Positions 1 to 64,000 of a DNA stretch of 64,000 nt are shown here, piece after piece. Below the pieces are notes generated by a model that worked only from the letters and a program-made list of their open reading frames with translations, had not been told where the DNA came from and did not search any database. This stretch comes from Candidatus Hermodarchaeota archaeon (lineage in GTDB: Archaea > Asgardarchaeota > Thorarchaeia > Thorarchaeales > Thorarchaeaceae), in the NCBI GenBank assembly GCA_048885865.1, contig JBHLLF010000001.1, positions 64,001-128,000 of the forward strand. The letters run 5' to 3'. Numbering within the stretch: the stretch's first letter is position 1; each line of letters opens with the position of its first letter. Made by a program: the position numbers and the translations under genes.

Positions 1-1080
1 CCGGAATCAACTCATACCTATTTCATTCTGAATGAGGGAGGATTCTCTAGCCTCTGGCGAGGCACATTTGCGGCTGATGGCGTTCGAGGGCTGGATAGGA
101 TTGAATTGCCAACAGGAGCAGTTATTGTGCGTGGTGACTCACGATCCTTTCAGGACTCCTTGAGTCTTTCACCGAATCATGAGCTTATGGCTATGACAAT
201 GAGCACTGCGACTTCGCCTACCAATATCTGGGTTCTTGATCTTGATGACCATTCATCGTGGAAGGCTACAGACGTGGGAACTGCAGGTCTCAACCCCTCT
301 TCATTTGTTAATGCCTCCCTTCATAACTTTCTTAGCTTTGATAGTTTGCCCATCCCCTATTTCCGATATATTCCAAAAGGCGACATGCCTGAGAAAGGGT
401 GGCCTGCCATTCTTATGATACATGGAGGTCCTGAGGCTCAGATTCTCCCCAGCTTTCAAGAGATAATTCAGTTCTTTCTATCCGCAGGGTTTGCAATATT
501 TGCACCCAATATTCGTGGAAGCGCGGGCTATGGACGAGCGTATATGGACATGGATAATGTGGAGAAGCGCCTGGATTCTATAATGGACATCAAGCATCTT
601 GCATTACATATCAAGGCGAATGAGAAGAGCATTGATGGGGACCGCCTAGTCATTTATGGTGGAAGCTATGGTGGTTTTGCTGTTTTGTCTGCAATGACAG
701 AACATCCAGATCTGTGGAAGGCTGGAGTTGATATCGTTGGGATTTCCAACTTCGTTACATTTCTGGAAAATACAGCACCGTGGCGTAGAGCGCTTAGAGA
801 GTCTGAATATGGCAGCCTAGAGAATGACCTTGAAGTCCTAAAGATGATTAGTCCTATTCACAAGATCGATAACATTGCAGCTCCACTCTTCATCATTCAA
901 GGTGACAATGATGAGCGAGTTCCTCTTTCTGAATCAGTTCAGATGTATGAGAAGATCAAGGAAAAGGGTCTTGAAGTTGAGCTAATGCGCTTTGCTGATG
1001 AAGGACATGGCCTGGCAAAACTTGAGAATAGAATCAAGGCTTTCTCGCGTGTAGTCGAATGGCTCAAAGATATCGTGTAG
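1..1080 (+). CDS. S9 family prolyl oligopeptidase/acylaminoacyl peptidase (5'-truncated by window edge)
   Basis: Frame is open from base 1; HGGP, nucleophile GGSYGG, Asp (NDERV) and His (DEGHG) motifs. Confidence 0.92.
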   Translation, partial: PESTHTYFILNEGGFSSLWRGTFAADGVRGLDRIELPTGAVIVRGDSRSFQDSLSLSPNHELMAMTMSTATSPTNIWVLDLDDHSSWKATDVGTAGLNPSSFVNASLHNFLSFDSLPIPYFRYIPKGDMPEKGWPAILMIHGGPEAQILPSFQEIIQFFLSAGFAIFAPNIRGSAGYGRAYMDMDNVEKRLDSIMDIKHLALHIKANEKSIDGDRLVIYGGSYGGFAVLSAMTEHPDLWKAGVDIVGISNFVTFLENTAPWRRALRESEYGSLENDLEVLKMISPIHKIDNIAAPLFIIQGDNDERVPLSESVQMYEKIKEKGLEVELMRFADEGHGLAKLENRIKAFSRVVEWLKDIV

Positions 1081-1174
1081 CAACACCAACTGTAATCAGA
1101 GTCGGAGAAAAAATAGGAATCGCTGTAATCGAAATCTTTACCTTCATAGTGCACGTTGCTGGATTGATGCCATC

Positions 1175-1276
1175 ATGGTAACCGTCAGAAGGCTGATACT
1201 AAAGGCCGCACTCCTAGTCATTGCGATTGTCCTTTTCATACTATTTCTATATTTCCAGATGTTTCCTATGTCGTAG
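1175..1276 (+). CDS. 33-aa single-pass membrane microprotein (MVTVRRLILKAALLVIAIVLFILFLYFQMFPMS)
   Basis: Translated by hand; basic N-terminus plus ~20 hydrophobic residues; fills the gap between two peptidase genes. Confidence 0.55.
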   Translation: MVTVRRLILKAALLVIAIVLFILFLYFQMFPMS

Positions 1277-1320
1277 AACTATTAAGCAAATCTCACTCCG
1301 CCGTTTATAGTTGATATACA

Positions 1321-3102
1321 ATGACTACCGAGGAGATGGTTTGGGACCTATCGCAGTTGGTCGAATTTGATGACCCCGCGTATATCTCTGAACGACTGAC
1401 TGCGATGGTGAGATGGGCGGAAGGATACCGCGACAAACATCGAGGCAAGATTGAGGACTATAACGCACAGCAGGTCTTTGACATGATTGCACAGTATGAT
1501 GAGGAATTCATCGAGTTCGATGGGCCCAATCAGTACGCGTGGCTTCGCTATCAAGCTGACGTGACAGATGAGGTGGCACAGAAGCTGTTTGAGAAAGTGA
1601 GGCAATCATTAATGCTTGTGAATCAAGCATTTGCTTTCTTTGAATTGGAGCTCGGGAAATTGCTTTCAAAAAAGCCAGAGATAATTGAGGCTCCTGAATT
1701 ATCTGAATACAGGCATCAGCTGGAGAAGATAAAGCGTAGGAACCCACACCTATTACCTGAAGAGCAGGAGCAGCTAATCATTGTGAAAGACGAAAACGGG
1801 ATAAGAGCGTGGGAGAAGCTCTTTGGTGACTGGCTAGCCACACGTACCTTCGAGATTGAGATTGATGGTGAAAAGAAGACTATGCCCTATGGCGAGATTA
1901 TTGGGCTTTACCAAAATCCCGATAGAGACCTGCGCAAGCAAGCGAATCAGGTGGTGTATGAAACTCTCAGCAAGGACGCGACCTTATGGTCTTCTGCATT
2001 TTTGTCAGTTTTCAAGGATCATCATCAAATGACCAAGCTTCGAAAATGGGACACCCCAATGACACAGAGCTTGATTGCCAACGACGTGGATGAAGAAACC
2101 ATTGAGGCATTATTGACAACTATGGAGAAGAATGTGGATGTTCTTCAGAGGTACCTGCGACTTAAAGCGAAAGTTATGGGTCTTGACAAGCTTGGCAATT
2201 GGGATATCACTGCTCCATTACCCAATTCTCCTGACAAGAAATACATGTGGTCAGAATCACGCAAGCTCATAGTGGACGCCTACAAGGACTTTGATGAAGA
2301 GAGCGGCAAATGGATGGATGAGATGTATGAACGCCGTCATATCGATGCTGCGGTAAGAAAGGGCAAGACTTCTGGAGCTTTTTGTGCAACATGGCATGCT
2401 GGAAAGAGCGCATACATCCTTCAGAGCTTCAATGGAATCATGAGTGATGTCTATACATCAGCTCATGAATTGGGCCATGCACTTCATGCCTACCTTGGAA
2501 CACGCGCTCAGAAATTGTCGAACTATGAGATAGGAAGCTGCGTAGCTGAAACCGGTTCCATATTTGGAGAGCTCTTACTGACAGAGAAGATGCTTGCTGA
2601 TGCAAAGACCAAGGAGGAGAGGCAGGCTATTCTGTCCATCATTCTTGATGAGTTCGGAGAATCCGGTTTCCAGGTGTCTGCAAGAGTGTTCTTCGAAACC
2701 AGCATCTATGATGCTCTTGAGGACGGGAAGTTCTTGGATGCAGAGAAAATCTCGGACCTTTGGGTTGCTGCCCGCGACAAGATCTATGGCCATGCCGTGG
2801 AGTGGCTACCAATCATGCGGTATTGGTGGACGATGAAGATGCACTTCTATATGCCCAACTATCGATATTACAATTACCCATATGTCTATGCTCAGCTCTT
2901 CGTCTATGCCATGTACAGGCTCTATAAGGAGCAAGGCAAAGACTTCGTGCCCAAACTTAAGGCACTGCTATCTGCCGGGTCAAGCAGGTCTCCTCGAAAC
3001 CTAGCAGCTGAAATCGGCTTTGACATAACCAAGGAGGAGTTCTGGCAAAAGGGCATTGACCAATACTCAGAATTCATCAAGATGTTTGAGGACACTCTAT
3101 GA
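1321..3102 (+). CDS. pepF: Oligoendopeptidase F, M3B family
   Basis: N-terminal WDLS, GKTSGAFC, HELGH, AETGS, YYNYPY motifs. Confidence 0.93.
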   Translation: MTTEEMVWDLSQLVEFDDPAYISERLTAMVRWAEGYRDKHRGKIEDYNAQQVFDMIAQYDEEFIEFDGPNQYAWLRYQADVTDEVAQKLFEKVRQSLMLVNQAFAFFELELGKLLSKKPEIIEAPELSEYRHQLEKIKRRNPHLLPEEQEQLIIVKDENGIRAWEKLFGDWLATRTFEIEIDGEKKTMPYGEIIGLYQNPDRDLRKQANQVVYETLSKDATLWSSAFLSVFKDHHQMTKLRKWDTPMTQSLIANDVDEETIEALLTTMEKNVDVLQRYLRLKAKVMGLDKLGNWDITAPLPNSPDKKYMWSESRKLIVDAYKDFDEESGKWMDEMYERRHIDAAVRKGKTSGAFCATWHAGKSAYILQSFNGIMSDVYTSAHELGHALHAYLGTRAQKLSNYEIGSCVAETGSIFGELLLTEKMLADAKTKEERQAILSIILDEFGESGFQVSARVFFETSIYDALEDGKFLDAEKISDLWVAARDKIYGHAVEWLPIMRYWWTMKMHFYMPNYRYYNYPYVYAQLFVYAMYRLYKEQGKDFVPKLKALLSAGSSRSPRNLAAEIGFDITKEEFWQKGIDQYSEFIKMFEDTL

Positions 3103-3158
3103 GATGTGGAGAGAGGGATATTCCCTTCTCTCTATCAAGAAATCAATGGTGCGATAGT

Positions 3159-3896
3159 TTGATTGTGGAACACATAGACGTCGGTCATGGTTTGACAAAT
3201 TCCTATCTTGTCATTTGTGAATCGACTTTGGAAGCAATGATAGTTGACCCCTATTTCTTGGAAAAAGAAGGGAAAACGGTACTTGAGAGCATTCATTCAC
3301 GTTCATTAAAGCTTCGCTATATTTTCAATACTCATGGCCATCCGGATCACATGAGCGGAAATGGCTGGTTAAAGAGAGCAACTGGTGCAGAGATTTTGAT
3401 TCATGAGAATGAAGCTGACGATATTCTTACTCCTTGGAGGGTCTGGCGTGTTATATCAGGTGTTCCGCGTGAATGCCCCTTGTGCAAGAGAATGACTGAG
3501 CGAATCTTGGACATTAATGAGGATGAGCGCAAAGCATCATTGAATTGCCAGTTCTGCGGTCCCATTATAACAGCAGAAGCATCTCCTCCAGCTGACATCC
3601 TGCTAATCGATGGTGACACAATCAATGTTGGAAATACAACCTTCAAAGTGATCCACACTCCCGGACACACTAATGGCGGAGTTTCACTCTATTCGGAAAC
3701 TGAGAGTCTTGTCTTCACAGGAGACACATTGCTTGCGGGGGCTATTGGGGGCACTTCCTCTCCTTCATCATCTGATGAAGAGTTCAGACTATCCCTGAAG
3801 AGATTAATGGAATTGCCAGACACTACTATAGTAAAGCCAGGACATGGATCGCCAACTACTATCGGAAAAGAACGGAAAGATAATCCTCACATATAG
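3159..3896 (+). CDS. MBL-fold metallo-hydrolase (glyoxalase II-like) with inserted C4 zinc ribbon
   Basis: THGHPDH, HTPGHT, FTGD, PGHG motifs; TTG start at 3159 chosen; CPLC-x20-CQFC insert. Confidence 0.88.
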   Translation: MIVEHIDVGHGLTNSYLVICESTLEAMIVDPYFLEKEGKTVLESIHSRSLKLRYIFNTHGHPDHMSGNGWLKRATGAEILIHENEADDILTPWRVWRVISGVPRECPLCKRMTERILDINEDERKASLNCQFCGPIITAEASPPADILLIDGDTINVGNTTFKVIHTPGHTNGGVSLYSETESLVFTGDTLLAGAIGGTSSPSSSDEEFRLSLKRLMELPDTTIVKPGHGSPTTIGKERKDNPHI

Positions 3897-4087
3897 ACTC
3901 TGAATTATGCTGCAGAATTTCTTTGAGCGTATTTTCGCTAAATGTAGTAATCTGGTGGCTTGTCGTCCAGACTCCGAAGAAGCGCCGCTGCGAGCGCAGG
4001 CAACATCTCTCGGTTTCCTGATCATCCCCACTCCTCCTTTCTTAGGAATACAGCAAATGGATGATGGCGCATATTAAGCTTAACCAT

Positions 4088-5116
4088 TTATTCCATCAGG
4101 ATTCTCTGGGTATTCCTTGGAACGGGCAGGTCCTTCATCGTGTGTAGCCCTGGGGCTGCTTTGACTACAATGGGAATCATATTTACAGCCATTGCTGCTG
4201 TGCCGTAGTCGCCCATTACTCCACCTTCAATCCTAGAGGTGAGATTGGGAAAGCCCTCGATTTTGACTTCGTCATATTCATGAGCCGCACCTGCATAGGC
4301 GATGAAATCCAATGTGATAATGGTCTGATTTTTCTTGGTTCCAACTCCCCTACTCCTGAGCCCAAGTACCTTCCCGGCCTCAACTTTTGCAAATGAGGTT
4401 TCTATCTCCTCCTCTGCAATGACTGCTTCCGGTGGTAACTCCTCAAAGTGATCGAGATTCAAACCTAAGGCGTCATCAATCAGCCGCATAGACTCCACCA
4501 ATCCAACATGGCCCGTGATTCTACCGCTCTCAATTGCCTCAGTGAACTCATTGACAGACATCGATGTTCCAACCTTCTTTTGGAATGAAGCCCTTCTTCT
4601 GGCAGAATCGATGACTCTAGTAACGTGAATTCTGACAACTGACTGGCAAGGTGCTGTCAAGACTATCGGCAGTAGGTCCATTAGATATCCAGGGTTGATT
4701 CCTGTTCCCAAAACTGACTTCCCTACTTCTCGTGCCGCTTTGTCAATCTCTTTTGATAGTGATGGATATCTAGCATAAGGATACGAGAGTTCCTCGCAGA
4801 TAGAAATCACATGCATTCCCGCTTCTAGACAGCGGATGATTGTTGGCTTCACCTTTTCTAACGACGAGGAAGTTAGAACCAAGGCGATATCAATAGGTTC
4901 TTGTATTTCCTCAAAAGCTGCATCAATTGTCGGGTAGACTTTGGCAGTCGTGCCTGTCGGTTGAGTGAGAAGATCTGCAACTGGCTTTCTGCTCAATTCA
5001 GGGTCGACATCAACCACCGCAACAAGTTTCAGATTCCCGCGAGCAATGACAGTTTCAGCAATTGGTCTTCCTATAGTGCCAAATCCAACTTGAAGCACGC
5101 TGAATGGTTTTGTCAT
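4088..5116 (-). CDS. NAD(P)H-dependent amine dehydrogenase / 2,4-diaminopentanoate dehydrogenase family (DapB-like N-terminus)
   Basis: GFGTIG Rossmann motif, CEEL, GTGINPG, GHVG. Confidence 0.8.
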   Translation of the reverse strand: MTKPFSVLQVGFGTIGRPIAETVIARGNLKLVAVVDVDPELSRKPVADLLTQPTGTTAKVYPTIDAAFEEIQEPIDIALVLTSSSLEKVKPTIIRCLEAGMHVISICEELSYPYARYPSLSKEIDKAAREVGKSVLGTGINPGYLMDLLPIVLTAPCQSVVRIHVTRVIDSARRRASFQKKVGTSMSVNEFTEAIESGRITGHVGLVESMRLIDDALGLNLDHFEELPPEAVIAEEEIETSFAKVEAGKVLGLRSRGVGTKKNQTIITLDFIAYAGAAHEYDEVKIEGFPNLTSRIEGGVMGDYGTAAMAVNMIPIVVKAAPGLHTMKDLPVPRNTQRILME

Positions 5117-5193
5117 GACGCCGTTTCAAAATCAACTGCAGTATAACCTTTTGGGGAGATAATTTGATGTCGATGGAAAGAGCCTTTTGAGGG

Positions 5194-6405
5194 ATGCACT
5201 TGGCTAAGTTCATGTTTCAGGTTCGAGAAGCAACCGAGGATGATAGGGAAGGTGCCCTTCGTGTCCTCTGGAAAGCGTTTGAGGGATTTCGCGATTTTGA
5301 TGAAATGAAGAAGGATGACTGGACCCAATACTGGAATCGGCCTGAGGATGAGGATTGGGCTTATGTGGCAGTGGAGGATGGTCAGGTTCGTGCATGTCTT
5401 TCTTTCTTTGCGAGTAAAAACGATGTCATCAGGGGCGCTCCTGTACGATTTGGAGGAGTATGGGGTGTAGGAACCGAGCCGCACTATCGAAAGCAAGGAA
5501 TGATTGCAGCATTAGTCCGCGAGTCATTCAACCGGATGGCGAATGAGGGGATTGTGCTTTCAATTCTCGATCCCTTCTTCCCGCCATTTTACGAGAAATT
5601 TGGGTATGCACAGGCTGAGTCTCGAGTTGTACACAAATTCAAACACGATAATCTTCGAGAGGTGAAGGGTTCCGAGCAGATAACAACACGAGTCCTTGAA
5701 GATACAGCTGAAGCTCCAAAAGCACTGAAGCTTCAAGAGTCGATGGCGAGATTTGGATCGCGAGTCTTCTTCCTTCAGAAGTCACTGGAGAATCTGATTA
5801 AGAAGAATCATTATCACATATTGGAGCGGGATGGGAATCCTGTCGGGGCGATTAAGTTTTGGTTCAAGAAAGTAAGCGATTGGGAATTCAATCTCGATAT
5901 ATCAGCTACATCCTTCATCTCTATGGATGTTCTACCCTCAATTGTAGAGCTTGTTTCTAAGTATTCAGTTAATGCAAAAGAGGTCAACTGGTACTGCGAT
6001 CCTGAGATTCCCATTACATACTTCATGAAAGACCCCGAGGACGCACCTGTAGCCTCTTCTGGAAGAATGATGATGCGAGTCATTGATTTTGAGGGCTATT
6101 GTTCAAGCATTAAGGTTCCATCGCACGCCACAGAATCGATTGTGGTCGAGCTAGTAGACCGAGATTGTGATTGGAATACTGGGGTCTATCTTCTAAGCCC
6201 CAATAATGGAAAGCTCGATGTCGAGAGAGTTGATTCAACCCCAGATGTTTTCCTCAATGATATTCAACTCTCACGAGTCATCTCTGGGCGTACTCGGGCA
6301 ACAGTATTGAGAGGTCTGGGTGGAATTGAATGTTCAAAGGAATCTGCAATGAAGCTAGATTTGATTTTCCCTGAGGAATCATTCGTATCGTACCAGAGGT
6401 TCTAG
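5194..6405 (+). CDS. Eis-like GNAT acetyltransferase with C-terminal SCP2-like domain
   Basis: VGTEPHYRKQG, FYEKFGY, MMRVID and D-x-x-x-x-WN-x-G motifs; start may be ATG 5212. Confidence 0.85.
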   Translation: MHLAKFMFQVREATEDDREGALRVLWKAFEGFRDFDEMKKDDWTQYWNRPEDEDWAYVAVEDGQVRACLSFFASKNDVIRGAPVRFGGVWGVGTEPHYRKQGMIAALVRESFNRMANEGIVLSILDPFFPPFYEKFGYAQAESRVVHKFKHDNLREVKGSEQITTRVLEDTAEAPKALKLQESMARFGSRVFFLQKSLENLIKKNHYHILERDGNPVGAIKFWFKKVSDWEFNLDISATSFISMDVLPSIVELVSKYSVNAKEVNWYCDPEIPITYFMKDPEDAPVASSGRMMMRVIDFEGYCSSIKVPSHATESIVVELVDRDCDWNTGVYLLSPNNGKLDVERVDSTPDVFLNDIQLSRVISGRTRATVLRGLGGIECSKESAMKLDLIFPEESFVSYQRF

Positions 6406-6411
6406 GATGTG

Positions 6412-6636
6412 CTATTCCCTAAATGATATACACCCATTAGGACACTCCTCAATGCAATCTCCACACTCTTTGCAGTACATGACATGGGCTACCTGTGGCT
6501 TCTCATCAAGTTTCTCGTAGACACCATATCGGCAAACTTTGACGCAGGTCCCACAACCATCACAGCATTTTTCGTCAATAACCGTAGGAATTGCATTCCA
6601 CCTGCAGAGTTTTGCTGAATCATTCTGCGAGTCCAT
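6412..6636 (-). CDS. 2x[4Fe-4S] ferredoxin
   Basis: CDGCGTCVKVC and CKECGDCIEECP. Confidence 0.88.
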   Translation of the reverse strand: MDSQNDSAKLCRWNAIPTVIDEKCCDGCGTCVKVCRYGVYEKLDEKPQVAHVMYCKECGDCIEECPNGCISFRE

Positions 6637-6765
6637 ATGAATGCTGGTTTAGTGACATATTGCCACGAACTTGTAGAATATCTTGGACTAGGTAGAACTA
6701 TTAGCCACATAAGCAAGTGACTCTAGGCCCTTGGCCCTAGCTATATCGGATGGAGAAGTGTCCCT

Positions 6766-8517
6766 ATGGCAGTCGAGAAAGAGGAAGCTACGTGGCAGAG
6801 CAAGATAATGGAGATTGTCAATGATGGCATAGTGGTCCTGATTGAAGAGGATGTTATGCTATCAAATGCTGCCTTCGCCGCTATGCTAAATTATGAAGCG
6901 GAGGAGTTAGTTGATGCATCTTTTGAAGCCCTCTTGCATCCATCCTCGAAACGTTTTGATCGCAATATGATAGATGCTTTGTATTCGGGCGATGAACTCA
7001 CTGCGTTCAACACAAGACTGCGGTCAAAGGAGGGGGACACAGTTCATGTTGAGATTCATCCAGTCAATGTTGTATACGAAGGCGAGGCTGCCGTCCTGGC
7101 CTGCATCCGAGACGTATCAAGAAGGATTGCACTTGAAACAGAAGTTATTGAACTTGAGCAGAGATTTGCATCATTGTATGATATGTCCCCTATTGCATAT
7201 TTCATGCTGAATCGCCAAGGCATTATTGAACAGATTAACCAAGCTGCTGAAGAGTTGCTTGGATGTGATGGTAGCGACATCCTAGGAAGAGCGCTTTCCG
7301 ATTTCCTGCCAGAAACTGAGTCAGATTATGACCCTGGACAAGAGCTGATTCGAGAAGTCCTAAGGGGCAAGAATGTAAGTGGCATTGAGATACAGATGGA
7401 GCGTCCTGATGAACGAGTTATTTGGGCTAACGTGTCATCGAGGTCTCTTACAGTGGGCGCAGAAAAGCCTGTAGAGATTGGACTCATGGCTTTCGATGTA
7501 ACACAGAGAAGAGCATCAGAATTGAGAATACTTGAGGAGAAGCAAAGAGCTGACCTCTATTTAGGAATCATGGCGAGCGATCTTAACAACATAAACACGA
7601 GTGCGCTTTATTCCCTGGAGTTTCTTAGTACGACCCTTGACCTCAGCGAGCATCATCAACAGGTCCTGAATGAAGTAGTATGGAATATTCGACGGGCGTC
7701 ACGAATGATTGCTAACATGAGAGCTATTGTTATGCTGAAGGAGTCTCCTCCCACAATAACAAAGACTGACCTATTCCCTCACTTCACCAGAGGTCTACGC
7801 GAAGCGGACAGGGACTTCGAGTCAAAGACACTGAAGGTCAACACCAATATCGAGGACGACGGTTTTTGGGTATCTGGACACGCTTGGCTTTGGAGCGTGT
7901 TCTTCGTCATTCTCCATAATGCCCTAATGTACAACGAGGGCAAAGAAGTCGAGCTTGAAGTCAATGCTGAACTCATCGAGATGGGTCAAAAAGTCCGGAT
8001 TGAATTTGCAGATAGAGGCCCGGGAATTTCTGATGATCTAAAGGAGAGTGTCTTTCGAAGAACTGGCAGCACTGAGGGCCATGCTCTCAGTAGCGGTCTT
8101 GGATTGACTGTCGTTAACCAGATGGTGACAGACTTGAAGGGCCAGGTATGGGTGGAGGACAGAGTGCCCGGCGATATGTCGCAAGGCAGCAAGTTCATCG
8201 TCATTCTTCCTGCCTGGAAGGAGGAATTGGTACTACCCTGCGGACGCGAATCATGCATCAGCTTCTACAAGAGTGATCATTGCGTCTTCTGTGGTCCCGC
8301 TTATGACAACATGATGAGAGTGCTTGATGAGCTTGGTGTCAACCGCTCAATGGTTCAAGTCTTGAATGTTGATGATCCAGAGTCAGGAGTGACGGAAGCA
8401 GATCTCATTGCTCTACCTACGATTCGTATATGCGAATCGGAACGAGAGGGATACGTGGAAGAGGATGATATCAGGACGCTCGTCTTGGAGATGATAATGA
8501 GGGGCTGCTTCTCCTGA
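6766..8517 (+). CDS. PAS-PAS sensor kinase-like protein (HATPase_c) with C-terminal thioredoxin-like domain; H-box His apparently absent
   Basis: Two PAS/PAC units (RDVS, FDVT); N, G1 (DRGPGI), F and G2 (SGLGL) boxes; C-terminal CVFC...ALPTI. Confidence 0.85.
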   Translation: MAVEKEEATWQSKIMEIVNDGIVVLIEEDVMLSNAAFAAMLNYEAEELVDASFEALLHPSSKRFDRNMIDALYSGDELTAFNTRLRSKEGDTVHVEIHPVNVVYEGEAAVLACIRDVSRRIALETEVIELEQRFASLYDMSPIAYFMLNRQGIIEQINQAAEELLGCDGSDILGRALSDFLPETESDYDPGQELIREVLRGKNVSGIEIQMERPDERVIWANVSSRSLTVGAEKPVEIGLMAFDVTQRRASELRILEEKQRADLYLGIMASDLNNINTSALYSLEFLSTTLDLSEHHQQVLNEVVWNIRRASRMIANMRAIVMLKESPPTITKTDLFPHFTRGLREADRDFESKTLKVNTNIEDDGFWVSGHAWLWSVFFVILHNALMYNEGKEVELEVNAELIEMGQKVRIEFADRGPGISDDLKESVFRRTGSTEGHALSSGLGLTVVNQMVTDLKGQVWVEDRVPGDMSQGSKFIVILPAWKEELVLPCGRESCISFYKSDHCVFCGPAYDNMMRVLDELGVNRSMVQVLNVDDPESGVTEADLIALPTIRICESEREGYVEEDDIRTLVLEMIMRGCFS

Positions 8518-8526
8518 GTTGTCAGA

Positions 8527-9789
8527 CTAGTCTGATATCAAAATCTCTGGTGTGGCATCCTTTATTGTCTTGCAGCCAGTCATGATCATCGCTCTCCTCA
8601 AGTCTCCCTTTACGTAGTTGTAGTACATATTGACTGCATCAGCTCCGCCGGCCAGAGACATCCTCAATAGTGGTCTACCAACGTGTGCTGTATCAGCGCC
8701 TAAGGCAATAACCTTCAGAACATCAAACCCTGTCCTTATTGCACCGTCAACCATGATTGTGAGCTTTCCCTTAAGTTCAGCAGCGACAGCTGGCAGAATC
8801 TCAAGAACACCTTGTCCATTATCAAGCACACGTCCACCATGATTCGATAGGTAAACACCAGCAGCTCCGGAGTCCGCCACTGCGAGTGCATCTTCAAGGG
8901 TCATTATTCCCTTGAAGAACACAGGTTTGCCGGTATAATCAACAAGCTCTTTCAGCTCATTGGGGCTCTTGCTATAGACGGGCTTACCTTTAGCAGCCCA
9001 TATTGCGGACCCACAACCATCAAGGTCCACCCCTATTGCAATTGCATCATACTCCTCCGCGAGGCTGAATAGCTCAAGGAGTCTTGATTGAGACTGAGGC
9101 TTGAATACAGCTATTCCCCAACCGTCATTCTCCTTAACCACGTCAATTCCTAAGTGATCTGGCACTGCAGCTGTGTTTCCAACAAGCCCTATGGTGCCAA
9201 ACTGTTGTGCGCCACGCAAGAGACCACGATAGAAGTCTGCTTCTGGTATCGCGTCGTTCATACTTGCCTTAACACCAGACATGCTGCATCCCAGAACAGG
9301 AGCGGTAATTTCCTTTCCAAAGACCTTACTCTTCATCTCGGGTTCATAGTGTTCCTTCACGACCCTCTGTTTCAACTTGTATTTATGGAGGGCCAGGTAA
9401 TTTGCGTGAAACGTGTTTCCTTGTCCTGCGCCGCCAACCCCCAATGGCTTGCCATACTTCTGTCCTGCACATACTCTATCTCTTGCTCCATCGCAGACTG
9501 GATGAACTCCACATAATCCAGTGAGCATCTCTCTAGCAATCGCACGATAGTAGGCAAGATCCTTCTTATCTGACTCTGGACCATCTTTTCTCTTGTGTCG
9601 TTGCTTCTTCTCTAGGAACACTTCTTCAGCTATTTCCTGCAGGTATTCTTTCGGCTGCTTGCATATTGGGCATCGCCAATCATCATGAATGTCAGCTAGA
9701 GTGGTTCCTGGTGCCAGACCTGATTCCGGATCCCCAGCCTGTTCGTCGTAGACATAGGCATTGCAGTAAGTGCATATGAAATACAACAT
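8527..9789 (-). CDS. Rubredoxin-fused FMN-dependent alpha-hydroxy-acid dehydrogenase
   Basis: CTYC...WRCPIC rubredoxin; SNHGGR, DGAIRTG, GRP motifs; ATG 9789 follows GGAGG. Confidence 0.88.
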   Translation of the reverse strand: MLYFICTYCNAYVYDEQAGDPESGLAPGTTLADIHDDWRCPICKQPKEYLQEIAEEVFLEKKQRHKRKDGPESDKKDLAYYRAIAREMLTGLCGVHPVCDGARDRVCAGQKYGKPLGVGGAGQGNTFHANYLALHKYKLKQRVVKEHYEPEMKSKVFGKEITAPVLGCSMSGVKASMNDAIPEADFYRGLLRGAQQFGTIGLVGNTAAVPDHLGIDVVKENDGWGIAVFKPQSQSRLLELFSLAEEYDAIAIGVDLDGCGSAIWAAKGKPVYSKSPNELKELVDYTGKPVFFKGIMTLEDALAVADSGAAGVYLSNHGGRVLDNGQGVLEILPAVAAELKGKLTIMVDGAIRTGFDVLKVIALGADTAHVGRPLLRMSLAGGADAVNMYYNYVKGDLRRAMIMTGCKTIKDATPEILISD

Positions 9790-9880
9790 TCTACCTCCAC
9801 ATGGTCCAATAGGTTGGAAAAGTGAGATTATGCCTGTGTTACTAAGTGTTCCTAATGAGGTTGAAATCACTGGCTATGGT

Positions 9881-10195
9881 TCATGTCCAACTTCCAAACT
9901 CAAATGGGATTCCCTTTAATTTCATCAGTTCCATAAACTCAGAGACAATCCTGGAATTTCCGCTATACAGTTTCTCAATCAAGGCAAGAAGCACTCTGTC
10001 CTTTTGGTCTTCAGGGACGACCACCCAATACTCATAGTCAGAGTCGCCAAAATGCTCCATTGGCAGTTCTCCGATGTCCTGACCGGATATGACGAATCTG
10101 CCCTCTCCATCGATTTCAGCATCTATGAATACAGATGTGTTGCCTCGATATTCGACAAGTTTGACTTTCAGGGATTCATCTTTCAATTGAAGCAC
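9881..10195 (-). CDS. Hypothetical protein
   Basis: 104-aa ORF with protein-like composition, co-oriented with neighbours. Confidence 0.7.
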   Translation of the reverse strand: MLQLKDESLKVKLVEYRGNTSVFIDAEIDGEGRFVISGQDIGELPMEHFGDSDYEYWVVVPEDQKDRVLLALIEKLYSGNSRIVSEFMELMKLKGIPFEFGSWT

Positions 10196-10221
10196 CTATC
10201 CTATGCATTCCCTTGAATAGG

Positions 10222-10245
10222 ATGAGAGGGGCGGACCCCTCTCAT
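10222..10245. terminator. Perfect 10-bp hairpin after the MFS gene
   Basis: ATGAGAGGGG-CGGA-CCCCTCTCAT. Confidence 0.5.
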
Positions 10246-10249
10246 AAAT

Positions 10250-11587
10250 TCACATTCCTGGTCTCATATCATCTTCGAGATGAACCTTTACTTCGCCCAT
10301 CACAGGTTGCCTTACCTTTACCAGGATTAGGAGTGCTATGACAAAAACTCCTAGGATGCTGAGCATTGCTACTCTATGTGCCATTGCCTCTCCAAGATTT
10401 GCAGCAAGAGCCAAGACTGTTGCATAAACAAACGGGCCAACAATTGCTGCAAACTTCCCGCTTAGTGCGTAGATGCCGAACATTTCCGTCTTCTTCTCTT
10501 CAGGGATGAACTGACCATACATGCTCCTTGCAGTACTCTGTGAGGAGCCCATCCCGATGCCAGCTATCATTCCTACCGTCCACCAGATAATCTGAGCCTC
10601 GCCAAAGAATGCGATAAGCAAAGCAACTATCCAGATTCCAAGAGTAATCATCAATGTCTTCTTGGTGCCAATTGAGTCTGCAATATAACCAAAGATGAAA
10701 GCCCCTGGAATTGCAGCCAGCTGTGTCACTGCGAAGAATATCAGTATGAGTTCAGTGCTAAAGCCATATACAGCTGCACCAAATATCGCGGCATAGTAGA
10801 TTACGGTACTAATCGCATCAGAGAATAAGAAGTAAGAGGCCAAGAATCTTGGCAATCCTTCATAGTCACTGATCTTGCTAAATGTATTCCTTACACGTCT
10901 GAAACCGATTACTGCGATGTTAACTCCTTCTTCGTCGGGGAACTGGCTTGGAGGTCGTTCCTTCAGCCCGATAATACTTGGAATGGCAAACACAAGAAAG
11001 AATATCGCTGCGAATAGGAATGGCAAGGTCGGATAGTCAGGTAGCATGACGTAGCTCACAAGTGCTATAATGATAGTCAGCATTGCGCCCACATAGCCTG
11101 CAGCATATCCTATGCCGCTGATTCTTCCAACATTCTCCTCAGTACTGATTTCAGGAAGCCAAGCGTTGTAGAATGGCAAAGCTCCCTCAAATCCTATGTT
11201 CGCGATAACGAAGAGGATGAATGCCCACATCCACATTTCTACACCGAGAAATGTAGGCATATCATCTCGTAGGAAGAACATCAGCGAAGTGAAGACGATT
11301 GACAAAGCGGTATAGAATGTCAGGAACTTCTTCTTTGCACCAGTATAGTCAGCCATGGCCCCAAGGACCGGGGATGTAATTGCAATTATTAGCATCGTGA
11401 TGCTCCCTGCATATCCCCAAAGTGTGTCTCCTACTAGAGGATCTCCCACTAGCGTTCTGAAGTATAGTGGGAACAACGCGGTAACGATGAGCACTGTGAA
11501 GCTCGTGTTGGCAAAATCAAACAAGTACCAAGCGACTTTCTCTCTTCTGTCAGTTGGTACTCTTCCGGTCGATTGCTGTTCGCCCAT
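10250..11587 (-). CDS. MFS transporter, ATG22/UMF1-like
   Basis: WYLFDFAN, SPVLGAMAD, FYNAWLP, GKFAAIVGP; about 12 TM segments. Confidence 0.9.
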   Translation of the reverse strand: MGEQQSTGRVPTDRREKVAWYLFDFANTSFTVLIVTALFPLYFRTLVGDPLVGDTLWGYAGSITMLIIAITSPVLGAMADYTGAKKKFLTFYTALSIVFTSLMFFLRDDMPTFLGVEMWMWAFILFVIANIGFEGALPFYNAWLPEISTEENVGRISGIGYAAGYVGAMLTIIIALVSYVMLPDYPTLPFLFAAIFFLVFAIPSIIGLKERPPSQFPDEEGVNIAVIGFRRVRNTFSKISDYEGLPRFLASYFLFSDAISTVIYYAAIFGAAVYGFSTELILIFFAVTQLAAIPGAFIFGYIADSIGTKKTLMITLGIWIVALLIAFFGEAQIIWWTVGMIAGIGMGSSQSTARSMYGQFIPEEKKTEMFGIYALSGKFAAIVGPFVYATVLALAANLGEAMAHRVAMLSILGVFVIALLILVKVRQPVMGEVKVHLEDDMRPGM

Positions 11588-11720
11588 TACATTACTCTCT
11601 CCATGAATCATTATGATTTGAAACAACTCATGCCTTCATATCAGACATAAGTTTCTGCCGGAGCTGCTCACAGAAACTTGAACCGGAAGAGTAAACCATG
11701 AATTCTGCCTAGGTCAAATC

Positions 11721-12113
11721 ATGCACGAAGCAGAGGCACTGAAATTCTGTGAGAGGTGGCTCGCAGCTTGGACTGGCAATCAGCCTGAGATGCTTGTAGG
11801 GTTCTACGCGAAACATGCATTTTATCGCGATCCTGCAAAACCGCATGGTATCAAGGGTCATGACCAGTTGCTACCTTATTTCCAGAGATTGCTTGAGAGA
11901 AACCCTGATTGGGTATGGACTACTTCGAAGGTGTTCCCAACCAAAGACGGTTTCATTCTGAAATGGAAAGCTGAGATACCAGTTGGCTCAAGTGTGCTGA
12001 TCGAAGAAGGCATGGATATTGTCGAAGTCATGTTTGACAAGATAGTTCACAATGAAGTATTCTTTGACCGATCGAATTGGCTGGAAGCATTGAGAGAAGA
12101 CAAATGGTTCTGA
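11721..12113 (+). CDS. SnoaL/NTF2-like protein
   Basis: WLAAW...FY..YRDP...G pattern, EVFFD. Confidence 0.82.
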   Translation: MHEAEALKFCERWLAAWTGNQPEMLVGFYAKHAFYRDPAKPHGIKGHDQLLPYFQRLLERNPDWVWTTSKVFPTKDGFILKWKAEIPVGSSVLIEEGMDIVEVMFDKIVHNEVFFDRSNWLEALREDKWF

Positions 12114-12854
12114 TTATGCAGATAGAGCCTGAAACCAATTCGCAATGATACCGTTGAATCTCTCCCATTGCTCCAGCATGACACTATGCCCCGCCTTGGG
12201 TACCACATGCATCTCCGACCCTTCAATCCTGTCAGCCATGTATTGAGAGTATTTCACTGGAGTTAATGCGTCACTCTCACCTACAATTATCAAAGTGGGA
12301 AGCCTGATATCATTCACTCTTTCCATTATGTCAAATTCATCACACAATTTGTAGTCCCTGTGCGTTATGGATGCTGGACACTTTCTGACTTCGGCCCTAG
12401 AGGCTTCTCTAAGGTCTTCATCCGCATCGCCGTGGAACATGATCTCGCCAACAGCATTCACATAGCCCTCAAAGTCGTTCAGGAGCATATTTAGAATCAT
12501 TGGATTCACTCTGAGTCGTGAACCAGTACCAACAAGTATGATACCTTTTAGCCTATCGGGATTATTGAGAGCATAGAGCTGAGTCAATGCTCCTCCCATG
12601 GAATGCCCACATAGAATTGGATATTCAAATTGGGAAACTACTGAATCAATGTCATCGAGATAGGGGTCAGAGGGATCGGCTTCCATCCGGTCTGGTGTTT
12701 TTCCATGACCGTTGAGATCAAGGCCAATCATATGGAGTCGATCCGAGAGGTGCTTGATCTGCATGTACCATGTTGCTGAAGAGCCACCTGCTCCATGGAC
12801 CATGATAATCGGGCCTGGATTTCCCTTTCCCCGTTCTTCAATGTGGACACTCAT
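12114..12854 (-). CDS. Alpha/beta hydrolase
   Basis: HGAGG, GHG, GHSMGG, Asp (GESD), AGH. Confidence 0.9.
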   Translation of the reverse strand: MSVHIEERGKGNPGPIIMVHGAGGSSATWYMQIKHLSDRLHMIGLDLNGHGKTPDRMEADPSDPYLDDIDSVVSQFEYPILCGHSMGGALTQLYALNNPDRLKGIILVGTGSRLRVNPMILNMLLNDFEGYVNAVGEIMFHGDADEDLREASRAEVRKCPASITHRDYKLCDEFDIMERVNDIRLPTLIIVGESDALTPVKYSQYMADRIEGSEMHVVPKAGHSVMLEQWERFNGIIANWFQALSA

Positions 12855-13017
12855 AATCGTTTTAATGCCTGCTCGTCCTTTGAACCTTGTGAATTTCTGC
12901 AAGAGTTTAAAAGAAGAAGTTTCGCGGTGTGCCTCGTGAGTTTTGTTATGGACATGCTCGATGACGCCCTTTCATAACTATGCTGCCTTCTAGGCCATAG
13001 TAGGAACTTTGGATTAA

Positions 13018-13212
13018 TTGCCACACAAGAAGGGCCGTCGAGGCCAGAAGAAGACCCGCGTTCGTGAGGCTGGTGGTCTTCGCTATCCCCATAAGATGGA
13101 GCGCTGCACTGTCCGTGCGGCTCCCAACTGCAAGGGATGGGCGAATAGCAACACCATGCCCTCCCCGGGTGTCTGCAAGCGCTGTTGGCAGACAATGAAT
13201 TCCAAGAAATAG
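13018..13212 (+). CDS. Small basic C4 zinc-finger protein, ribosomal-protein-like
   Basis: 64 aa, K/R-rich N-terminal tail, C-x7-C...CKRC, TTG start, own terminator. Confidence 0.65.
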   Translation: MPHKKGRRGQKKTRVREAGGLRYPHKMERCTVRAAPNCKGWANSNTMPSPGVCKRCWQTMNSKK

Positions 13213-13239
13213 GGGGTCTATGCCCCCTTCTCGATTTTT
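13211..13239 (+). terminator. Hairpin plus U-tract
   Basis: AGGGGG-TCTATG-CCCCCT followed by TCTCGATTTTT. Confidence 0.55.
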
Positions 13240-13372
13240 CCGTCTAACAACGGTTCGACTGATGCCGATTCGGAGACAAGAGGTTTTTTAATGGGTATGC
13301 GGACAATCAAACTAGTCAAGAGTACTAGTCACTCAAGACTTTCTTGGTGTTATAACACTAGGAGTGAAGAGA

Positions 13373-14434
13373 ATGAGCTCAAGTAATAAAGGCATTATAG
13401 CCATTATCGTCATCGTGATTATTGGCGTTGGCGCTGTTGCAACCTACATGTTTCTAAACCCGCCGGTGCTACCTGATAATCCCGACGAGATAGCTATCGT
13501 GTTTGCCACAGGTGGTCTTGGAGACAAGTCATTCAATGATGGCTGTTTCAAGGGAGCCACCGATGCAGCTGATGATTTAGGCATAAGCTTCACTTATGTC
13601 GAACCAACTGCGATAAGCGAATACGAGGGCTTCCATCGTGCGTACGCAGCACATGCAGACTATGCAGATCCTTATGACCTGATTATCGGCATTGGATTTG
13701 ACCAAGCTGATGCAATTCAGGCTGTTGCAGAAGACTACCCTGACCAGAAGTGGGCAATCGTCGATATGTGGGTCAACGACACTACATATCCGAATGTAGC
13801 ATCTCTGCTATTCAATGAACACGAGGGCTCCGCTCTAGTCGGTGCGATGGCAGGTCTAACAACTCAGACTGGCAAGGTGGGCTTTGTTGGTGGAATGGAT
13901 ATTCCGCTAATCAACAAGTTCGCTGCTGGCTACATCTTTGGTGCAAACTACACCTTCTATGATACGAACGGAACAGAGATTGACTTTGATATTGCATATA
14001 CAAATGACTGGGTTGATACAGCTGCGGGCCAGACTCTGGCTGATGGTATGTATTCAACCGGTTCCGACATCATCTTCGCTGCAGCTGGACGTTCTGGATT
14101 GGGTGTGTTTGACAGCGTTGCTGCAAACAATGCTACCTATGGTCCTCTATGGTGCATAGGAGTTGACTCTCCGCAGATGTATCTGGAACCAGGCCTCGTT
14201 TTGACTTCAATGCTGAAGAGAGTTGATGTGGCAGTCTACAACATCATTGATGATGTAGTTGGTGATACATTCACAACCTTCAACCTATTCACCCTCGCAA
14301 ACGGCGGAGTTGGCTATGAAGTCAATGCCACTCTATATGAGGTTGATGCAGCAATTCTTTCAGCGGTGGAAGATCTGAAAGCCGATATCATCGCCGGTAC
14401 TGTTACCGTACCTGATGCTATCTACTGGACCTAG
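13373..14434 (+). CDS. BMP family ABC substrate-binding protein (nucleoside/sugar), N-terminal TM anchor
   Basis: GGLGDKSFN, VGFVGG, AAAG.SG.G, GVDS.Q, SMLKRVD. Confidence 0.92.
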   Translation: MSSSNKGIIAIIVIVIIGVGAVATYMFLNPPVLPDNPDEIAIVFATGGLGDKSFNDGCFKGATDAADDLGISFTYVEPTAISEYEGFHRAYAAHADYADPYDLIIGIGFDQADAIQAVAEDYPDQKWAIVDMWVNDTTYPNVASLLFNEHEGSALVGAMAGLTTQTGKVGFVGGMDIPLINKFAAGYIFGANYTFYDTNGTEIDFDIAYTNDWVDTAAGQTLADGMYSTGSDIIFAAAGRSGLGVFDSVAANNATYGPLWCIGVDSPQMYLEPGLVLTSMLKRVDVAVYNIIDDVVGDTFTTFNLFTLANGGVGYEVNATLYEVDAAILSAVEDLKADIIAGTVTVPDAIYWT

Positions 14435-14448
14435 TATATAAGAAACAA

Positions 14449-14482
14449 AGGAGAGGCGAAAGCCTCTCTTCTCCCATTTTTT
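14449..14482 (+). terminator. GAAA-tetraloop hairpin plus pyrimidine tract after the SBP gene
   Basis: GAGAGGC-GAAA-GCCTCTC then CTCCCATTTTTT. Confidence 0.55.
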
Positions 14483-14559
14483 CTCATTCTCTCTTCTCAA
14501 GCCACTACTGTTAAGTAGGTCTTATCCCGTCAAATGAGGCAAAGCTGCCCATATTACCA

Positions 14560-16167
14560 ATGCAGGAGGTTATGACCATCTACGCAGTTGAGCTTGAAAA
14601 CATCTTCAAGACTTTCCCTGGCGGAGTTGAAGCAAACAAGGATATCACGCTCCGTATAAAAGAGGGCGAGGTGCATGGTTTGCTGGGTGAGAATGGAGCC
14701 GGGAAGTCGACTCTCATGAATATTCTCTACGGATTACTCAACCCCACATCGGGAACTATCAAGATACGTGGAGAAGAAGTAATCCTAAACTCGCCAACAG
14801 ATGCTATTATTCGAGGCGTTGGAATGGTTCACCAACACTTCAAACTGATTCCTCCATTAACAGTCACAGAAAATGTCATTCTTGGAATGGAGCCCGTTCT
14901 TCGGTCCGTACACGCTGGTGGTGCCCGATTCTCTGCATTACTCCGAAACACTCTTCCAATGAACATTAGCGGGGCAGCAAAGCGAATCAGAGATATTTCT
15001 GTAGAAAATGGCTTGGATATTGATCCTAATGCCAAGATAAGGGATATCTCAGTTGGTCTGCAGCAGCGCGTTGAAATCATCAAAACCCTATATCGGGAGG
15101 CCGAAATTCTAATCCTTGATGAACCTACTTCAGTTTTGACTCCTCATGAAGTAGATGAGCTGTTTGAAACTCTTGAGAAATTCAGGGAACAAGGAAAGAC
15201 GATTATTCTAATCACACACAAATTGAGGGAGCCTATGGCGCTATGCGATCGCATTTCGGTCCTTCGAGATGGTGAACTTGTAGGGACAGTAAACAAGGTT
15301 GATACTTCTCCTGAGGAGCTTGCGCAGATGATGGTTGGTCGACCTGTAGTGTTTAGAGTCGAAAAACCGCCGAACATTCCTGGAGAAGAAGTTCTCCGGG
15401 TTGAAGATTTGCGTGTAAATGACAATCGTGATTTGTTGGCTGTCAAAGGCATATCGTTCTCAGTCAAAGCCGGAGAGATATTTGGCATTGCCGGAGTTGA
15501 AGGGAATGGGCAGACTGAGCTTGTTGAAGCAATAACTGGCCTTCGGAAAGCAATAGGCGGAAAGGTCCTTGTCAGCGGGAACGAAATTACGGGGTCAAGT
15601 CCCCGGAAGGTTAGGGAATCTGGTGTGAGTCATATTCCTGAAGACCGCCACGCTCGGGGTCTCATTCTTCCTTTCACTGTGGTAGAGAATTTGGTATTGG
15701 GAAGTCACTATTTCCCTCCACACTCAACCGGACCCGGAGATTCATTGCTCGATCAAGATGAAAGTGAAATAGCTTCGGACAGACTTGTTAAGGAGTATTC
15801 AATCAAGATTAGAGATTTGAGAAGCAAGGCTAGTACGCTATCAGGCGGGAATCAACAGAAGGTAGTAGTGGCTCGTGAACTTGCTACATCTCCCAAGTTA
15901 GTGGTGGCCGCTCAGCCAACTCGAGGCCTAGACGTAGGTGCCACTGAATATATTCATAGAGTTTTGATACGAATGAGAAATGACGGAGTCGCAGTCTTAT
16001 TGGTATCCGCAGAGCTTGATGAGATCAGAATGTTGGCTGACAGAATCGGGGTGATTTATGAAGGCAAGCTTGTAGCACTGAAAGATCCGGACCAGACAGA
16101 TGCGCGAGAACTTGGCTTGCTTATGGCAGGACATGGCTCGGAAAATGCACAGGAGGCTGCTAACTGA
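14560..16167 (+). CDS. ABC transporter ATP-binding protein (CUT2/nucleoside type, two NBDs)
   Basis: GENGAGKST, ILDEPT, LSGGNQQK, QPTRGLD; start may be ATG 14572 after GGAGG. Confidence 0.93.
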   Translation: MQEVMTIYAVELENIFKTFPGGVEANKDITLRIKEGEVHGLLGENGAGKSTLMNILYGLLNPTSGTIKIRGEEVILNSPTDAIIRGVGMVHQHFKLIPPLTVTENVILGMEPVLRSVHAGGARFSALLRNTLPMNISGAAKRIRDISVENGLDIDPNAKIRDISVGLQQRVEIIKTLYREAEILILDEPTSVLTPHEVDELFETLEKFREQGKTIILITHKLREPMALCDRISVLRDGELVGTVNKVDTSPEELAQMMVGRPVVFRVEKPPNIPGEEVLRVEDLRVNDNRDLLAVKGISFSVKAGEIFGIAGVEGNGQTELVEAITGLRKAIGGKVLVSGNEITGSSPRKVRESGVSHIPEDRHARGLILPFTVVENLVLGSHYFPPHSTGPGDSLLDQDESEIASDRLVKEYSIKIRDLRSKASTLSGGNQQKVVVARELATSPKLVVAAQPTRGLDVGATEYIHRVLIRMRNDGVAVLLVSAELDEIRMLADRIGVIYEGKLVALKDPDQTDARELGLLMAGHGSENAQEAAN

Positions 16168-17669
16168 TGGCTACGATGAATGGTGCTCCTCCTGAACAGG
16201 GCGCCGATACGCAGCAAGAGCCTGAATCTCAGGATAAAGTGGTGCTCTTTCTAATTGGAATAAAGGACAAAATGATGAGTAAGGAGTTTCAGAAACAAGC
16301 CTTGTGGACAATTGGATCCATTATCTTGGCGCTTCTAGTAAGCGGTGTCCTAATCGCATTGACTGGAAATGACCCCTTACTTGCATTCAGCTCACTTGCA
16401 CTTGGCGCCATTGGCCAACTTGACTTAGTGATGAGATACGCAACGCCACTGATACTCACAGGGCTCTCAGTAGCTCTAGCTTTCAGGTGTGGCTTGTTCA
16501 ACATCGGTCCTGAGGGGCAACTATACATGGGCGGGATTGTCGCGGCAATATTCGGTTTCATGGTTTCTCTGCCAATCCTGGTCCATCCTATCGTATGCTT
16601 GGCAATGGGTGGTTTGGCAGGAGCCTGTTGGGGCTTTATACCTGGAATCCTAAAGGCCTATCGCGGAGCTCATGAGGTGGTCACCTCGATGATGCTCTCC
16701 TATACTGCAATACTCCTCACACAGTGGCTCGTCACCTATCCTCTAAAGGAGCAGGGCCCCTATGATTGGATATCACAGACCCCTCGACTCTATGATACTG
16801 CTATTCTTCCCCCACTTTTTGGCAGCAACTACATGCACTTTGGGCTCATCGTTGCTATTCTCTGTGTCATTGGGGTTGACATTCTCATAAACAGAACTGT
16901 GCTCGGATATGAGTTGCGTGCAGTCGGGTACAATGAGAAGGCAGCGGAGTATTCAGGGATAAATCCGAAGAAGAATATCACCCTCGCAATGACTTTCGCA
17001 GGCGCTTTGGCTGGGCTAGCTGGTGCTGAAGAGATAATGGGCACCTATGAACGATTTACTGACAATTGGTCTGGAGGGCTTGGATGGGATGGAATAACTG
17101 TAGCAGTTCTTGGGAGGAATAATCCTTGGGGTGTTCTTGCAGGTGCAATCTTCTTTGGGGCGCTTCGTGCGGGCGGTCAGACCATGCAGCTCAGGGCTGA
17201 TGTTCCTGCTGAGATGGTGAGTGTCATTCAGGGCCTCATAGTGCTTTTTGTGGCAGCTCCACGCATAATTGATTGGCTTGCAAAGCACAATGTGGGTTTC
17301 GCCCATTGGATTCAGAAGAAGCCCAAAATGGCAGTTCCCGCATATGCTTTGGTCATTACTAACTTCCTTTCCATTCTCTTTGCGTTTGGGGGATTAATTG
17401 ATGTTCATATGACTCAAGCTCTCATTCTTATGATCGTAGCTTTCGCATCATTAGGAGCATTCATTCTTACTCTGTCACGAAGAGAAAGGGGTCCATTGAC
17501 ATCCCTCGCCACCTACATTCTATGGATAGTAGCTGCAGGCGTTGGATTGGTGATGGCGACCGAGTATTTGCTCGTACCCTTGATCATCGGTGTCATTGGT
17601 CTTGTCATGTCGCTCTACATCTTCTACATGGCGAAGTCAGCAGGTTTTGACCAAGGAGGTGACGCCTGA
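16167..17669 (+). CDS. ABC transporter permease with C-terminal multi-TM extension
   Basis: FNIG.EGQ, GYELRAVG.N..AA motifs. Confidence 0.9.
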   Translation: MATMNGAPPEQGADTQQEPESQDKVVLFLIGIKDKMMSKEFQKQALWTIGSIILALLVSGVLIALTGNDPLLAFSSLALGAIGQLDLVMRYATPLILTGLSVALAFRCGLFNIGPEGQLYMGGIVAAIFGFMVSLPILVHPIVCLAMGGLAGACWGFIPGILKAYRGAHEVVTSMMLSYTAILLTQWLVTYPLKEQGPYDWISQTPRLYDTAILPPLFGSNYMHFGLIVAILCVIGVDILINRTVLGYELRAVGYNEKAAEYSGINPKKNITLAMTFAGALAGLAGAEEIMGTYERFTDNWSGGLGWDGITVAVLGRNNPWGVLAGAIFFGALRAGGQTMQLRADVPAEMVSVIQGLIVLFVAAPRIIDWLAKHNVGFAHWIQKKPKMAVPAYALVITNFLSILFAFGGLIDVHMTQALILMIVAFASLGAFILTLSRRERGPLTSLATYILWIVAAGVGLVMATEYLLVPLIIGVIGLVMSLYIFYMAKSAGFDQGGDA

Positions 17670-18628
17670 TGCAGGGTATGGATGTGACACTCAATTTGAT
17701 TGGGTGGCTGCTAATGGCAACGCTCCAAAGCTCAACTCCTTTGGTCTTAACCGCTCTCGGCGGGATGTTTTCGGAACGTTCGGGAGTAGTGAATATCGGA
17801 CTGGAAGGTATGATGCTAATAGGAGCCTTCAGTGCTGTCGCAGCAACATACTTCACAGATAATCCTTGGATGGGCATTCTTGTGGCAATGATTTCAGGCG
17901 GAATGCTCGCTGGAGCACATGCTATTGTCTGCGTCAAATTCAAGGGCGATCATATCGTGAGTGGCACCGGCGTAATTCTGTTCGGAGGAGGTTTTACCAC
18001 CCTAATGCTTGATGTAGTATGGGGCCGTCGAGGTTATTCTGAACAGGTTACGCAGCTTCCAAAAGTCAATTTGCAGCCATATATTGGCGACATACCCATT
18101 ATTGGAACTGCATTTGGCAATCTCTCACCCATTGTCTATTGGATGTTCATTATAACAGGCATTTCGCTATATGTGCTATACAAGACACCTTTTGGCCTTA
18201 GACTTCGGGCGGCTGGAGAGGATCCAAGCACTCTTGATGCTGCGGGTGTGAATGTGGAGTGGACTCGTGCTATTGGAGTTATCCTTAGCGGATGCCTCGC
18301 AGGTCTTGGAGGTGCATATCTTTCAATAGGATTTGGCTCCGCCTTTGGGAAACTGATGACATCCGGTAGAGGATTTATCGCATTGGCTGCCATGATTTTT
18401 GGCAATTGGACCCCGATAGGTTGTCTCCTGGCTGGCATATTCTTTGGATTCCTGAATGGCCTTCAGTATGCTCTGGTGTTAGCACCAGGATTTGAATGGC
18501 TGCAACCATACAACAATTTCATTCAAATGATACCCTTCATACTAGTAATTGTCGCACTATCTGGAATACGTAAGTCAATACCACCGAAGGGAATTGCGAA
18601 ACCTTATGAAAAAGAAGCAAAAGCATAG
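17669..18628 (+). CDS. ABC transporter permease
   Basis: SERSGVVNIGLEG, GLRLRAAGE, GRGFIALAA. Confidence 0.92.
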   Translation: MQGMDVTLNLIGWLLMATLQSSTPLVLTALGGMFSERSGVVNIGLEGMMLIGAFSAVAATYFTDNPWMGILVAMISGGMLAGAHAIVCVKFKGDHIVSGTGVILFGGGFTTLMLDVVWGRRGYSEQVTQLPKVNLQPYIGDIPIIGTAFGNLSPIVYWMFIITGISLYVLYKTPFGLRLRAAGEDPSTLDAAGVNVEWTRAIGVILSGCLAGLGGAYLSIGFGSAFGKLMTSGRGFIALAAMIFGNWTPIGCLLAGIFFGFLNGLQYALVLAPGFEWLQPYNNFIQMIPFILVIVALSGIRKSIPPKGIAKPYEKEAKA

Positions 18629-18629
18629 A

Positions 18630-18660
18630 GATGCCGCTGCTTTTATGGCGGCGTCATTTT
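18630..18660 (+). terminator. Hairpin plus U-tract ending the ABC operon
   Basis: GATGCCGC...GCGGCGTC-ATTTT. Confidence 0.5.
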
Positions 18661-18720
18661 ATATCTTCGACTACTGTCAGGATTACCTTTAAAACGAAAC
18701 CATCCGGGCGATGAGTTACC

Positions 18721-19167
18721 TTGAAGAGAATTCACAACAGGAACCCGCTGATGCTCTGTTTCATTGGCGGGTTACTTATGATATCCTCTGGTGCGAGCGG
18801 AGCGATTGGTACCCTTGCCGAACTAGCTCCTCACCTAGGGAATCTTTTCGGGACAGGTTTTGCCCTAACCTTTGATATCATTATGGGGATTCTTGCGGCT
18901 TTGACACTCATCGGTGGTGTTGGTGTCATTGTTGGAGGCCTAGTTCTGACTACACGTTTCTATCTACTTGGAAGAGTTGTTGTTATATTATGCATCGTGA
19001 TGGGCGTCTCAGGCCTCATCATGAGTCTTATCCAATTACTAATGGCTGGAACCCTGATGATGGGTCTATCCATTCAACTTGCTCAATCGGTTGGCTGGAT
19101 CGGTGCGATGTTCTCATTGATTGCTCAGACAATTGCCGAGCAGCCTTCAATGCTTGTTTCACGGTGA
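18721..19167 (+). CDS. Hypothetical 4-TM membrane protein
   Basis: Gly-rich hydrophobic segments. Confidence 0.7.
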   Translation: MKRIHNRNPLMLCFIGGLLMISSGASGAIGTLAELAPHLGNLFGTGFALTFDIIMGILAALTLIGGVGVIVGGLVLTTRFYLLGRVVVILCIVMGVSGLIMSLIQLLMAGTLMMGLSIQLAQSVGWIGAMFSLIAQTIAEQPSMLVSR

Positions 19168-19171
19168 AGCG

Positions 19172-19567
19172 TTACACATCAAGAACTGAAACGGATGTTT
19201 CGAGCAACTTAGCAGCCTGAATGCACTCACGAAGAATCCCTGACTTATCTTGATCCATCGGTGCGAAGCACGATACAAACCAAACTCCCTTGCCTGTGCC
19301 CACAATGAGGGCTATGGCACCTTCTGGATTTATCGCGACAAATCCATTCTCCTCAGTCATAGCGCTCAGGAATGAGATCTGCTTGACTACGAAATTGCTC
19401 GTTCCCCCATTCCAGGCACTGAAGATTGCATGGAGATCATTTACGGAAAGCTGCATATTGTCAGTTGCATACGCGATTCTCCCTTCATAGGAGAATGCAG
19501 CAGAGCCAATGATTCCTTCATAGTTGGACATTGCGATGTCTATAGTCCTCTTGATGCGCATGACCAT
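19172..19567 (-). CDS. Profilin-fold protein (Asgard profilin-like)
   Basis: 131 aa; pattern of N-helix, GSAAFSYEGRIAYATDN, SNFVVKQISF, VAINPEG, C-helix recalls Asgard profilins. Confidence 0.68.
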   Translation of the reverse strand: MVMRIKRTIDIAMSNYEGIIGSAAFSYEGRIAYATDNMQLSVNDLHAIFSAWNGGTSNFVVKQISFLSAMTEENGFVAINPEGAIALIVGTGKGVWFVSCFAPMDQDKSGILRECIQAAKLLETSVSVLDV

Positions 19568-19621
19568 TCTTATGTCCCATTATGAACTCCCTCTAATGAT
19601 AGAAATAGGTATGTGGCGTAT

Positions 19622-20209
19622 CTAGTTGGATGTGAACATCATTGCTTTTGCTAGAAGCAGAGTTCTTGCATGAAGCTCCTCGTTAGATACGTGAGATGTC
19701 AACCGGCTACCCTTGACAGACATACCATGCCTTAGCGCAATGGCCTCAAGGTTATCGCCAAGCAATCTTGATGATGTTAGCCGATAGTTGAACCAATCTC
19801 CGTCTGCTCCCTTTATTAGACAATTGACATCTATATAGCGATCATCGTCAAGCAGTACTCTGAAATTCTTCCCTATAGACTGCTTAATTGTCACATCTGC
19901 ACCAAGGATACCCCTTAGGACTCCCTCGGTGAATATCGTGGCTGGACTCGGGAGGAAAGCCCAGGTCCAGAAGCTATATGCTAGTACCATGAGGCAGAGA
20001 GCCAGGAAGAAGCCTATGGTGTTGTATGATGCTATTACTTCGAACCCCTGTATCCACCCATCCGAGAATATCTCGGGCGGCGTCAAGTCAAAGATCCCTG
20101 GCGAATAGAAGAGATAGAAGGAAATGGTGCCCACTATAAGGATTGCAGAGAATGCAATCTTCTCTCTCTCCTTGTAAAGCGCTCTTGCGTTCGTGAGCAG
20201 CTCGTCCAT
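19622..20209 (-). CDS. Hypothetical 2-TM membrane protein
   Basis: TAATG stop/start coupling with the upstream wHTH gene. Confidence 0.7.
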   Translation of the reverse strand: MDELLTNARALYKEREKIAFSAILIVGTISFYLFYSPGIFDLTPPEIFSDGWIQGFEVIASYNTIGFFLALCLMVLAYSFWTWAFLPSPATIFTEGVLRGILGADVTIKQSIGKNFRVLLDDDRYIDVNCLIKGADGDWFNYRLTSSRLLGDNLEAIALRHGMSVKGSRLTSHVSNEELHARTLLLAKAMMFTSN

Positions 20210-20571
20210 TACTCTTCCTCCAGGGCTTTCAGGTAGATGTTCTTTGCCTCTCTTCCGTAAGCTCGACATATGTCAACAAGCACACCCAAGAGGGGGTGTT
20301 CATTGTTGATTCTGATTGAGTACAGCTTCGGTGTGAGTTGGTCAATCAAGATCATTCTCTCATCTTGAAGGTGTGCAAGCACACCCCTGTAGAGACTTCT
20401 TGATTTCCCACTGTACCCTATCAGGCGACTGAGTTGGACACCACTAACGCTACGAGGGTATATGTGTCCCAGAGCCAAGAGTATCGCTCTCTTGGTGTCG
20501 TTGAGCGACGACATGAGCTGGAGCAGTTCATACACTGTGCGACGTGTGTCTCCCTCTGCCATCGTAATCAT
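20209..20571 (-). CDS. Winged helix-turn-helix protein
   Basis: KRAILLAL...SGVQLSRLIG...LYRGVLAHL and wing-like strands. Confidence 0.72.
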   Translation of the reverse strand: MITMAEGDTRRTVYELLQLMSSLNDTKRAILLALGHIYPRSVSGVQLSRLIGYSGKSRSLYRGVLAHLQDERMILIDQLTPKLYSIRINNEHPLLGVLVDICRAYGREAKNIYLKALEEE

Positions 20572-20769
20572 GTCTTCCTTGGCACATCTAGTTGCTTGTG
20601 TCGGCCTTTACACAACATCTCTTGGACTAAAGGTTAGGTGCAAAGACAATGATGCCTCTCAATATATCTTTCTTTTCTAATTTCGAATGAATGCACCCTA
20701 CAGAAGTTAATAAGAAATCACACGACTAAGGGTCCAGAACCTTGTATTCGTTGGAGGTTTATTCAGATT

Positions 20770-21336
20770 ATGGCTTTCGGAAGCAAATACTTCGGTTGGT
20801 TGTCAGCCATGGCGATTGTTCTCGCCGGAGGCTGGTTCCTCTTGCCAGCCGGGTATAACACCTTGATTGAGTGGATGGCTCCGCAATTGGGCAACTATGT
20901 GCGGCCTTCGCTTGTCATGGTCAATATTCTACTAGTCAACCCACTGACCAATATCATGATGGTCGCGATTTGGGGTGCCGCTGGTTTTGTCGGAGGAGTG
21001 CTAGCCGGTACAAAGAAGGGTGCCTTTGTGGTAGGATTCGTGACTTGGTTGTTTTGCATATTGCTAGCTGGATTCTGTGTTGTTCAGATGTTTATGACTG
21101 GACTTAACTTCGGCTCTATTCCTCCAATCCCACCTGGAAGCTCAATTGTTGACATTCTAGGCATTCCACTAATTCAAGATGTGATTGGTGGGATTCTCCC
21201 CATGATTTCAGGCATGGCTGGTGGAGGTTTAGACATTTTCTCCCTGATCCTTCCACTTGTAATGTGGGTGGTGGTGCCAATCGTTGTGGTGATCGTGGCT
21301 GGAATAGCTGGCGCGATGGTTCGCCCTAAGGAGTGA
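20770..21336 (+). CDS. Hypothetical membrane protein
   Basis: GGAGG RBS, 4-5 TM segments. Confidence 0.75.
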   Translation: MAFGSKYFGWLSAMAIVLAGGWFLLPAGYNTLIEWMAPQLGNYVRPSLVMVNILLVNPLTNIMMVAIWGAAGFVGGVLAGTKKGAFVVGFVTWLFCILLAGFCVVQMFMTGLNFGSIPPIPPGSSIVDILGIPLIQDVIGGILPMISGMAGGGLDIFSLILPLVMWVVVPIVVVIVAGIAGAMVRPKE

Positions 21337-21342
21337 TGATAG

Positions 21343-23010
21343 ATGAAGCACGCATACAAGCACGCGTTTATTTTCGCGTTAATGGGATTCCTATTGGTAT
21401 CTCCAGCCGTGGCGGCTACTGTTTTCAATGATAGCTATACCCCGGCACAAGACATCAACATTGATGATCTCTTGTCTAACATTATAGAGAATGGTGCAGA
21501 ACTCGTCTTTGCAAACATTGACGAGGAAGGTGCACCGCAGGTTATCTATGGGCAGCTTGGAATACCGTCCGAGGATCTCGGTCTGACATCTGGTGGTGTT
21601 CTCTCTGAGATGTATACTGGCTGTATAGCCATGGTCCTGGTGGCAACCTATGGTGAGATGCTTCAGTACATCTTTGACCTGATTGGATTCATGGGTACAA
21701 ACGAATCAGATGGAGGGTTCTTCCCACTTCAGGCTGACATGTTCAGCATGGACTCAATAATGGACCTCATCGGAGATGAACTCAATATGCTGATCAATGT
21801 CTTTGTTGATGTTGACGCGGCGACATCTCAATCAAGGATGAACATGATAAAGAGCCACCTGAGTCTCCAGTTTGGATTCGGATTCTCAGAGCTGTTCTCC
21901 TTGCGAGTCGATGAGAGTCTCTTCCCTCCAGATGTAGAGATCCAGCTTCCTTTCCAGTCACTCGATGTCTATATCCATCAGATGACGATTTCTGACGAGG
22001 AGGTCATTGACGCGATATTCAATGTTATGAACACCGGGGGCTTTGCAGATTCCATTGATCAGACGAAATTCAGAAATGCTGATGCGGCTGCGGCAGGTCT
22101 GATTGCAGTCCCTGACATGGATGCATTACTGGATCTGATAAGTGGATTCTCTGGTTCTCCCCCAGCTGCCTTTGTTGTTTCAGACTTCTTTGCCTCACAG
22201 TTCGACATCGGCAATCTCACATTGGAGGGTCCTCTGGCTGTTGCTGCGGTCGGATATCTTGGAGATCAGCTGCTTTCAACTTCGAGTACCGAGTTGGATA
22301 TCTTTGCTGATCTGCTTGGTGCTACAACTGACATCGAACCTTTGAGTCAAGGAATGTCGGTTGTCATTGCCAGATTCCCATTCAACATCAATGTCACAGG
22401 ATATACTCCTGAGAACCAGGCTCAGAATCAGACTTTCTTCGACGAGTCAGCTAATCTAATCTTCTGGAATGCTACTGCACTAGGGACTCAGCCGGATTAC
22501 ACTGTGACTTTCAATGCAACGAACTTGCCACCTCTCATAGCATTGGAGCGCACATTCTCGCCGGAGAGTTGCTCTGTGGGAGAGTATACGGATGTGACTG
22601 TGACCGTCACCAACAATGGCGATGATCCTATAGCCAACTTATCTCTCACTGATACAGAGTTCAGTGACATCTATCCAGATGTTTCAGTCACTGGTTCCAC
22701 AACTGGTAGTTGGCTGAGTTTGGCTTCCGGGGCTTCTCAGAGTATCACATATAGAGTGACATTCACAAATGAAGGTCGATATACTTTTCCAGGTGCAGTG
22801 TTGCACTATTCCTACAACGGAATAAACTTCGAAAAAGATACCAGCAACCAAGGATTCACTGTCAATTCAGACATAGTGGGTCTAATCCAGCAGGGAATCG
22901 CAGATGGCTGGCCATTCACCGGAATGGTTCTTGGGCTGGTTGGTATAACTGGAATCTACTCCGTCCTGGGATTGATTAGAGGCGGCGGTAGCGAGTACTA
23001 TCAGACATAA
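21343..23010 (+). CDS. Secreted acidic cell-surface protein with Ig-like (DUF11/BatD-like) domain and C-terminal TM anchor
   Basis: Signal peptide, VTVTVTNNGD...LTD motif, several N-glycosylation sequons, C-terminal TM. Confidence 0.78.
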   Translation: MKHAYKHAFIFALMGFLLVSPAVAATVFNDSYTPAQDINIDDLLSNIIENGAELVFANIDEEGAPQVIYGQLGIPSEDLGLTSGGVLSEMYTGCIAMVLVATYGEMLQYIFDLIGFMGTNESDGGFFPLQADMFSMDSIMDLIGDELNMLINVFVDVDAATSQSRMNMIKSHLSLQFGFGFSELFSLRVDESLFPPDVEIQLPFQSLDVYIHQMTISDEEVIDAIFNVMNTGGFADSIDQTKFRNADAAAAGLIAVPDMDALLDLISGFSGSPPAAFVVSDFFASQFDIGNLTLEGPLAVAAVGYLGDQLLSTSSTELDIFADLLGATTDIEPLSQGMSVVIARFPFNINVTGYTPENQAQNQTFFDESANLIFWNATALGTQPDYTVTFNATNLPPLIALERTFSPESCSVGEYTDVTVTVTNNGDDPIANLSLTDTEFSDIYPDVSVTGSTTGSWLSLASGASQSITYRVTFTNEGRYTFPGAVLHYSYNGINFEKDTSNQGFTVNSDIVGLIQQGIADGWPFTGMVLGLVGITGIYSVLGLIRGGGSEYYQT

Positions 23011-23023
23011 AGCACAAGATTGA

Positions 23024-23070
23024 TGGGTGCTCCATTTCTTCGGAGATGGGCACCCACTCAGGTTTCTTTT
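23024..23070 (+). terminator. C(UUCG)G tetraloop hairpin plus U-tract
   Basis: TGGGTGC-T-CCATTTC-TTCG-GAGATGG-GCACCCA then GGTTTCTTTT. Confidence 0.6.
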
Positions 23071-23141
23071 GCCGAACTTGGCAATAAAGGACTCAGAGTT
23101 TCTTCCTTTTCTCATTTCTTCTTGAGGATGCGGGCTTTCAT

Positions 23142-23855
23142 TCAAATCTTGCTTTTCTCTTTCTTAGCTTTAAATCTCCATTGATAACATGATGCAACTC
23201 CAGCGCAAATCCACAAAGCTGCCAGAATTTGATGTGGTATTAGCAATACCCGTAGTCTTTGGTCCAATGGAGATGGAAATATCATGATGACCCACATTAT
23301 AATCTGTGTATCTACCTCTAGAGTTTGATCCTGACTTGGATTATAGTAATTTGCAGTCCAGTTAGCCACAGTGAATGGTCCCGAAAGAGGATATGGCAGA
23401 GAAACAGCTAAATTGGTGTCATTAGCATAGGTGCCAGAATAATAGAATACATCTGGTCGATTCTCATCCACAACGTAGAATGTAACATTTCCATTTTCCA
23501 CAAAAATTCGAACTTCAAAGTCTGATCCATGAAGAGATCCTTGGTTTGATAAGGGGCCCAGTGTATTCCGTTCTCCTGGTGAGAGGGAAAAGGTAGCAGC
23601 TCCACCCGGACTGCCATAGTAATACGCATTGATTTCAAACTGATTGAGTATCAATATAGGCGAGATTGCAAGGGTACTTAGAAGCAAAAACATCATACCA
23701 TTCCTTCTCTTTCTTATCCATTGACTTTTCCGAAAAATGATATAGCATACTATAACAATAGGACTGGATAATACAATCACGCCAGGGAGATAGTACAATA
23801 GCACGAGCATACGTAAACCCTCAATTGCACGTAAGTTGAGTTTGTACCTTTCCAC
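23142..23855 (-). CDS. Hypothetical membrane protein with extracellular beta domain (AT-rich gene)
   Basis: TM segments at both ends, NxT sequons. Confidence 0.65.
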   Translation of the reverse strand: MERYKLNLRAIEGLRMLVLLYYLPGVIVLSSPIVIVCYIIFRKSQWIRKRRNGMMFLLLSTLAISPILILNQFEINAYYYGSPGGAATFSLSPGERNTLGPLSNQGSLHGSDFEVRIFVENGNVTFYVVDENRPDVFYYSGTYANDTNLAVSLPYPLSGPFTVANWTANYYNPSQDQTLEVDTQIIMWVIMIFPSPLDQRLRVLLIPHQILAALWICAGVASCYQWRFKAKKEKSKI

Positions 23856-23984
23856 ATTAGATTAGTTAGCTATTAGATTTTATTGCTCATTTGAATTGTG
23901 ATTGACAAGTTCGCAAGTACCAAGGACTACTTGTGCATCATGTTTATCTGATGTGAGTCTGAACAAGGCCTCTTGTGAAGTGAC

Positions 23985-24914
23985 ATGCCACTCCGCGATG
24001 AACTCAATGGTTACCTTAGACTTCCTAGAGCGTTCTTCGGCATTAAGGAGCCTGAGACTGGGACTCCTGATGTAGGTGTATTAGGTGTGCCTTATGACCT
24101 GACATCTAGCCATATGCCTGGGTGCCGCTTTGGTCCTGATGCCATCAGAGCAGCTACGGACTCCGAGAGGTCCCACAGCTTTCCTCTCAGTATTGGCAAG
24201 GGCTCTTTGCCTAGTGAGAATCCATTGTCAGAGCTCATCACCTTGGAGGATATTGGCGACCTTGAGATTATGGGTCGACTCCCCGACGCAGCCCAGGTCG
24301 ATATCTCAGAAGCCGCTGCAAAGCTGGCTCCATTGGGCTCTAGCTACTTGTTTCTAGGAGGCGATCACTTCATCACCTATCCTCTCCTAAAGGGAATCAA
24401 ACGCGCTGTGTCTGGGCGATATGGCATTGTGTATTTCGATTCTCATGCTGATTTCTACGAGGATTACGGCGGATACTCTTTATCCCACGCCACGACTCTG
24501 AGGCGGCTTGTTGAGGAGAAAGTGGTAGAGATTGAAGATGTGGTTGCATATGACCTTCGGTCAGCTCTTCCCGAGCAGAGGAACGCCATTCTTGGAGAGG
24601 ATACTTTGATTCCTACCTTTGAGTCGTTTCAGGATTCGCTCAGCGCAGTGTCCGAACGTGTTGATTCGTTGTATGTTTCCATAGACCTTGATGTACTTAG
24701 GCCCAGTATCCAATCAAGCGTCAGTCACCCAGAGTCTGGAGGGCCTGACGTTGAAACATTAGCTGGATTCATCAGAGCATGCTTTGCCACAAAAAAGGTT
24801 CGATATGTGGATATAGTGGAACTCAATCCATTGACTGACAAGTCTGGCCTAGGATCTATTGCCGCACGCGATATTGTGAAGGAAGTTCTCACTGGATTCG
24901 CTTCAATGATGTGA
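23985..24914 (+). CDS. Arginase/agmatinase family ureohydrolase
   Basis: G.RFGP.AIR, GGDH, DSHAD, DLDVL, VELNP. Confidence 0.88.
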   Translation: MPLRDELNGYLRLPRAFFGIKEPETGTPDVGVLGVPYDLTSSHMPGCRFGPDAIRAATDSERSHSFPLSIGKGSLPSENPLSELITLEDIGDLEIMGRLPDAAQVDISEAAAKLAPLGSSYLFLGGDHFITYPLLKGIKRAVSGRYGIVYFDSHADFYEDYGGYSLSHATTLRRLVEEKVVEIEDVVAYDLRSALPEQRNAILGEDTLIPTFESFQDSLSAVSERVDSLYVSIDLDVLRPSIQSSVSHPESGGPDVETLAGFIRACFATKKVRYVDIVELNPLTDKSGLGSIAARDIVKEVLTGFASMM

Positions 24915-24987
24915 TCTTGCTCAGAATTGGATTTCCTTACGAACGCACTTAGTGCTGAGTTTCCATTTCGCCGCAATATCATATGAT

Positions 24988-26655
24988 CTAGCAGAGCTTT
25001 GATATCTGAGATAATCGTCGCTTCTTAATCATATAGAATACGCCAATTAATGGAACTCCAACTAGAGCCAATGCAGCAATTAACTGGGCTAATCCTGGAA
25101 GAATGGTGGGTGGAAGTTGGTCGGTTGGATGGAACTTCAGAATAAAGCAATCTTCATCTCCTCCGAAGGTGGCGTTGTAGCAATTTACCGTGGGGAAATT
25201 TTCGGATTCGGTGGTTCCCGCCACGTAGACATTTGCATCTGTATCGATAGCAATGGAACATCCCCAATCTAAACTAGAGCCTCCAATGAAAGTAGAGTAG
25301 AGCAATGCTAAACCATTGGCGGAAAGTTTGAAGACAAAACAGTCACGTTTCCCCCCGTGATTACTGTTGTACGCATTAACTGTAGGAAAGTCAGGTGACA
25401 CAGTACTTCCGGTGACATAGACGTTGCCGGATGCATCCAATGCAATGGAATATGCATAATCAGGATCCTCTCCCCCGATGAAGGTTGAGAAGACCAACGT
25501 TGAGCCATCATTAGAGAGCTTGAAGACAAAACAGTCACCACCCTCGTTATTGCTATCGTATGCATTGACAGTTGGAAAATCGTAGGAACTAGTATATCCC
25601 GTCACGTAGACATTGCAAGATGAATCGACTGCAATGGAACGTCCTGAATCCATTGTTGAACCTCCAACGAAGGTTGAATAGAGCAATGTTGAACCATCGG
25701 CAGAGAGTTTGAAGACAAAACAGTCACCAGGACGGTCGAGTCTCATTGAATGGTGATAGGTGCTGTCGTATGCATCTACTGTGGGGAAGTCCGCTGACTC
25801 AGTATATCCTGTCACATAGATGCTGCAAGATGTATCCAATATCACTGACGTTCCTGCATCATGACCAGATCCCCCGATGAAGGTTGAGAAGACCAACGTT
25901 GAGCCATCATTAGAGAGCTTGAAGACAAAAGAGTCGCTTGTTCCATTGAAAGTGCTGTCGTACGCATTTACTGTTGGAAAACCTGTTGACTCAGTATACC
26001 CTGTGACATAGGCATTGCCGGATGTATCCACTGCTATTGATTCTCCAGAATCTAAGCCAGCGCCCCCAATGAAGGTTGAGTAGAGTAGAGTCGAACCATT
26101 GGCTGAGAGCTTTAAGACAAAACAGTCAGGATTTCCTCCGTGAGTGCTGTTGTATGCATTGACTGAAGGAAAGTCAGTTGAATTAGTTAATCCGGTGACG
26201 TAGGCGTTGCCAAATTCATCCACTACAATTGACTTTGCATATTCATAATCCTGCCCACCAATGAAAGTCGAAAAGAGCAATTCCGAACCATCTGCTGAGA
26301 GCTTTAGTACGAAGCAATCAGTATATCCACCACCGTAGGTACTTTCGAATGCATTCACTGTGGGGAACTCCGGAGAGGAAGTATGTCCAGCTACGTAGAC
26401 ATTACCATAGCTATCCAAGGCCATAGCCTCTACGCGGTCATCTTTGTATCCACCAATGAAGGTTGAGTAATTTAAGGGGTCGCTAATGAGTTCCTCCGAT
26501 TCAATGTAGCTCCTTTTGCTGTTGATACTGGCTTTAGAGATTGACTCAGAGGATTCAGAGGCCTGGTTAGCTGATGAGAAAAATGATGTCGACTGAGTAA
26601 TGCCAACCGAAAAGGCCAGCAAAATCCAGATCAGAATGATACCCCTAACCCTCAT
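24988..26655 (-). CDS. Secreted SBBP-repeat beta-propeller protein with C-terminal TM anchor
   Basis: About 7 repeats of STFIGG...D..GNVYVTG.T.S.DFPTVNAYD...DCFVFKL. Confidence 0.88.
   Translation of the reverse strand: MRVRGIILIWILLAFSVGITQSTSFFSSANQASESSESISKASINSKRSYIESEELISDPLNYSTFIGGYKDDRVEAMALDSYGNVYVAGHTSSPEFPTVNAFESTYGGGYTDCFVLKLSADGSELLFSTFIGGQDYEYAKSIVVDEFGNAYVTGLTNSTDFPSVNAYNSTHGGNPDCFVLKLSANGSTLLYSTFIGGAGLDSGESIAVDTSGNAYVTGYTESTGFPTVNAYDSTFNGTSDSFVFKLSNDGSTLVFSTFIGGSGHDAGTSVILDTSCSIYVTGYTESADFPTVDAYDSTYHHSMRLDRPGDCFVFKLSADGSTLLYSTFVGGSTMDSGRSIAVDSSCNVYVTGYTSSYDFPTVNAYDSNNEGGDCFVFKLSNDGSTLVFSTFIGGEDPDYAYSIALDASGNVYVTGSTVSPDFPTVNAYNSNHGGKRDCFVFKLSANGLALLYSTFIGGSSLDWGCSIAIDTDANVYVAGTTESENFPTVNCYNATFGGDEDCFILKFHPTDQLPPTILPGLAQLIAALALVGVPLIGVFYMIKKRRLSQISKLC
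25471..25930. repeat. 61-bp perfect intragenic direct repeat (25471-25531 = 25870-25930)
   Basis: Identical sequence TCCCCCGATG...GAAGACAAAA, offset 399 bp. Confidence 0.85.
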
Positions 26656-26797
26656 GCTGGAAACCTACTGAATCACTGATATTCCCAGCACTCGCTTATA
26701 GATTCTGTTGCGTAACTCTTTTGTTTAAATACGCATTAAGGTAGCTTTTTTAGAAACACTTAAATTAGTAGCAATTGCACATAATTTTCGGCAGAGA

Positions 26798-27523
26798 ATG
26801 ACAATCGCTGAAGAGAGAATAGAGCAAGTGATCTCACGAGCAGAGGCGACACTCAGGGAGTTTGGATTTGGAGCACATGAGTCATCAGTGATTCTGGCCC
26901 TGAACCAGTCCCAGAGTGTCACTGTAGCCGATCTTTCCACAGCGACAGGCATCCATCATGCGAACCTGTATTCTGTTCTTGATGGCCTTGTGTCCAGAGG
27001 CTTAGTAATTGAACATGAAGGTAGACCTCGGAGATTCGAGTTCACTCCATTATCTAATGTGAGAGACCTCCTATCCACAAAACTGGATCAGCTCATACTG
27101 GACATGGAGAGGATACAACAAGAGCGAGAGACCACACAGCATCTGCCGACGCTGATCTACACAATCCGAGGTAGAAATGTGGTTGAATCAAAGATACAGG
27201 GCATGGTTTCCAAGGCAACAGAACGGATACTCCTAGTAACACCCACCTTGGAGATGTTTGATGAGCCCTTACATGTTGCTTTGAGGAGCGCATCAGAACG
27301 CGGTGTTTCGATACGATTGATAACTGCGGAAGCGGCTGTTGAGCCGGACTATAAGGTGGAGCAGAGAATCAGGGAAGATACTCTCGCAGTCAATCTAGTA
27401 GTCGATGGTGCAGAAGCCCTTATCTCAATGCCTGACCTGTCGGTATGTGGATGGGCTGATAATGCTCTGATATCTCTGCAGCTCGAGGGATTTCTTGAGC
27501 AGACATGGAATATGTCGAGGTAA
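26798..27523 (+). CDS. TrmB family transcriptional regulator
   Basis: N-terminal wHTH (LYSVLDGLVSRGLV...GRPRRF) and PLD-like effector domain. Confidence 0.88.
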   Translation: MTIAEERIEQVISRAEATLREFGFGAHESSVILALNQSQSVTVADLSTATGIHHANLYSVLDGLVSRGLVIEHEGRPRRFEFTPLSNVRDLLSTKLDQLILDMERIQQERETTQHLPTLIYTIRGRNVVESKIQGMVSKATERILLVTPTLEMFDEPLHVALRSASERGVSIRLITAEAAVEPDYKVEQRIREDTLAVNLVVDGAEALISMPDLSVCGWADNALISLQLEGFLEQTWNMSR

Positions 27524-27529
27524 CACACT

Positions 27530-28903
27530 ATGGTAGATTATGATGTTATTATTGCTGGTGCCGGAACAGGAGGTGCAATCACAGCTCTCACCCTAGCCCA
27601 GAAAGGTCATTCAGTCCTGGTATTAGACAGAAAGGCCAGGGACACAATTGGCCTAAAGACATGTGGGGACGCCTTAGGTGCCCATCACATCCGAGAGCTA
27701 AAGGAAATGATAGGTCTCCCTGACTTACCGAAGGATATTGTCGAACACCACGTTTCAGGAATGGACCTCTACTCCCCTGATGGAGAGCACAAGCTCACGA
27801 TGGTTGGAGAAACCACAAGGGGTTACTCGTTTAATCGTCACAAGATGGGACAGTGGTTGGTTTCTCTAGTGGAGAAAGCAGGTGCCGAGGTATTGGCCTC
27901 CACTCGAGTCAAGAAGCTTCTGTTTGAAGAAGGAAAGGTCTCTGGAGTCAGAATCTCAAAAGAAGGAGATGATGCTGAGAAAGACCTCGCCGCACGAATT
28001 GTTGTGGATGCGACAGGCGCCACGGGCATGCTGCGTCGTCAGCTACTAGACAGCTCACCGATTGAGAAGACCATCGCTAAGGAAGACCAGATGGTCGCAT
28101 GGAGAGATATCTATGAGACCCCGGAATATGAATTCGAAACTCCGGATATTCTAGAGATCCACTGGAATCAGGAGCAGACACTTGGGGGTTATACCTGGGT
28201 GTTTCCCGCAGGTCCGCATAGAGTCAATGTTGGGCTGGGCGTTATGATGATTCCAGGTTATACCCATCCAAAGACAATCTTCGATAGATTCGTCAGGACC
28301 AACTGGGATTTCATGAAAACCAAACTCGTGACATATGATAGCAGTGGGGGGATTGCTCCCATCCGTCGTCCTATAGACACAATGGTGGATGACAACTTCA
28401 TGCTGGTTGGGGATTCCGCATGCCAGGTGAATCCTATACATGGAGGAGGAATTGGCTCTTCCATGCTTGGAGGAGTGCATGCCGCAAATGTTGCATCAGA
28501 GGCCCTTGAGAGAAACGACACATCCATTGATTCTCTGTGGGACTATAATCCTCGATACATGGAGGCTTATGGAATAAAGCAAGCGTCATTGGATGTCTTC
28601 AGATGGTTCCTACTCAATGTCACAAATGATGAGATTGACTTTGCATTTCAGAAGGGAATTGTGAAGGGTATTGACTTGCTCAGCGTCAGCATAACGGGCA
28701 AGATGGAGATTGGAATGGGCGACAAGTTCAAGCGGCTAGTTTCCGGCATCGGAAACATCCCACTACTGCGAAGAGTCAACAAGGTAGCTGGCTTGATGGA
28801 AGATGTGAAAGAAGTCTACAGACAGTATCCTGACTCACCTAAGGGACTTGACGCTTGGAAAGCTCGACTTACTCCAATCTATGATGCTGCAAAGGCATTG
28901 TAG
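27530..28903 (+). CDS. Geranylgeranyl reductase family (digeranylgeranylglycerophospholipid reductase)
   Basis: GAGTGG, CGDA, DATG, YTWVFP, GDSA, PIHGGG. Confidence 0.87.
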   Translation: MVDYDVIIAGAGTGGAITALTLAQKGHSVLVLDRKARDTIGLKTCGDALGAHHIRELKEMIGLPDLPKDIVEHHVSGMDLYSPDGEHKLTMVGETTRGYSFNRHKMGQWLVSLVEKAGAEVLASTRVKKLLFEEGKVSGVRISKEGDDAEKDLAARIVVDATGATGMLRRQLLDSSPIEKTIAKEDQMVAWRDIYETPEYEFETPDILEIHWNQEQTLGGYTWVFPAGPHRVNVGLGVMMIPGYTHPKTIFDRFVRTNWDFMKTKLVTYDSSGGIAPIRRPIDTMVDDNFMLVGDSACQVNPIHGGGIGSSMLGGVHAANVASEALERNDTSIDSLWDYNPRYMEAYGIKQASLDVFRWFLLNVTNDEIDFAFQKGIVKGIDLLSVSITGKMEIGMGDKFKRLVSGIGNIPLLRRVNKVAGLMEDVKEVYRQYPDSPKGLDAWKARLTPIYDAAKAL

Positions 28904-28927
28904 CGGATCAAGGACCTGTGTGTCTCA

Positions 28928-29872
28928 ATGAGATGTATAGGAGTTGCAGGTGGCATCTCTCTCTACGCTCATGATGATTCCTATCTCTCGTACTTCAATA
29001 GCCCTTTCATTGGTCACCGAAGGTTCAGTTCAATTGATGTGTATCCTGCAGATGGTGCGTGGGACGGTCCGGCGTTTTCACCTATTGATGGGAAAGTCAC
29101 CCAGGTAAGAACTTTGAAGATGGGAAAGAAGAAGGCCTTCCCAACTTCTTCTCGCGACTATGCGATTGCAATCGCACCAGAGGATGTGAAGGACACAGTT
29201 GTTCGGATTCTACATTGCATACCCAGAGTTTCCAAAGGTGATGTTGTTTCCAAAGGGGACTTCATTGGCAGTCTAATCAGGTCCCGTTACTTCTGCTTTT
29301 GGACTGGCCCCCACTATCATATCGAAGCTATGCATCCTAGGGACTTCATAAGACCATCACAATCCTTTCCAATAATAGCTGAAACTGGAAAGATTAGTAC
29401 CGATTTAGGAGATTCGACCAATCAGTTTGAGTGTGAGGTTATGAAATACACTCCAGATATCTTGGTCTGTGGGTCGCGTGAAATCCCTTCTGCTAGCATG
29501 AATGACTATCACGGACATTTGGCCATAATAGGTGACTCATCCAGCATACTTGACGCTGGAGTCCCCCATTATAATCAGGGAGGATTGTTAGGAAATACGA
29601 GTCCAGAAATTGATTCTGCGGTTCAAGCATTTGGCGTGCCGATCGGTAATGTTTCATCGGTATCTGAATCGTTTGTGCAATTCACAATGGGGAAGAATAT
29701 CATTGTTTCTTTGGAGGGAGAGAATCTCGGCGGAATATCGACGCACCTGTATTCCAATAGCCAGATGATTAATGGCCGTCCGCCGGTCCTCTTGATCCCA
29801 AAAGAACGCAACCAGTATGAAGGAAGGCTATCGGAGGGTGACATTGTCGTTCTCAGTTTAAATGTATTATAA
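28928..29872 (+). CDS. Conserved archaeal hypothetical protein (M23-like hybrid motif)
   Basis: SPFIGH...IDVY, SPIDGKV, ILH, HYHIE. Confidence 0.65.
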   Translation: MRCIGVAGGISLYAHDDSYLSYFNSPFIGHRRFSSIDVYPADGAWDGPAFSPIDGKVTQVRTLKMGKKKAFPTSSRDYAIAIAPEDVKDTVVRILHCIPRVSKGDVVSKGDFIGSLIRSRYFCFWTGPHYHIEAMHPRDFIRPSQSFPIIAETGKISTDLGDSTNQFECEVMKYTPDILVCGSREIPSASMNDYHGHLAIIGDSSSILDAGVPHYNQGGLLGNTSPEIDSAVQAFGVPIGNVSSVSESFVQFTMGKNIIVSLEGENLGGISTHLYSNSQMINGRPPVLLIPKERNQYEGRLSEGDIVVLSLNVL

Positions 29873-29892
29873 TTCTCAGTCACGGATTTGAA

Positions 29893-29930
29893 GAAAAAAA
29901 GGAGGGAGAGGAGCGATAGAACTCCTCTCT
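29893..29930 (-). terminator. Hairpin plus U7 tract downstream of the small secreted peptide gene
   Basis: Minus strand GAGAGGAG-TTCTATCG-CTCCTCTC...TTTTTTT. Confidence 0.6.
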
Positions 29931-29969
29931 GATGAGAGTTGTTCCTAAAAAGCGGAACACCATAATGCC

Positions 29970-30239
29970 TCAATGGAAATCATATGCGCAGTAATCGCAC
30001 CCGCCAGCTCCATCCACGACGTCATATGATCCGAGACCGTCATCCTCATGAATTTCGATTGGCACTCTGCGATGTATTTCCTTTGGCACTGGAACTCGAT
30101 CAACAGTGATGCCGTCCCTGCTTGAGTCGTCTTGATACGGTGTCGCTGACAATGCGTTCACTGCACTAGCAAACACAGCCGCAGCTGACATAGCAAAAAG
30201 GACGACTACACCTGCTGCCAATAAGGTCCTCTTATTCAA
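29970..30239 (-). CDS. Small secreted/membrane-anchored peptide with C-terminal CDYC...H
   Basis: Signal-like MNKR plus hydrophobic stretch; AGAGGAG RBS; terminator follows. Confidence 0.7.
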   Translation of the reverse strand: MNKRTLLAAGVVVLFAMSAAAVFASAVNALSATPYQDDSSRDGITVDRVPVPKEIHRRVPIEIHEDDGLGSYDVVDGAGGCDYCAYDFH

Positions 30240-30268
30240 CTATACCTACTCTCCTCTATGGTACGGTG

Positions 30269-30393
30269 CATGGTCAAACTCGTGCCGCTGTCAAGAACGC
30301 TGCCAGATGTCTTGAGAGATTCTGAAAACAAATTCCTGCAAGGGGAATGGGCCATTGAGGTCCAAGTTTCTAAAGACATTGAATTTAACCACG
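30269..30393 (-). ncRNA. Putative structured RNA / 5' leader (~125 nt) closed by a 13-bp terminal stem
   Basis: CGUGGUUAAAUUC pairs with GAGUUUGACCAUG (3 G-U pairs, minus strand only); inner AUGUCUU/AAGACAU; starts at the predicted TSS. Confidence 0.5.
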
Positions 30394-30430
30394 TAATAGT
30401 ATTACAAGTTACATTATATATACTTTTCGC
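30393..30430 (-). promoter_or_regulatory. BRE-TATA promoter 1 with palindromic operator GTAATAGTATTAC (30393-30405)
   Basis: Minus strand CGAAAAG-TATATATAA then GTAAC..GTAATACTATTAC. Confidence 0.65.
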
Positions 30431-30489
30431 TTACAATAATTATATTGCTTATTATCGTTGTATGATTTGAATTACTCTATCAAGTCATT

Positions 30490-30572
30490 AAAATTCAGGC
30501 GGAATCCCCAAGCACGGCACTTCGAGAACGCAAGGAAGGCAAGAACAATGTCCTTTCGCTTGAAGATTCCGT
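30490..30572 (-). ncRNA. Putative ~80-nt sRNA closed by a 14-bp stem
   Basis: CGGAAUCUUCAAGC pairs with GCUUGGGGAUUCCG (2 G-U pairs on minus strand), followed by UUUU; no convincing ORF. Confidence 0.5.
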
Positions 30573-30610
30573 GTGATAGTATTACGTGTTACATTATATA
30601 ATTCTTTCGG
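30573..30610 (-). promoter_or_regulatory. BRE-TATA promoter 2 with operator GTGATAGTATTAC (30573-30585)
   Basis: Near copy of promoter 1, exactly 180 bp away. Confidence 0.65.
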
Positions 30611-30753
30611 ATGTCAGAATTGGTTGTCTATTAGGTGTCTAGCAGTCTTCTTAGGACATTAATATCTGAAGCGTTTTCAAATGGGTGATCCTTCTTTTTG
30701 CTGAGAATGTCTATTGAATTGTGGAGGCAGCCACCGCTAGGGTATAAAATACA

Positions 30754-30796
30754 GTAATAGTGTTACGTAGAAAGATATATTAGACTATAATACTAC
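30754..30796 (+). promoter_or_regulatory. Operator copy 3 GTAATAGTGTTAC (30754-30766) next to the promoter of the RHH gene
   Basis: One mismatch to the palindrome, followed by GAAAG-ATATATTA and a half-site TAATACTAC. Confidence 0.55.
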
Positions 30797-30819
30797 AATC
30801 AGCTGGAAAAGGTGATTAT

Positions 30820-31152
30820 ATGGGCGAAAAGAAAGGCTCATCGAAAGCCGCTGCACAGCTCAGCCTGAGGGAGGAACTTCTTGGTCAGCTCTCAGCAGAA
30901 GAGTTCGGTCTGAAAAAGCGTGAGATATCTGTAATGACCAGGATGAGTTCGGATGTTGTTGAGATTCTTGACGCTCTTGTTGAGCTAGAGATATTCAAGA
31001 GTCGTTCTGAAGCAGTTGCAGCCTTCGTTGAAAAGTCGATTGCATCTCGCGGCGATCTGTTCGATGAGATAAAGGTCCAGGCCAAAGAGATTACTCGTAT
31101 GCGTGAGACCGCAAAGCGGCTCGCTTTCAAAGCAATGCAGGATAAGAGCTAG
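30820..31152 (+). CDS. Ribbon-helix-helix (CopG/Arc/MetJ-like) transcriptional regulator
   Basis: ISVMTRM strand, VVEILDALVE, FKSRSEAV helix pattern; GGTGA RBS. Confidence 0.82.
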   Translation: MGEKKGSSKAAAQLSLREELLGQLSAEEFGLKKREISVMTRMSSDVVEILDALVELEIFKSRSEAVAAFVEKSIASRGDLFDEIKVQAKEITRMRETAKRLAFKAMQDKS

Positions 31153-31293
31153 CGCATGCTGTACGGTCACGCAATCCGCCAATTGCGGTGGCAAGATGGT
31201 GATTCCTAAATAATCGGCAAATCAGATTTCTGTTCCTTGCCGCAACTACATTTTCTATTGACATTAGTGACATATTGATTGGAAGTTAGGTTA

Positions 31294-31962
31294 CTACCAG
31301 ACTTCAGAGGACTGGCTCCACTCAGGTACATCATCATGTATTATTACTGGTCCTTTTCGGAGTTCGTTATAGTATAGCACAACAGATAGTATTCCGATCG
31401 CCAATGCTGCTGCATGGTATATGACATCGGTTACACTTGGCACGGCAATTGCCGCAAGGAAATGGACCATAGGCCACATTACTTCTATCAGTCCATATAT
31501 CGTGAAGACACTTGATTGGGACGACCTGTCACGAAGCCGGAGAAGTATTATTCCAAAGATGATTGAAGATGTCCTTCCCACAATGAAGCTGCTGAGGCTC
31601 AAAGCCATTAGCATTTCAACAGTACCTGTTGTAACGACATACGCAATGTATATCTCATTCAGAATGAGGACTACAGCATCCAAAGCTGCGACAAGAATCA
31701 ACGGAGAAGCTTTGTACTCGATAGAAAGACCAATGACTCCCGTAATTAGAAGAATAACTACGAATCTTCTAATGATGTTTAGAATGCTGATCTGAATTGG
31801 TCCTACAGGCAATATAGCCAGGAAAATAAAGATTGATGCGATACTTCTTGCCAGTCCCAATATTCCACCAAGAAGGCCAGCAAGGATGAAGATTCTCGTA
31901 TGTCTACTCAGACCAACTAGTGGCTGGCCTGTTGACTGGCTGTTGTGGTAGTATTTCGCCAT
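31294..31962 (-). CDS. Hypothetical ~6-TM membrane protein
   Basis: Hydrophobic segments; resembles 38848-39411. Confidence 0.7.
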   Translation of the reverse strand: MAKYYHNSQSTGQPLVGLSRHTRIFILAGLLGGILGLARSIASIFIFLAILPVGPIQISILNIIRRFVVILLITGVIGLSIEYKASPLILVAALDAVVLILNEIYIAYVVTTGTVEMLMALSLSSFIVGRTSSIIFGIILLRLRDRSSQSSVFTIYGLIEVMWPMVHFLAAIAVPSVTDVIYHAAALAIGILSVVLYYNELRKGPVIIHDDVPEWSQSSEVW

Positions 31963-32082
31963 CCAAACACACTCGTATGAACCTTGTATGAATGACTACA
32001 TTAAATGGATTAAAGCTTCGCTCCCATAAGTGTAGAGCGACATCGTTAAAGCAATAATGCACCGCCATCTAGATAGATTGAG

Positions 32083-33063
32083 ATGGTCGAGAAGATTCGT
32101 CTTTCCATTGGAACCGCAATTCAGATGGGATTGGAATCGGGCGATATGGATGAATGCTTCTCGACAGCATTTCTAATGACATATACTGATGGAAGATGCA
32201 GTGCGAACTGTGCATTTTGTCCTCAGGCTAGGGAAAGCAACTCAGCTTCAGATCGTCTTTCCAGAATTTCATGGCCTGTCTACGATTTGGATGAAGTCAT
32301 GGAGCGATTCTCAGAACATATGACTTTCAAGCGCGCATGTGTTCAAGTTTTGAACTCCCCTGGCATTACTGGGGACGTTGAGCAGATAGTCATCCGGATT
32401 GGAGAACGAACACAAATACCGATTTCAATCTCAATCCATCCCCTTTCAAAGGATGAGATGATTAGACTGCACGTAGCCGGCGCAAACAGCATTGGTATTG
32501 CTCTAGATGCATGCACTGAGCCTCTGTTCAATAGGATTAAGGGAGTAGATCGCGGCTCGCCGTATAGATGGCATAATCATATTGAAGCACTCTCAACTGC
32601 CCTTGAGGTGTTTGGGGAGGGGAATGTTGCTACACATCTAATTGTAGGGCTAGGTGAATCTGAAGAAGAGATAGTCGAGTTTCTGAAAGAAATGAAACGC
32701 CTCAAGGTCCGGGTGGGTCTCTTTGCATTCACGAACATTCGAGGTACGGCGTTGGAACACTGGAGTCAACCAGATGTTTCATTCTACAGACGGATTCAGG
32801 TTGTTCATTACCTCCTCAATACTGGAATCCTTGACGATGACCAAATCAGAGTGGCCCAGACTGGTGAGATTCAACTGGATTTGTCCCCGAACCGCTTGAA
32901 GGAAATCTTATCATCTGGAGCTGCGTTTCAGACATCCGGCTGCAAGAACTGCAATCGACCTTACTATAATGAGCGTCCGAGTGGGCCGCTCTACAACTAC
33001 CCTCGGCCTCTTACACAAGAGGAAGTAAGAGAAGCAATTGCGGTTACTGGCCTGGTGAGTTGA
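32083..33063 (+). CDS. lipS2: Radical SAM protein, LipS2-like lipoyl synthase subunit
   Basis: CSANCAFC cluster motif plus C-terminal TSGCKNCNRP; directly upstream of lipoate ligase genes. Confidence 0.72.
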   Translation: MVEKIRLSIGTAIQMGLESGDMDECFSTAFLMTYTDGRCSANCAFCPQARESNSASDRLSRISWPVYDLDEVMERFSEHMTFKRACVQVLNSPGITGDVEQIVIRIGERTQIPISISIHPLSKDEMIRLHVAGANSIGIALDACTEPLFNRIKGVDRGSPYRWHNHIEALSTALEVFGEGNVATHLIVGLGESEEEIVEFLKEMKRLKVRVGLFAFTNIRGTALEHWSQPDVSFYRRIQVVHYLLNTGILDDDQIRVAQTGEIQLDLSPNRLKEILSSGAAFQTSGCKNCNRPYYNERPSGPLYNYPRPLTQEEVREAIAVTGLVS

Positions 33064-33064
33064 G

Positions 33065-33832
33065 ATGGAAGAGGTCCGTTTCCTTGGCCTTACTACCAAT
33101 GACGCATACATGAATATGGCAATTGATGAATCAATTATGCTTGCAATGAAAACGGGGAAGGTTCCACCGACCCTTCGCCTCTATCGATGGAATCCTTCAG
33201 CTGTTTCGATAGGTACTTTTCAGGGAATGACTGAGGAGGTTGATTTGGACTTCTGCAATAGCCAAGAAATTGACTATATCAGAAGAATCACGGGAGGAGG
33301 AGCCGTCTTCCATGATTTTGAAGGGGAGATCACTTACAGCATTATCTTGCCAAAGGGACACAGACTTGCTCCAGATGATATCATAGAGTCCTATCGCCTA
33401 ATATGCGGAGGAGTAGTCAAAGCCCTCGAGCATCTCGGGATTGGGGCAGAATTCAAGCCAATCAATGATGTGATCGCAGGCGGAAAGAAGGTTTCTGGGA
33501 ACGCTCAGACTCGAAGGCACTTGTGTGTTCTTCAACATGGTACCATCTTGCTTGACCTGGACGTCGAAACCATGTTCTCAGTCCTTAAGGTTCCTCAAGA
33601 GAAGATATCTGATAAAATGATAGCTGATGTCAAGGAGCGAGTCACTTCAGTTAGGGACATATTGAACAGAGCAGTGTCATTTGAGGAATTGGCGGAGGCA
33701 CTAGAGGTTGGCTTCTCCAAGGCGATGGGAATTAGCCTCGTTCTTAGTGATTTGACGACAGAAGAAACTCAGACTGCTGTGCGTCTTAGATCTGAGAGGT
33801 ATAGCCAAGATGAGTGGAATCTCAAGAGGTGA
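33065..33832 (+). CDS. lplA: Lipoate-protein ligase, catalytic subunit
   Basis: NMAIDE, RRITGGGAVFHD, KKVSGNAQ, QHGT. Confidence 0.92.
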   Translation: MEEVRFLGLTTNDAYMNMAIDESIMLAMKTGKVPPTLRLYRWNPSAVSIGTFQGMTEEVDLDFCNSQEIDYIRRITGGGAVFHDFEGEITYSIILPKGHRLAPDDIIESYRLICGGVVKALEHLGIGAEFKPINDVIAGGKKVSGNAQTRRHLCVLQHGTILLDLDVETMFSVLKVPQEKISDKMIADVKERVTSVRDILNRAVSFEELAEALEVGFSKAMGISLVLSDLTTEETQTAVRLRSERYSQDEWNLKR

Positions 33833-33837
33833 ATTTG

Positions 33838-34131
33838 GTGGGTTATTATAGCCATAAAGTCCCAGGAGGCAAGCTCATCAAGGTAAAGGTTGAGTCAAAG
33901 GATGATTGCATTCGGGAGATCACTCTTCTGGGTGATTTCTTTTTGCATCCAGAACATGTGCTAGATGAGATTGAAGAATCACTATTAGGCATCAGACTCT
34001 CGAAGGATGTTGTTTTAGAGAAACTGAAGGCGGTTCTAGAGAGAAACAACGCAACAGTAATTGGTGCAGATGCTGAAGATTTCGCTGAAGCCATTATAGC
34101 CGCATGGATGAATTCAGACCACAACTCATAA
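33838..34131 (+). CDS. lplB: Lipoate-protein ligase accessory subunit (LplB/C-terminal domain)
   Basis: KVPGGKLIKV, GDFF.HPE motifs; GAGGTGA RBS. Confidence 0.82.
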   Translation: MGYYSHKVPGGKLIKVKVESKDDCIREITLLGDFFLHPEHVLDEIEESLLGIRLSKDVVLEKLKAVLERNNATVIGADAEDFAEAIIAAWMNSDHNS

Positions 34132-34166
34132 CACTAAGCATGCTGTCGCTAGTCTAGTGACTTGCA

Positions 34167-35036
34167 TTGAAGCTTGCTAGATTTGTAGAAGGTTCACGAG
34201 TTGTTGCAGGAATAGTGATTGATGACCGTATTGATGTGTACGACTCTTTGGGGTCGGACCCATTCGGCGATTTCATTGAACAATATCAACCTGACGAAAT
34301 TGGATTGAATGAATTCATCAACACCATGATAGAAGGTCAGGATTCACTCTCCTATGATTTGTCTTGGGTTGAGCCTCGCTTCATCATGCCCATGGTGCCC
34401 TCTGAGGTGTGGGCAGCGGGAGTCACATACAAGAGAAGTGTGGAGGCCCGTGAGGATGAAACTGATGTCAAGGGAATTTACGACATGGTCTATGAATCCA
34501 ACCGTCCAGAGATTCTGATTAAGGGACTCGGCTATAGAACTGTGGGCCCAAACGACATCATCTGCATTAGGAGTGACGCGACGTGGAATGTTCCAGAGCC
34601 AGAGTTCACTCTAGTCTATGGGGAGAAGAAGGTTGTCGCATATGTGATTGGCAATGATGTCAGCTCAAGAGACATAGAAGGCGAGAATCCACTCTATCTC
34701 CCACAGGCAAAGGTATGGCGTAGTTCATGTTCCATAGGGCCGTATCTTGTAAGCACAGATGAAGTGAAAGATCCACGCAATGTGGGAATCTCCTTGATAA
34801 TTCGCCGAGATGGTGAAATCGCATTCTCTGGTGAAACAAACACTAACAATATGAAAAGAAGATTCGAGGAGTTGACAGAGCATCTTTTCCGAGACAATCC
34901 CGTTCCAAGAGGTGCCATTATGTTGACTGGTGTAGGAGTTGTTCCTCCAGATGATTTCACACTCAGACATGGCGATTTAGTTGAGATTAGCATGGATGGA
35001 CTAGGCACCATGAGAAACTATGTGAAGCAGCTCTAA
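34167..35036 (+). CDS. Fumarylacetoacetate hydrolase family protein (2-keto-3-deoxypentonate dehydratase-like)
   Basis: EVWAAGVTY, PEPE, GNDVSSRDIEGENPLYLPQAK. Confidence 0.87.
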   Translation: MKLARFVEGSRVVAGIVIDDRIDVYDSLGSDPFGDFIEQYQPDEIGLNEFINTMIEGQDSLSYDLSWVEPRFIMPMVPSEVWAAGVTYKRSVEAREDETDVKGIYDMVYESNRPEILIKGLGYRTVGPNDIICIRSDATWNVPEPEFTLVYGEKKVVAYVIGNDVSSRDIEGENPLYLPQAKVWRSSCSIGPYLVSTDEVKDPRNVGISLIIRRDGEIAFSGETNTNNMKRRFEELTEHLFRDNPVPRGAIMLTGVGVVPPDDFTLRHGDLVEISMDGLGTMRNYVKQL

Positions 35037-35095
35037 TCCCTGCCTCATATCTACAAAGAGTGAAATACTCAACTGCGCTCTCCATTATGATTGCA

Positions 35096-35476
35096 ATGTC
35101 AGTATATGATGATGACCAGAAGATAAAGAAGATCGACGCTGATATCGATAAGTTCAAGGATGAGCTTCGGGTGTCGGAGTCACAGCTCCAAGGGATTGAC
35201 TCTCGACTAGATGCCGATATCGAACGCTTTCGCAGTATTGCCAAGGCAAGGAAAGACGAGTATGAAGCAATACGACAGAGAGCAAAGACTGCTGAATCAG
35301 CTTGGAAGTCTGCAGACAAAGACTTTCAATATGCCAAGAAGCAGAAAGACAAGCAGGTTTCTGACCTCAAGAAACAAGTTGATAACTTGAGAAAACGGAT
35401 TAAGGATGCCGCTAAGACTCGGGAGAAGAGAGTCCGAGAGATTGAAAAGGAGAGAGAAAAGCTACGGCATGAATAA
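35096..35476 (+). CDS. Small charged coiled-coil protein
   Basis: Heptad pattern, K/E/R/D-rich. Confidence 0.7.
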   Translation: MSVYDDDQKIKKIDADIDKFKDELRVSESQLQGIDSRLDADIERFRSIAKARKDEYEAIRQRAKTAESAWKSADKDFQYAKKQKDKQVSDLKKQVDNLRKRIKDAAKTREKRVREIEKEREKLRHE

Positions 35477-35556
35477 AGAGAATCCTAATGAGTAGGAGCG
35501 AAGAACGAGATTGGCTAGGATTTAAGCCATCATAGGCGTTCAATGGAGGATAGCTA

Positions 35557-36534
35557 ATGAATGCATACTTTATGATAGTGCTGCTGTCGTTTGTCCTTTT
35601 CTTTGTGGTATGGGGTCTTGGATGGCTGCTTGAAACCCTGTCGCAGTTTGTTTTGAGCACAACGCGCAATCCAGGTTCAAGAGGATGGTACATGCTTGTG
35701 GGGCCAGGTGTTGCCCTACACGAGTCTTCTCATGCACTAGGCTGTGTCTTCACACGGACCAAGATTGTGGAGTTCAAGCCAATCAACGTGACTGTAAAGA
35801 AAGATCGGATTATCTTGGGATATGTCCGCTATGTCAATCCTACTAGCTCCTTGAAGCGAGCCGTGATAAACCTCGCACCCGTCGCGGTATCGCTGGTACT
35901 CCTCACTATTTTTGCGCTTGCCGCAACATACTTGGTTCCCGGGTCCCACCTAGGAGGAGAAGCAATTGATTTGTGGCATGCTCTAATTGCCATCAAAACA
36001 GACCCGGTTGCATTGAGCAACTGGATACTTCCCGCGGAGCAAATTGGAGGATTTGTCTATGAGTTTCTGTATGCATTCTCGGGCTTGACTGTTATCAATC
36101 CATTGTTCTGGATTGTATCATTTCTTGCGATGACAATAATGTTTAGCAATGCGCCTTCGGATGTTGACATCAGGAATGCCAAGACAGGTCTGATATTCGT
36201 TATTGTCTTCAATGTTATTTGGCTGGGCGTGGCATATGTCCTACCCGCAGCTGGATATGCATTGTTTGGTCTGTATGAGCTTCTTGCCGTAATGTTTGCA
36301 CTAGCACTTGCTTTTGCGGGTCTTGGATATGGCTTCTTCATCCTAGTAGCCGGTCTTGCGAGAATCAAATCACCTCTACAAATAATCCCCCTGCTGGGTT
36401 GTCTAGGTACAGGTATAGCTTTTTCCTATTTCGCAGTTGGCACAGCAGCTTTTCAGACAGTTGTATCCATTGGAGTCTTGGTGGTTCTGATGCTGCTTCT
36501 TCTGGTGATGAAACGTACAAGGGCATTGGAGTAA
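35557..36534 (+). CDS. Membrane zinc metalloprotease-like protein (M50B-like)
   Basis: HESSH motif, LAP and PS..D motifs, many TM segments. Confidence 0.7.
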   Translation: MNAYFMIVLLSFVLFFVVWGLGWLLETLSQFVLSTTRNPGSRGWYMLVGPGVALHESSHALGCVFTRTKIVEFKPINVTVKKDRIILGYVRYVNPTSSLKRAVINLAPVAVSLVLLTIFALAATYLVPGSHLGGEAIDLWHALIAIKTDPVALSNWILPAEQIGGFVYEFLYAFSGLTVINPLFWIVSFLAMTIMFSNAPSDVDIRNAKTGLIFVIVFNVIWLGVAYVLPAAGYALFGLYELLAVMFALALAFAGLGYGFFILVAGLARIKSPLQIIPLLGCLGTGIAFSYFAVGTAAFQTVVSIGVLVVLMLLLLVMKRTRALE

Positions 36535-36582
36535 TACCTACTTCCATATTGCATATGGCTCTCCTATACTTGGGTATAGAGT

Positions 36583-36930
36583 ATGACCAAAATTCAAATC
36601 GTTAGAAGACCTTCTCTAATCAGTCCTCGGCATCTCCTGAGATACGTGTTCTCAACTGAAATGCAGGTTGAACAAGCAGCCAAGATTCTCAATGAGATAG
36701 TTCAGAGTGATGGCGTTGTTATCGATTCGGACTGGCGTCGATTCGTACTGTCTAGCCGCGGACTATACGTGAAAGTAATGAGAAAGCTGAGAGACACAGG
36801 ACTAGTTGAAAAACGAATGGGTGAGTTCAGACTGGCCAATGATTTCTCCAGCTCACTAGGAAAGATGGCTGATTACTGGACTCAGATTATTGGTTCCTTT
36901 CAAGGTGGAGACAAAGCGATTGCATTCTAA
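36583..36930 (+). CDS. Winged-helix protein
   Basis: YVKVMRKLRDTGLVEK...FRL. Confidence 0.65.
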   Translation: MTKIQIVRRPSLISPRHLLRYVFSTEMQVEQAAKILNEIVQSDGVVIDSDWRRFVLSSRGLYVKVMRKLRDTGLVEKRMGEFRLANDFSSSLGKMADYWTQIIGSFQGGDKAIAF

Positions 36931-36932
36931 AG

Positions 36933-38519
36933 CTACTCTACCTCTACTTCGCCTTCCTTGATTTTTAGTTCTCGAAGTGTTGAGACTGCTTTATCTCCCT
37001 TTAATTTCAGTACTCCAAGCTTGTCATACTGACGGACCCATTTCGTCACGAGCCCAACAGGCTGTGCCAATGTCTTTGCAAGATCCGCAATGGGAATCGA
37101 ACCAACCTCATCAACTAAGATGAGCACCTTGGTGCTGGACTCCTGGTTCAGCACGTCTATGTATCTCTTTACCCGTTCATCTGAGATATCTCTCTGCTCT
37201 AAGGCTATGTCTCGTTCTTTCTCCATGAGTCGGGTGGCTTTCTCAAAAGCCTCCTTCTGCATCTCGAGTTTTGGTATCTTATCCTGGGTGGTCTTCAAAT
37301 CCGCCTCCAAATCATAGATTTGCTGCTCCATTTCCTTGATACCTTTTATCTTGTCTTGGATAGCATTGAGTTCGTCGAGTCTGGATTGGCTCTCTGCTTC
37401 CGCAGTTTCTCTCTCCTTCCCAAGACTCTCAGCCTGTCGCTGCAATTCCAGAATCTTGGCCTGGCTCTTGTCAGCTTCAGCACGTTTGTCTTCCAACGCC
37501 TTCTCAACCAAGGCCAATTTGGCCTCTAATGCCTCATACTCAGCATCCGACTTTGTGCTTGCTGTCTTAGCGGCTTCGGCCTCACTCCTGTACACCTCAA
37601 GCTGGCTTTCTGCCTCTTTGTATTTCAAACGGACCTCATTAGCTTCAGCTCGGACAGTATCTAATTCATCCGTTCTAGCTTTGATGGAGGCGTCTTTCTT
37701 CAAAATGTCTTGTTTGAGGGCTTCTACTTTGTCATCATATTCCTTGAGCTTACGAGCTAACTCCTCAGTTGCGGCATCAGCAGTCTTTGACTTGTCTAAT
37801 ATGCTCTGCAATGACTTTATCTCACGCTCGAGCTTTGCTATCTCTGCATCCTTCTCGGCTAGACCGGTCTGAAGCGACATTCCGTCTTCTTCTAGAGTTG
37901 TCATGAAGGACCTTACAATATCCTGCTGCTCCACGATTGTAGTCCTGAGGTCGAGTTCAGACTCTCGCACTCTTTGAGCGAATTCCTTGAATCGCTCTTG
38001 GGTCTGCTCTACAATCTTGTCAACAAGGTCCTTCTCGAGTGCTGCGAATTCATTGTCGACAATGTCCACAAATGTAGCTTCAATGAAGCTCTTGAAGAAC
38101 TTCATTCTGAGTCTTTCGACCATCTCTTCGGAGATTCGCGACTTGAGCTCGACTACCTTTCCCCTGAAGGTCAGAAGTTGGGCTGCAAATACTCCTACGA
38201 CACCTCTCTGTAGTGATGAAATATCGGAGCGTAGATTCTCCAGCTTTCGAAGGAGAGCATCAAATCCTGCCACCGCTTCTCCTGCGTCAAGCGGACTCTC
38301 GCGTCCCTCTGGAATCTCCATACCCTCGACAAACTCCAATGCCACCGCTGCGGCAGAAAGAAGATCATCACTGGAATCCACTGGCATCATGACTGGTTCA
38401 GAATCTTCCAGGCCTTGAGCCATACCCTGGATATGTACTTCATCTAGTGAAGCTTTCTTCAGCGATTCTTGGAGCTTTGCCTTTTCCTCATCCGTCAACT
38501 TCTCGTCGTCAGGAGACAT
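36933..38519 (-). CDS. Long coiled-coil protein with C-terminal winged helix
   Basis: About 290 aa of heptad repeats; C-terminal KVLILV...IADLAKTL...KLGVL; no Walker motifs. Confidence 0.8.
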   Translation of the reverse strand: MSPDDEKLTDEEKAKLQESLKKASLDEVHIQGMAQGLEDSEPVMMPVDSSDDLLSAAAVALEFVEGMEIPEGRESPLDAGEAVAGFDALLRKLENLRSDISSLQRGVVGVFAAQLLTFRGKVVELKSRISEEMVERLRMKFFKSFIEATFVDIVDNEFAALEKDLVDKIVEQTQERFKEFAQRVRESELDLRTTIVEQQDIVRSFMTTLEEDGMSLQTGLAEKDAEIAKLEREIKSLQSILDKSKTADAATEELARKLKEYDDKVEALKQDILKKDASIKARTDELDTVRAEANEVRLKYKEAESQLEVYRSEAEAAKTASTKSDAEYEALEAKLALVEKALEDKRAEADKSQAKILELQRQAESLGKERETAEAESQSRLDELNAIQDKIKGIKEMEQQIYDLEADLKTTQDKIPKLEMQKEAFEKATRLMEKERDIALEQRDISDERVKRYIDVLNQESSTKVLILVDEVGSIPIADLAKTLAQPVGLVTKWVRQYDKLGVLKLKGDKAVSTLRELKIKEGEVEVE

Positions 38520-38847
38520 ATCTATCCCTCAGTGGCCGAGCAAATGATATGAGCATTACGTCAGGTATAAGGTTTGTGAGAACGTATTCGGAAAACGTAT
38601 CCGGTTATTCAAACGCGCTAATTACAGAAAATCAAGGATGCTACGTCTCTCGACGGTTCTCTCCCACACTTCTCAGTCTTCTCAACTCAGAGCAATCTAT
38701 CGGGGGCTGTGGCAATATCCCATTCATACGTAATGTAGCACATCCTCTGACCGGGAGGTCGAGGAGATTTAGCCACCCACAGACTTCTGCCTGTCTATTG
38801 AGCGGTCCAGTCCACGACTTCGTCTGACACCAAGACAGAAGGTAGGT

Positions 38848-39411
38848 CTAGGTTCTTGTGGCATCAAGGAAGTATATGCCTGCGACTATTCCATTCACTG
38901 AGGCAAATCCATACCACCAGAATGGAGGTGGGTTCATCATGCTAGGAACCATTAGTCCCAACGGAAAGGTCACAGCGCCAAAAGCTATGAACACCAAGGT
39001 AGCAACAATGGAAAGCCGACTGAATTCCTCGCGAAGCATCCATGCAGAGATCCCTGCAGTGATCCAGCCCACGCCTGCACTTATTGTCGCAATACCAGTC
39101 ATATCTTCGGCGAACCCAACAGGCAACAACAAGGTGAACATGTCCAAGTACCACAGCAAGGAATAGGTGCAAACCCACAGGATGATGAATATAGCACTGA
39201 TTAACGGAATGACGTTTCCGCTCTTTCGCCATAGCCCAATGATTCCTGTACTCACCAGGATGCGTGCTAGGATCAATATCAAGAGATACTGTTGTGCATT
39301 CCACGGGACATAATCAAAGGCTAAGCCAAGAGCTACTGGGATATACATTGTTGCGATAAGGAAACCGCCAATAGCACCGAGTAAGAACGAGGCTTTTGTT
39401 CCACTACTCAA
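38848..39411 (-). CDS. Hypothetical ~6-TM membrane protein
   Basis: TTG start after GGAGAGG; hydrophobic segments. Confidence 0.72.
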   Translation of the reverse strand: MSSGTKASFLLGAIGGFLIATMYIPVALGLAFDYVPWNAQQYLLILILARILVSTGIIGLWRKSGNVIPLISAIFIILWVCTYSLLWYLDMFTLLLPVGFAEDMTGIATISAGVGWITAGISAWMLREEFSRLSIVATLVFIAFGAVTFPLGLMVPSMMNPPPFWWYGFASVNGIVAGIYFLDATRT

Positions 39412-39429
39412 CGATTCTTTCCTCTCCTA

Positions 39430-39553
39430 AATAGTGTTGAGATGTAAGAAATCACTGCGTTCTCTCAGGCCACCTGAGAGAATCCAAAAGCTGTGTCATA
39501 GATAGGACAACACTGTGACCTAGACTATGTCCGGAGCTTGGACAAAAGGTCTC
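39430..39553. repeat. Copy A of a 124-bp structured non-coding module
   Basis: 103/124 identical to 41404-41527 without gaps (counted by hand). Confidence 0.9.
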
Positions 39554-39612
39554 TGCAACTGATTATAACTGAGTTTTAGCAAATCCAATTCTGATGGCGA
39601 GTCCATTAGACC

Positions 39613-39837
39613 ATGAATGGACTCTACGGCATGATTCAATACCTCAACCCCCAAGAGCCCCGTAATCCTCAGCTCATCCTCATGCGAGCTGCTGAGATTC
39701 CAGATGAGATTCTTCGAGAGATAAGGAAGCACTTTGAGATGGACCTGGATGTGCCGCCTGAACTAGAGAAGAGTGTCACTTTCAGAAGAGAGAAGACCAT
39801 AGCCATCAGGATGATCAAAGGGGTCTTAGATGGATAG
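39613..39837 (+). CDS. Small hypothetical protein or gene fragment
   Basis: 74-aa ORF with protein-like composition. Confidence 0.4.
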   Translation: MNGLYGMIQYLNPQEPRNPQLILMRAAEIPDEILREIRKHFEMDLDVPPELEKSVTFRREKTIAIRMIKGVLDG

Positions 39838-39860
39838 TTCTGACCACATCAGGTCAACGG

Positions 39861-41387
39861 TCATCTACGCTTCAGGAATACCACAGCTACTATTACAACG
39901 ACAGCAGCACCGCCAATGCCAATGAAAAAGAACTCCATTGGCAACGCAGTTGCTTCCATCTCATCAGATGTCAGTCCGTGAGCGTAATAGATGTCAAGCT
40001 CTCCTGCCCTACCATCAGTCCAAACCACATGAGGTCTGCCCTCTGAGTCTAATCGCATTGTGAAGTAGTCACCAGGTCTTGTGAAGCTACTAGATGTACT
40101 TTGATCAGCAATTGCTATTGGATCACCAAAGACCGGGATGTCCAAGGCGGTACCAATGAACTTCACAGTACGGTAGTAGGGACGAAATGATTCATCTTGT
40201 TCATTATAATACGTGATATGGAGAAGCCCCTGTGAATCAATAGATAAGTCAGGTTGCCATTGGTTTCCATCAATTTCATGGTTGATTCTGATACGTTCAC
40301 TCCACGTGTCACCAAAGTCATCCGAATACCGTAGGAAGATGTCAAATTCATCTTGGTCGGGATATGTATCCGCCCAGAGGAAAAACAATCGTCCATCCTG
40401 ATTGAAACGAGCCACTGGAAGTGTTGACTTTGCATGATGATCATTACTGAATGTTAAAGCACTGAAATTGCCATCAGTGTCCACAGTGATATAGTCAGAG
40501 AACGAGTTACCTTGATTCATACTTCTGGCTCCATAGACCGTTCCGAAGAGGTCTATCTGCTCCGGATCCATTCGTAGACCATAATACAGCAAAGCCACAA
40601 AGATGTCGCCATTACTATCCAAGGTGATGTAAGGGCCACCATGCGGCGAATCAGGCGCACCTATGATTGACACATCATTGAAAGTAGCTCCTCCATCAAT
40701 GGACCTAGAGATACGCATTGTAGGGCAATCCAGTTCAGTTTCCATAAATCTAGTCCAGTTTATGTCATCATATGCCACGTAAATGGTCCCATCAGCACCT
40801 ATTGTCATTGTTTCCTTGTCTGCGAATTGGTCATTACTAGATGATGTGGAAGGAGAAGCTGATACTGAGGACCATGAGTTGCCACCGTCATTACTTCTTG
40901 AAACAGTTATCTGAGAGATGTTTGTCGTTCTTGACTGATCGCTCCAGTTATGCTCCACGTAGGCGTAGTAGATAGTGTCATTATGCCACACTAGCCATGG
41001 GTCCGATTGCCGAGTGAAAGAATAGCCATACATTGGCATGTCCAGTGGCTCAGTCCATGTGGACCCTCCATCGTTTGACCTCGAGAAGCTCACACGGGCA
41101 CCACCGCCATAGTCGGTTTCCGCATTCTTCCATCCCGCAAACAGAACTCCATTGTCACTCACTGCAATAGTAGGCTCAACATGCTGAAGCCATGGAAAAT
41201 CTGAAGTTGAGATTAGTTTGTTAGTAGAGAAACCTGCAACCTCGAGAGTTCCTCCTTGTGCTGGAACGTGTTTCTTCCCATCAGGGTGGAGAAGTAGAGT
41301 GTCATTGAATAATACAACCGGCATTACGGAGTAGGAGAGAAGAATCAGCATAACGACGAGATTAGTGGCTTTCCCAGACTGTTTCAT
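39861..41387 (-). CDS. Secreted BNR/Asp-box (sialidase-like) beta-propeller protein with C-terminal TM anchor
   Basis: SNDGGSTW, SNDGGNSW, SIDGGATF, SDDFGDTW Asp boxes. Confidence 0.87.
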   Translation of the reverse strand: MKQSGKATNLVVMLILLSYSVMPVVLFNDTLLLHPDGKKHVPAQGGTLEVAGFSTNKLISTSDFPWLQHVEPTIAVSDNGVLFAGWKNAETDYGGGARVSFSRSNDGGSTWTEPLDMPMYGYSFTRQSDPWLVWHNDTIYYAYVEHNWSDQSRTTNISQITVSRSNDGGNSWSSVSASPSTSSSNDQFADKETMTIGADGTIYVAYDDINWTRFMETELDCPTMRISRSIDGGATFNDVSIIGAPDSPHGGPYITLDSNGDIFVALLYYGLRMDPEQIDLFGTVYGARSMNQGNSFSDYITVDTDGNFSALTFSNDHHAKSTLPVARFNQDGRLFFLWADTYPDQDEFDIFLRYSDDFGDTWSERIRINHEIDGNQWQPDLSIDSQGLLHITYYNEQDESFRPYYRTVKFIGTALDIPVFGDPIAIADQSTSSSFTRPGDYFTMRLDSEGRPHVVWTDGRAGELDIYYAHGLTSDEMEATALPMEFFFIGIGGAAVVVIVAVVFLKRR

Positions 41388-41403
41388 TGATTGGCATACT
41401 CCC

Positions 41404-41527
41404 AATAGTGTTGATATGCAAGAAATCAATACAATCTCTCAGACCAACTGAGAGGATCTTGAAACCGTGTCACGGATATGACAACACTGTGAACCAGAGT
41501 ATGTCCGGAGCTTCGACAAAAGGTCTC
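41404..41527. repeat. Copy B of the 124-bp structured non-coding module
   Basis: See copy A; offset 1974 bp. Confidence 0.9.
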
Positions 41528-41666
41528 CGGAGTTTCTATTTATTCTTGAATGACTTCATAAATTGTAAGAATGATGGAGATGGCGTAGGATGGAACTTTT
41601 ACATCGCCAGAATTATACTGGTTGAATGAAAGCGCTTATGAGAATCAGTTGAATCATCCAAAATTG

Positions 41667-42890
41667 ATGATAGCAAATTCCTCGACCCTCAGAGGACTGA
41701 CGGTGGCAGTGCTTGGATTCAATGCAAGACCAATTGCGTGCTCAGCAACGAGAGCTGGAGCCAGAGTCATTGTATCTGATTATTGGGGTGATGAGGACCT
41801 AGAATCTTGTGCATCAAAATGGAATTCCATTCTAAAAGCCATACCGGGAAAGAGACAAAGAACGCCTTTAGAAAAGCGAGTTCATATTAGCTTGGTTGAA
41901 AACCTGTTGGAATCTATTGATGATGAGGAAATCGACCATGTCTTTGTTGGGAGTGGTTTTGATGATAATACTCAATCACTAGCGCATTTGGAAAAGAGAG
42001 CGCCGATTACAGGCAATTCGATAGTGCAGATGCAAAGAGCGCGAAATAGGTCCGCAGTCGGAAAACTAGCTGAGAGTTTCGGATTACAAGTGCCTCTTAG
42101 CTTCGTTTCGAAAACATTGGATGAAGTATATGCTAGATGCGATGAAGTTGGTTATCCGTGTGTAATTCGTCCTCCCTCATCAGGGGGTGGAACTGGAATC
42201 TCCCTAGTTTCAGATCCCAGCCAAGTAGAGGCAGCATGCTGGAGGCTAGAAGCTGATATAGAGAATCCCGAGGTGATTGTCCAGCAATATATCCCTGGCG
42301 TTGACGGGTCTACAAGCATTCTGTCAACAGGCAACGAGGCATCTGTTCTTTCGATTCAGGGCCAGCTGATTGGTATGCCATCTGCTGGGAGGAATTGTGA
42401 TTTTGTCTATTCTGGCAACTATATGCCTCTTCGTCTTCCCAAGAGAGCGAAACAGCTGATCACCGAAAGCAGTGCATCTCTCTGCACAGATCTCGGACTC
42501 ATGGGCACAAATGGGATTGATTTCCTCGTAGATACTAAGGGGAAATTATGGTTTCTTGAAGTCAATCCGCGGTTTCAAGGTTCTTTAGAAATGCTTGAGC
42601 GAGGAGGACACATTTCCATAACTGAATTACACACTGATGCATGTAATGGCATCCTGCCGTCAGAGCCGCCTTCGTTCATACCATCCACGAAACTTGTGAT
42701 TTTCGCCCGGCGAAGTGGAAAGGTCCCTGCTTTGAGTAATTTCAGCAATACTGTGGATCGCACGCCTCAAGGCGTACTCGTAGACAAAGGTGATCCGGTG
42801 TGTACAGTCTTAGAGACCTCATCCATTCTCCACGATTGCTATGATCGGGCTCTCTCAACCTCGAACGCAATTCAAAGAAAAATCGAGTAA
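41667..42890 (+). CDS. ATP-grasp carboligase (archaeal type)
   Basis: SGGGTG, QQYIPG, GIDF, LEVNPRFQG. Confidence 0.85.
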   Translation: MIANSSTLRGLTVAVLGFNARPIACSATRAGARVIVSDYWGDEDLESCASKWNSILKAIPGKRQRTPLEKRVHISLVENLLESIDDEEIDHVFVGSGFDDNTQSLAHLEKRAPITGNSIVQMQRARNRSAVGKLAESFGLQVPLSFVSKTLDEVYARCDEVGYPCVIRPPSSGGGTGISLVSDPSQVEAACWRLEADIENPEVIVQQYIPGVDGSTSILSTGNEASVLSIQGQLIGMPSAGRNCDFVYSGNYMPLRLPKRAKQLITESSASLCTDLGLMGTNGIDFLVDTKGKLWFLEVNPRFQGSLEMLERGGHISITELHTDACNGILPSEPPSFIPSTKLVIFARRSGKVPALSNFSNTVDRTPQGVLVDKGDPVCTVLETSSILHDCYDRALSTSNAIQRKIE

Positions 42891-42986
42891 TCTGACTATG
42901 ATGAACTCCCAGAAGGAGATTCAGCAAATGTATATCTGGACTAATGCACATTGGATACTTTGTAGAGGAGCCAGAAGGTTAGCCCC

Positions 42987-44054
42987 ATGAAAGTATGTCC
43001 GAAGTGCAACAAATCAAATTTGCCTACGCGGAAGTATTGTATTCGTTGTGCCGCGTCTCTAATAGAACCCCCAAAGAAACGCGCAGTCGTTGATGATGCT
43101 CCCAAACCTGAAGTTCCCGAGATCGGTCACGTGACCACAGGGGCAGACATGGCTCGACAAGCAACTGAGTCAGCAGCTCCTCCTCCGACAACGAACGACA
43201 AATGGGTTAAGCCAAGTGAAGTTTCTCGTGATCGAGTACGTACAGCGTCAAAGGGACGTGGAAAGACTGAGCTGGAAAAGGCACGTGAGGCCTTTGCTAG
43301 AGCTGAGGATGTAGGAATAGATGAAGATGGTACCGGGGTGATTGAGACTCGCATGCTTCGCGCGAGCGAGGTTAGAGAACTCCTTGAAGCCACTCAGGCA
43401 GTTGCAGATGCCCCTGCTCCAATGATGATGGAGGGCTCCGAAACCCTGACTCCTGAAGAAATGGAACTAATGCAGCCTACAATGCCAAAAGCTGAGGCGC
43501 TTGAGGAGCAGATTCTCGGAACTCATTCTGCTTTCGTTTCCTCAGAAGCATCAGATAGGCCAACACCTGAGAAGTCTCTAGACAGCGATGTTTCCGAAGG
43601 GTTTAGTTCCTCTAGATATGAAGAGGAAGATGGAGAGCTTGATTTTAGACTGCCTGAACAAATGCCCACAGTGACTGCAGAAACATTGGCGCCCACACCC
43701 GCTCCAGCCACGGCTCCACCCACTCCTGCTCCAACACCAACACCCACTCCTGAATCAACACAGGCTGAGCCGACAACTGCTGTTTCCTCGGGAGAAGAGG
43801 AGATTGACTTTGTCACCGTCTGCCATAAATGCGGTGAGCCGACGAATATCGACCAGTTCGAGTATCCATTTGAGGTCTATAGTGCCATGGGTGCTGCACG
43901 ACTGAAGCAGGCTCGATTCTATGTCGTGCAAGGTAAGCCGGACCAAGCAAAGGAGGCTCTTAGGATAGCAAGGGCACTCTACAAGAAGGCTAATGATGAA
44001 ACCGGACTGCATGAAACCAAGAAGCTCATTGATTCTCTTGCAAGAGAGGGTTAA
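42987..44054 (+). CDS. Zinc-ribbon protein with long disordered Pro/Thr-rich linker and C-terminal helical (TPR-like) segment
   Basis: CPKC...CIRC, APTPAPATAPPTPAPTPTPTP, CHKC. Confidence 0.75.
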   Translation: MKVCPKCNKSNLPTRKYCIRCAASLIEPPKKRAVVDDAPKPEVPEIGHVTTGADMARQATESAAPPPTTNDKWVKPSEVSRDRVRTASKGRGKTELEKAREAFARAEDVGIDEDGTGVIETRMLRASEVRELLEATQAVADAPAPMMMEGSETLTPEEMELMQPTMPKAEALEEQILGTHSAFVSSEASDRPTPEKSLDSDVSEGFSSSRYEEEDGELDFRLPEQMPTVTAETLAPTPAPATAPPTPAPTPTPTPESTQAEPTTAVSSGEEEIDFVTVCHKCGEPTNIDQFEYPFEVYSAMGAARLKQARFYVVQGKPDQAKEALRIARALYKKANDETGLHETKKLIDSLAREG

Positions 44055-44896
44055 GCTTCCAACCAGAGCTTCGTGAACTTGTTCCGTTCATCAACGAATT
44101 TTCCTGGGTCCTTACACATCATGAGAAATCTTCCAGAGTAGCCTCTCTCTTTCAATTCTCTGAATATTGGCTGGAACTCTATCGCTCCTTCTCCAATAGG
44201 GAGGTGCTCATCATATTCTCTGGCAATGACCAAGAGCTCTTCGTGAGGGACTTCTCTTTTGAGTCTAAGGTCTCTGACCCTACTCACCATGCGCGCACCA
44301 TGATTGTCGTGCACATTCACTACCGCAATGTGGTCATAGAATGACTGAATCACATCCAGTGCTCGATTCCTAGTGGCCATGATTTGTCCATGCCCTATAT
44401 CAAGTGCAATCTTCATGTCCGGGCATCTCTCAAACAATAGCGTCAGTTCGGTATAATAGAGGCCAAGAGTTTCTATAGCAAGCTGAATCCCGCTCTCCTT
44501 TGCGGCATCACATAAGAGCGGTACCCACTCCAGAAATGCATCAATATCATCATCGCTGTAGAAAAGAGTGGATAATGCAGAATGAGTGGTTACTAGCTCG
44601 GCACCAACTTCAGCGCTAACATCGATATAGGGCATTATCTCACTGGGAAAATCCATAGGTCTCCAACAGGGGTCGCTTGGAAGATGCAGAGTCGGCACAA
44701 CACCTGCCTCCTCAAGAATTCCTCTTGCCTCTCTGAAGTTCAGACTGTAGTTCAAGTCCATTCGCAGATCAATGAAATCAGGATTGTGAGAGATTCCACT
44801 CTTCATCTGATCTATGTGCCTAGCGAAAGTGCCAATTTCCATGGAAGTCCACACAATCGATTCAAAGCGGCTGGCTTTTGTTAGTTTTGGTTCCAC
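44051..44896 (-). CDS. Sugar-phosphate isomerase/epimerase-like TIM barrel (AP endonuclease 2 fold)
   Basis: LAIET, LDIGH, VHDN, HLPIGEG; start may be ATG 44842. Confidence 0.82.
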   Translation of the reverse strand: MEPKLTKASRFESIVWTSMEIGTFARHIDQMKSGISHNPDFIDLRMDLNYSLNFREARGILEEAGVVPTLHLPSDPCWRPMDFPSEIMPYIDVSAEVGAELVTTHSALSTLFYSDDDIDAFLEWVPLLCDAAKESGIQLAIETLGLYYTELTLLFERCPDMKIALDIGHGQIMATRNRALDVIQSFYDHIAVVNVHDNHGARMVSRVRDLRLKREVPHEELLVIAREYDEHLPIGEGAIEFQPIFRELKERGYSGRFLMMCKDPGKFVDERNKFTKLWLEA

Positions 44897-45031
44897 GGTT
44901 TGAAAAGTCTTCTACAAGACAAATCAGTCATATTTATTGCTAGGGAAGCATAATCCCATCGGGCTGCGTAAGCATTATATGACTCAATGAAGTCGTTTCG
45001 TAAATAGGCCTAGCCGTGGAGCGTAACAGAC

Positions 45032-45568
45032 CTGCCTGACAATATCTCATACCTGTTTAAGCTGGTTTTTCTTGGGGAAGGAGCAGTGGGCAAAACAAGT
45101 CTAGTCGGCAGATATGTGTACGATTCATTTGAGGGCGATTATCTGGCGACCATTGGCACAGACATTCATGTCAAGACCGTTCAGGTTGACGAAACCTTGG
45201 TCAAATTAGTTGTCTGGGACATAGCTGGTCAGGATGATTTCGCTCAGCTTAGAAAGGCCTACTACCAGAACGCGTCAGGGTCCTTTTTTGTCTTCGACTC
45301 CACTCGTCCAGAAACACTCGAGAGAATCGGGGAATGGGTTGAAGCATTATATGGCGTGACGAAGAAGATACCCTTGGTGTTGGTCGAGAACAAGATTGAC
45401 CTACAGAGCAAGATTGACCCAGCAGAAATTGAAAAGATAGTCAAGAAATATGGCTTTACACATGTGCGCACGAGTGCGAAAGAGGACACGAATGTCGAAG
45501 AGGCATTCATACAAATGACACGGGAGATTCTCGAGAAGACAAAGGCTAAGGGACCAGCTTCATTATGA
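45032..45568 (+). CDS. Rab-like small GTPase (probable CTG start)
   Basis: YLFKLVFLGEGAVGKTS, TIG, WDIAGQ, ENKID, TSAK; in-frame TAG at 45011 and no ATG/GTG/TTG before the P-loop. Confidence 0.88.
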   Translation: MPDNISYLFKLVFLGEGAVGKTSLVGRYVYDSFEGDYLATIGTDIHVKTVQVDETLVKLVVWDIAGQDDFAQLRKAYYQNASGSFFVFDSTRPETLERIGEWVEALYGVTKKIPLVLVENKIDLQSKIDPAEIEKIVKKYGFTHVRTSAKEDTNVEEAFIQMTREILEKTKAKGPASL

Positions 45569-45629
45569 CACTGTACGCATGCGGAAAGTTAACATATGGA
45601 AAATTCAGTATTCATCGGGGAGTGCCAGA

Positions 45630-46142
45630 GTGAGTGAACCTGACTTTGTCTACAAAATTGTGTTCCTTGGGGAATCTGGAGTCGGAAAGACATCTCTAGT
45701 TCAGAGATTCGTTTATGACAGTCTAAGTCCAGAGATGGCTCAGACGATTGGAGCCGTTCTACATGTGAAGACTATTACACTCGATGACACGAACTACAAA
45801 TTGATAGTGTGGGACCTCGGTGGCCAAGAGTCCTTCAAGCAATTGCGTGTGCAATTTTGTACGAATGCGAGTGGAGCATTTTTTGTATTTGACCGTGGTC
45901 GACCAGAAACACTTGGAACAATTGATACCTGGCTTGAGTCGCTATATTCCTCTGCAGGGAAGGTCCCAACAACGGTGGTTGAGAACAAGATTGACCTCGA
46001 ACCAGTATTTAACCAAAAAGCTATCCAGTCTGAGATTGACAAACGTGGCCTGAAACTTATGCAGACAAGCGCTACTGAAAGTCTAAATGTAGACCAGACT
46101 TTTGAGGACCTTGTGCGAACTATCCGTGCGGCAAAATCCTAG
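45630..46142 (+). CDS. Rab-like small GTPase
   Basis: VYKIVFLGESGVGKTS, TIG, WDLGGQ, ENKID, TSA; GTG start after GGGGAG. Confidence 0.88.
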   Translation: MSEPDFVYKIVFLGESGVGKTSLVQRFVYDSLSPEMAQTIGAVLHVKTITLDDTNYKLIVWDLGGQESFKQLRVQFCTNASGAFFVFDRGRPETLGTIDTWLESLYSSAGKVPTTVVENKIDLEPVFNQKAIQSEIDKRGLKLMQTSATESLNVDQTFEDLVRTIRAAKS

Positions 46143-46834
46143 TGTGGAGCATCCGGTGCACTGCCTTTGTAAGCTAAACCCAGCTTCTTCTTTTCTCCCG
46201 TTACCATATACACAGCGCGCTCTGCAATTGCAAAAGCTTGATCCGCTGCCCTCTCGCAGTACCGACCAACGATTACATAGAACATCGCCATTGTTGTGAT
46301 GTCCTTTCTTTTTCTGAGATATTCAGCAATCTCCTCAAACATTTCAGAGGTTTCCCGATCACTATCGGCCTCCATTTTCTCCAGGTCATCGATGCCTGAG
46401 AGGTCATTCTCTAGGACTCCCTTCATCGCAATCTCAAGCGTCTTATTCGCCAAATCCGCCAAATAGGGCAGCGATTCAAGCTCTTTGAAGTGCTCGATAC
46501 CCTCACATAGGTTGACTATATGAGCAATCTTGTAGGCGTATCTGCCAACTCGATGCAGATGATGTGCTACCTGCAAGTATGTGGCGAGCCTCCTAAGATC
46601 CGATGCAACTGGTTGCCTTCTAGCAATGGTTTCGAATACCTTGGCTTCTACTTTCGCAGAGAGCTCTTCTATCTTCTTTGAGTTCTCCTTTACCTCCGAT
46701 GCCATCTCTTGATCAAGATATTCAAAGGCTTTCATTGACTGCATGAATGCTCCTGTTGAAAGCTCATGTAGCTCCTTTAGACGATTGCCAATTTCTTCAA
46801 TGTGAATCTCAAGTTGTGTCCGCATAGCGCTCAC
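46139..46834 (-). CDS. phoU: Phosphate signalling/uptake regulator PhoU
   Basis: QPVASDLR, RY.ER.AD, AERAVYMVTG. Confidence 0.9.
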   Translation of the reverse strand: MSAMRTQLEIHIEEIGNRLKELHELSTGAFMQSMKAFEYLDQEMASEVKENSKKIEELSAKVEAKVFETIARRQPVASDLRRLATYLQVAHHLHRVGRYAYKIAHIVNLCEGIEHFKELESLPYLADLANKTLEIAMKGVLENDLSGIDDLEKMEADSDRETSEMFEEIAEYLRKRKDITTMAMFYVIVGRYCERAADQAFAIAERAVYMVTGEKKKLGLAYKGSAPDAPH

Positions 46835-47608
46835 CTATCCTATTCTCCCAGTGATAAATGCCTCCGTTCGTTCGTCGCCAGGAGCTTCAGCAATTCTTTT
46901 TGTCTTATCAAATTCAACCAGCTCCCCTAGGTAGAGAAATGCCGCTTGGTCTGAAACTCTGAATGCCTGCTGAACATTATGAGTGACAATTATGATAGTG
47001 TAGTCTTTCTTTAGCTCTATAATCAGATCCTCTATCTTTCCCGCACTTATTGGATCAAGTGCCGATACAGGTTCATCCATCAACAGCACTGGAGGATCAA
47101 CCGAGAGGGCTCTGGCTATACATAGGCGCTGTTGTTGACCTCCGGAGAGATTCGGAGCTGGCTCATCAAGACTGTCCTTGACCTCATCCCATAGGGCGGC
47201 TTTCTTCAGTGATTGCTCCACCATCCTTTCCAGCTCATTCTCATCTTTCATTCCGTGAAGCTTGGGACCAAAGGTTATGTTTTCGCGCACACTCATAGGG
47301 AATGGATTAGGACGTTGAAAGACCATTCCGACGCGTCGCCTCAGTTCATAGACATCAGAATTGGGGGCATAGATGTTTGCGCCTTCGAGAAGCACCTCGC
47401 CGCTCATCCTGAAGCTTCCAATTGTGTCATTCAATCGATTGAGACTTCGCAGGAGAGTCGACTTTCCACATCCACTGGGTCCCATTACTGCAGTCACTGA
47501 GTTGTCCTCGAAGTAACAGCTTATCTCTTTCAGAATCTTCTTCCTCCCAAACCAAGTTGTGAGGTTTCTGACTTCCATCTTGTATTGATGTGACATTGGT
47601 TTAGACAA
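46835..47608 (-). CDS. pstB: Phosphate ABC transporter ATPase
   Basis: GPSGCGKST, VGMVFQRPNPFPMS, LSGGQQQRLCIAR. Confidence 0.95.
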   Translation of the reverse strand: MSKPMSHQYKMEVRNLTTWFGRKKILKEISCYFEDNSVTAVMGPSGCGKSTLLRSLNRLNDTIGSFRMSGEVLLEGANIYAPNSDVYELRRRVGMVFQRPNPFPMSVRENITFGPKLHGMKDENELERMVEQSLKKAALWDEVKDSLDEPAPNLSGGQQQRLCIARALSVDPPVLLMDEPVSALDPISAGKIEDLIIELKKDYTIIIVTHNVQQAFRVSDQAAFLYLGELVEFDKTKRIAEAPGDERTEAFITGRIG

Positions 47609-48578
47609 TCCTCCGTGTCAGTTTCCTGAGAATGATATTCGCAATGATGTCAACTGCCAGAACCATTAGAAGAAGTACAACCGCAGCTCCATGAGCTTTG
47701 GCCTTCAGGTACTCCCTGGGATCAGTAATGTAGGACCAGACCGTGTAGGGAAGAGAGGCGACCCATGAACCTCCACCAGTAATGCTTGTTGGAACGCCGA
47801 GGGTGTTTCCAGCTGTGAAAATAAGCGGAGCGGTTTCTCCCATCACCCTTCCAACAGCTAGGAGTATTCCTGTTATGATTCCTGGAATAGCCGCGCGAAT
47901 TGTAACATTCCAGGTTGTTGTCCATTTTGTCGCACCCAATGCCAAGGATGCTTCTCTTAGTGCCATAGGAACTTGCTTGAGTGCTTCTTGAGTAGTACGC
48001 AACACAGTAGGTATCATCATAAAAGCCAAGGTGAAACCTCCAGCTATCAAGCCCATTCCAATATGAAGGAAATCTACAATAAACGCAAATCCAAATGCTC
48101 CGAAGACAATCGAAGGAATACCAGCTAGAACATCCGCTGCGAACTCGACGATACTGGTGACTCTCCCAGGTCTTGCATACTCTGTGATGTAAATTGCCCC
48201 TAGGACACTAAGGGGAATTCCCACCATGCAGGCTACAACCATCAGCAGGATTGTTCCTGCAATGGCATTTCTGATTCCGCCCTCCAATCCCGGCCCGGGA
48301 AAGGTGCCAAAGAATTCTAGGCCTTGCCCAGGGCCTGATCCAAAGACTTCAGGAATTCCAACAGAAAGAACTTGGATAAGTACTAGGAAGAATGGAGATA
48401 CAATGATTAGGACGCAGATTCCTAGCAATATCTTGAATGTGAAGTCCGAGAATGTTCTTCTTGAACTCATCTGCATCTTGAGATAGCGTGATAACTGCGT
48501 GATTCTGCTATAAGGAATGGGGGCTGTTCCATTGTCTTCGTATTGCTGCTCTTCTGAGATAGGCCTTTGCTCACTCAT
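47601..48578 (-). CDS. pstA: Phosphate ABC transporter permease
   Basis: LAGIPSIVFG, REASLALGAT, GETAPL. Confidence 0.92.
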   Translation of the reverse strand: MSEQRPISEEQQYEDNGTAPIPYSRITQLSRYLKMQMSSRRTFSDFTFKILLGICVLIIVSPFFLVLIQVLSVGIPEVFGSGPGQGLEFFGTFPGPGLEGGIRNAIAGTILLMVVACMVGIPLSVLGAIYITEYARPGRVTSIVEFAADVLAGIPSIVFGAFGFAFIVDFLHIGMGLIAGGFTLAFMMIPTVLRTTQEALKQVPMALREASLALGATKWTTTWNVTIRAAIPGIITGILLAVGRVMGETAPLIFTAGNTLGVPTSITGGGSWVASLPYTVWSYITDPREYLKAKAHGAAVVLLLMVLAVDIIANIILRKLTRRIV

Positions 48579-48579
48579 A

Positions 48580-49533
48580 TCAACTCATCCCCCTTGTTTT
48601 CATTCCCCAGCGAATGAATAGCTTCGCCATTATTGTGAATGAGATTGACATCAACATCAGGACAAGTGCAACTGCAAATAGAGCTGATCGCCAGAGTGGA
48701 AAGACAAATGCATAGCCCAACTGGTTTGTGATAATGGAGGTCATTACATAGGTGGGATCAAACAGGGAGAATGGTATTTGCAGAGCATTGCCTGTCACCA
48801 TAAGAACCGCCATTGTTTCACCCACTGCCCTTCCAAGCGACAACACAATTGCTGCTCCAATCCCCGGCATTGCCGCTCCCATGACGACCTTCCTCGCTGT
48901 TTCAGTGCTCGTTGCGCCCAGAGCAAGAGATGCCTCTCGGAGTGTCATTGGCACAGACCGAAGTGCATCATCAGAGACTGTTACTATTGTGGGAAGAAGC
49001 ATAATCGCCAGAATGATTCCTCCTGCTAGTAGGCTAAGACCATTTGATTCAATCCCAAATGCAGGTGCCAGTACTGACGCTATCCAAGGCACAATCACGA
49101 GATACGCCCAAAGGCCATAGACTATCGATGGGATTGCTGCCATCATTTCAATTACCATTCTAATTGGTCCCCTGAGCCGATGAGGACAGAACTCACTCAG
49201 GAAAAGCGCACCAGCCATTCCTAGCGGAACTGCAATCCCTATTGCAAGTAGTGTACACATGAAGGAGCCAGCTATGAAGATAGCTATGCCATAGAGATCT
49301 CGATTTGGGTCCCAAGTAGGATTGACAATGATTCCTATGCCTCCCTCTGGACTGGCAAAGATTAGAGCAGACTCATACCAGAGAAATGTCAAAATGAGGA
49401 CTATGACTGCCGAGCTAGCAAATGCTGGCACCAATAGGCCAAATCTACCAATCAAATCAATTCTTGCTGAACCCCTTGCTGTCTTGATCTCGTGGATGAT
49501 ATGTGAGATATTTTCCTTAATTTGCTGGCTCAT
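48580..49533 (-). CDS. pstC: Phosphate ABC transporter permease
   Basis: AAIPSIVYGLW, GRAVGETMAV. Confidence 0.93.
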   Translation of the reverse strand: MSQQIKENISHIIHEIKTARGSARIDLIGRFGLLVPAFASSAVIVLILTFLWYESALIFASPEGGIGIIVNPTWDPNRDLYGIAIFIAGSFMCTLLAIGIAVPLGMAGALFLSEFCPHRLRGPIRMVIEMMAAIPSIVYGLWAYLVIVPWIASVLAPAFGIESNGLSLLAGGIILAIMLLPTIVTVSDDALRSVPMTLREASLALGATSTETARKVVMGAAMPGIGAAIVLSLGRAVGETMAVLMVTGNALQIPFSLFDPTYVMTSIITNQLGYAFVFPLWRSALFAVALVLMLMSISFTIMAKLFIRWGMKTRGMS

Positions 49534-49547
49534 ATATCAACCACCTC

Positions 49548-50600
49548 TCAGGAGTCCGTTGGATTCAGGGATGAAATCACATTGATTGAATAGATGATGG
49601 CTGAGGTTCCATTGATTGGCACATAGCCAACGCCGGAGATGAATGTCTGCCCCCTAGTAAGAACCCAATTCATAAACACTAAGACATGCCAAGCAACATT
49701 GTCCTCGTGAATCATGTAATAGAGGAGTCGTGCAATTGGGTAGGCTCCTTCTAGATTTGAGTTCATTAGATTCGCTCCTGGATCCGACAATACGGATGGT
49801 AGAGCCTTCAGTGCATTCTCAAGAGAGGGCTCGATATATTCATCGATTGATGGATTGTACAAATATGCTGGAATCAGCCCCTCCATAAATGCTAGGCCAA
49901 CATAGCCAATTCCTTGAGCGTCGCTTAAAACTCCTGCCGCAACCCCGGGATTCCCATCAACGGAGCTTATCTCTGGGGCCCACGACAATGTTTCACCATG
50001 TCCCAATCTCCAAGTGTAGTTTCCAAATGGGTTGGCAGTTTCATCAGAGGTTTCAAGCCATTTGGCGAAGGTGGCTGTTGTTCCACTAGCATCTGAACGG
50101 ACATATACATTGATGGATCCAGTTTGCTCGACGGCGACTCCGAAGGTAGATTCCAGCTCCTCCCATGTAGAGATGTTTCTCTGGAAGATTGCGACAGCCA
50201 TATCACAGTCGAGCTTGAATGAAGAGCCGTTGACTTCTGGATTGACAACAACACCCAAAGCATCTGCTGACACTGGGACTATCTTTACACCTGGATTTGT
50301 CATTATATAGTCTTCATCGGGGTATGAGCTTGTTGCTCCTATATCGATCAATTGCTGGGCAATTTGGGATTGACCCAGACCGGAACCCCCCGTGCTTGGG
50401 TTTACAACAAAGGCAGGGTAGTCAAATTGGAAGCGAGTCGCCCACTCTTGGGAGAGAGTGAACACCGTCGTCGAGCCAGCAGTAGTAACAGTAAACGGTC
50501 CTCCCGCAAAATCACCAGGCGGAGTCAAGATTAAAACGAACCCAAATGCAATGAGCATGCCGAATGCAAACACCACTAGTTGTCTTTTAATGCTGGCCAT
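49548..50600 (-). CDS. pstS: Phosphate ABC substrate-binding protein
   Basis: AGSTT, GGSG.G, RSDASGT, IGYV, YPIAR. Confidence 0.9.
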   Translation of the reverse strand: MASIKRQLVVFAFGMLIAFGFVLILTPPGDFAGGPFTVTTAGSTTVFTLSQEWATRFQFDYPAFVVNPSTGGSGLGQSQIAQQLIDIGATSSYPDEDYIMTNPGVKIVPVSADALGVVVNPEVNGSSFKLDCDMAVAIFQRNISTWEELESTFGVAVEQTGSINVYVRSDASGTTATFAKWLETSDETANPFGNYTWRLGHGETLSWAPEISSVDGNPGVAAGVLSDAQGIGYVGLAFMEGLIPAYLYNPSIDEYIEPSLENALKALPSVLSDPGANLMNSNLEGAYPIARLLYYMIHEDNVAWHVLVFMNWVLTRGQTFISGVGYVPINGTSAIIYSINVISSLNPTDS

Positions 50601-50758
50601 TCCTTACTTCTCCTTTCTCAAGTATGTCGGCGAGGTCTAACCATAATAAGCAATACGTATCAGTACATCAGCACATCTATCTTGTAGAGAACTTTTGGAA
50701 CTTAGATGCGAATTTGAATACTTTGTAGGTTTATATACCAGATACACACGATGCGTGT

Positions 50759-52366
50759 ATGCAAGTGGCGGAGATTGCCTTCAATATTATTGGTGGACTT
50801 GCTCTCTTTATGTTTGCCATCACAATGTTGAGGGAGACCTTGGGGAAACTGTCGGGGGCGCGTGTTGTCAGAATCCTAGAACGAGTTAGTAGTAATCCGA
50901 TAAATGGAATGGCCGCTGGGACCGCCACTACATTCATGACGCAGAGCTCAAGCATCACAGTACTAACTCTGATTGGCTTTGTTAATGCGGGCATGATGAC
51001 ATTCAGGCAATCAGTCAATATCATGTTAGGGTCAGAGATTGGCACCACGGTGACAGCACAGCTTGTTTCCTTCGACATAGGATTGGCGTTTTGGCCACTT
51101 GTAGCCATTGGTTTCTTTATGAGTTTCTTCTTTAAGAATGAAAAAGTCAAACTCACAGGAAAGGTGATCTTCAGTCTGGGTCTGCTCTTCCTTGCAATGG
51201 ACTTCATGAAACAGGGAGCAAGACCCCTAACAACTGACTACCCCTTTTTTAGGGACCTTATCAATGACTACGGAGCTATTCCCCTTTATGGGATTCTGAT
51301 TGGTGCTCTGATTGCGGGAATTACGCAGAGCAGTTCAGCAACGACAAGTCTTGTTATTGCAATGGGTGCTGCAGGAGTCATAGATTTGGGGCCAGGAATC
51401 GCCCTTGTGATGGGAGCCAACATTGGCACTTGCTTTCTTGAGTTGTTCGCCGCTATTGGCGCCACTACTCCAGCAAAAAGAACTGCTATTGCTCAGACAT
51501 TGATTAATGTCATTGGGGTTGCGATTTTCCTTCCCATCCTGGCACCTTTTACTGTTCTAACGCAAGCTACTGCGGCGGAGCTACCGAGGCAGCTCGCCAA
51601 CGCGCATACGATATTCAATGTAATAGTGAGCTTCATCTTTGTGCCTCTTGTAGGCGGCTTGGTAAAACTGTGTGAGCGCCTCATACCTGACAAGGAAGGC
51701 GAGATTATTGGTCGCTACCATTTTGATGACCAAATGTTGAATATGCCCCAAGCAGCATTAATCGAAGCAGAACGTGAGATTATTCGCACTGCCGAATTGA
51801 CTATGCAAATGATTCAACGAAGTAAAGAGGCACTTCTTCACGGTCAAACCGACGAAGGTGATAGAGTCATGCTTCTGGAAGACGAGGTAGATGACAGGTG
51901 TAGGACTACCGAAGAATTCATCGACAAGATTCGAGAGGAGGAATTAGGCCAGTTTGACATCATTTGGCGCATGAAGCTTCTTGCAGTTTTAACTGATGTT
52001 GAGCGTGTTGGAGATCTCTCTCAGAACCTTGCAGAATTCGCACTTCATCGTTTTAGGAATGGTGTGACTTTCTCAGATGCAGCTATCAATGATCTCTCAA
52101 AAATGTTTGAAATGGTTGAAGAAACCTACGCCACTTCAATAGAAGCTCTGCGAACCCGAAACAAAGATCTAGCAAGAGTAGCTGTACACATGGAAGACGA
52201 AGTTGATGTTTTCGAGCGACAAATCCGCGAAGCCCATATCCAACGCCTTAGAGATGGCATATGTGTTGCGGAAGCGGACACGGTATTCGTGGAGTCTATC
52301 AGGAACCTTGAGAGAATAAGTGATCATGCAGACAACATTGCTCTAGATGTCATCATGGAGCACTAG
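50759..52366 (+). CDS. Na+/phosphate cotransporter (NptA-like) with C-terminal PhoU domains
   Basis: Two QSSS repeats, GANIGT, ERVGD, ERISDH. Confidence 0.92.
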   Translation: MQVAEIAFNIIGGLALFMFAITMLRETLGKLSGARVVRILERVSSNPINGMAAGTATTFMTQSSSITVLTLIGFVNAGMMTFRQSVNIMLGSEIGTTVTAQLVSFDIGLAFWPLVAIGFFMSFFFKNEKVKLTGKVIFSLGLLFLAMDFMKQGARPLTTDYPFFRDLINDYGAIPLYGILIGALIAGITQSSSATTSLVIAMGAAGVIDLGPGIALVMGANIGTCFLELFAAIGATTPAKRTAIAQTLINVIGVAIFLPILAPFTVLTQATAAELPRQLANAHTIFNVIVSFIFVPLVGGLVKLCERLIPDKEGEIIGRYHFDDQMLNMPQAALIEAEREIIRTAELTMQMIQRSKEALLHGQTDEGDRVMLLEDEVDDRCRTTEEFIDKIREEELGQFDIIWRMKLLAVLTDVERVGDLSQNLAEFALHRFRNGVTFSDAAINDLSKMFEMVEETYATSIEALRTRNKDLARVAVHMEDEVDVFERQIREAHIQRLRDGICVAEADTVFVESIRNLERISDHADNIALDVIMEH

Positions 52367-52443
52367 ACCAAGCCTAGATGTGCAAGAGTTTATGATGACA
52401 TCCTGCAGAACTAACATAGTTATCCCAAATGGGAGACTGACGA

Positions 52444-53283
52444 ATGGCAGGAAAGAAGCTTAACGATCTGGATGGCAAGGAGTGGGTCAAGAGCACAAAG
52501 TCGTGGTTTGTTGTCAATCCCCGCTCCAGAAGCAGAAATCAGTTGACTCATCCAGCAAAGTTTCCAGAAGAGCTTGTAGTCCGTTTTGTGGAATATTTCA
52601 CGAGAGCGGGCGGCTGGGTCATTGATCCTTTTGCTGGAGTAGCAAGTACCATGGTAGCATGCAAGGCATTAGACCGCAGTTCGGTTGGAGTAGAGCTCAA
52701 TCCTGAGTTTGCCGAAATCGGACAACAAGAATTGAAGTCAACCTCTGGGTCTGGAAATCATCATATCCTAACAGGGGACTCAATGGACATCGCGGCTATT
52801 TTGGAAACACACTTCGGCGATGAGGTTCCAGAGTTTGATTACTTAATCACCTCGCCACCATACTACAACATGCTCAGGAAATCGAGAGGTGGAAATGAAA
52901 CTGTTCACAAAGAGAGGGGTGAGAAGGGGTTGAAGCAGCATTACAGCAGCTCCTCCTCTGACCTGGGCAACATAGAATCCTATGATGAGTATTTGGAAAA
53001 TGTTGGCATAGTCATTGATGCAGTGTACCCCTATTTGCGAAATGGAGCATATATGACAGTTATTGTTCAAAACATGCGAGATGAGGGGAACCTCTTTCGA
53101 CCCATTGCTTGGGATCTGGCAAGACGTTTCTCTGAGGTTTATGAATTGCGGCAGGAACAAGTCTGGTGTCAGGACAACAAGCGGCTAGGATGCTGGGGCT
53201 TTCCCTCTACATATGTTTCGAATGTGCACCACCATTACTGTCTGATTCTCCAGAAACAGGTTGCGAATGATGACTTATCTTAA
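52444..53283 (+). CDS. Orphan amino-DNA methyltransferase (N4-C/N6-A type)
   Basis: HPAKFP, DPFAG, ITSPPY. Confidence 0.83.
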   Translation: MAGKKLNDLDGKEWVKSTKSWFVVNPRSRSRNQLTHPAKFPEELVVRFVEYFTRAGGWVIDPFAGVASTMVACKALDRSSVGVELNPEFAEIGQQELKSTSGSGNHHILTGDSMDIAAILETHFGDEVPEFDYLITSPPYYNMLRKSRGGNETVHKERGEKGLKQHYSSSSSDLGNIESYDEYLENVGIVIDAVYPYLRNGAYMTVIVQNMRDEGNLFRPIAWDLARRFSEVYELRQEQVWCQDNKRLGCWGFPSTYVSNVHHHYCLILQKQVANDDLS

Positions 53284-53337
53284 CCAAGCCTACATGAAAT
53301 CCGTCGCCCTAAACCAGTCATTTCAGATCCAATAGTG

Positions 53338-55035
53338 CTAGCCAGGGTTGCAGAAATGGTATCCGTGGAAGTCATCGTCAGCATCCATGACGATTGTTTC
53401 CTCCGTTGAGCATACCTCAATAAGACCCTCATCACCATCAAATGGTAGGGTGGTGTTAGCAACAACCAACACCTCGAAAGTATATTCACTCAACAATATT
53501 GGCTCAGCGGAACTCGCGCTTTCTTCTGGGGAATATAGAAGATTCATGACAATGAGTAATTTGCCGCCAACTGGGAGCCAAGGAACAAAGAGTTTGCTAT
53601 CATCAAAAGTGATTTCCAAATCATCCATGAAGTTGTATGTGCCTGCCTGAATGAATGGATTGCAGCTGGCGATGAAGAGAAATACGGGTCTTGGCCAATG
53701 TCCCGGTTCCTTAAGCCAGACTGAAAGATGACGTATGCTGAAGTCCATAGGTATATCGAGGTTCATCTCCAGCTCACAGATATCTAGAGGCCAATTGTTC
53801 TCCAACGTAACAGTGAACATGATTCTATCTGGCCAGAAACGAGACCTGTAGATTGATGAATCGAGATTCAGGCTTGCTAATACGACCTCGATAGTGTGCG
53901 GCTCTTCAATATTCTCAAACTCATCTATGCTATAAAATGAAACATTTCTTAGGCCGTTTTGGCGAGAGAGATAGAATGGCTCAGCGTATTCGAGCCAAGG
54001 TCCTCCATCGATGCAATACATAGTCGTGATATCTGACGCATGTTCGCTTGAAGCTATGAGATTGAACTCTGTATTTGATGTGACAAATGTTGTACCGCTC
54101 ATATCAACGTAGTGCGTTCCCATATCCAGTGTGGTTACTGGAGGCGCTGTCGGTGTTGGTGGCGGGGCTGGTGGCATTATAGATTCATAGATTTCAATTG
54201 TGAAGTTCCAAACAGTGCTCCAATCACTGGGATTTCCGGCGATATCGAAAGCTTGGCATCTCCAGAAGTATGTTCCCTCTTCGAGATTGTTGATAGTCAA
54301 GTTTAGAGTGGAGGCAGGTACAGTTTCATGAAGGAAAAGGGTATCTGCCGAGAAGATGCTTGAGTTATAGACTTCGATAACTGATGACTGTATGCCACTG
54401 ATATCTGATGGCACCTTCCATTCCAGAGTGACTTTACCCTGATCAAATTCCATTCCGTCCAGAGGCGCAATCAATGAAGGTTGCCCTTCATATAATGTGT
54501 CGATACGAAATGTCCAAGCCGCGCTGAATTCTCCAAGACTGCCATTGAGAGTCCTCACCGCCCAGGAGTAATCACCATCAGTTTCGCCTGGTATTCCTGA
54601 TGCTGAGTTCAACCAAATCTGGAATGAAGTGGCAGCTACTGGGATATAGATTGGTTCAGCCATGCCTGGCATCACGAGCATTAGCTCATATCCCTGAGCG
54701 TCTGCAACAGGTTCCCACTCAAAGATAACTGGTCCTGCATCAATTTGACTCCGCCCAAAAATCTCACCATTAGCTGGTGCGATAAGTCCTGGTGGTGGAA
54801 GTTCAGATACTATCATTTGTGTAGGGAGTTTTGATGGAAACAACTCTGAGGATTTGTCCGTCACCATTTCAGCTACATTCCCCGAGGATACAGCGGTACT
54901 CAGGACAAGTAGAAATGCACATGATAATAATAGGAATATCAACCGATCTCGGCTCTGCAGCTTTTTCCTCTCCCTCAAGCGAAGCCTACTGGTGGTGAAT
55001 CTGCTATCTGACGCACACGCGGTGGTCCAACGCAT
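53338..55035 (-). CDS. Secreted multi-Ig/FN3-like cell-surface protein
   Basis: Signal-like hydrophobic stretch, two P.LIAP..G...W...Y.W...W.F units, YCIDGG.W..Y domain; start uncertain. Confidence 0.75.
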   Translation of the reverse strand: MRWTTACASDSRFTTSRLRLRERKKLQSRDRLIFLLLSCAFLLVLSTAVSSGNVAEMVTDKSSELFPSKLPTQMIVSELPPPGLIAPANGEIFGRSQIDAGPVIFEWEPVADAQGYELMLVMPGMAEPIYIPVAATSFQIWLNSASGIPGETDGDYSWAVRTLNGSLGEFSAAWTFRIDTLYEGQPSLIAPLDGMEFDQGKVTLEWKVPSDISGIQSSVIEVYNSSIFSADTLFLHETVPASTLNLTINNLEEGTYFWRCQAFDIAGNPSDWSTVWNFTIEIYESIMPPAPPPTPTAPPVTTLDMGTHYVDMSGTTFVTSNTEFNLIASSEHASDITTMYCIDGGPWLEYAEPFYLSRQNGLRNVSFYSIDEFENIEEPHTIEVVLASLNLDSSIYRSRFWPDRIMFTVTLENNWPLDICELEMNLDIPMDFSIRHLSVWLKEPGHWPRPVFLFIASCNPFIQAGTYNFMDDLEITFDDSKLFVPWLPVGGKLLIVMNLLYSPEESASSAEPILLSEYTFEVLVVANTTLPFDGDEGLIEVCSTEETIVMDADDDFHGYHFCNPG

Positions 55036-55148
55036 CCCCTTGACCCGTTTTAAGGTTTATAACAAAAACAATCGTTTCAATTTTTGCGGAATTCCTTACG
55101 AAAAATGAGGCGGATGGTTCATAAAGAAGGCACTTCTGCGAAGAATCC

Positions 55149-56021
55149 ATGCCTGAAAAAATCCGAGCTCTCAAAATATCAGATCATCGGGCAGTCAATG
55201 AACTATGTATGGGAATATGGGGAGGCCGAGACTATGTTCCCGATAGATTTCCGAAATGGATTGATAATAGTTTCAACTATCCGTTTGGAATCTTTGATGG
55301 AGCTGTTCTTCAGGCAATAGGCAATCTCGAAATCAAATCTGCCAATAAGACTGGATGGATCAAGGGGCTAAGAGTGAGAGAATCTGCAAGAAGAAGGGGA
55401 CTTGCATCCAAAATTGTCAATCAGATGATTTTGCAAGCCAAGCAAATCGGAATGGAAACCTTGCGGTATGCAACCAGCTCCAGAAATATAGCTTCAATGA
55501 AGGTAGCAGAGAGTCTTGGATTTGCAGTCACAAATGATGTCCGTTACTTTAGGCTCGAGCCACCTTTTCCTCCTCATCCAAGTCCAAGCCCGAGCATAAT
55601 ACCTCTCGCAATCCTTCCTAAGCGATTGCATGAGATTCTTGAAACTACCGACCTAGTCCAAGGCGAAACATTCCCAATACGGTGGGAGTTTCACAATAAA
55701 GACATCAATAGCCTAGAAGCAATCCTCGAACGCGAGATTGCTCAAGTTGTCTTTGGTGACACTGGCAAGGCGGAATCCCTGACTTTCGTCTATACCTTCG
55801 AGAGAGATGACCAGAAGACTACAGCCTTCTCCATTTATTCAACGAATCGAACTGTGTTTGTTGATATATTTTCAAGAGCTCTGGACTATCTCGAAGCTAC
55901 AAAGACTGATCGAGCGGTGTTCTTCCTCGGGCCCAGAGTTGAAACATGGGTTGAATACATTATTGAAATCCCAGAGGAATTTGCTGGGCGTCGATTCATT
56001 CTTTACGAGAAGAATCTATAG
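55149..56021 (+). CDS. GNAT acetyltransferase
   Basis: GLRV...ARRRGLAS, N..S..VAESLGF. Confidence 0.85.
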   Translation: MPEKIRALKISDHRAVNELCMGIWGGRDYVPDRFPKWIDNSFNYPFGIFDGAVLQAIGNLEIKSANKTGWIKGLRVRESARRRGLASKIVNQMILQAKQIGMETLRYATSSRNIASMKVAESLGFAVTNDVRYFRLEPPFPPHPSPSPSIIPLAILPKRLHEILETTDLVQGETFPIRWEFHNKDINSLEAILEREIAQVVFGDTGKAESLTFVYTFERDDQKTTAFSIYSTNRTVFVDIFSRALDYLEATKTDRAVFFLGPRVETWVEYIIEIPEEFAGRRFILYEKNL

Positions 56022-56043
56022 ATTGGATAAATTCAATAAAACT

Positions 56044-56073
56044 AGGGATAGGCTGAGAGATCAGCCTATTCCT
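56044..56073. terminator. 13-bp GAGA-tetraloop hairpin between convergent genes
   Basis: AGGGATAGGCTGA-GAGA-TCAGCCTATTCCT. Confidence 0.6.
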
Positions 56074-56089
56074 CAATAAATCGTTGTTT

Positions 56090-56449
56090 CTAGGTGAAAT
56101 GCTGACTAGTGGTGGGAAGTATATAGTATACGATCGTGATGGCGGTTAGCCCAACGCCTGCCCAGTTCGCACCATATGCATACAGCAGAGCTCCGGCAAT
56201 AAGGAATACCACCGCAAGCGTCCAAGACATCCTATCCTGCTTCAATATCTGGAAATACAGGAATATTGCTATCACGCCGAGAATGATACCTGCTCCAGAA
56301 GCAACATCCTCCCATACAGCAAATCCCAGTCCGCCAACAATAATTCCCGTAATAGCATTAAGGATCATTAGAAAGCCTGCAATAGTGACCTCTCTGGGTC
56401 TTTCACCTCCCCGAATGCCACTATCATCAGCCATTGGTATTTCGGTCAT
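56090..56449 (-). CDS. Small 4-TM membrane protein
   Basis: RP..VT motif followed by hydrophobic helices. Confidence 0.72.
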   Translation of the reverse strand: MTEIPMADDSGIRGGERPREVTIAGFLMILNAITGIIVGGLGFAVWEDVASGAGIILGVIAIFLYFQILKQDRMSWTLAVVFLIAGALLYAYGANWAGVGLTAITIVYYILPTTSQHFT

Positions 56450-56504
56450 AGCGCAAGAGCTTGATTTCGTGACACTTTATTCTTTCGAAACGCACTAATT
56501 AGGA

Positions 56505-56978
56505 CTAGTCAGGGTCCTCTTCGTACTCTTCTAGCACAGACCAGTGTGGCGCATATGTGATGGGTTCGAGGTCTCTCTGCTGCAATTCAAGCTCTTCGAC
56601 TTCCGCAACTCTTTTCCGCAAGGTGTACGACTTGGCACCCTCCCACCAAAGATATGCACTAAGGTCCTTCGAGAACTCGCCTTGATACCTTCCGCATGTC
56701 CCCCCACAGAACACCCTGTCCTCTCTTATCTCGAGTGTACCCTCGCACCACTTGCAGACCGCTTCCCTACCATGGGCATGAATACGTCCGTCCATTACTT
56801 GCACGAGAAGAACAGTACCATCAAAGTTGCAGACGCCCCACTCTTTCTTCTTGATGACAGTTTTCCCCCAGATCTCTCCTGTGGGAACTCGGAGCTTTTC
56901 TGACGAGTCCTGTTTCTTCTTTTTGTCCTTGCTGGACTCATCAAAGTCGGTCAGCCGCGTCTGCACAGTACGTCTCAT
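56505..56978 (-). CDS. Hypothetical zinc-finger protein with N-terminal PIP-box-like motif
   Basis: QTRLTDF, Lys-rich linker, CKWC...CGGTC. Confidence 0.7.
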   Translation of the reverse strand: MRRTVQTRLTDFDESSKDKKKKQDSSEKLRVPTGEIWGKTVIKKKEWGVCNFDGTVLLVQVMDGRIHAHGREAVCKWCEGTLEIREDRVFCGGTCGRYQGEFSKDLSAYLWWEGAKSYTLRKRVAEVEELELQQRDLEPITYAPHWSVLEEYEEDPD

Positions 56979-57026
56979 GATTCAATGTGCCGATGTGTTG
57001 CTGATAAACACGTACATCACAGGTGT

Positions 57027-57992
57027 CTATCCTGAGAGCTCTTCCAGAAGGCCCATCATCCATTCATCATAGGGCTTATTCTTTGACCATGTTTCTTCGA
57101 AGGGAGTCATTATGAGTTCACCATTGACCTCTCCAACCATCCCCCTGTGCTTCCCTCCCAGAAGGCATTCGATTGCGAAGGCTCCAAGACGGGTGGCAAG
57201 GATTCTGTCAAAATGAGTAGGATTTCCTCCTCTTTGGATATAGCCTAATACGGAAACTCTGCACTTCTCGCCAATCCTCTTTGAGAGTTCCTCGCCAATA
57301 ACAGTCGCATTGCCAAGCTCGTCGCCCTCTGCAACCACAACTAACACACTTGATTTTGCCTTTTCGCGCGCCTCAATCACTCTCTTCGCAAGTTCTTCAA
57401 TCTTGGTTGGAGTTTCTGGGATGACAATTGCTGATGCTCCTGTGGCAATACCTACATGAACTGCAATGAACCCATGATTGCGCCCCATAACCTCAACTAG
57501 GAAGATGCGAGAAAAGGCTTCGGCAGTATCGCGTATTTTGTCTAATGCCTCTAGTGCATTATTGACAGCTGTATCAAAGCCTATTGTATAGTCAGAACCA
57601 TAGAGGTCGTTGTCAATGGTTCCCGGCAATCCTATCAAGCGACCATTCCAATGTCTGCTGAGTGCAGCTAGACCACGCATAGTCCCATCGCCCCCTATGG
57701 CGACTAACGCATCGATTCCCTTGTCCTCTAACACCTTTGCAGCTTTCTTCTGACCTTCTTCAGTTTTGAATTCTTCAGACCTGCCAGTAGTTAGCATTGT
57801 TCCTCCACGGTGTAGAATTCTTGATACTGATCTCGAATTGAGTTCATGTATCTGATTGGTGAGAATTCCGTGAAATCCTCCGAATATCCCGTATATCTGA
57901 CAGTCACGACTGATACCAACTCTAGTTATGGCCCTGATGGCTGCATTCATTCCAGGACCATCGCCACCACTAGTGAGAACTCCAATTTTCAT
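57027..57992 (-). CDS. pfkA: ATP-dependent 6-phosphofructokinase (PfkA family)
   Basis: TSGGD.PGMN, GGDGT, PGTIDND, EVMGR, LGYIQRGG. Confidence 0.94.
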   Translation of the reverse strand: MKIGVLTSGGDGPGMNAAIRAITRVGISRDCQIYGIFGGFHGILTNQIHELNSRSVSRILHRGGTMLTTGRSEEFKTEEGQKKAAKVLEDKGIDALVAIGGDGTMRGLAALSRHWNGRLIGLPGTIDNDLYGSDYTIGFDTAVNNALEALDKIRDTAEAFSRIFLVEVMGRNHGFIAVHVGIATGASAIVIPETPTKIEELAKRVIEAREKAKSSVLVVVAEGDELGNATVIGEELSKRIGEKCRVSVLGYIQRGGNPTHFDRILATRLGAFAIECLLGGKHRGMVGEVNGELIMTPFEETWSKNKPYDEWMMGLLEELSG

Positions 57993-58033
57993 AGGTTCTG
58001 GATAGCTTCATGAAGATAAAAAGAATAGCAGCA

Positions 58034-58522
58034 TTAGGAAACCGCAGCGCGTTCTCGAAAGAACATTAGATAGTCAGTTCCTGGCACATCTTTGCCAAGT
58101 ATCCTCAGCGCTGAGGCGAGCTGCCCTCTGTGGTGGGTTGTGTGTAAAATATATTGCATGAAGAAATCCATCGCTTGAATTTCAAATGGCTCATCTGATA
58201 TATGCGGGACCTCGATGGTACCCTGTGGTATTTCCCTAACAACCTCAGCGAGACGCGAATCCAATTCGTTCCACTTGGAAATCAACTCGAGTTTCGAAGA
58301 CTGAGATACCCACTTGTAGATACTATCATCCCATTTGTCATCTGCAATACTGAAACAAGTGGCTAGAGCCATGACCATGTGCTCACATATTGAACGAACA
58401 CTTTGCTGACCGAGCACCTTCTTTGTGAATTCCTTCTCCTTCAGATGTTCAACAACCTCTCGCATCCTTTTTCCGGTCCACATATGATACTCAGCGAGTT
58501 GCTTGAAGGTCAGGCTAATCAC
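58034..58522 (-). CDS. DinB family protein
   Basis: SVRSICEH, H..HHRGQ motifs; start GTG 58522 or CTG 58513. Confidence 0.85.
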   Translation of the reverse strand: MISLTFKQLAEYHMWTGKRMREVVEHLKEKEFTKKVLGQQSVRSICEHMVMALATCFSIADDKWDDSIYKWVSQSSKLELISKWNELDSRLAEVVREIPQGTIEVPHISDEPFEIQAMDFFMQYILHTTHHRGQLASALRILGKDVPGTDYLMFFRERAAVS

Positions 58523-58756
58523 TCCAAAGGAGAATGTGAATACCATAAACACTTCAGGTTTATCTTTCCTTTGCACTGACTCATTTGATTCTATTAAGCA
58601 CATCAACTATTGATGCCTTCTTCAGGGAATTTTCACTTCCCGCCCCATTTTCTTCTGAGTTCTTCTCTGACAAGGAATATGCTCTCTAGCTGAATTTGCA
58701 ACTTTCCCGACTCATAATTCCACTGAGAGCATATATCAATGCCACGAAACTTTGTG

Positions 58757-59725
58757 TTAGACTACTCCTTTGAGTTTGAGAAACACCAGCAACGGAGTAG
58801 TGATGATGAGGCTCGCTAAAACCACCACCACAAATGCCAGCGGATTCTGTTCTAGGGGCAAGTCGACATTCATTCCGTAGATCGAAGCGATTAGTGTGGG
58901 AACGCTAACCAACAGCGAGATTGATGTCAGAGTCTTCATAACCCTATTCAAATTGTGCCCAACAATTGAATCGTATTGATCCATCGCATTGGAAATGAGC
59001 GTTCTATATATTGCGCTGAGTTCCATCTGTTGCTGCAGGTCAACTTCTAGCTCCTCAAGACGATCTTCATCAAGAACAAGCCTTCCAAAACTCTGTAACC
59101 TCTTCATCCGCCGTAGCACCTTCATGTTAGATTTCAGCGCTGCTTCCATGTAGATAGCATCTCTTGAGAGCTGGAAAAAGCGATCTAATTGCGAAGGATA
59201 TAGCTCTTTGAGGATTTGGTCTTCGGTATCATGAATTGTGGCTTCAATGATATCAAGCATAGTCTCGAAACTATGTATGACGATCTCCCAGGTGTTGTAA
59301 ATAACACCACTTACAGTAGTAGTACGACGTAAAACTCCTTTGAGTCGTCTTTTTCGCAGAGGAATATCCTCGTTTTGCACTATGATGATGTCACGCCCAT
59401 TAGTAAAAAGACCAATAGGACTTGTCGAATACTCCCTGTCTTCTCCTTCCAAGTCCACAGGCACGCGGAGTACGACCATGACGAATTTATCTTCAATCTG
59501 AAGTCTTGGACGTTCATCAAGGTCTTGTAGGTCTTGCAGGTCTTCCAAATCGACTTCGAATTTGACTGATAACTCGGCAAGAATGTCAGGCCAGAGTCCA
59601 ACTACTTGAATCAGCAGAGGTTCGTCTGGTGCGCTCCCTAAATCGGGATACTCGATCCCACTCTCTAGTGCAGTCACTGTAAGCTTGCTGGTCTCTGGTT
59701 TTTCCGCCGTCGTCATCGAGCTCAC
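58757..59725 (-). CDS. corA: CorA family Mg2+/Co2+ transporter
   Basis: ERPR, N.VMK.LT, YGMN signature, two C-terminal TMs. Confidence 0.9.
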   Translation of the reverse strand: MSSMTTAEKPETSKLTVTALESGIEYPDLGSAPDEPLLIQVVGLWPDILAELSVKFEVDLEDLQDLQDLDERPRLQIEDKFVMVVLRVPVDLEGEDREYSTSPIGLFTNGRDIIIVQNEDIPLRKRRLKGVLRRTTTVSGVIYNTWEIVIHSFETMLDIIEATIHDTEDQILKELYPSQLDRFFQLSRDAIYMEAALKSNMKVLRRMKRLQSFGRLVLDEDRLEELEVDLQQQMELSAIYRTLISNAMDQYDSIVGHNLNRVMKTLTSISLLVSVPTLIASIYGMNVDLPLEQNPLAFVVVVLASLIITTPLLVFLKLKGVV

Positions 59726-59887
59726 CTCTATCCATTTTGCTTCACCCCATTTTCTAGTGTGTGTGTTACGTATGAGTGGTTCGAGTCTCTTAGAATTTTA
59801 GGATGCAATAGGCTGATGCATCCTTAAGGAAGCCAGTAAGATTTTCCCGCTATCTCTTTTAGGGTTTTCCGCCAGAGTAGATAACAG

Positions 59888-61219
59888 CTAGATGACGACA
59901 CTCTCAACCTCGACCTTTCTGTTCTTTTGGCTAAGAGTGTCTGCCGGCATCTTCCTCCCGCCATATAGCTCGGCATCAGCTTCACCTCGATAGAGAGCAT
60001 CAGCAATTCTGGCCATTGCATCGGCTTTCATAATACCTGAACCACTGGCGCCATTCAATACCAGCACTCCGCAATCATAATAGACGAAAGGTATTGCATC
60101 TGGACTATAGCTGTAGCCTCCAGCCCAGCTACCGACAGGCCTCGCGCCTTCGAATCCCGGGAAGTATTTGGATAGAACAGGATAGACACTGTTCTCGTAG
60201 TATGCGCTTTCAGGATTGTCATAATCTGGAGGCTGAATGTAATCGTATCTCCTACCCAGCTTATCTCCGCATCCTATCCAGAATCCTCGTTCTTGGACTT
60301 GTGGCCTGAAGTATACTCCAGCCGAAGGTAGAATTGTGAATGGTATGGTGTTCATTTCACTGAATCCTTTTGTGTCTAGCAATTCCTCCAAACCTGGCTT
60401 TCCCTCAGCATGAAGCACATAGATATGCCGCTTCTTAGCTTTTGTGCGGCTGTCCATTCCTATCGGATCTAGTAACTCGTTCGACCAAGCGCCGGTGGCT
60501 AGGACCACAGTGTCAGCGCGGATTATCCCATCCTTCGTCTTGACGCCGGTCACCCTTTTCTTCTGCCACACATAGGGCTCGCCAGGAAGGTCCAGCTTTG
60601 GATCTGCCTCCAGAAGAAGACTGTCTACATTCACATTGAATCTTGGCTTGACATCGCTGATCTTCTTGAATTCCTCGAAGTACCACTCAACTAGTCTTGT
60701 AGGATCCAGTACGCCACAATCTCCTCCAAATAGACCGTAGTCAACCTCTTGGAGGTTCATTAGCTCTGCTTCTTCATCATTGGAGAAGTCTACATTGAGA
60801 CCAGGAATCATCTCCTTGAGCTGCTTCTTATCATATACTTTGTAATGGATACCTGACTCATCCATTCTTCGTATCCAGTTCTGAACACTTTCATGATTGA
60901 ACTGAGAGTCGCTGAGCAGCCAGAGATAGCCACACTTCTCAAAGAGAAGCTCGTATCCGATATCGTTCTGGACGTGTTCGAAGTACTTGATCGATGTGTC
61001 TGTCAGCAATTGATTTGTGGACGATGCGAACATGTTTCTCACAGCAGCCGCGCTCATAGCTGTATTTGCCTGCCCGGCCATTGACATTCTATCGAGAAGA
61101 AGGATCTTCTTCTCAGGGCCATTCTTCTGGAGATAATATGCTGCTGCAACTCCTATAACACCTGCACCTACAATGACGATATCGAATGATTCCTCTGCTG
61201 ACAATTCAGCTACCTCCAC
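59888..61219 (-). CDS. FAD-dependent oxidoreductase (DAO / sarcosine oxidase beta-like)
   Basis: GAGVIG, VVLATGAWS, WAG.Y...PD, GSGIM. Confidence 0.87.
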   Translation of the reverse strand: MEVAELSAEESFDIVIVGAGVIGVAAAYYLQKNGPEKKILLLDRMSMAGQANTAMSAAAVRNMFASSTNQLLTDTSIKYFEHVQNDIGYELLFEKCGYLWLLSDSQFNHESVQNWIRRMDESGIHYKVYDKKQLKEMIPGLNVDFSNDEEAELMNLQEVDYGLFGGDCGVLDPTRLVEWYFEEFKKISDVKPRFNVNVDSLLLEADPKLDLPGEPYVWQKKRVTGVKTKDGIIRADTVVLATGAWSNELLDPIGMDSRTKAKKRHIYVLHAEGKPGLEELLDTKGFSEMNTIPFTILPSAGVYFRPQVQERGFWIGCGDKLGRRYDYIQPPDYDNPESAYYENSVYPVLSKYFPGFEGARPVGSWAGGYSYSPDAIPFVYYDCGVLVLNGASGSGIMKADAMARIADALYRGEADAELYGGRKMPADTLSQKNRKVEVESVVI

Positions 61220-61267
61220 ATCACGGCCGCGGTGGTTGTATGCGCGCCTAAAACCTTTTGCGCTCAG

Positions 61268-61879
61268 TCATTTGGGAAGATTAAGGATTATTACCTTGAT
61301 TGCTTCAGCAATCGTACCCAAAGGCATGGTTGCAAGCTGTGGATTCTCCTTCTCTATTGCCTGTTGTGGAAGTGGAGGTACATGAATGAATGTCGCCATG
61401 AGGTTCATCTCGCTGGCACCAATCCATTCCATGACTTTGTAAATCAACCAGTTGCATCCATAGACTCCCGCATGGTAGCTCACAAAGGCTGGGATGTCTT
61501 CATTCTTGAGTGCTTTGACCAATGGATGAGGATCAATATTAGTGAAATAGGCTGGAGGCCCTTGATCAGAGATCAAATCAGTTTCGGGGATATAGCCGTA
61601 GTTGTCTGCTCTCGTGGTGCTTATCGCGTTGACTGCAATTCTTTCAATTGTTATTGCTGGTCTATTTGCTTGACCGGTGCATAGGAGTGCATTAGGAGAA
61701 TAGTCTTCAATAAGCTCTTCTAGCAGTGAAAATGCTTTCCTGTAATCCAAAGGAAGAACTTCGCCTACAACCTCGAAGTTGCCAATTCTTGTGCCCTCGA
61801 CAACCTGTGCAAGTTCAGCTGATGGATTTACTGAAAATCCATCAAAAGGCTCGAATCCAGTGATTAGTGCTTTCGGCAT
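61268..61879 (-). CDS. pcp: Pyroglutamyl-peptidase I
   Basis: TGFEPF, NPS, IERIA, G.Y.CN, FIHVP. Confidence 0.93.
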   Translation of the reverse strand: MPKALITGFEPFDGFSVNPSAELAQVVEGTRIGNFEVVGEVLPLDYRKAFSLLEELIEDYSPNALLCTGQANRPAITIERIAVNAISTTRADNYGYIPETDLISDQGPPAYFTNIDPHPLVKALKNEDIPAFVSYHAGVYGCNWLIYKVMEWIGASEMNLMATFIHVPPLPQQAIEKENPQLATMPLGTIAEAIKVIILNLPK

Positions 61880-61944
61880 GATGTTCTGCCATTAAGATAG
61901 CATGCATTTTAGCACTGCGATTTCAAGAGCCAGGACACTGGATT

Positions 61945-62604
61945 CTAAAAGATCGAGGCTATAATGAACCATATTCCCAATAGAATCTGAAAGACTCCTA
62001 TACCGACACTAATCCAGTTAATTCCGCCCACCTTCACAGTCTTGGTCGCCTTATCTGAACCAAATGACAGAAATGCCCCAAAAGCGAAGTCTGTAGAAAT
62101 ATGAGTGAAGTACATCAAAACGCCTGCAAGGAAGACGGTGCCAATGCCAACCTGTAGCTCCGCCACCAGCAGCGTCACACTTGAAAGCCCTATGGCAAAC
62201 CACCACAGGAGGAAGTACGGCGAGAGAAGACTGACCACAGCTCCTTGAGCAGTAGCTTCTATCATCGTAGATGTACCACTCCGCTCCTTGTCTTCTGGAA
62301 ATCGGCTCGCGTCTTTGTGACGATAGTCCCTCAGTGCCAGGAATCCAAAAAGAATGACAACAAAGCCTCCGAATCCTGCAATCAGGTCAATTGCAAAATC
62401 GGATAGTTCAAAGGATTCAACGCCAACGATAATCGCTACAATGATTCCTAGCTCAATGATAGCGTGACCAACCATTGGAAGTATCCCATGGAGCTTGTCG
62501 TGTCGACTAGCCTGCATGACCACAGCTGCTGAGAGTGGTCCTGGCGCGAGTGCTCCAGTCAGAGACACCATCCACCAGAATGCAAGTATTTCGACTACTC
62601 CCAT
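61945..62604 (-). CDS. LysE family translocator
   Basis: GALAPGP, GH...E, SPYFLLWW. Confidence 0.86.
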   Translation of the reverse strand: MGVVEILAFWWMVSLTGALAPGPLSAAVVMQASRHDKLHGILPMVGHAIIELGIIVAIIVGVESFELSDFAIDLIAGFGGFVVILFGFLALRDYRHKDASRFPEDKERSGTSTMIEATAQGAVVSLLSPYFLLWWFAIGLSSVTLLVAELQVGIGTVFLAGVLMYFTHISTDFAFGAFLSFGSDKATKTVKVGGINWISVGIGVFQILLGIWFIIASIF

Positions 62605-62782
62605 GTTTCAGCCTCTCTCATTTCAGCGTTTAATGCCTCAAAAACGTGGTGCTATAGCTCTGGATATAGCCTAGAACTATATCTACATGTATCACGTGTA
62701 TTACAGACATTATACATTCGTTTCTAGAAAGCCTTAAGAGCTAAAAATCCGGAGCCGAGTGCAATCTCGGAGCTGCGCGCAA

Positions 62783-63916
62783 GTGAAACAAGTCCAGATA
62801 GTCGTACCCTTCGAGAAGACTGAAGCGGTTTACGATTTTCTTCTAGATGGTCTCAACGTGAAGAATATCATGAAGTTCACGTCAGATAATGCACACCTAC
62901 TCACCTTTAGAATTCCAGATGATGGAGCACTAGAGACTATGGAGAAACTCAAGTCACGAGGGGTTGGAGTTGAGTTTGGATTCATAGATATCCTCGACTT
63001 GAAGGCATCTCTACCAAGAGAGAGTGAGGAAGTTCGAGAAGGCATTATGCAGAGAGATGCGTCACTCGCTGTTGAAGAGATCTATGAGAATGTAAAGTCT
63101 CACTCATCTTTGAGCTTCGATTTCCTTGCCTTCACGATTTTCGCCGCAGCAATGGCTGGATTCGGGCTCATCATGAACAATGTGACCATAATTGTCGCTT
63201 CCATGCTGCTGAGCCCTCTCATGGGCCCGATGCTGGCAGTGGCCTTGGGATATGTTGTACAGGATCGCAATCTATTTGTTAAGGGAACTGTCAACGAGCT
63301 GATCTCCTTGGGTTTATCCCTAGCAGTAGGGGTTGTTCTTGCGATAATCATCGCAGTTGCAGATCCGACTTACATGACGGTAGTAGAGAATGATGTTGCT
63401 TCGAGAATCTATACTGAGATTACAAGGCGAGGTGGAATACCAATTGAGTTCCCATTCTCATCTTGGGATATTGGCGTCGCTATCTTCTCGGGTGCTGCCG
63501 TAGCAATATCGGTCACCAGAGGTGACATGTCATCACTTGTTGGTGTTGCCATTTCAGCTGCACTTATGCCGCCAGCAGTAAATGCTTCTCTGATGGTCGT
63601 GCTTGGTACTCTCACGGGTTCTTCAGTTGGCATATCAATAGGAGTGAATTCAATTCTTCTACTTGGAATGAACATAATTTTCATTGACGTATTTGCAATT
63701 GTGATGTTCAGAATAAAGAGACTCACCCCGATGGCAGACAAGTCGGCCACATGGAGGGCTGTGACTGAGTTCAGGCAGACCCGTTCTGAGAGTCTTTATC
63801 ACATTGCGAATAATGAGTCTGGCACTAAGTCAGCAGCAACTTTCACACCCGCTCCAACATCTACGCCATCCCCCGCGAAGGACAAACCACAGAGTTCGGA
63901 TGATTCAGCTGAATAG
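62783..63916 (+). CDS. DUF389/TIGR00341 family membrane protein
   Basis: SMLLSPLMGP, GVAISAALMPPA. Confidence 0.86.
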   Translation: MKQVQIVVPFEKTEAVYDFLLDGLNVKNIMKFTSDNAHLLTFRIPDDGALETMEKLKSRGVGVEFGFIDILDLKASLPRESEEVREGIMQRDASLAVEEIYENVKSHSSLSFDFLAFTIFAAAMAGFGLIMNNVTIIVASMLLSPLMGPMLAVALGYVVQDRNLFVKGTVNELISLGLSLAVGVVLAIIIAVADPTYMTVVENDVASRIYTEITRRGGIPIEFPFSSWDIGVAIFSGAAVAISVTRGDMSSLVGVAISAALMPPAVNASLMVVLGTLTGSSVGISIGVNSILLLGMNIIFIDVFAIVMFRIKRLTPMADKSATWRAVTEFRQTRSESLYHIANNESGTKSAATFTPAPTSTPSPAKDKPQSSDDSAE

Positions 63917-64000
63917 TGAGTAGAAATCCGCACCTGGTAATACTCGCTTTCTTAGAATTCTAACTAGGGTTAACACTTGATTGGAGTCAGATGAAAGATG

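Follow-up and report, generated by a model that had tools for sequence, protein, structure and literature searches.

The feature proved real, conserved and clearly delimited. The locus belongs to a lineage-specific RHH-type regulon of Asgard archaea with a new candidate small RNA, whose logic, as far as it can be read from sequence and its comparison with relatives, is ordinary while its players are new. In the window, i.e. the complete 64,000-nt stretch of DNA that was analysed, a 110-aa RHH-type regulator is moderately likely to read a 13-bp palindromic box and thereby to control three promoters, namely that of RNA2, a candidate small non-coding RNA, that of RNA1 and the peptide mRNA it leads, and that of its own gene, all within a small regulon.

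Operators, promoters and the adjacent regulator

Operator 1, the palindrome GTAATAGTATTAC, occupies positions 30393-30405, and copies with one mismatch are located at 30573-30585 (operator 2) and 30754-30766 (operator 3, GTAATAGTGTTAC), giving the spacing of 180 and 181 bp that the sequence-only reading had reported. The palindrome can be written as GTAATA(G/C)TATTAC. When two mismatches at most are tolerated, seven strand-matches at four places are found in the 64-kb window, compared to 0.55 expected, and none of 100 shuffles reached seven. Operator 1 is conserved in the related sequences G015, G002, G014, L060 and L061, and operator 2 is kept in all seven RNA2-bearing sequences.

Copies 1 and 2 have a 37-nt module in common, which comprises the palindrome, 2 nt, GTTAC, ATTATATA and CTTTTCG or TCTTTCG. 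Read on the minus strand this module consists of a BRE-like CGAAA(A)G, a TATA tract of 8-10 nt, GTAAC, 2 nt and the palindrome, so that both the extension common to the two copies and the BRE-TATA-operator order proposed earlier are indeed present. Promoter P1 (30408..30429, minus strand) is thus made up of the BRE-like word CGAAAAG (30429-30423), the TATA element TATATATAAT (30422-30413) and the half-site GTAAC (30412-30408), and promoter P2 (30588..30609, minus strand) of CGAAAGA, the TATA element ATTATATAAT and again the half-site GTAAC. As the distance from TATA to the transcription start is usually about 25 nt in archaea, starts are predicted at ~30392 for P1 and ~30572 for P2, and these positions fall at the 5' arms of the RNA1 and RNA2 stems.

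The regular spacing of ~180 bp and the 81% identity of copies 1 and 2 over 37 nt would also be expected if the repeated module had no part in regulation and were left over from a mobile element or from a recent duplication at this locus. This explanation is extremely improbable, as the three units do not align beyond the promoter, the module is also found in front of unrelated genes, both on further contigs and in further species, conservation of the box extends across genera, and neither terminal repeats nor target duplications were seen. Since no homology among the three 180-bp units was found beyond the promoter, there is no basis for calling RNA1 and RNA2 paralogues either.

Operator 3 precedes, by 3 nt, the BRE-like GAAAG that together with the TATA element ATATATTA forms the promoter of the regulator gene (30770..30782, plus strand), assigned from sequence and conservation. 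Transcription is predicted to start near 30805 on the plus strand, followed by the SD sequence GGTGA at 30811-30815. The distance between TATA and box is the same as at P1 and P2, but here the BRE-like word lies in between, suggesting that transcription heads away from the box. The proposal that the third operator abuts the promoter of the divergent regulator gene was borne out, and the same layout recurs upstream of orthologues in seven genera.

This recurrence is the main evidence for the regulator as reader of the box. We fetched 29 homologue-bearing loci from 61 related genomes and found the exact sequence GTAATA(G/C)TATTAC directly upstream of regulator orthologues in at least seven genera (g1, g4, g5, g7, g8, g9 and g16), the box-bearing orthologues being 56-97% identical at the protein level. 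Their layout is constant: after the box come ~3 nt, then a GAAAG-like word, then a TATA-like tract. The genome itself encodes at least three paralogues of the regulator; the one on contig C81 (54% identical) has the same box in a divergent promoter, and the one on contig C7 (48% identical), which carries VPVVARM as putative DNA-reading strand, is without box. An RHH protein is expected to bind a short palindromic or tandem box, often in its own promoter, and by comparison among relatives this is the arrangement found here. Alternatively, another factor might read the boxes, such as a further RHH protein with specificity for GTAWTAC, a word contained in the 13-mer, in which case the adjacent gene would be a target; the paralogues and a GTAWTAC-rich stretch on contig C62 would fit such a scenario. 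We consider it unlikely, because the box accompanies the regulator family across the seven genera in a fixed position and is missing at the C7 paralogue, where the putative strand differs. The palindrome therefore very likely serves the adjacent RHH-type protein as its operator, in line with the role that this protein had been given as reader of the palindrome.

The regulator gene (30820..31152, plus strand) encodes a protein whose N-terminal segment is conserved; this is followed by the putative strand VSVMTRM, the helices DVVEILDALVELEIF and SRSEAVAAFVEK, and a final helix at the C-terminus. Candidatus Thorarchaeota accounts for nearly all of its 314 homologues, whose names are either 'hypothetical' or, by JGI, 'Arc/MetJ-type RHH regulator'. 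Family models match it below their thresholds: Pfam RHH_1 gives an E-value of 0.024 and 15 bits (cut-off 20.5) for the regulator itself and sub-threshold matches in 17 of 57 sampled family members (best E 0.004), NCBIfam CdrS is matched by one member (E 0.005), and neighbours in the ESM Atlas include RHH_1, RHH_8 and MetJ clusters at only 0.76-0.79. Every one of the 57 sampled members matched the NCBIfam AbmR model in the latter's C-terminal part, with a best E-value of 3e-6, far below the cut-off; the match to this equivalog model (NF058631) amounts to 22.5 bits against a cut-off of 160 and covers model positions 102-163 of 167 only. The Thorarchaeota regulator is not a full-length AbmR, as the ATP-binding N-terminal part is absent. 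An AlphaFold2 monomer model is all-helical (pTM 0.33, pLDDT 53-75 over the putative strand) and uninformative as to the fold, and a PDB sequence search with the family profile yielded no relative. We thus describe the protein as a putative RHH-type regulator, its assignment to the class resting on sub-threshold matches, and its family as related, in stand-alone form, to the C-terminal DNA-binding part of AbmR from mycobacteria. The earlier designation as RHH regulator is to be read in the same way, as putative.

Two structured RNAs and a secreted mini-protein

RNA2 (~83 nt, 30490..30572, minus strand) is predicted to form an outer helix of 14 bp, pairing 30558-30571 with 30500-30513, around an inner hairpin AAGGAC/GUUCUU and an invariant, C/U-rich core GCCUUCCUUGCGUUCUCGAAGUGC, followed by a U-rich tail. 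The stem CGGAAUCUUCAAGC/GCUUGGGGAUUCCG folds as the 13-14 bp structure described before, with a minimum free energy of -30.1 kcal/mol (z -3.1). In an alignment of seven sequences (A4) all 98 cells of the outer helix are paired; six of its 14 pairs vary, two of them with double changes that run through C-G, U-G and U-A. The helix contains 12 G-U cells that become A-C mismatches if read on the plus strand, corroborating the strand-specific G-U pairs noted initially. A shuffle control was not significant, the observed score being reached by 74 of 500 shuffles, which we attribute to the small number and close relationship of the seven relatives; most changes are one-sided transitions. The case for RNA2 rests on every change preserving pairing, and on the minus strand only. 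The interior, of which GCCUUCCUUGCGUUCUCGAAGUGC is part, hardly varies, with a single substitution among the seven sequences, and in five species a conserved island that extends from P2 across the stem is bordered by diverged flanks.

Both the stems and their conservation could reflect DNA-level or coding features instead of functional RNAs, such as a micro-ORF or a plus-strand terminator. Two ORFs overlap RNA2, one of 47 aa on the plus strand and one of 17 codons on the minus strand, and the plus strand of this region folds as well (z -2.9). However, in the alignment of relatives both overlapping frames are broken by one-nucleotide indels, excluding a coding function and agreeing with the earlier view that RNA2 has no convincing ORF, and the core is invariant at all codon positions. 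Moreover, a plus-strand reading creates A-C mismatches at the G-U cells of both RNAs (18 in RNA1), and no plus-strand gene ends at RNA2, making an explanation on the level of DNA or coding highly improbable.

The UUUU that had been noticed at the end of RNA2 is present. In three species (G002, G014 and G010) this short U-tract is degenerate (UUCUU), and due to its weakness P2 could partly read through towards P1. As P1 and P2 have the same direction and are 180 bp apart, one may ask if they are tandem promoters of one gene, in which case RNA2 would belong, as its distal part, to a long leader of the peptide mRNA. We assign this reading a low probability. Against it, G010 retains P2, operator 2 and RNA2, whereas P1, RNA1 and the peptide gene are gone, suggesting that RNA2 stands as an independent unit, and conservation, almost complete within RNA2, is poor in the stretch that separates it from P1. 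These observations support RNA2 as a candidate for an independent, structured non-coding RNA.

RNA2 occurs as a single copy in the genome, and a covariance-model search of 86 family genomes matched only the five source species. Scanning metagenomes with the 20-nt core resulted in two real complete cassettes, next to four chance matches in GC-rich bacterial ORFs, so that RNA2 was found only in one Thorarchaeota sub-clade among the sequences searched. A scan of Rfam 15, which had been suggested as a check, returned no known family for either RNA even at E-values up to 10. Searches for a conserved RNA2 target by k-mer complementarity, duplex energy and comparison with relatives did not identify one. 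K-mer complementarity gave no convincing candidate, with one 15-nt match located inside an ORF on contig C35, and among the duplex energies with 4618 crude start regions those of the regulon were not singled out (percentiles 0.31 and 0.39). The top-ranking target, the translation-initiation region of an OPT oligopeptide transporter (C13:42790), was rejected as the complementarity is lost in four RNA2-bearing relatives.

RNA1 is the structured 5' leader, ~150 nt in length, of the peptide mRNA (30240..30392, minus strand), with a closing helix that pairs 30381-30392 with 30270-30281. We interpret it as a leader since no U-tract is present between RNA1 and the peptide ORF, which follows with SD and TTG start. 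The closing stem of 12-13 bp folds as described, and the energy of the whole leader is not exceptional (z -1.0); support for RNA1 thus comes from the comparison with relatives and not from fold energy. All 72 cells of the closing helix are paired in six sequences (alignment A6), six of the 12 pairs vary, one of them in a compensatory manner, and 18 cells are G-U. The covariation score was reached by only two of 500 shuffles. Hence, of the covariation expected for the two stems, pairing is kept in both and the statistical part holds for RNA1, not for RNA2. The RNA1 structure does not take in the SD region, the invariant AUAGAGGAGAGUAG. With the stem closing the 5' end and the SD being free, a role in stability or factor binding is likelier than masking of the ribosome site. 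The motif GCGUUCU(C/U)GA, which had been pointed out as common to both RNAs, is present in RNA1 and RNA2, but is not conserved in RNA1 orthologues and is treated as a chance occurrence.

The ORF downstream of RNA1 (29970..30239, minus strand) starts with TTG and ends with GGCDYCAYDFH as reported. It encodes an 89-aa secreted mini-protein, with a Sec-type signal peptide assigned by eye and an internal RRVPIEIH repeat, and is followed by a terminator-like region (29893..29969, minus strand) with the hairpin GAGAGGAG-N8-CUCCUCUC and seven U, as read from sequence. No match to Pfam or NCBIfam was obtained for the protein, and its 15 homologues all originate from Thorarchaeota and are all without names. 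Conserved elements are the signal peptide, SATPY-DDS, TVDR, the RRVPIEIH repeat and the C-terminus GG-x-D-x-C-x-Y-D-[FI]-H. The label 'CxxC peptide' does not hold for the family, in which CxxC occurs in five and the second Cys in 13 of the 15 homologues.

A small regulon and the proposed mechanism

The genome-wide motif scan that had been proposed returned 30 exact boxes in 13 of the 17 genomes of the genus and none for the reversed control. In the genome analysed here, the layout of TATA, 7-9 nt and box precedes genes at six sites, P1, P2 and four outside the window. The latter are located upstream of two tandem genes for basic peptides of 47 and 34 aa (C1:186213 and C1:186479), a gene for a 56-aa protein (C13:70287), and a gene for an ARPP-1 family protein (PF20208, E 4e-43; C81:3939) that is divergent from the paralogous regulator. 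For three target families, the 47-aa basic peptide, ARPP-1 and the 56-aa protein, the box is found again in relatives. Two single-mismatch boxes at C17:21494 and C20:166 were dismissed as chance matches, being devoid of TATA context and occurring at the rate of the control. The locus in the window is, on this sequence evidence, one node of a small genome-wide regulon of mostly tiny proteins. The compact module envisaged earlier therefore has the parts it was said to have, i.e. regulator, candidate sRNA, leader and peptide, but is neither closed nor local, as the regulon adds the basic peptides, ARPP-1, the 56-aa protein and the paralogous regulator.

In the mechanism we propose, the 110-aa stand-alone factor, a member of a Thorarchaeota-wide family, would bind GTAATA(G/C)TATTAC, probably in a cooperative manner together with the neighbouring GTAAY half-site. 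Bound to the boxes at P1 and P2 it would block recruitment of RNA polymerase, leading to repression of RNA2 and of the RNA1-peptide mRNA. At its own promoter the box abuts the BRE, suggesting that the regulator controls its own expression, by repression or by activation; here the protein would touch the TFB/BRE side. The invariant C/U-rich interior of RNA2 is probably its working surface, either for pairing with a target or for protein binding, and one may speculate that the 5'-closing stems protect the RNAs or present their interiors. A peptide signalling circuit is conceivable, in which the 89-aa pro-protein is processed to a C-terminal nonapeptide [CILV]-D-x-C-x-Y-D-[FI]-H after GG, and this signal feeds back on the AbmR-like regulator, which controls and perhaps, as AbmR does, also binds and stabilises RNA2; we regard this as a very unlikely extension of the mechanism.

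We found neither a set of transcription factor, operator and regulon nor a regulatory small RNA for Asgard archaea in the literature searched. The locus offers a compact, sequence-defined circuit of one protein, a 13-bp box, few promoters and one RNA, which is testable in vitro without culture.

Comparison with known systems

In the way it works, AbmR (Rv1265)/Mcr11 from M. tuberculosis comes nearest, where a divergent sRNA gene is located beside the gene of an autoregulated factor and one intergenic region serves both (PMC6282994; bioRxiv 10.1101/2021.09.03.458936). The C-terminal DNA-binding part of AbmR has been modelled on CopG (PMC6282994). Both systems have an AT-rich, ATTA-containing, repeated operator, and AbmR binding is cooperative. 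The AbmR operator, however, consists of four tandem ATGN5 repeats plus ATTA(A) repeats, whereas the Thorarchaeota box is a 13-bp palindrome, and AbmR activates mcr11, whereas the box position at P1 and P2 predicts repression. In addition, the likeness is limited to the last ~60 residues (~22 bits versus 160), and a bacterium is compared with an Asgard archaeon.

A second point of comparison is aCcr1, the RHH repressor of the cell cycle in Sulfolobales and their viruses, whose motif AGTATTA is contained exactly in GTAATAGTATTAC (PMC9976892), a shared 7-mer that may be coincidence. Its box position relative to the promoter is matched at P1, P2 and the four other promoters, and repressors at this position downstream of TATA block polymerase recruitment, as documented for aCcr1 (PMC9976878). 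Kinship between the proteins that goes further than the generic RHH helix was not detected, neither by hhalign of the family alignment A3 against SIRV2 gp21 (probability 0.6% over 16 columns) nor by tblastn of phage records, which gave no archaeal-virus match to the regulator. The Thorarchaeota regulator is twice as long as aCcr1, with extra N- and C-terminal segments. Furthermore, aCcr1 targets cell-division genes (cdvA, ESCRT-III), whereas the boxes described here, compared on the basis of exact boxes with mismatched sites surveyed in part, precede small peptides, ARPP-1, RNA2 and regulators.

An RHH autoregulator with promoter-overlapping operators follows an ordinary general logic. The CopG, Arc and MetJ autorepressors resemble the present system in their promoter-overlapping, (pseudo)palindromic operators of ~13 bp, in autoregulation and in extra half-sites, the latter suggesting cooperative binding of several dimers. 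Unlike them, the Thorarchaeota regulator faces an archaeal BRE/TATA promoter and serves neither in plasmid copy control nor as an antitoxin. SurR and TrmBL1 likewise combine, in one factor, sites downstream of TATA that mediate repression with sites upstream of BRE/TATA elsewhere, but they are winged-helix or TrmB proteins. Together, the overlap with the aCcr1 motif and the relatedness to AbmR hint at an old and widely reused pairing of RHH proteins with AT-rich boxes.

Neighbouring features of the cassette in the window

The gene of the 89-aa secreted mini-protein contains a 24-nt tandem repeat (window 30048-30090) that gives rise to a duplicated (V)P(K/I)EIHRR motif, and one homologue, P0134, carries a third copy. 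Upstream, at 28928-29872 of the plus strand, the window encodes a 314-aa protein whose only match, to Peptidase_M23, is weak (E 0.005), and the synteny of this gene with the cassette of regulator, operators, RNA2 and RNA1-peptide is kept in close relatives.

In the genomes of the relatives L013-L016, L020 and L021 a second TATA-like tract (TTTATATA) is located 8-9 nt upstream of the auto-operator, the box 5' of the regulator gene, so that the box is flanked there by TATA tracts on either side. This arrangement could reflect two promoters or a divergent transcript.

Boxes and regulator paralogues elsewhere in the genome

On contig C81 (2931-4683) one exact copy of the palindromic 13-mer, the putative operator, is common to two divergent genes, one for a 332-aa member of the ARPP-1 family (PF20208) and the other for a 126-aa RHH-type regulator that is a paralogue of the one in the window. 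Behind this pair lies an ORF of 96 aa that is Cys-rich and zinc-ribbon-like, and the box is also present at shorter ARPP-1-like genes in six further genomes of the genus.

Outside the window but on its contig, C1, a paralogous tandem gene pair (186153-186700) encodes two highly basic peptides, 47 and 34 aa long (MTNKKNRKWW... and MTDRINRNQSKRIG...). Each gene has its own set of TATA, GTAAT and exact box as well as a short 5' hairpin in its leader, and both the genes and the box are kept in the related genomes G015, G014 and G002.

The region C7:87350-88170 contains a third regulator paralogue, with the putative strand VPVVARM, directly downstream of a gene for a 132-aa membrane protein carrying the motif GEIYLIDWTYS. 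The 13-mer box is absent at this locus, which contains other repeats instead (CGTATAC.../CGTATCGATAC). Members of the same membrane-protein family adjoin RHH homologues or boxes in the relatives L014, L015 and L034.

GTAWTAC density and complementarity to the RNA2 core

Genome-wide, the shorter motif GTAWTAC is densest at C62:2016-13327 (9 in 11 kb) and C12:835-5904 (6 in 5 kb), as compared to 172 in the whole genome. Within an apparent ORF at C35:9342 (plus strand), 15 contiguous nt (GAACGCAAGGAAGGC) are complementary to the invariant core of the candidate non-coding RNA2, the chance expectation for such 15-nt matches being ~0.1.

Follow-up and report, generated by a model that had tools for sequence, protein, structure and literature searches.

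Described systems and the repeat pair in the window

GEMM-type riboswitches form multi-copy regulons ahead of extracellular-protein genes in some bacteria. The GEMM-I riboswitches for c-di-GMP or cGAMP (RF01051; Geobacter, Vibrio) resemble the module described here in that leaders of about 100 nt occur many times per genome before unrelated extracellular or envelope genes, end at the ribosome-binding site and have alternative pairings that involve sequence adjacent to the Shine-Dalgarno. In contrast, the module has no Rfam match, shows covariation in only one helix, is a candidate leader without an assigned ligand and belongs to an archaeal host; its conserved unit also takes in the promoter, unlike that of riboswitch families. 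Archaeal BRE/TATA promoters whose operators overlap or follow the start site (TrmB/TGM, Lrp-type, NrpR) share with the module a purine-rich BRE, a T/A-rich box some 25 nt ahead of the presumed start, a palindrome just downstream and a regulon of transport and hydrolase genes. They differ from it in that about 100 nt of the presumed transcript, including a compensatory hairpin, are conserved in the module, and we know of no named archaeal operator that its motif matches. The E. coli ompA 5' UTR and archaeal S-layer leaders likewise place a hairpin at or near the 5' end, stabilising in its effect, and then a strong Shine-Dalgarno on mRNAs of abundant envelope proteins, but these leaders are gene-specific, whereas the module, with a predicted 5'-terminal position, is common to at least 16 gene families. 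Correia elements of Neisseria, BOX and RUP of pneumococcus and integron cassettes are also short repeats that give expression signals to varied genes and are tied to gene-cassette gain and tandem arrays; unlike them, the module has no inverted termini, target duplications, attC-like site or integrase, and keeps a fixed start-codon register. To our knowledge, almost nothing is known about Asgard gene regulation and very few archaeal cis-regulatory RNAs have been described. Nothing about the module was found in the literature on Asgard promoters, leaders or riboswitches.

In the window, the whole 64-kb stretch of DNA that was analysed, positions 39430-39553 and 41404-41527 form an ungapped direct repeat of 124 nt with 103 identical positions (83%). 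The mismatches comprise 12 transitions and 9 transversions and are spread over the codon phases as 9/5/7, which means no codon periodicity; this recount bears out the original prediction, which had put over half of the mismatches down as transitions. Identity falls to 4-7/20 in both flanks, so the boundaries are sharp, and a search with the second copy against the whole genome gave E=3.6e-31, well beyond what chance would give. On the minus strand, each copy is followed at once by a GGAG-type Shine-Dalgarno and a start codon, and the two genes that begin there are unrelated, as had been claimed. The whole covariance-model matches extend over 39412..39570 for copy A (minus strand; cmsearch 143.9 bits, E=5e-34; also nhmmer) and 41388..41544 for copy B (minus strand; cmsearch 151.8 bits, E=5e-36). 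Copy A consists of a promoter-like part and a leader of about 105 nt before the gene of a 187-aa multi-TM protein without a Pfam family (38848..39411, minus strand). Copy B precedes the gene of a 508-aa BNR/Asp-box propeller with a signal/TM-like N-terminus (39861..41387, minus strand; PF13088), whose closest relative in the 86 genomes of the family is only 52% identical.

Copy number, placement and downstream genes

Searches of this Thorarchaeota MAG found seven copies of the module, all in a fixed register ahead of a start codon. The covariance model yielded 87 matches, of which 72 are distinct; they fall in 28 of the 86 family genomes and in 5 of the 16 genera, with a patchy distribution among genera. 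A broader second model (R2) recovered the same 28 genomes, and the covariance-model search gave no match in 125 genomes from 26 other families of this phylum. The possibility raised with the original prediction, that only the two window copies exist, falls with these counts of seven copies in the genome and about 70 distinct ones in 28 of 86 relatives. A metagenome scan for more diverse copies returned 59 stretches, of which only three were real modules, so covariation power was not improved. As for catalogued RNAs, Rfam gave no gathering-threshold match across the 64-kb window; at E<=10 over 39380-41600 there were five chance-level matches and none on the module, so that the scan proposed earlier assigns it to no family.

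Placement is regular. A start codon lies within -6..+20 nt of the model end, in the same orientation, in 54 of 61 full-length copies, and most of these 54 have a GGAG-type Shine-Dalgarno before it. The module is kept orthologously before the same gene families across genera; orthologues of the 187-aa multi-TM gene, for instance, carry it in four genomes (G004, G010, G015 and G002). Leader identity is 0.74 for the same gene family in different genomes, 0.73 for different families in the same genome and 0.71 for different families in different genomes, a plateau that suggests constraint rather than recent spread. Truncated copies with the promoter and the first leader hairpin (P1) alone were found, and deletion variants without P1 or without the second hairpin (P2) still precede genes.

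The at least 16 unrelated gene families that follow the module code, for the most part, for secreted or membrane proteins. Of 50 downstream proteins, 39 (from 12 of 16 families) have an N-terminus like a signal peptide or TM segment, against a background of 14% of 2,703 ORFs. According to Pfam, family-5 solute-binding proteins, NosD/beta-helix proteins, BNR propellers, beta-lactamase-fold hydrolases, amidohydrolases and alpha/beta hydrolases are among them; the protein atlas offered no clue to the function of the 110-aa and 187-aa downstream families. With nearly all copies adjoining a Shine-Dalgarno and start codon, the proposal of a portable promoter/leader cassette common to unrelated envelope genes is strongly supported. 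Extracellular hydrolases, solute-binding proteins and membrane proteins are regarded as the means by which Thorarchaeota live on detrital organic matter. A sequence-defined module of about 150 nt would mark a regulon of these three kinds of protein, and could help to predict which secretome genes in MAGs are co-expressed.

Promoter part and leader structure

Every copy carries a BRE/TATA-like box, RGAAACCTTATGT. The conservation profile of the family sets in at UUCGGAAACCUUAUGUC, and the consensus of the promoter part reads CGGAAAC-CCUUAUGU. In copy A the BRE-like GCAGAGA and TATA-like CCTTTTGT occupy 39542..39556 on the minus strand, where family-wide conservation starts and the sequence resembles tRNA promoters; on the same basis, the BRE-like CCGGAGA and CCTTTTGT of copy B occupy 41516..41530 (minus strand). 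The TATA-like CCTTTTGT itself falls at 39542-39549 and 41516-41523, inside the repeat. The tracts near 39566 and 41540 that had originally been taken for TATA elements are AT-rich but not conserved family-wide; that assignment was probably off by about 15 nt, with the conserved box lying inside the repeat. The tRNA promoters of this genome, among them AACCTTAAGTC for tRNA-SeC and GAAAACCCTTAATA for tRNA-Met, have boxes whose ends lie 25-26 nt upstream of the tRNA 5' ends, and the module box (CCTTATGT) is weaker than these. The promoter part has a purine-rich BRE and then a T/A-rich box, and resembles host tRNA promoters; its start is predicted. From the TATA-to-tRNA spacing of this genome and the usual archaeal TATA-to-start spacing, the start zone of copy A is predicted at 39516..39519 (minus strand), 23-26 nt after the TATA-like box, which would put AGUGUUGUCAUAUC and the P1 hairpin right at the 5' terminus of the mRNA.

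The leader is arranged in the order P1 hairpin, P2 hairpin, pyrimidine tract, CAACAC, strong GGAG Shine-Dalgarno and start codon, and all the complementarities originally listed (AGTGTTG/CAACACT, TCTCTCAG/CTGAGAGA and TGTC..GACA) were found in the sequence. P1, AGUGU-U-GUCC(U)/loop/AUGAC-ACA-G-CU in copy A, lies at 39489..39514 and 41463..41488 (minus strand; RNAalifold and the conservation profile). The 5' strand of P1, GUGUUGUC, makes up the near-invariant core, and the covariation of the hairpin is not beyond shuffles. P2 is UCUCUCAG-GUGGC-CUGAGAGA in copy A (39461..39481) and CCUCUCAG-UUGGU-CUGAGAGA in copy B (41435..41455), both on the minus strand and both assigned from compensatory changes, namely UA to CG in 8 sequences and CG to UA in 7, with 0 of 500 shuffles as high. 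The P2 loop differs in length and sequence among copies, and the covariation is due almost wholly to a single paralogue lineage, that of the NosD-type genes in four genera; consensus and variant P2 are both present in one genome (G076). Further downstream on the minus strand are the conserved pyrimidine tract GAUUUCUUAC (39444..39453 in copy A), a possible anti-SD, and CAACACU (39433..39439 and 41407..41413), complementary to the GUGUUG of P1 as an alternative long-range pairing. The Shine-Dalgarno is AGGAGAGGA at 39420..39428 in copy A, with a TTG start codon at 39411-39409, and GGGAG at 41399..41403 in copy B, with an ATG at 41387-41385 (all minus strand). Conservation continues to about +100, up to the Shine-Dalgarno and well past the usual operator zone.

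Mutually exclusive folds, in which GUGUUG pairs either within P1 or with CAACAC beside the ribosome-binding site, had been proposed. Both pairings are conserved, and the two consensus folds are near-isoenergetic in RNAalifold (-26.95 vs -26.23 kcal/mol). For GUGUUG:CAACAC, 92% of cells across the family are paired with zero double changes, and transitions in CAACAC preserve the pairing (U-G in 7 sequences); no double changes were seen in P1 or this closing helix within the low divergence of a single family. On the other side, covariation is limited to CUCUCAG/CUGAGAG (P2), and the Shine-Dalgarno is occluded no more than in controls (unpaired probability 0.37 vs 0.33 with shuffled upstream sequence), so that a riboswitch-like switch in the leader is possible but unproven. 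For Shine-Dalgarno accessibility, only 7% of leaders rank within the bottom decile of their shuffled controls, and minimum-free-energy z-scores are near 0 for most single copies. Masking by the pyrimidine tract does not exceed shuffled controls either, and the anti-SD pairing lacks covariation.

Several other candidates were rejected. Between the TATA box and the start, a CCGGAC-AUA-GUCUGG hairpin is 58% paired and unsupported (56 of 1000 shuffles equally good). The TATA-spanning palindrome ATGTC-N9-GACAT, which is the TGTCC-N7-GGACA that the original prediction had placed over the predicted transcription start, and a CAAGA/UCUUG helix around P2 both pair at 74-79%, as shuffles do, and show no covariation. 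G-U vs A-C mismatch counts favour neither strand clearly, and the transition/transversion excess opposite the G/U-rich strand is the same as in the rest of the module. A conserved upstream ORF (ATG-N15-TAG in some copies) is contradicted by many copies without ATG or stop and by indels that are not multiples of three. As a Box C/D sRNA the leader would have a poor C box (AUGACAC) about 25 nt from CUGA, and no Rfam snoRNA match falls on the module. A search elsewhere in the genome for the complement of the invariant core, as a trans-acting partner, gave nothing more than chance-level matches. A Puf-type RNA-binding protein as reader of UGUCAUAU was rejected, since archaea, Asgard among them, are reported to lack Puf proteins (PMC7325665).

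Explanations of the module and the gene insertion

The module is probably an uncatalogued promoter-plus-leader unit of about 150 bases, belonging to one Thorarchaeota family and set before many unrelated genes for mostly exported or membrane proteins, with the window pair having arisen by recombination. An archaeal core promoter (BRE/TATA-like RGAAAC-CCTTATGT) would be fused to the 5' leader of about 105 nt that ends in a strong Shine-Dalgarno, and transcription would begin some 23-26 nt past the TATA-like box. The leader would then act as RNA and give all module mRNAs a common stability and/or translation fate, mediated by a factor that recognises the invariant core and possibly moves GUGUUG from its local partner ACAC in P1 to CAACAC beside the Shine-Dalgarno. 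Within this reading, a regulated RNA switch or protein-bound leader is possible, a constitutive stabilising leader for high expression is about equally so, and what likelihood is left goes to operators at the DNA level. The module gives a consensus promoter and leader usable in heterologous expression, and its leader is a candidate RNA for in vitro probing.

A rather less probable account is a promoter/operator cassette acting as DNA, in which one or more dimeric factors would bind TCCGGA around the TATA box, TGTCATA-TC-TATGACA and TCTCTCAG-N5-CTGAGAGA and thereby co-regulate the secretome genes, with no role for RNA structure. Archaeal repressors typically bind just downstream of the transcription start, and P1, read as DNA, forms a perfect 7+2+7 palindrome there, about +8..+24 from the predicted start. 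Together with the truncated copies that retain the promoter and P1 alone, this makes such a reading possible for the P1 part, and the absence of P1 covariation, the lack of asymmetry between wobbles and A-C mismatches and the unremarkable thermodynamic stability agree with it. However, the two halves of the palindrome are conserved unequally (about 95% for the 5' half, 50-90% for the 3' half), unlike a symmetric operator, and about 100 nt are conserved beyond the predicted start as far as the Shine-Dalgarno. The compensatory substitutions in P2 also speak against it, and the presence of both P2 versions in the same genome is something that a single sequence-specific factor would not tolerate.

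We consider it unlikely that the leader represents a novel regulatory RNA class limited to one Asgard family, either a riboswitch or a protein-recognised mRNA 'secretome tag'. In either form, the AGUGUUGUCAUAUC core and the alternative GUGUUG:ACAC and GUGUUG:CAACAC pairings would gate, in a co-ordinated way, the translation or the membrane-proximal handling of mRNAs for exported proteins.

A ligand-sensing riboswitch, the most specific version of what had originally been proposed, is an improbable form of the leader. Here a three-way junction closed by GUGUUG:CAACAC would contain the inner part of P1 and P2, and a small molecule would free the Shine-Dalgarno; without ligand, GUGUUG would pair locally and the pyrimidine tract would mask the Shine-Dalgarno. 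The aptamer-like size (about 82 nt), the strong conservation of unpaired linkers and loops, the two near-isoenergetic folds, the CAACAC transitions that keep the pairing and the GEMM-like multi-copy regulon ahead of extracellular-protein genes are consistent with this proposal, as is a position on the presumed sense strand directly before an ORF in 54 of 61 full-length copies. However, the closing helix and P1 lack covariation, and an expression platform is not apparent, Shine-Dalgarno masking being equal to controls. Moreover, the downstream genes have a cellular location in common rather than a metabolite, variants without P1 or P2 still stand ahead of genes, and the phyletic range is narrow at one family.

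A MITE-like or promoter-carrying mobile repeat spread by transposition, whose position in front of genes would be incidental, is highly improbable and already largely refuted: its 7-11 copies per genome, patchiness among genera and links to gene gain in the window and to tandem arrays would suit such an element, the outcome that the original prediction had named as speaking against itself, but no terminal inverted repeats (0 inverted pairs in 38000-43000) or target duplications were found, the flanks are unrelated, the junctions of the window insertion lie within the shared homology, 54 of 61 copies keep a fixed orientation and register to the start codon, the module is retained orthologously before the same gene families across genera, and identity levels off near 72% without clustering by genome.

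In the window, a unit of 1,974 bp at 39554..41527 (blastn; copy mosaic) comprises one module-length repeat, the BNR gene and P0002, a 74-aa ORF on the plus strand (39613..39837). It is missing at the orthologous locus of G015 and G010, which have a single module; by blastn, window positions 37000-39553 and 41399-44000 are contiguous through that module in these two relatives. The resident type is matched by copy B over its 5' portion and by copy A over its 3' portion, with the switch at the CACAGTGTTGTC core, and the crossover zone is about 20 nt of identical sequence with junctions within shared homology. Judged by this sequence comparison, the window pair is the product of homologous recombination in the invariant core, which inserted the 1,974-bp unit before the membrane-protein gene; the passenger would be the 508-aa BNR/Asp-box gene with its module and the small ORF.

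An integron-type gene cassette was rejected for the locus. Neither an integrase-like ORF nor an attC-like site was found beside the examined modules, and unlike integron cassettes the window insertion needs nothing more than homologous recombination within the module, since a crossover in some 20 nt of identity accounts for the recombinant structure. Recombination-mediated gene insertion behind the repeat pair had been missed in the original prediction. The module would act as an anchor of homology through which genes are gained and expand in tandem, one route to cassette-like genome plasticity.

Copies of the module and their phyletic range

The module, a unit of ~150 nt comprising a promoter and a leader, occurs twice on the minus strand of the window (copy A, 39412-39570; copy B, 41388-41544). 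The ungapped direct repeat described in the original prediction was reproduced exactly: positions 39430-39553 and 41404-41527 agree at 103 of 124 nt (83% identity), with 12 transitions, 9 transversions and no codon periodicity (9/5/7 mismatches per phase). Outside the repeat, identity amounts to only 4-7 of 20 positions on either side. Searched against the entire genome, the second copy scored E=3.6e-31. As had also been predicted, each copy lies immediately 5' of a Shine-Dalgarno sequence and start codon, and the two genes are unrelated: copy A precedes a 187-aa multi-TM protein without a Pfam family (38848-39411, minus strand), copy B a 508-aa BNR/Asp-box protein (PF13088; 39861-41387, minus strand).

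The module proved to be a multi-member family and not a private duplication. Iterated nhmmer searches of the source genome (3.58 Mb, 117 contigs, 87% complete) identified seven copies, with all remaining matches at noise level. Besides the two in the window, four are on contig C5, where every member of a tandem of four solute-binding paralogues (SBP_bac_5) has one in front of it, and one on contig C26 precedes a 110-131-aa protein whose family is unknown. All seven copies adjoin, at their 3' end, GGAG(G) and a start codon in the same orientation. Covariance models built on these seven copies (R1) and on 87 hits (R2) gave consistent results, with matches in 28 of the 86 genomes from the family of the source genome, representing 5 of 16 genera, and as many as 11 copies in a single closed genome of 2.6 Mb. 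A covariance search gave no matches in 26 other families of the phylum (125 genomes). A pattern scan of public genomes named the same lineage (Candidatus Thorarchaeota / Promethearchaeota), a metagenome scan contributed just three real copies, and no Rfam family matched the module, even at E<=10.

Functional content of the putative regulon

A start codon is found at -6 to +20 nt from the model end in 54 of 61 full-length copies, and the downstream proteins form about 25 clusters. These include NosD/right-handed beta-helix proteins (15 copies), SBP_bac_5 (8 copies), the 110-aa MPYIVTHSWYP family (8 copies) and a 186-aa multi-TM family (6 copies), as well as beta-lactamase-fold hydrolases, an amidohydrolase, an alpha/beta hydrolase, a metallophosphoesterase, SBBP propeller/DUF7948 and BNR proteins, and several families without a Pfam match. 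By a simple test, a signal-peptide or TM-like N-terminus is present in 39 of 50 downstream proteins (12 of 16 families), compared with a background of 14% among 2,703 ORFs of the source genome. Judged by these sequences, the regulon would be essentially a secretome and envelope set.

Unrelated module-driven proteins at four loci (L020, L066, L063 and L049), namely an unknown 249-aa protein, a beta-lactamase-fold protein, an alpha/beta hydrolase and a metallophosphoesterase, have a common MRENRLRA or MR..RLRA N-terminus. The first ~8 codons of these ORFs therefore belong to the shared DNA, and past recombination events may have ended within coding sequence. Deletion forms consist of the promoter and hairpin P1 only, or lack P1 or hairpin P2. 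Among the partial modules (L039, L057, L058, L059, L100, L091 and L099), some retain only the promoter and P1, one is P1-less, and one has neither P2 nor the pyrimidine tract; the genes behind them encode DUF169, a beta-lactamase-fold protein, a 160-aa unknown protein and a zinc-type oxidoreductase.

Several observations concern the window genes. Orthologues of the membrane-protein gene at 38848-39411 (186-aa family), which likewise lie behind the module, carry an in-frame stop in G015 (L035) and lose the frame after ~47 codons in G004 (L021); both may be pseudogenes or assembly errors. Just beyond the stop of this gene, DNA at 38700-38848 is conserved between genomes, read-through frame included, and overlaps the 3' end of a convergent ORF without a Pfam family (38447-38827, plus strand). 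An ATP-grasp enzyme gene (PF02655; 41622-42890, plus strand) diverges from copy B across a spacer of ~75 nt that is conserved with two related genomes, G015 and G010. Two further BNR paralogues of the source genome (C13:27116-28426 and C14:28986-30311), 47-49% identical to the window protein, are at none of its seven module matches.

Putative promoter and leader structure

The consensus and conservation profile were drawn from 61 distinct near-full-length copies. Model positions 1 to ~13 are weakly conserved; conservation starts at UUCGGAAAC-CCUUAUGUC and extends to the start codon. In the mRNA sense, a BRE/TATA-like box is followed by GAAGCUCCGGACAUAGUCURGUUC, ACAGUGUUGUCAUAUCUAUGACACAGCU (P1), UCAAGAC, UCUCUCAG-UUGGU-CUGAGAGA (P2), ACGCAGCGACUUCUUGCAUUU, CAACACU and AGUAGGAGAGGAGAGA, then AUG. 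The best-conserved stretch is AGUGUUGUCAUAUC, with every column at 90% or more across the 61 copies. Boxes of tRNA genes in the source genome, such as AACCTTAAGTC (tRNA-SeC), GAAAACCCTTAATA (tRNA-Met), CCTTAAAA, CTTTTATA and others alike, terminate 25-26 nt upstream of the mature tRNA 5' ends, and a single base separates GGAAAC-CCTTATGT of the module from the tRNA-SeC box. This likeness and spacing lead us to infer that GGAAAC-CCTTATGT serves as core promoter, with transcription starting ~23-26 nt past it, near 39516-39519 in copy A, which would give a leader of ~105 nt with P1 at its extreme 5' end. The AT-rich tracts at ~39566 and ~41540, formerly taken for TATA boxes, are not conserved across the family.

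RNAalifold folds the leader into an extended P1 (10 bp, two bulges), P2 (8 bp) and a helix between the pyrimidine tract and the Shine-Dalgarno sequence (-26.95 kcal/mol); without the Shine-Dalgarno, GUGUUG pairs with CAACAC and encloses inner P1 and P2 (-26.23 kcal/mol). Complementarity for the mutually exclusive folds originally proposed is thus conserved, but neither P1 (both registers) nor GUGUUG:CAACAC covaries more than in shuffles. The same holds for the anti-SD helix, CAAGA/UCUUG, the CCGGAC/GUCUGG hairpin and the TATA-spanning ATGTC/GACAT palindrome. In P2, two neighbouring pairs co-change (UA to CG in 8 sequences, CG to UA in 7), and the observed paired fraction and double-change count were each reached by 0 of 500 shuffles. 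This signal stems from one paralogue lineage (NosD-type genes, four genera) and so reflects few independent events. The P2 loop varies in both length and sequence, and a variant P2 (UCCUU/AAGGA) was found together with the consensus P2 in one genome. At L039, an A-U pair of the inner P1 stem is replaced by G-C, a compensatory change, and the loop is shortened.

We consider the module a well-supported shared promoter and leader cassette defining the secretome regulon of one Thorarchaeota family. An RNA-level role of the leader is likely, given the compensatory changes in P2 and conservation through ~100 nt of presumed transcript. The leader would exert co-ordinate control after transcription, on mRNA stability and/or the initiation of translation, via recognition of its invariant 5' core, with about equal odds for a regulated switch and for a constitutive leader that stabilises the mRNA and gives high expression. 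The main rival is a purely DNA-level operator. The transition/transversion ratio opposite the G/U-rich strand was unremarkable, the counts of wobbles versus A-C mismatches do not single out a strand, and minimum-free-energy z-scores of single sequences are near zero for most copies. P1 is almost invariant in its 5' half and loop but variable in its 3' half, an asymmetry that suits neither a symmetric DNA operator nor a plain hairpin well. A ligand-sensing riboswitch is possible, but failed the one expression-platform test run, the Shine-Dalgarno being no less accessible (0.37 unpaired) than with shuffled upstream sequence (0.33).

The nearest functional analogues are GEMM-type multi-copy riboswitch regulons ahead of extracellular protein genes, archaeal promoter/operator regulons, and stabilising 5' stem-loop leaders on envelope protein mRNAs; by sequence and by the tests run, the module is a member of none of these classes. 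The most fitting class for it is the broad one of cis-regulatory promoter/leader motifs, as a new, uncatalogued member, distinguished by its archaeal (Asgard) host, its inclusion of the promoter and its link to protein destination, not pathway.

Origin of the window pair and spread of the module

Leader identity is 0.74 for the same gene family in different genomes, 0.73 for different families within a genome and 0.71 for different families in different genomes, and the module is kept orthologously ahead of the same gene families across genera. This plateau and retention point to old copies maintained by purifying selection; the pattern is unlike that expected of concerted evolution or of recent transposition, and neither inverted termini nor target duplications were found at the repeat pair.

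In G015 and G010, orthologues of window 37000-39553 and 41399-44000 are contiguous via one module. Aligned with these single modules, copies A and B form a mosaic: the resident 5' flank and 5' part are in copy B, the resident 3' part and resident gene in copy A, and the switch point is the invariant CACAGTGTTGTC core. Such a mosaic is the signature of homologous recombination within the module, by circle integration or unequal exchange. The event would have introduced a 1,974-bp unit in which a foreign module is joined by the BNR gene and by P0002, a small ORF. Deletion of the unit between direct repeats in the relatives is possible; gain in the lineage of the source genome is more parsimonious than repeated loss, since the closest relative of the BNR protein among 86 family genomes does not exceed 52% identity. 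The same propensity is shown by tandem module-gene arrays elsewhere: C5 has four SBP genes, G016 has three genes of the NosD type, and both G004 and G076 have pairs.

The SBP_bac_5 array (C5:20421-29478; L015 4422-13478) comprises four paralogues of 634-697 aa, each with its own module, and ends beside a tRNA-Met gene. Just 5' of its fourth module (C5:27036-27193) lies TGGTAGCGGGT, an inverted copy, 11 nt long, of the tRNA-Met 3' end. Within the inserted unit, P0002 (74 aa; window 39613-39837, plus strand) may be a chimeric ORF, as its first 17 residues are similar to the flank of a module locus in G004. Its C-terminal half (PELEKSVTFRREKTIAIRMIKGVLDG; compare L016 3721-3825) is found again in at least five genomes, shortly before the modules that precede the 110-aa MPYIVTHSWYP genes and in the orientation of the module, and is broken by TAA in C26.
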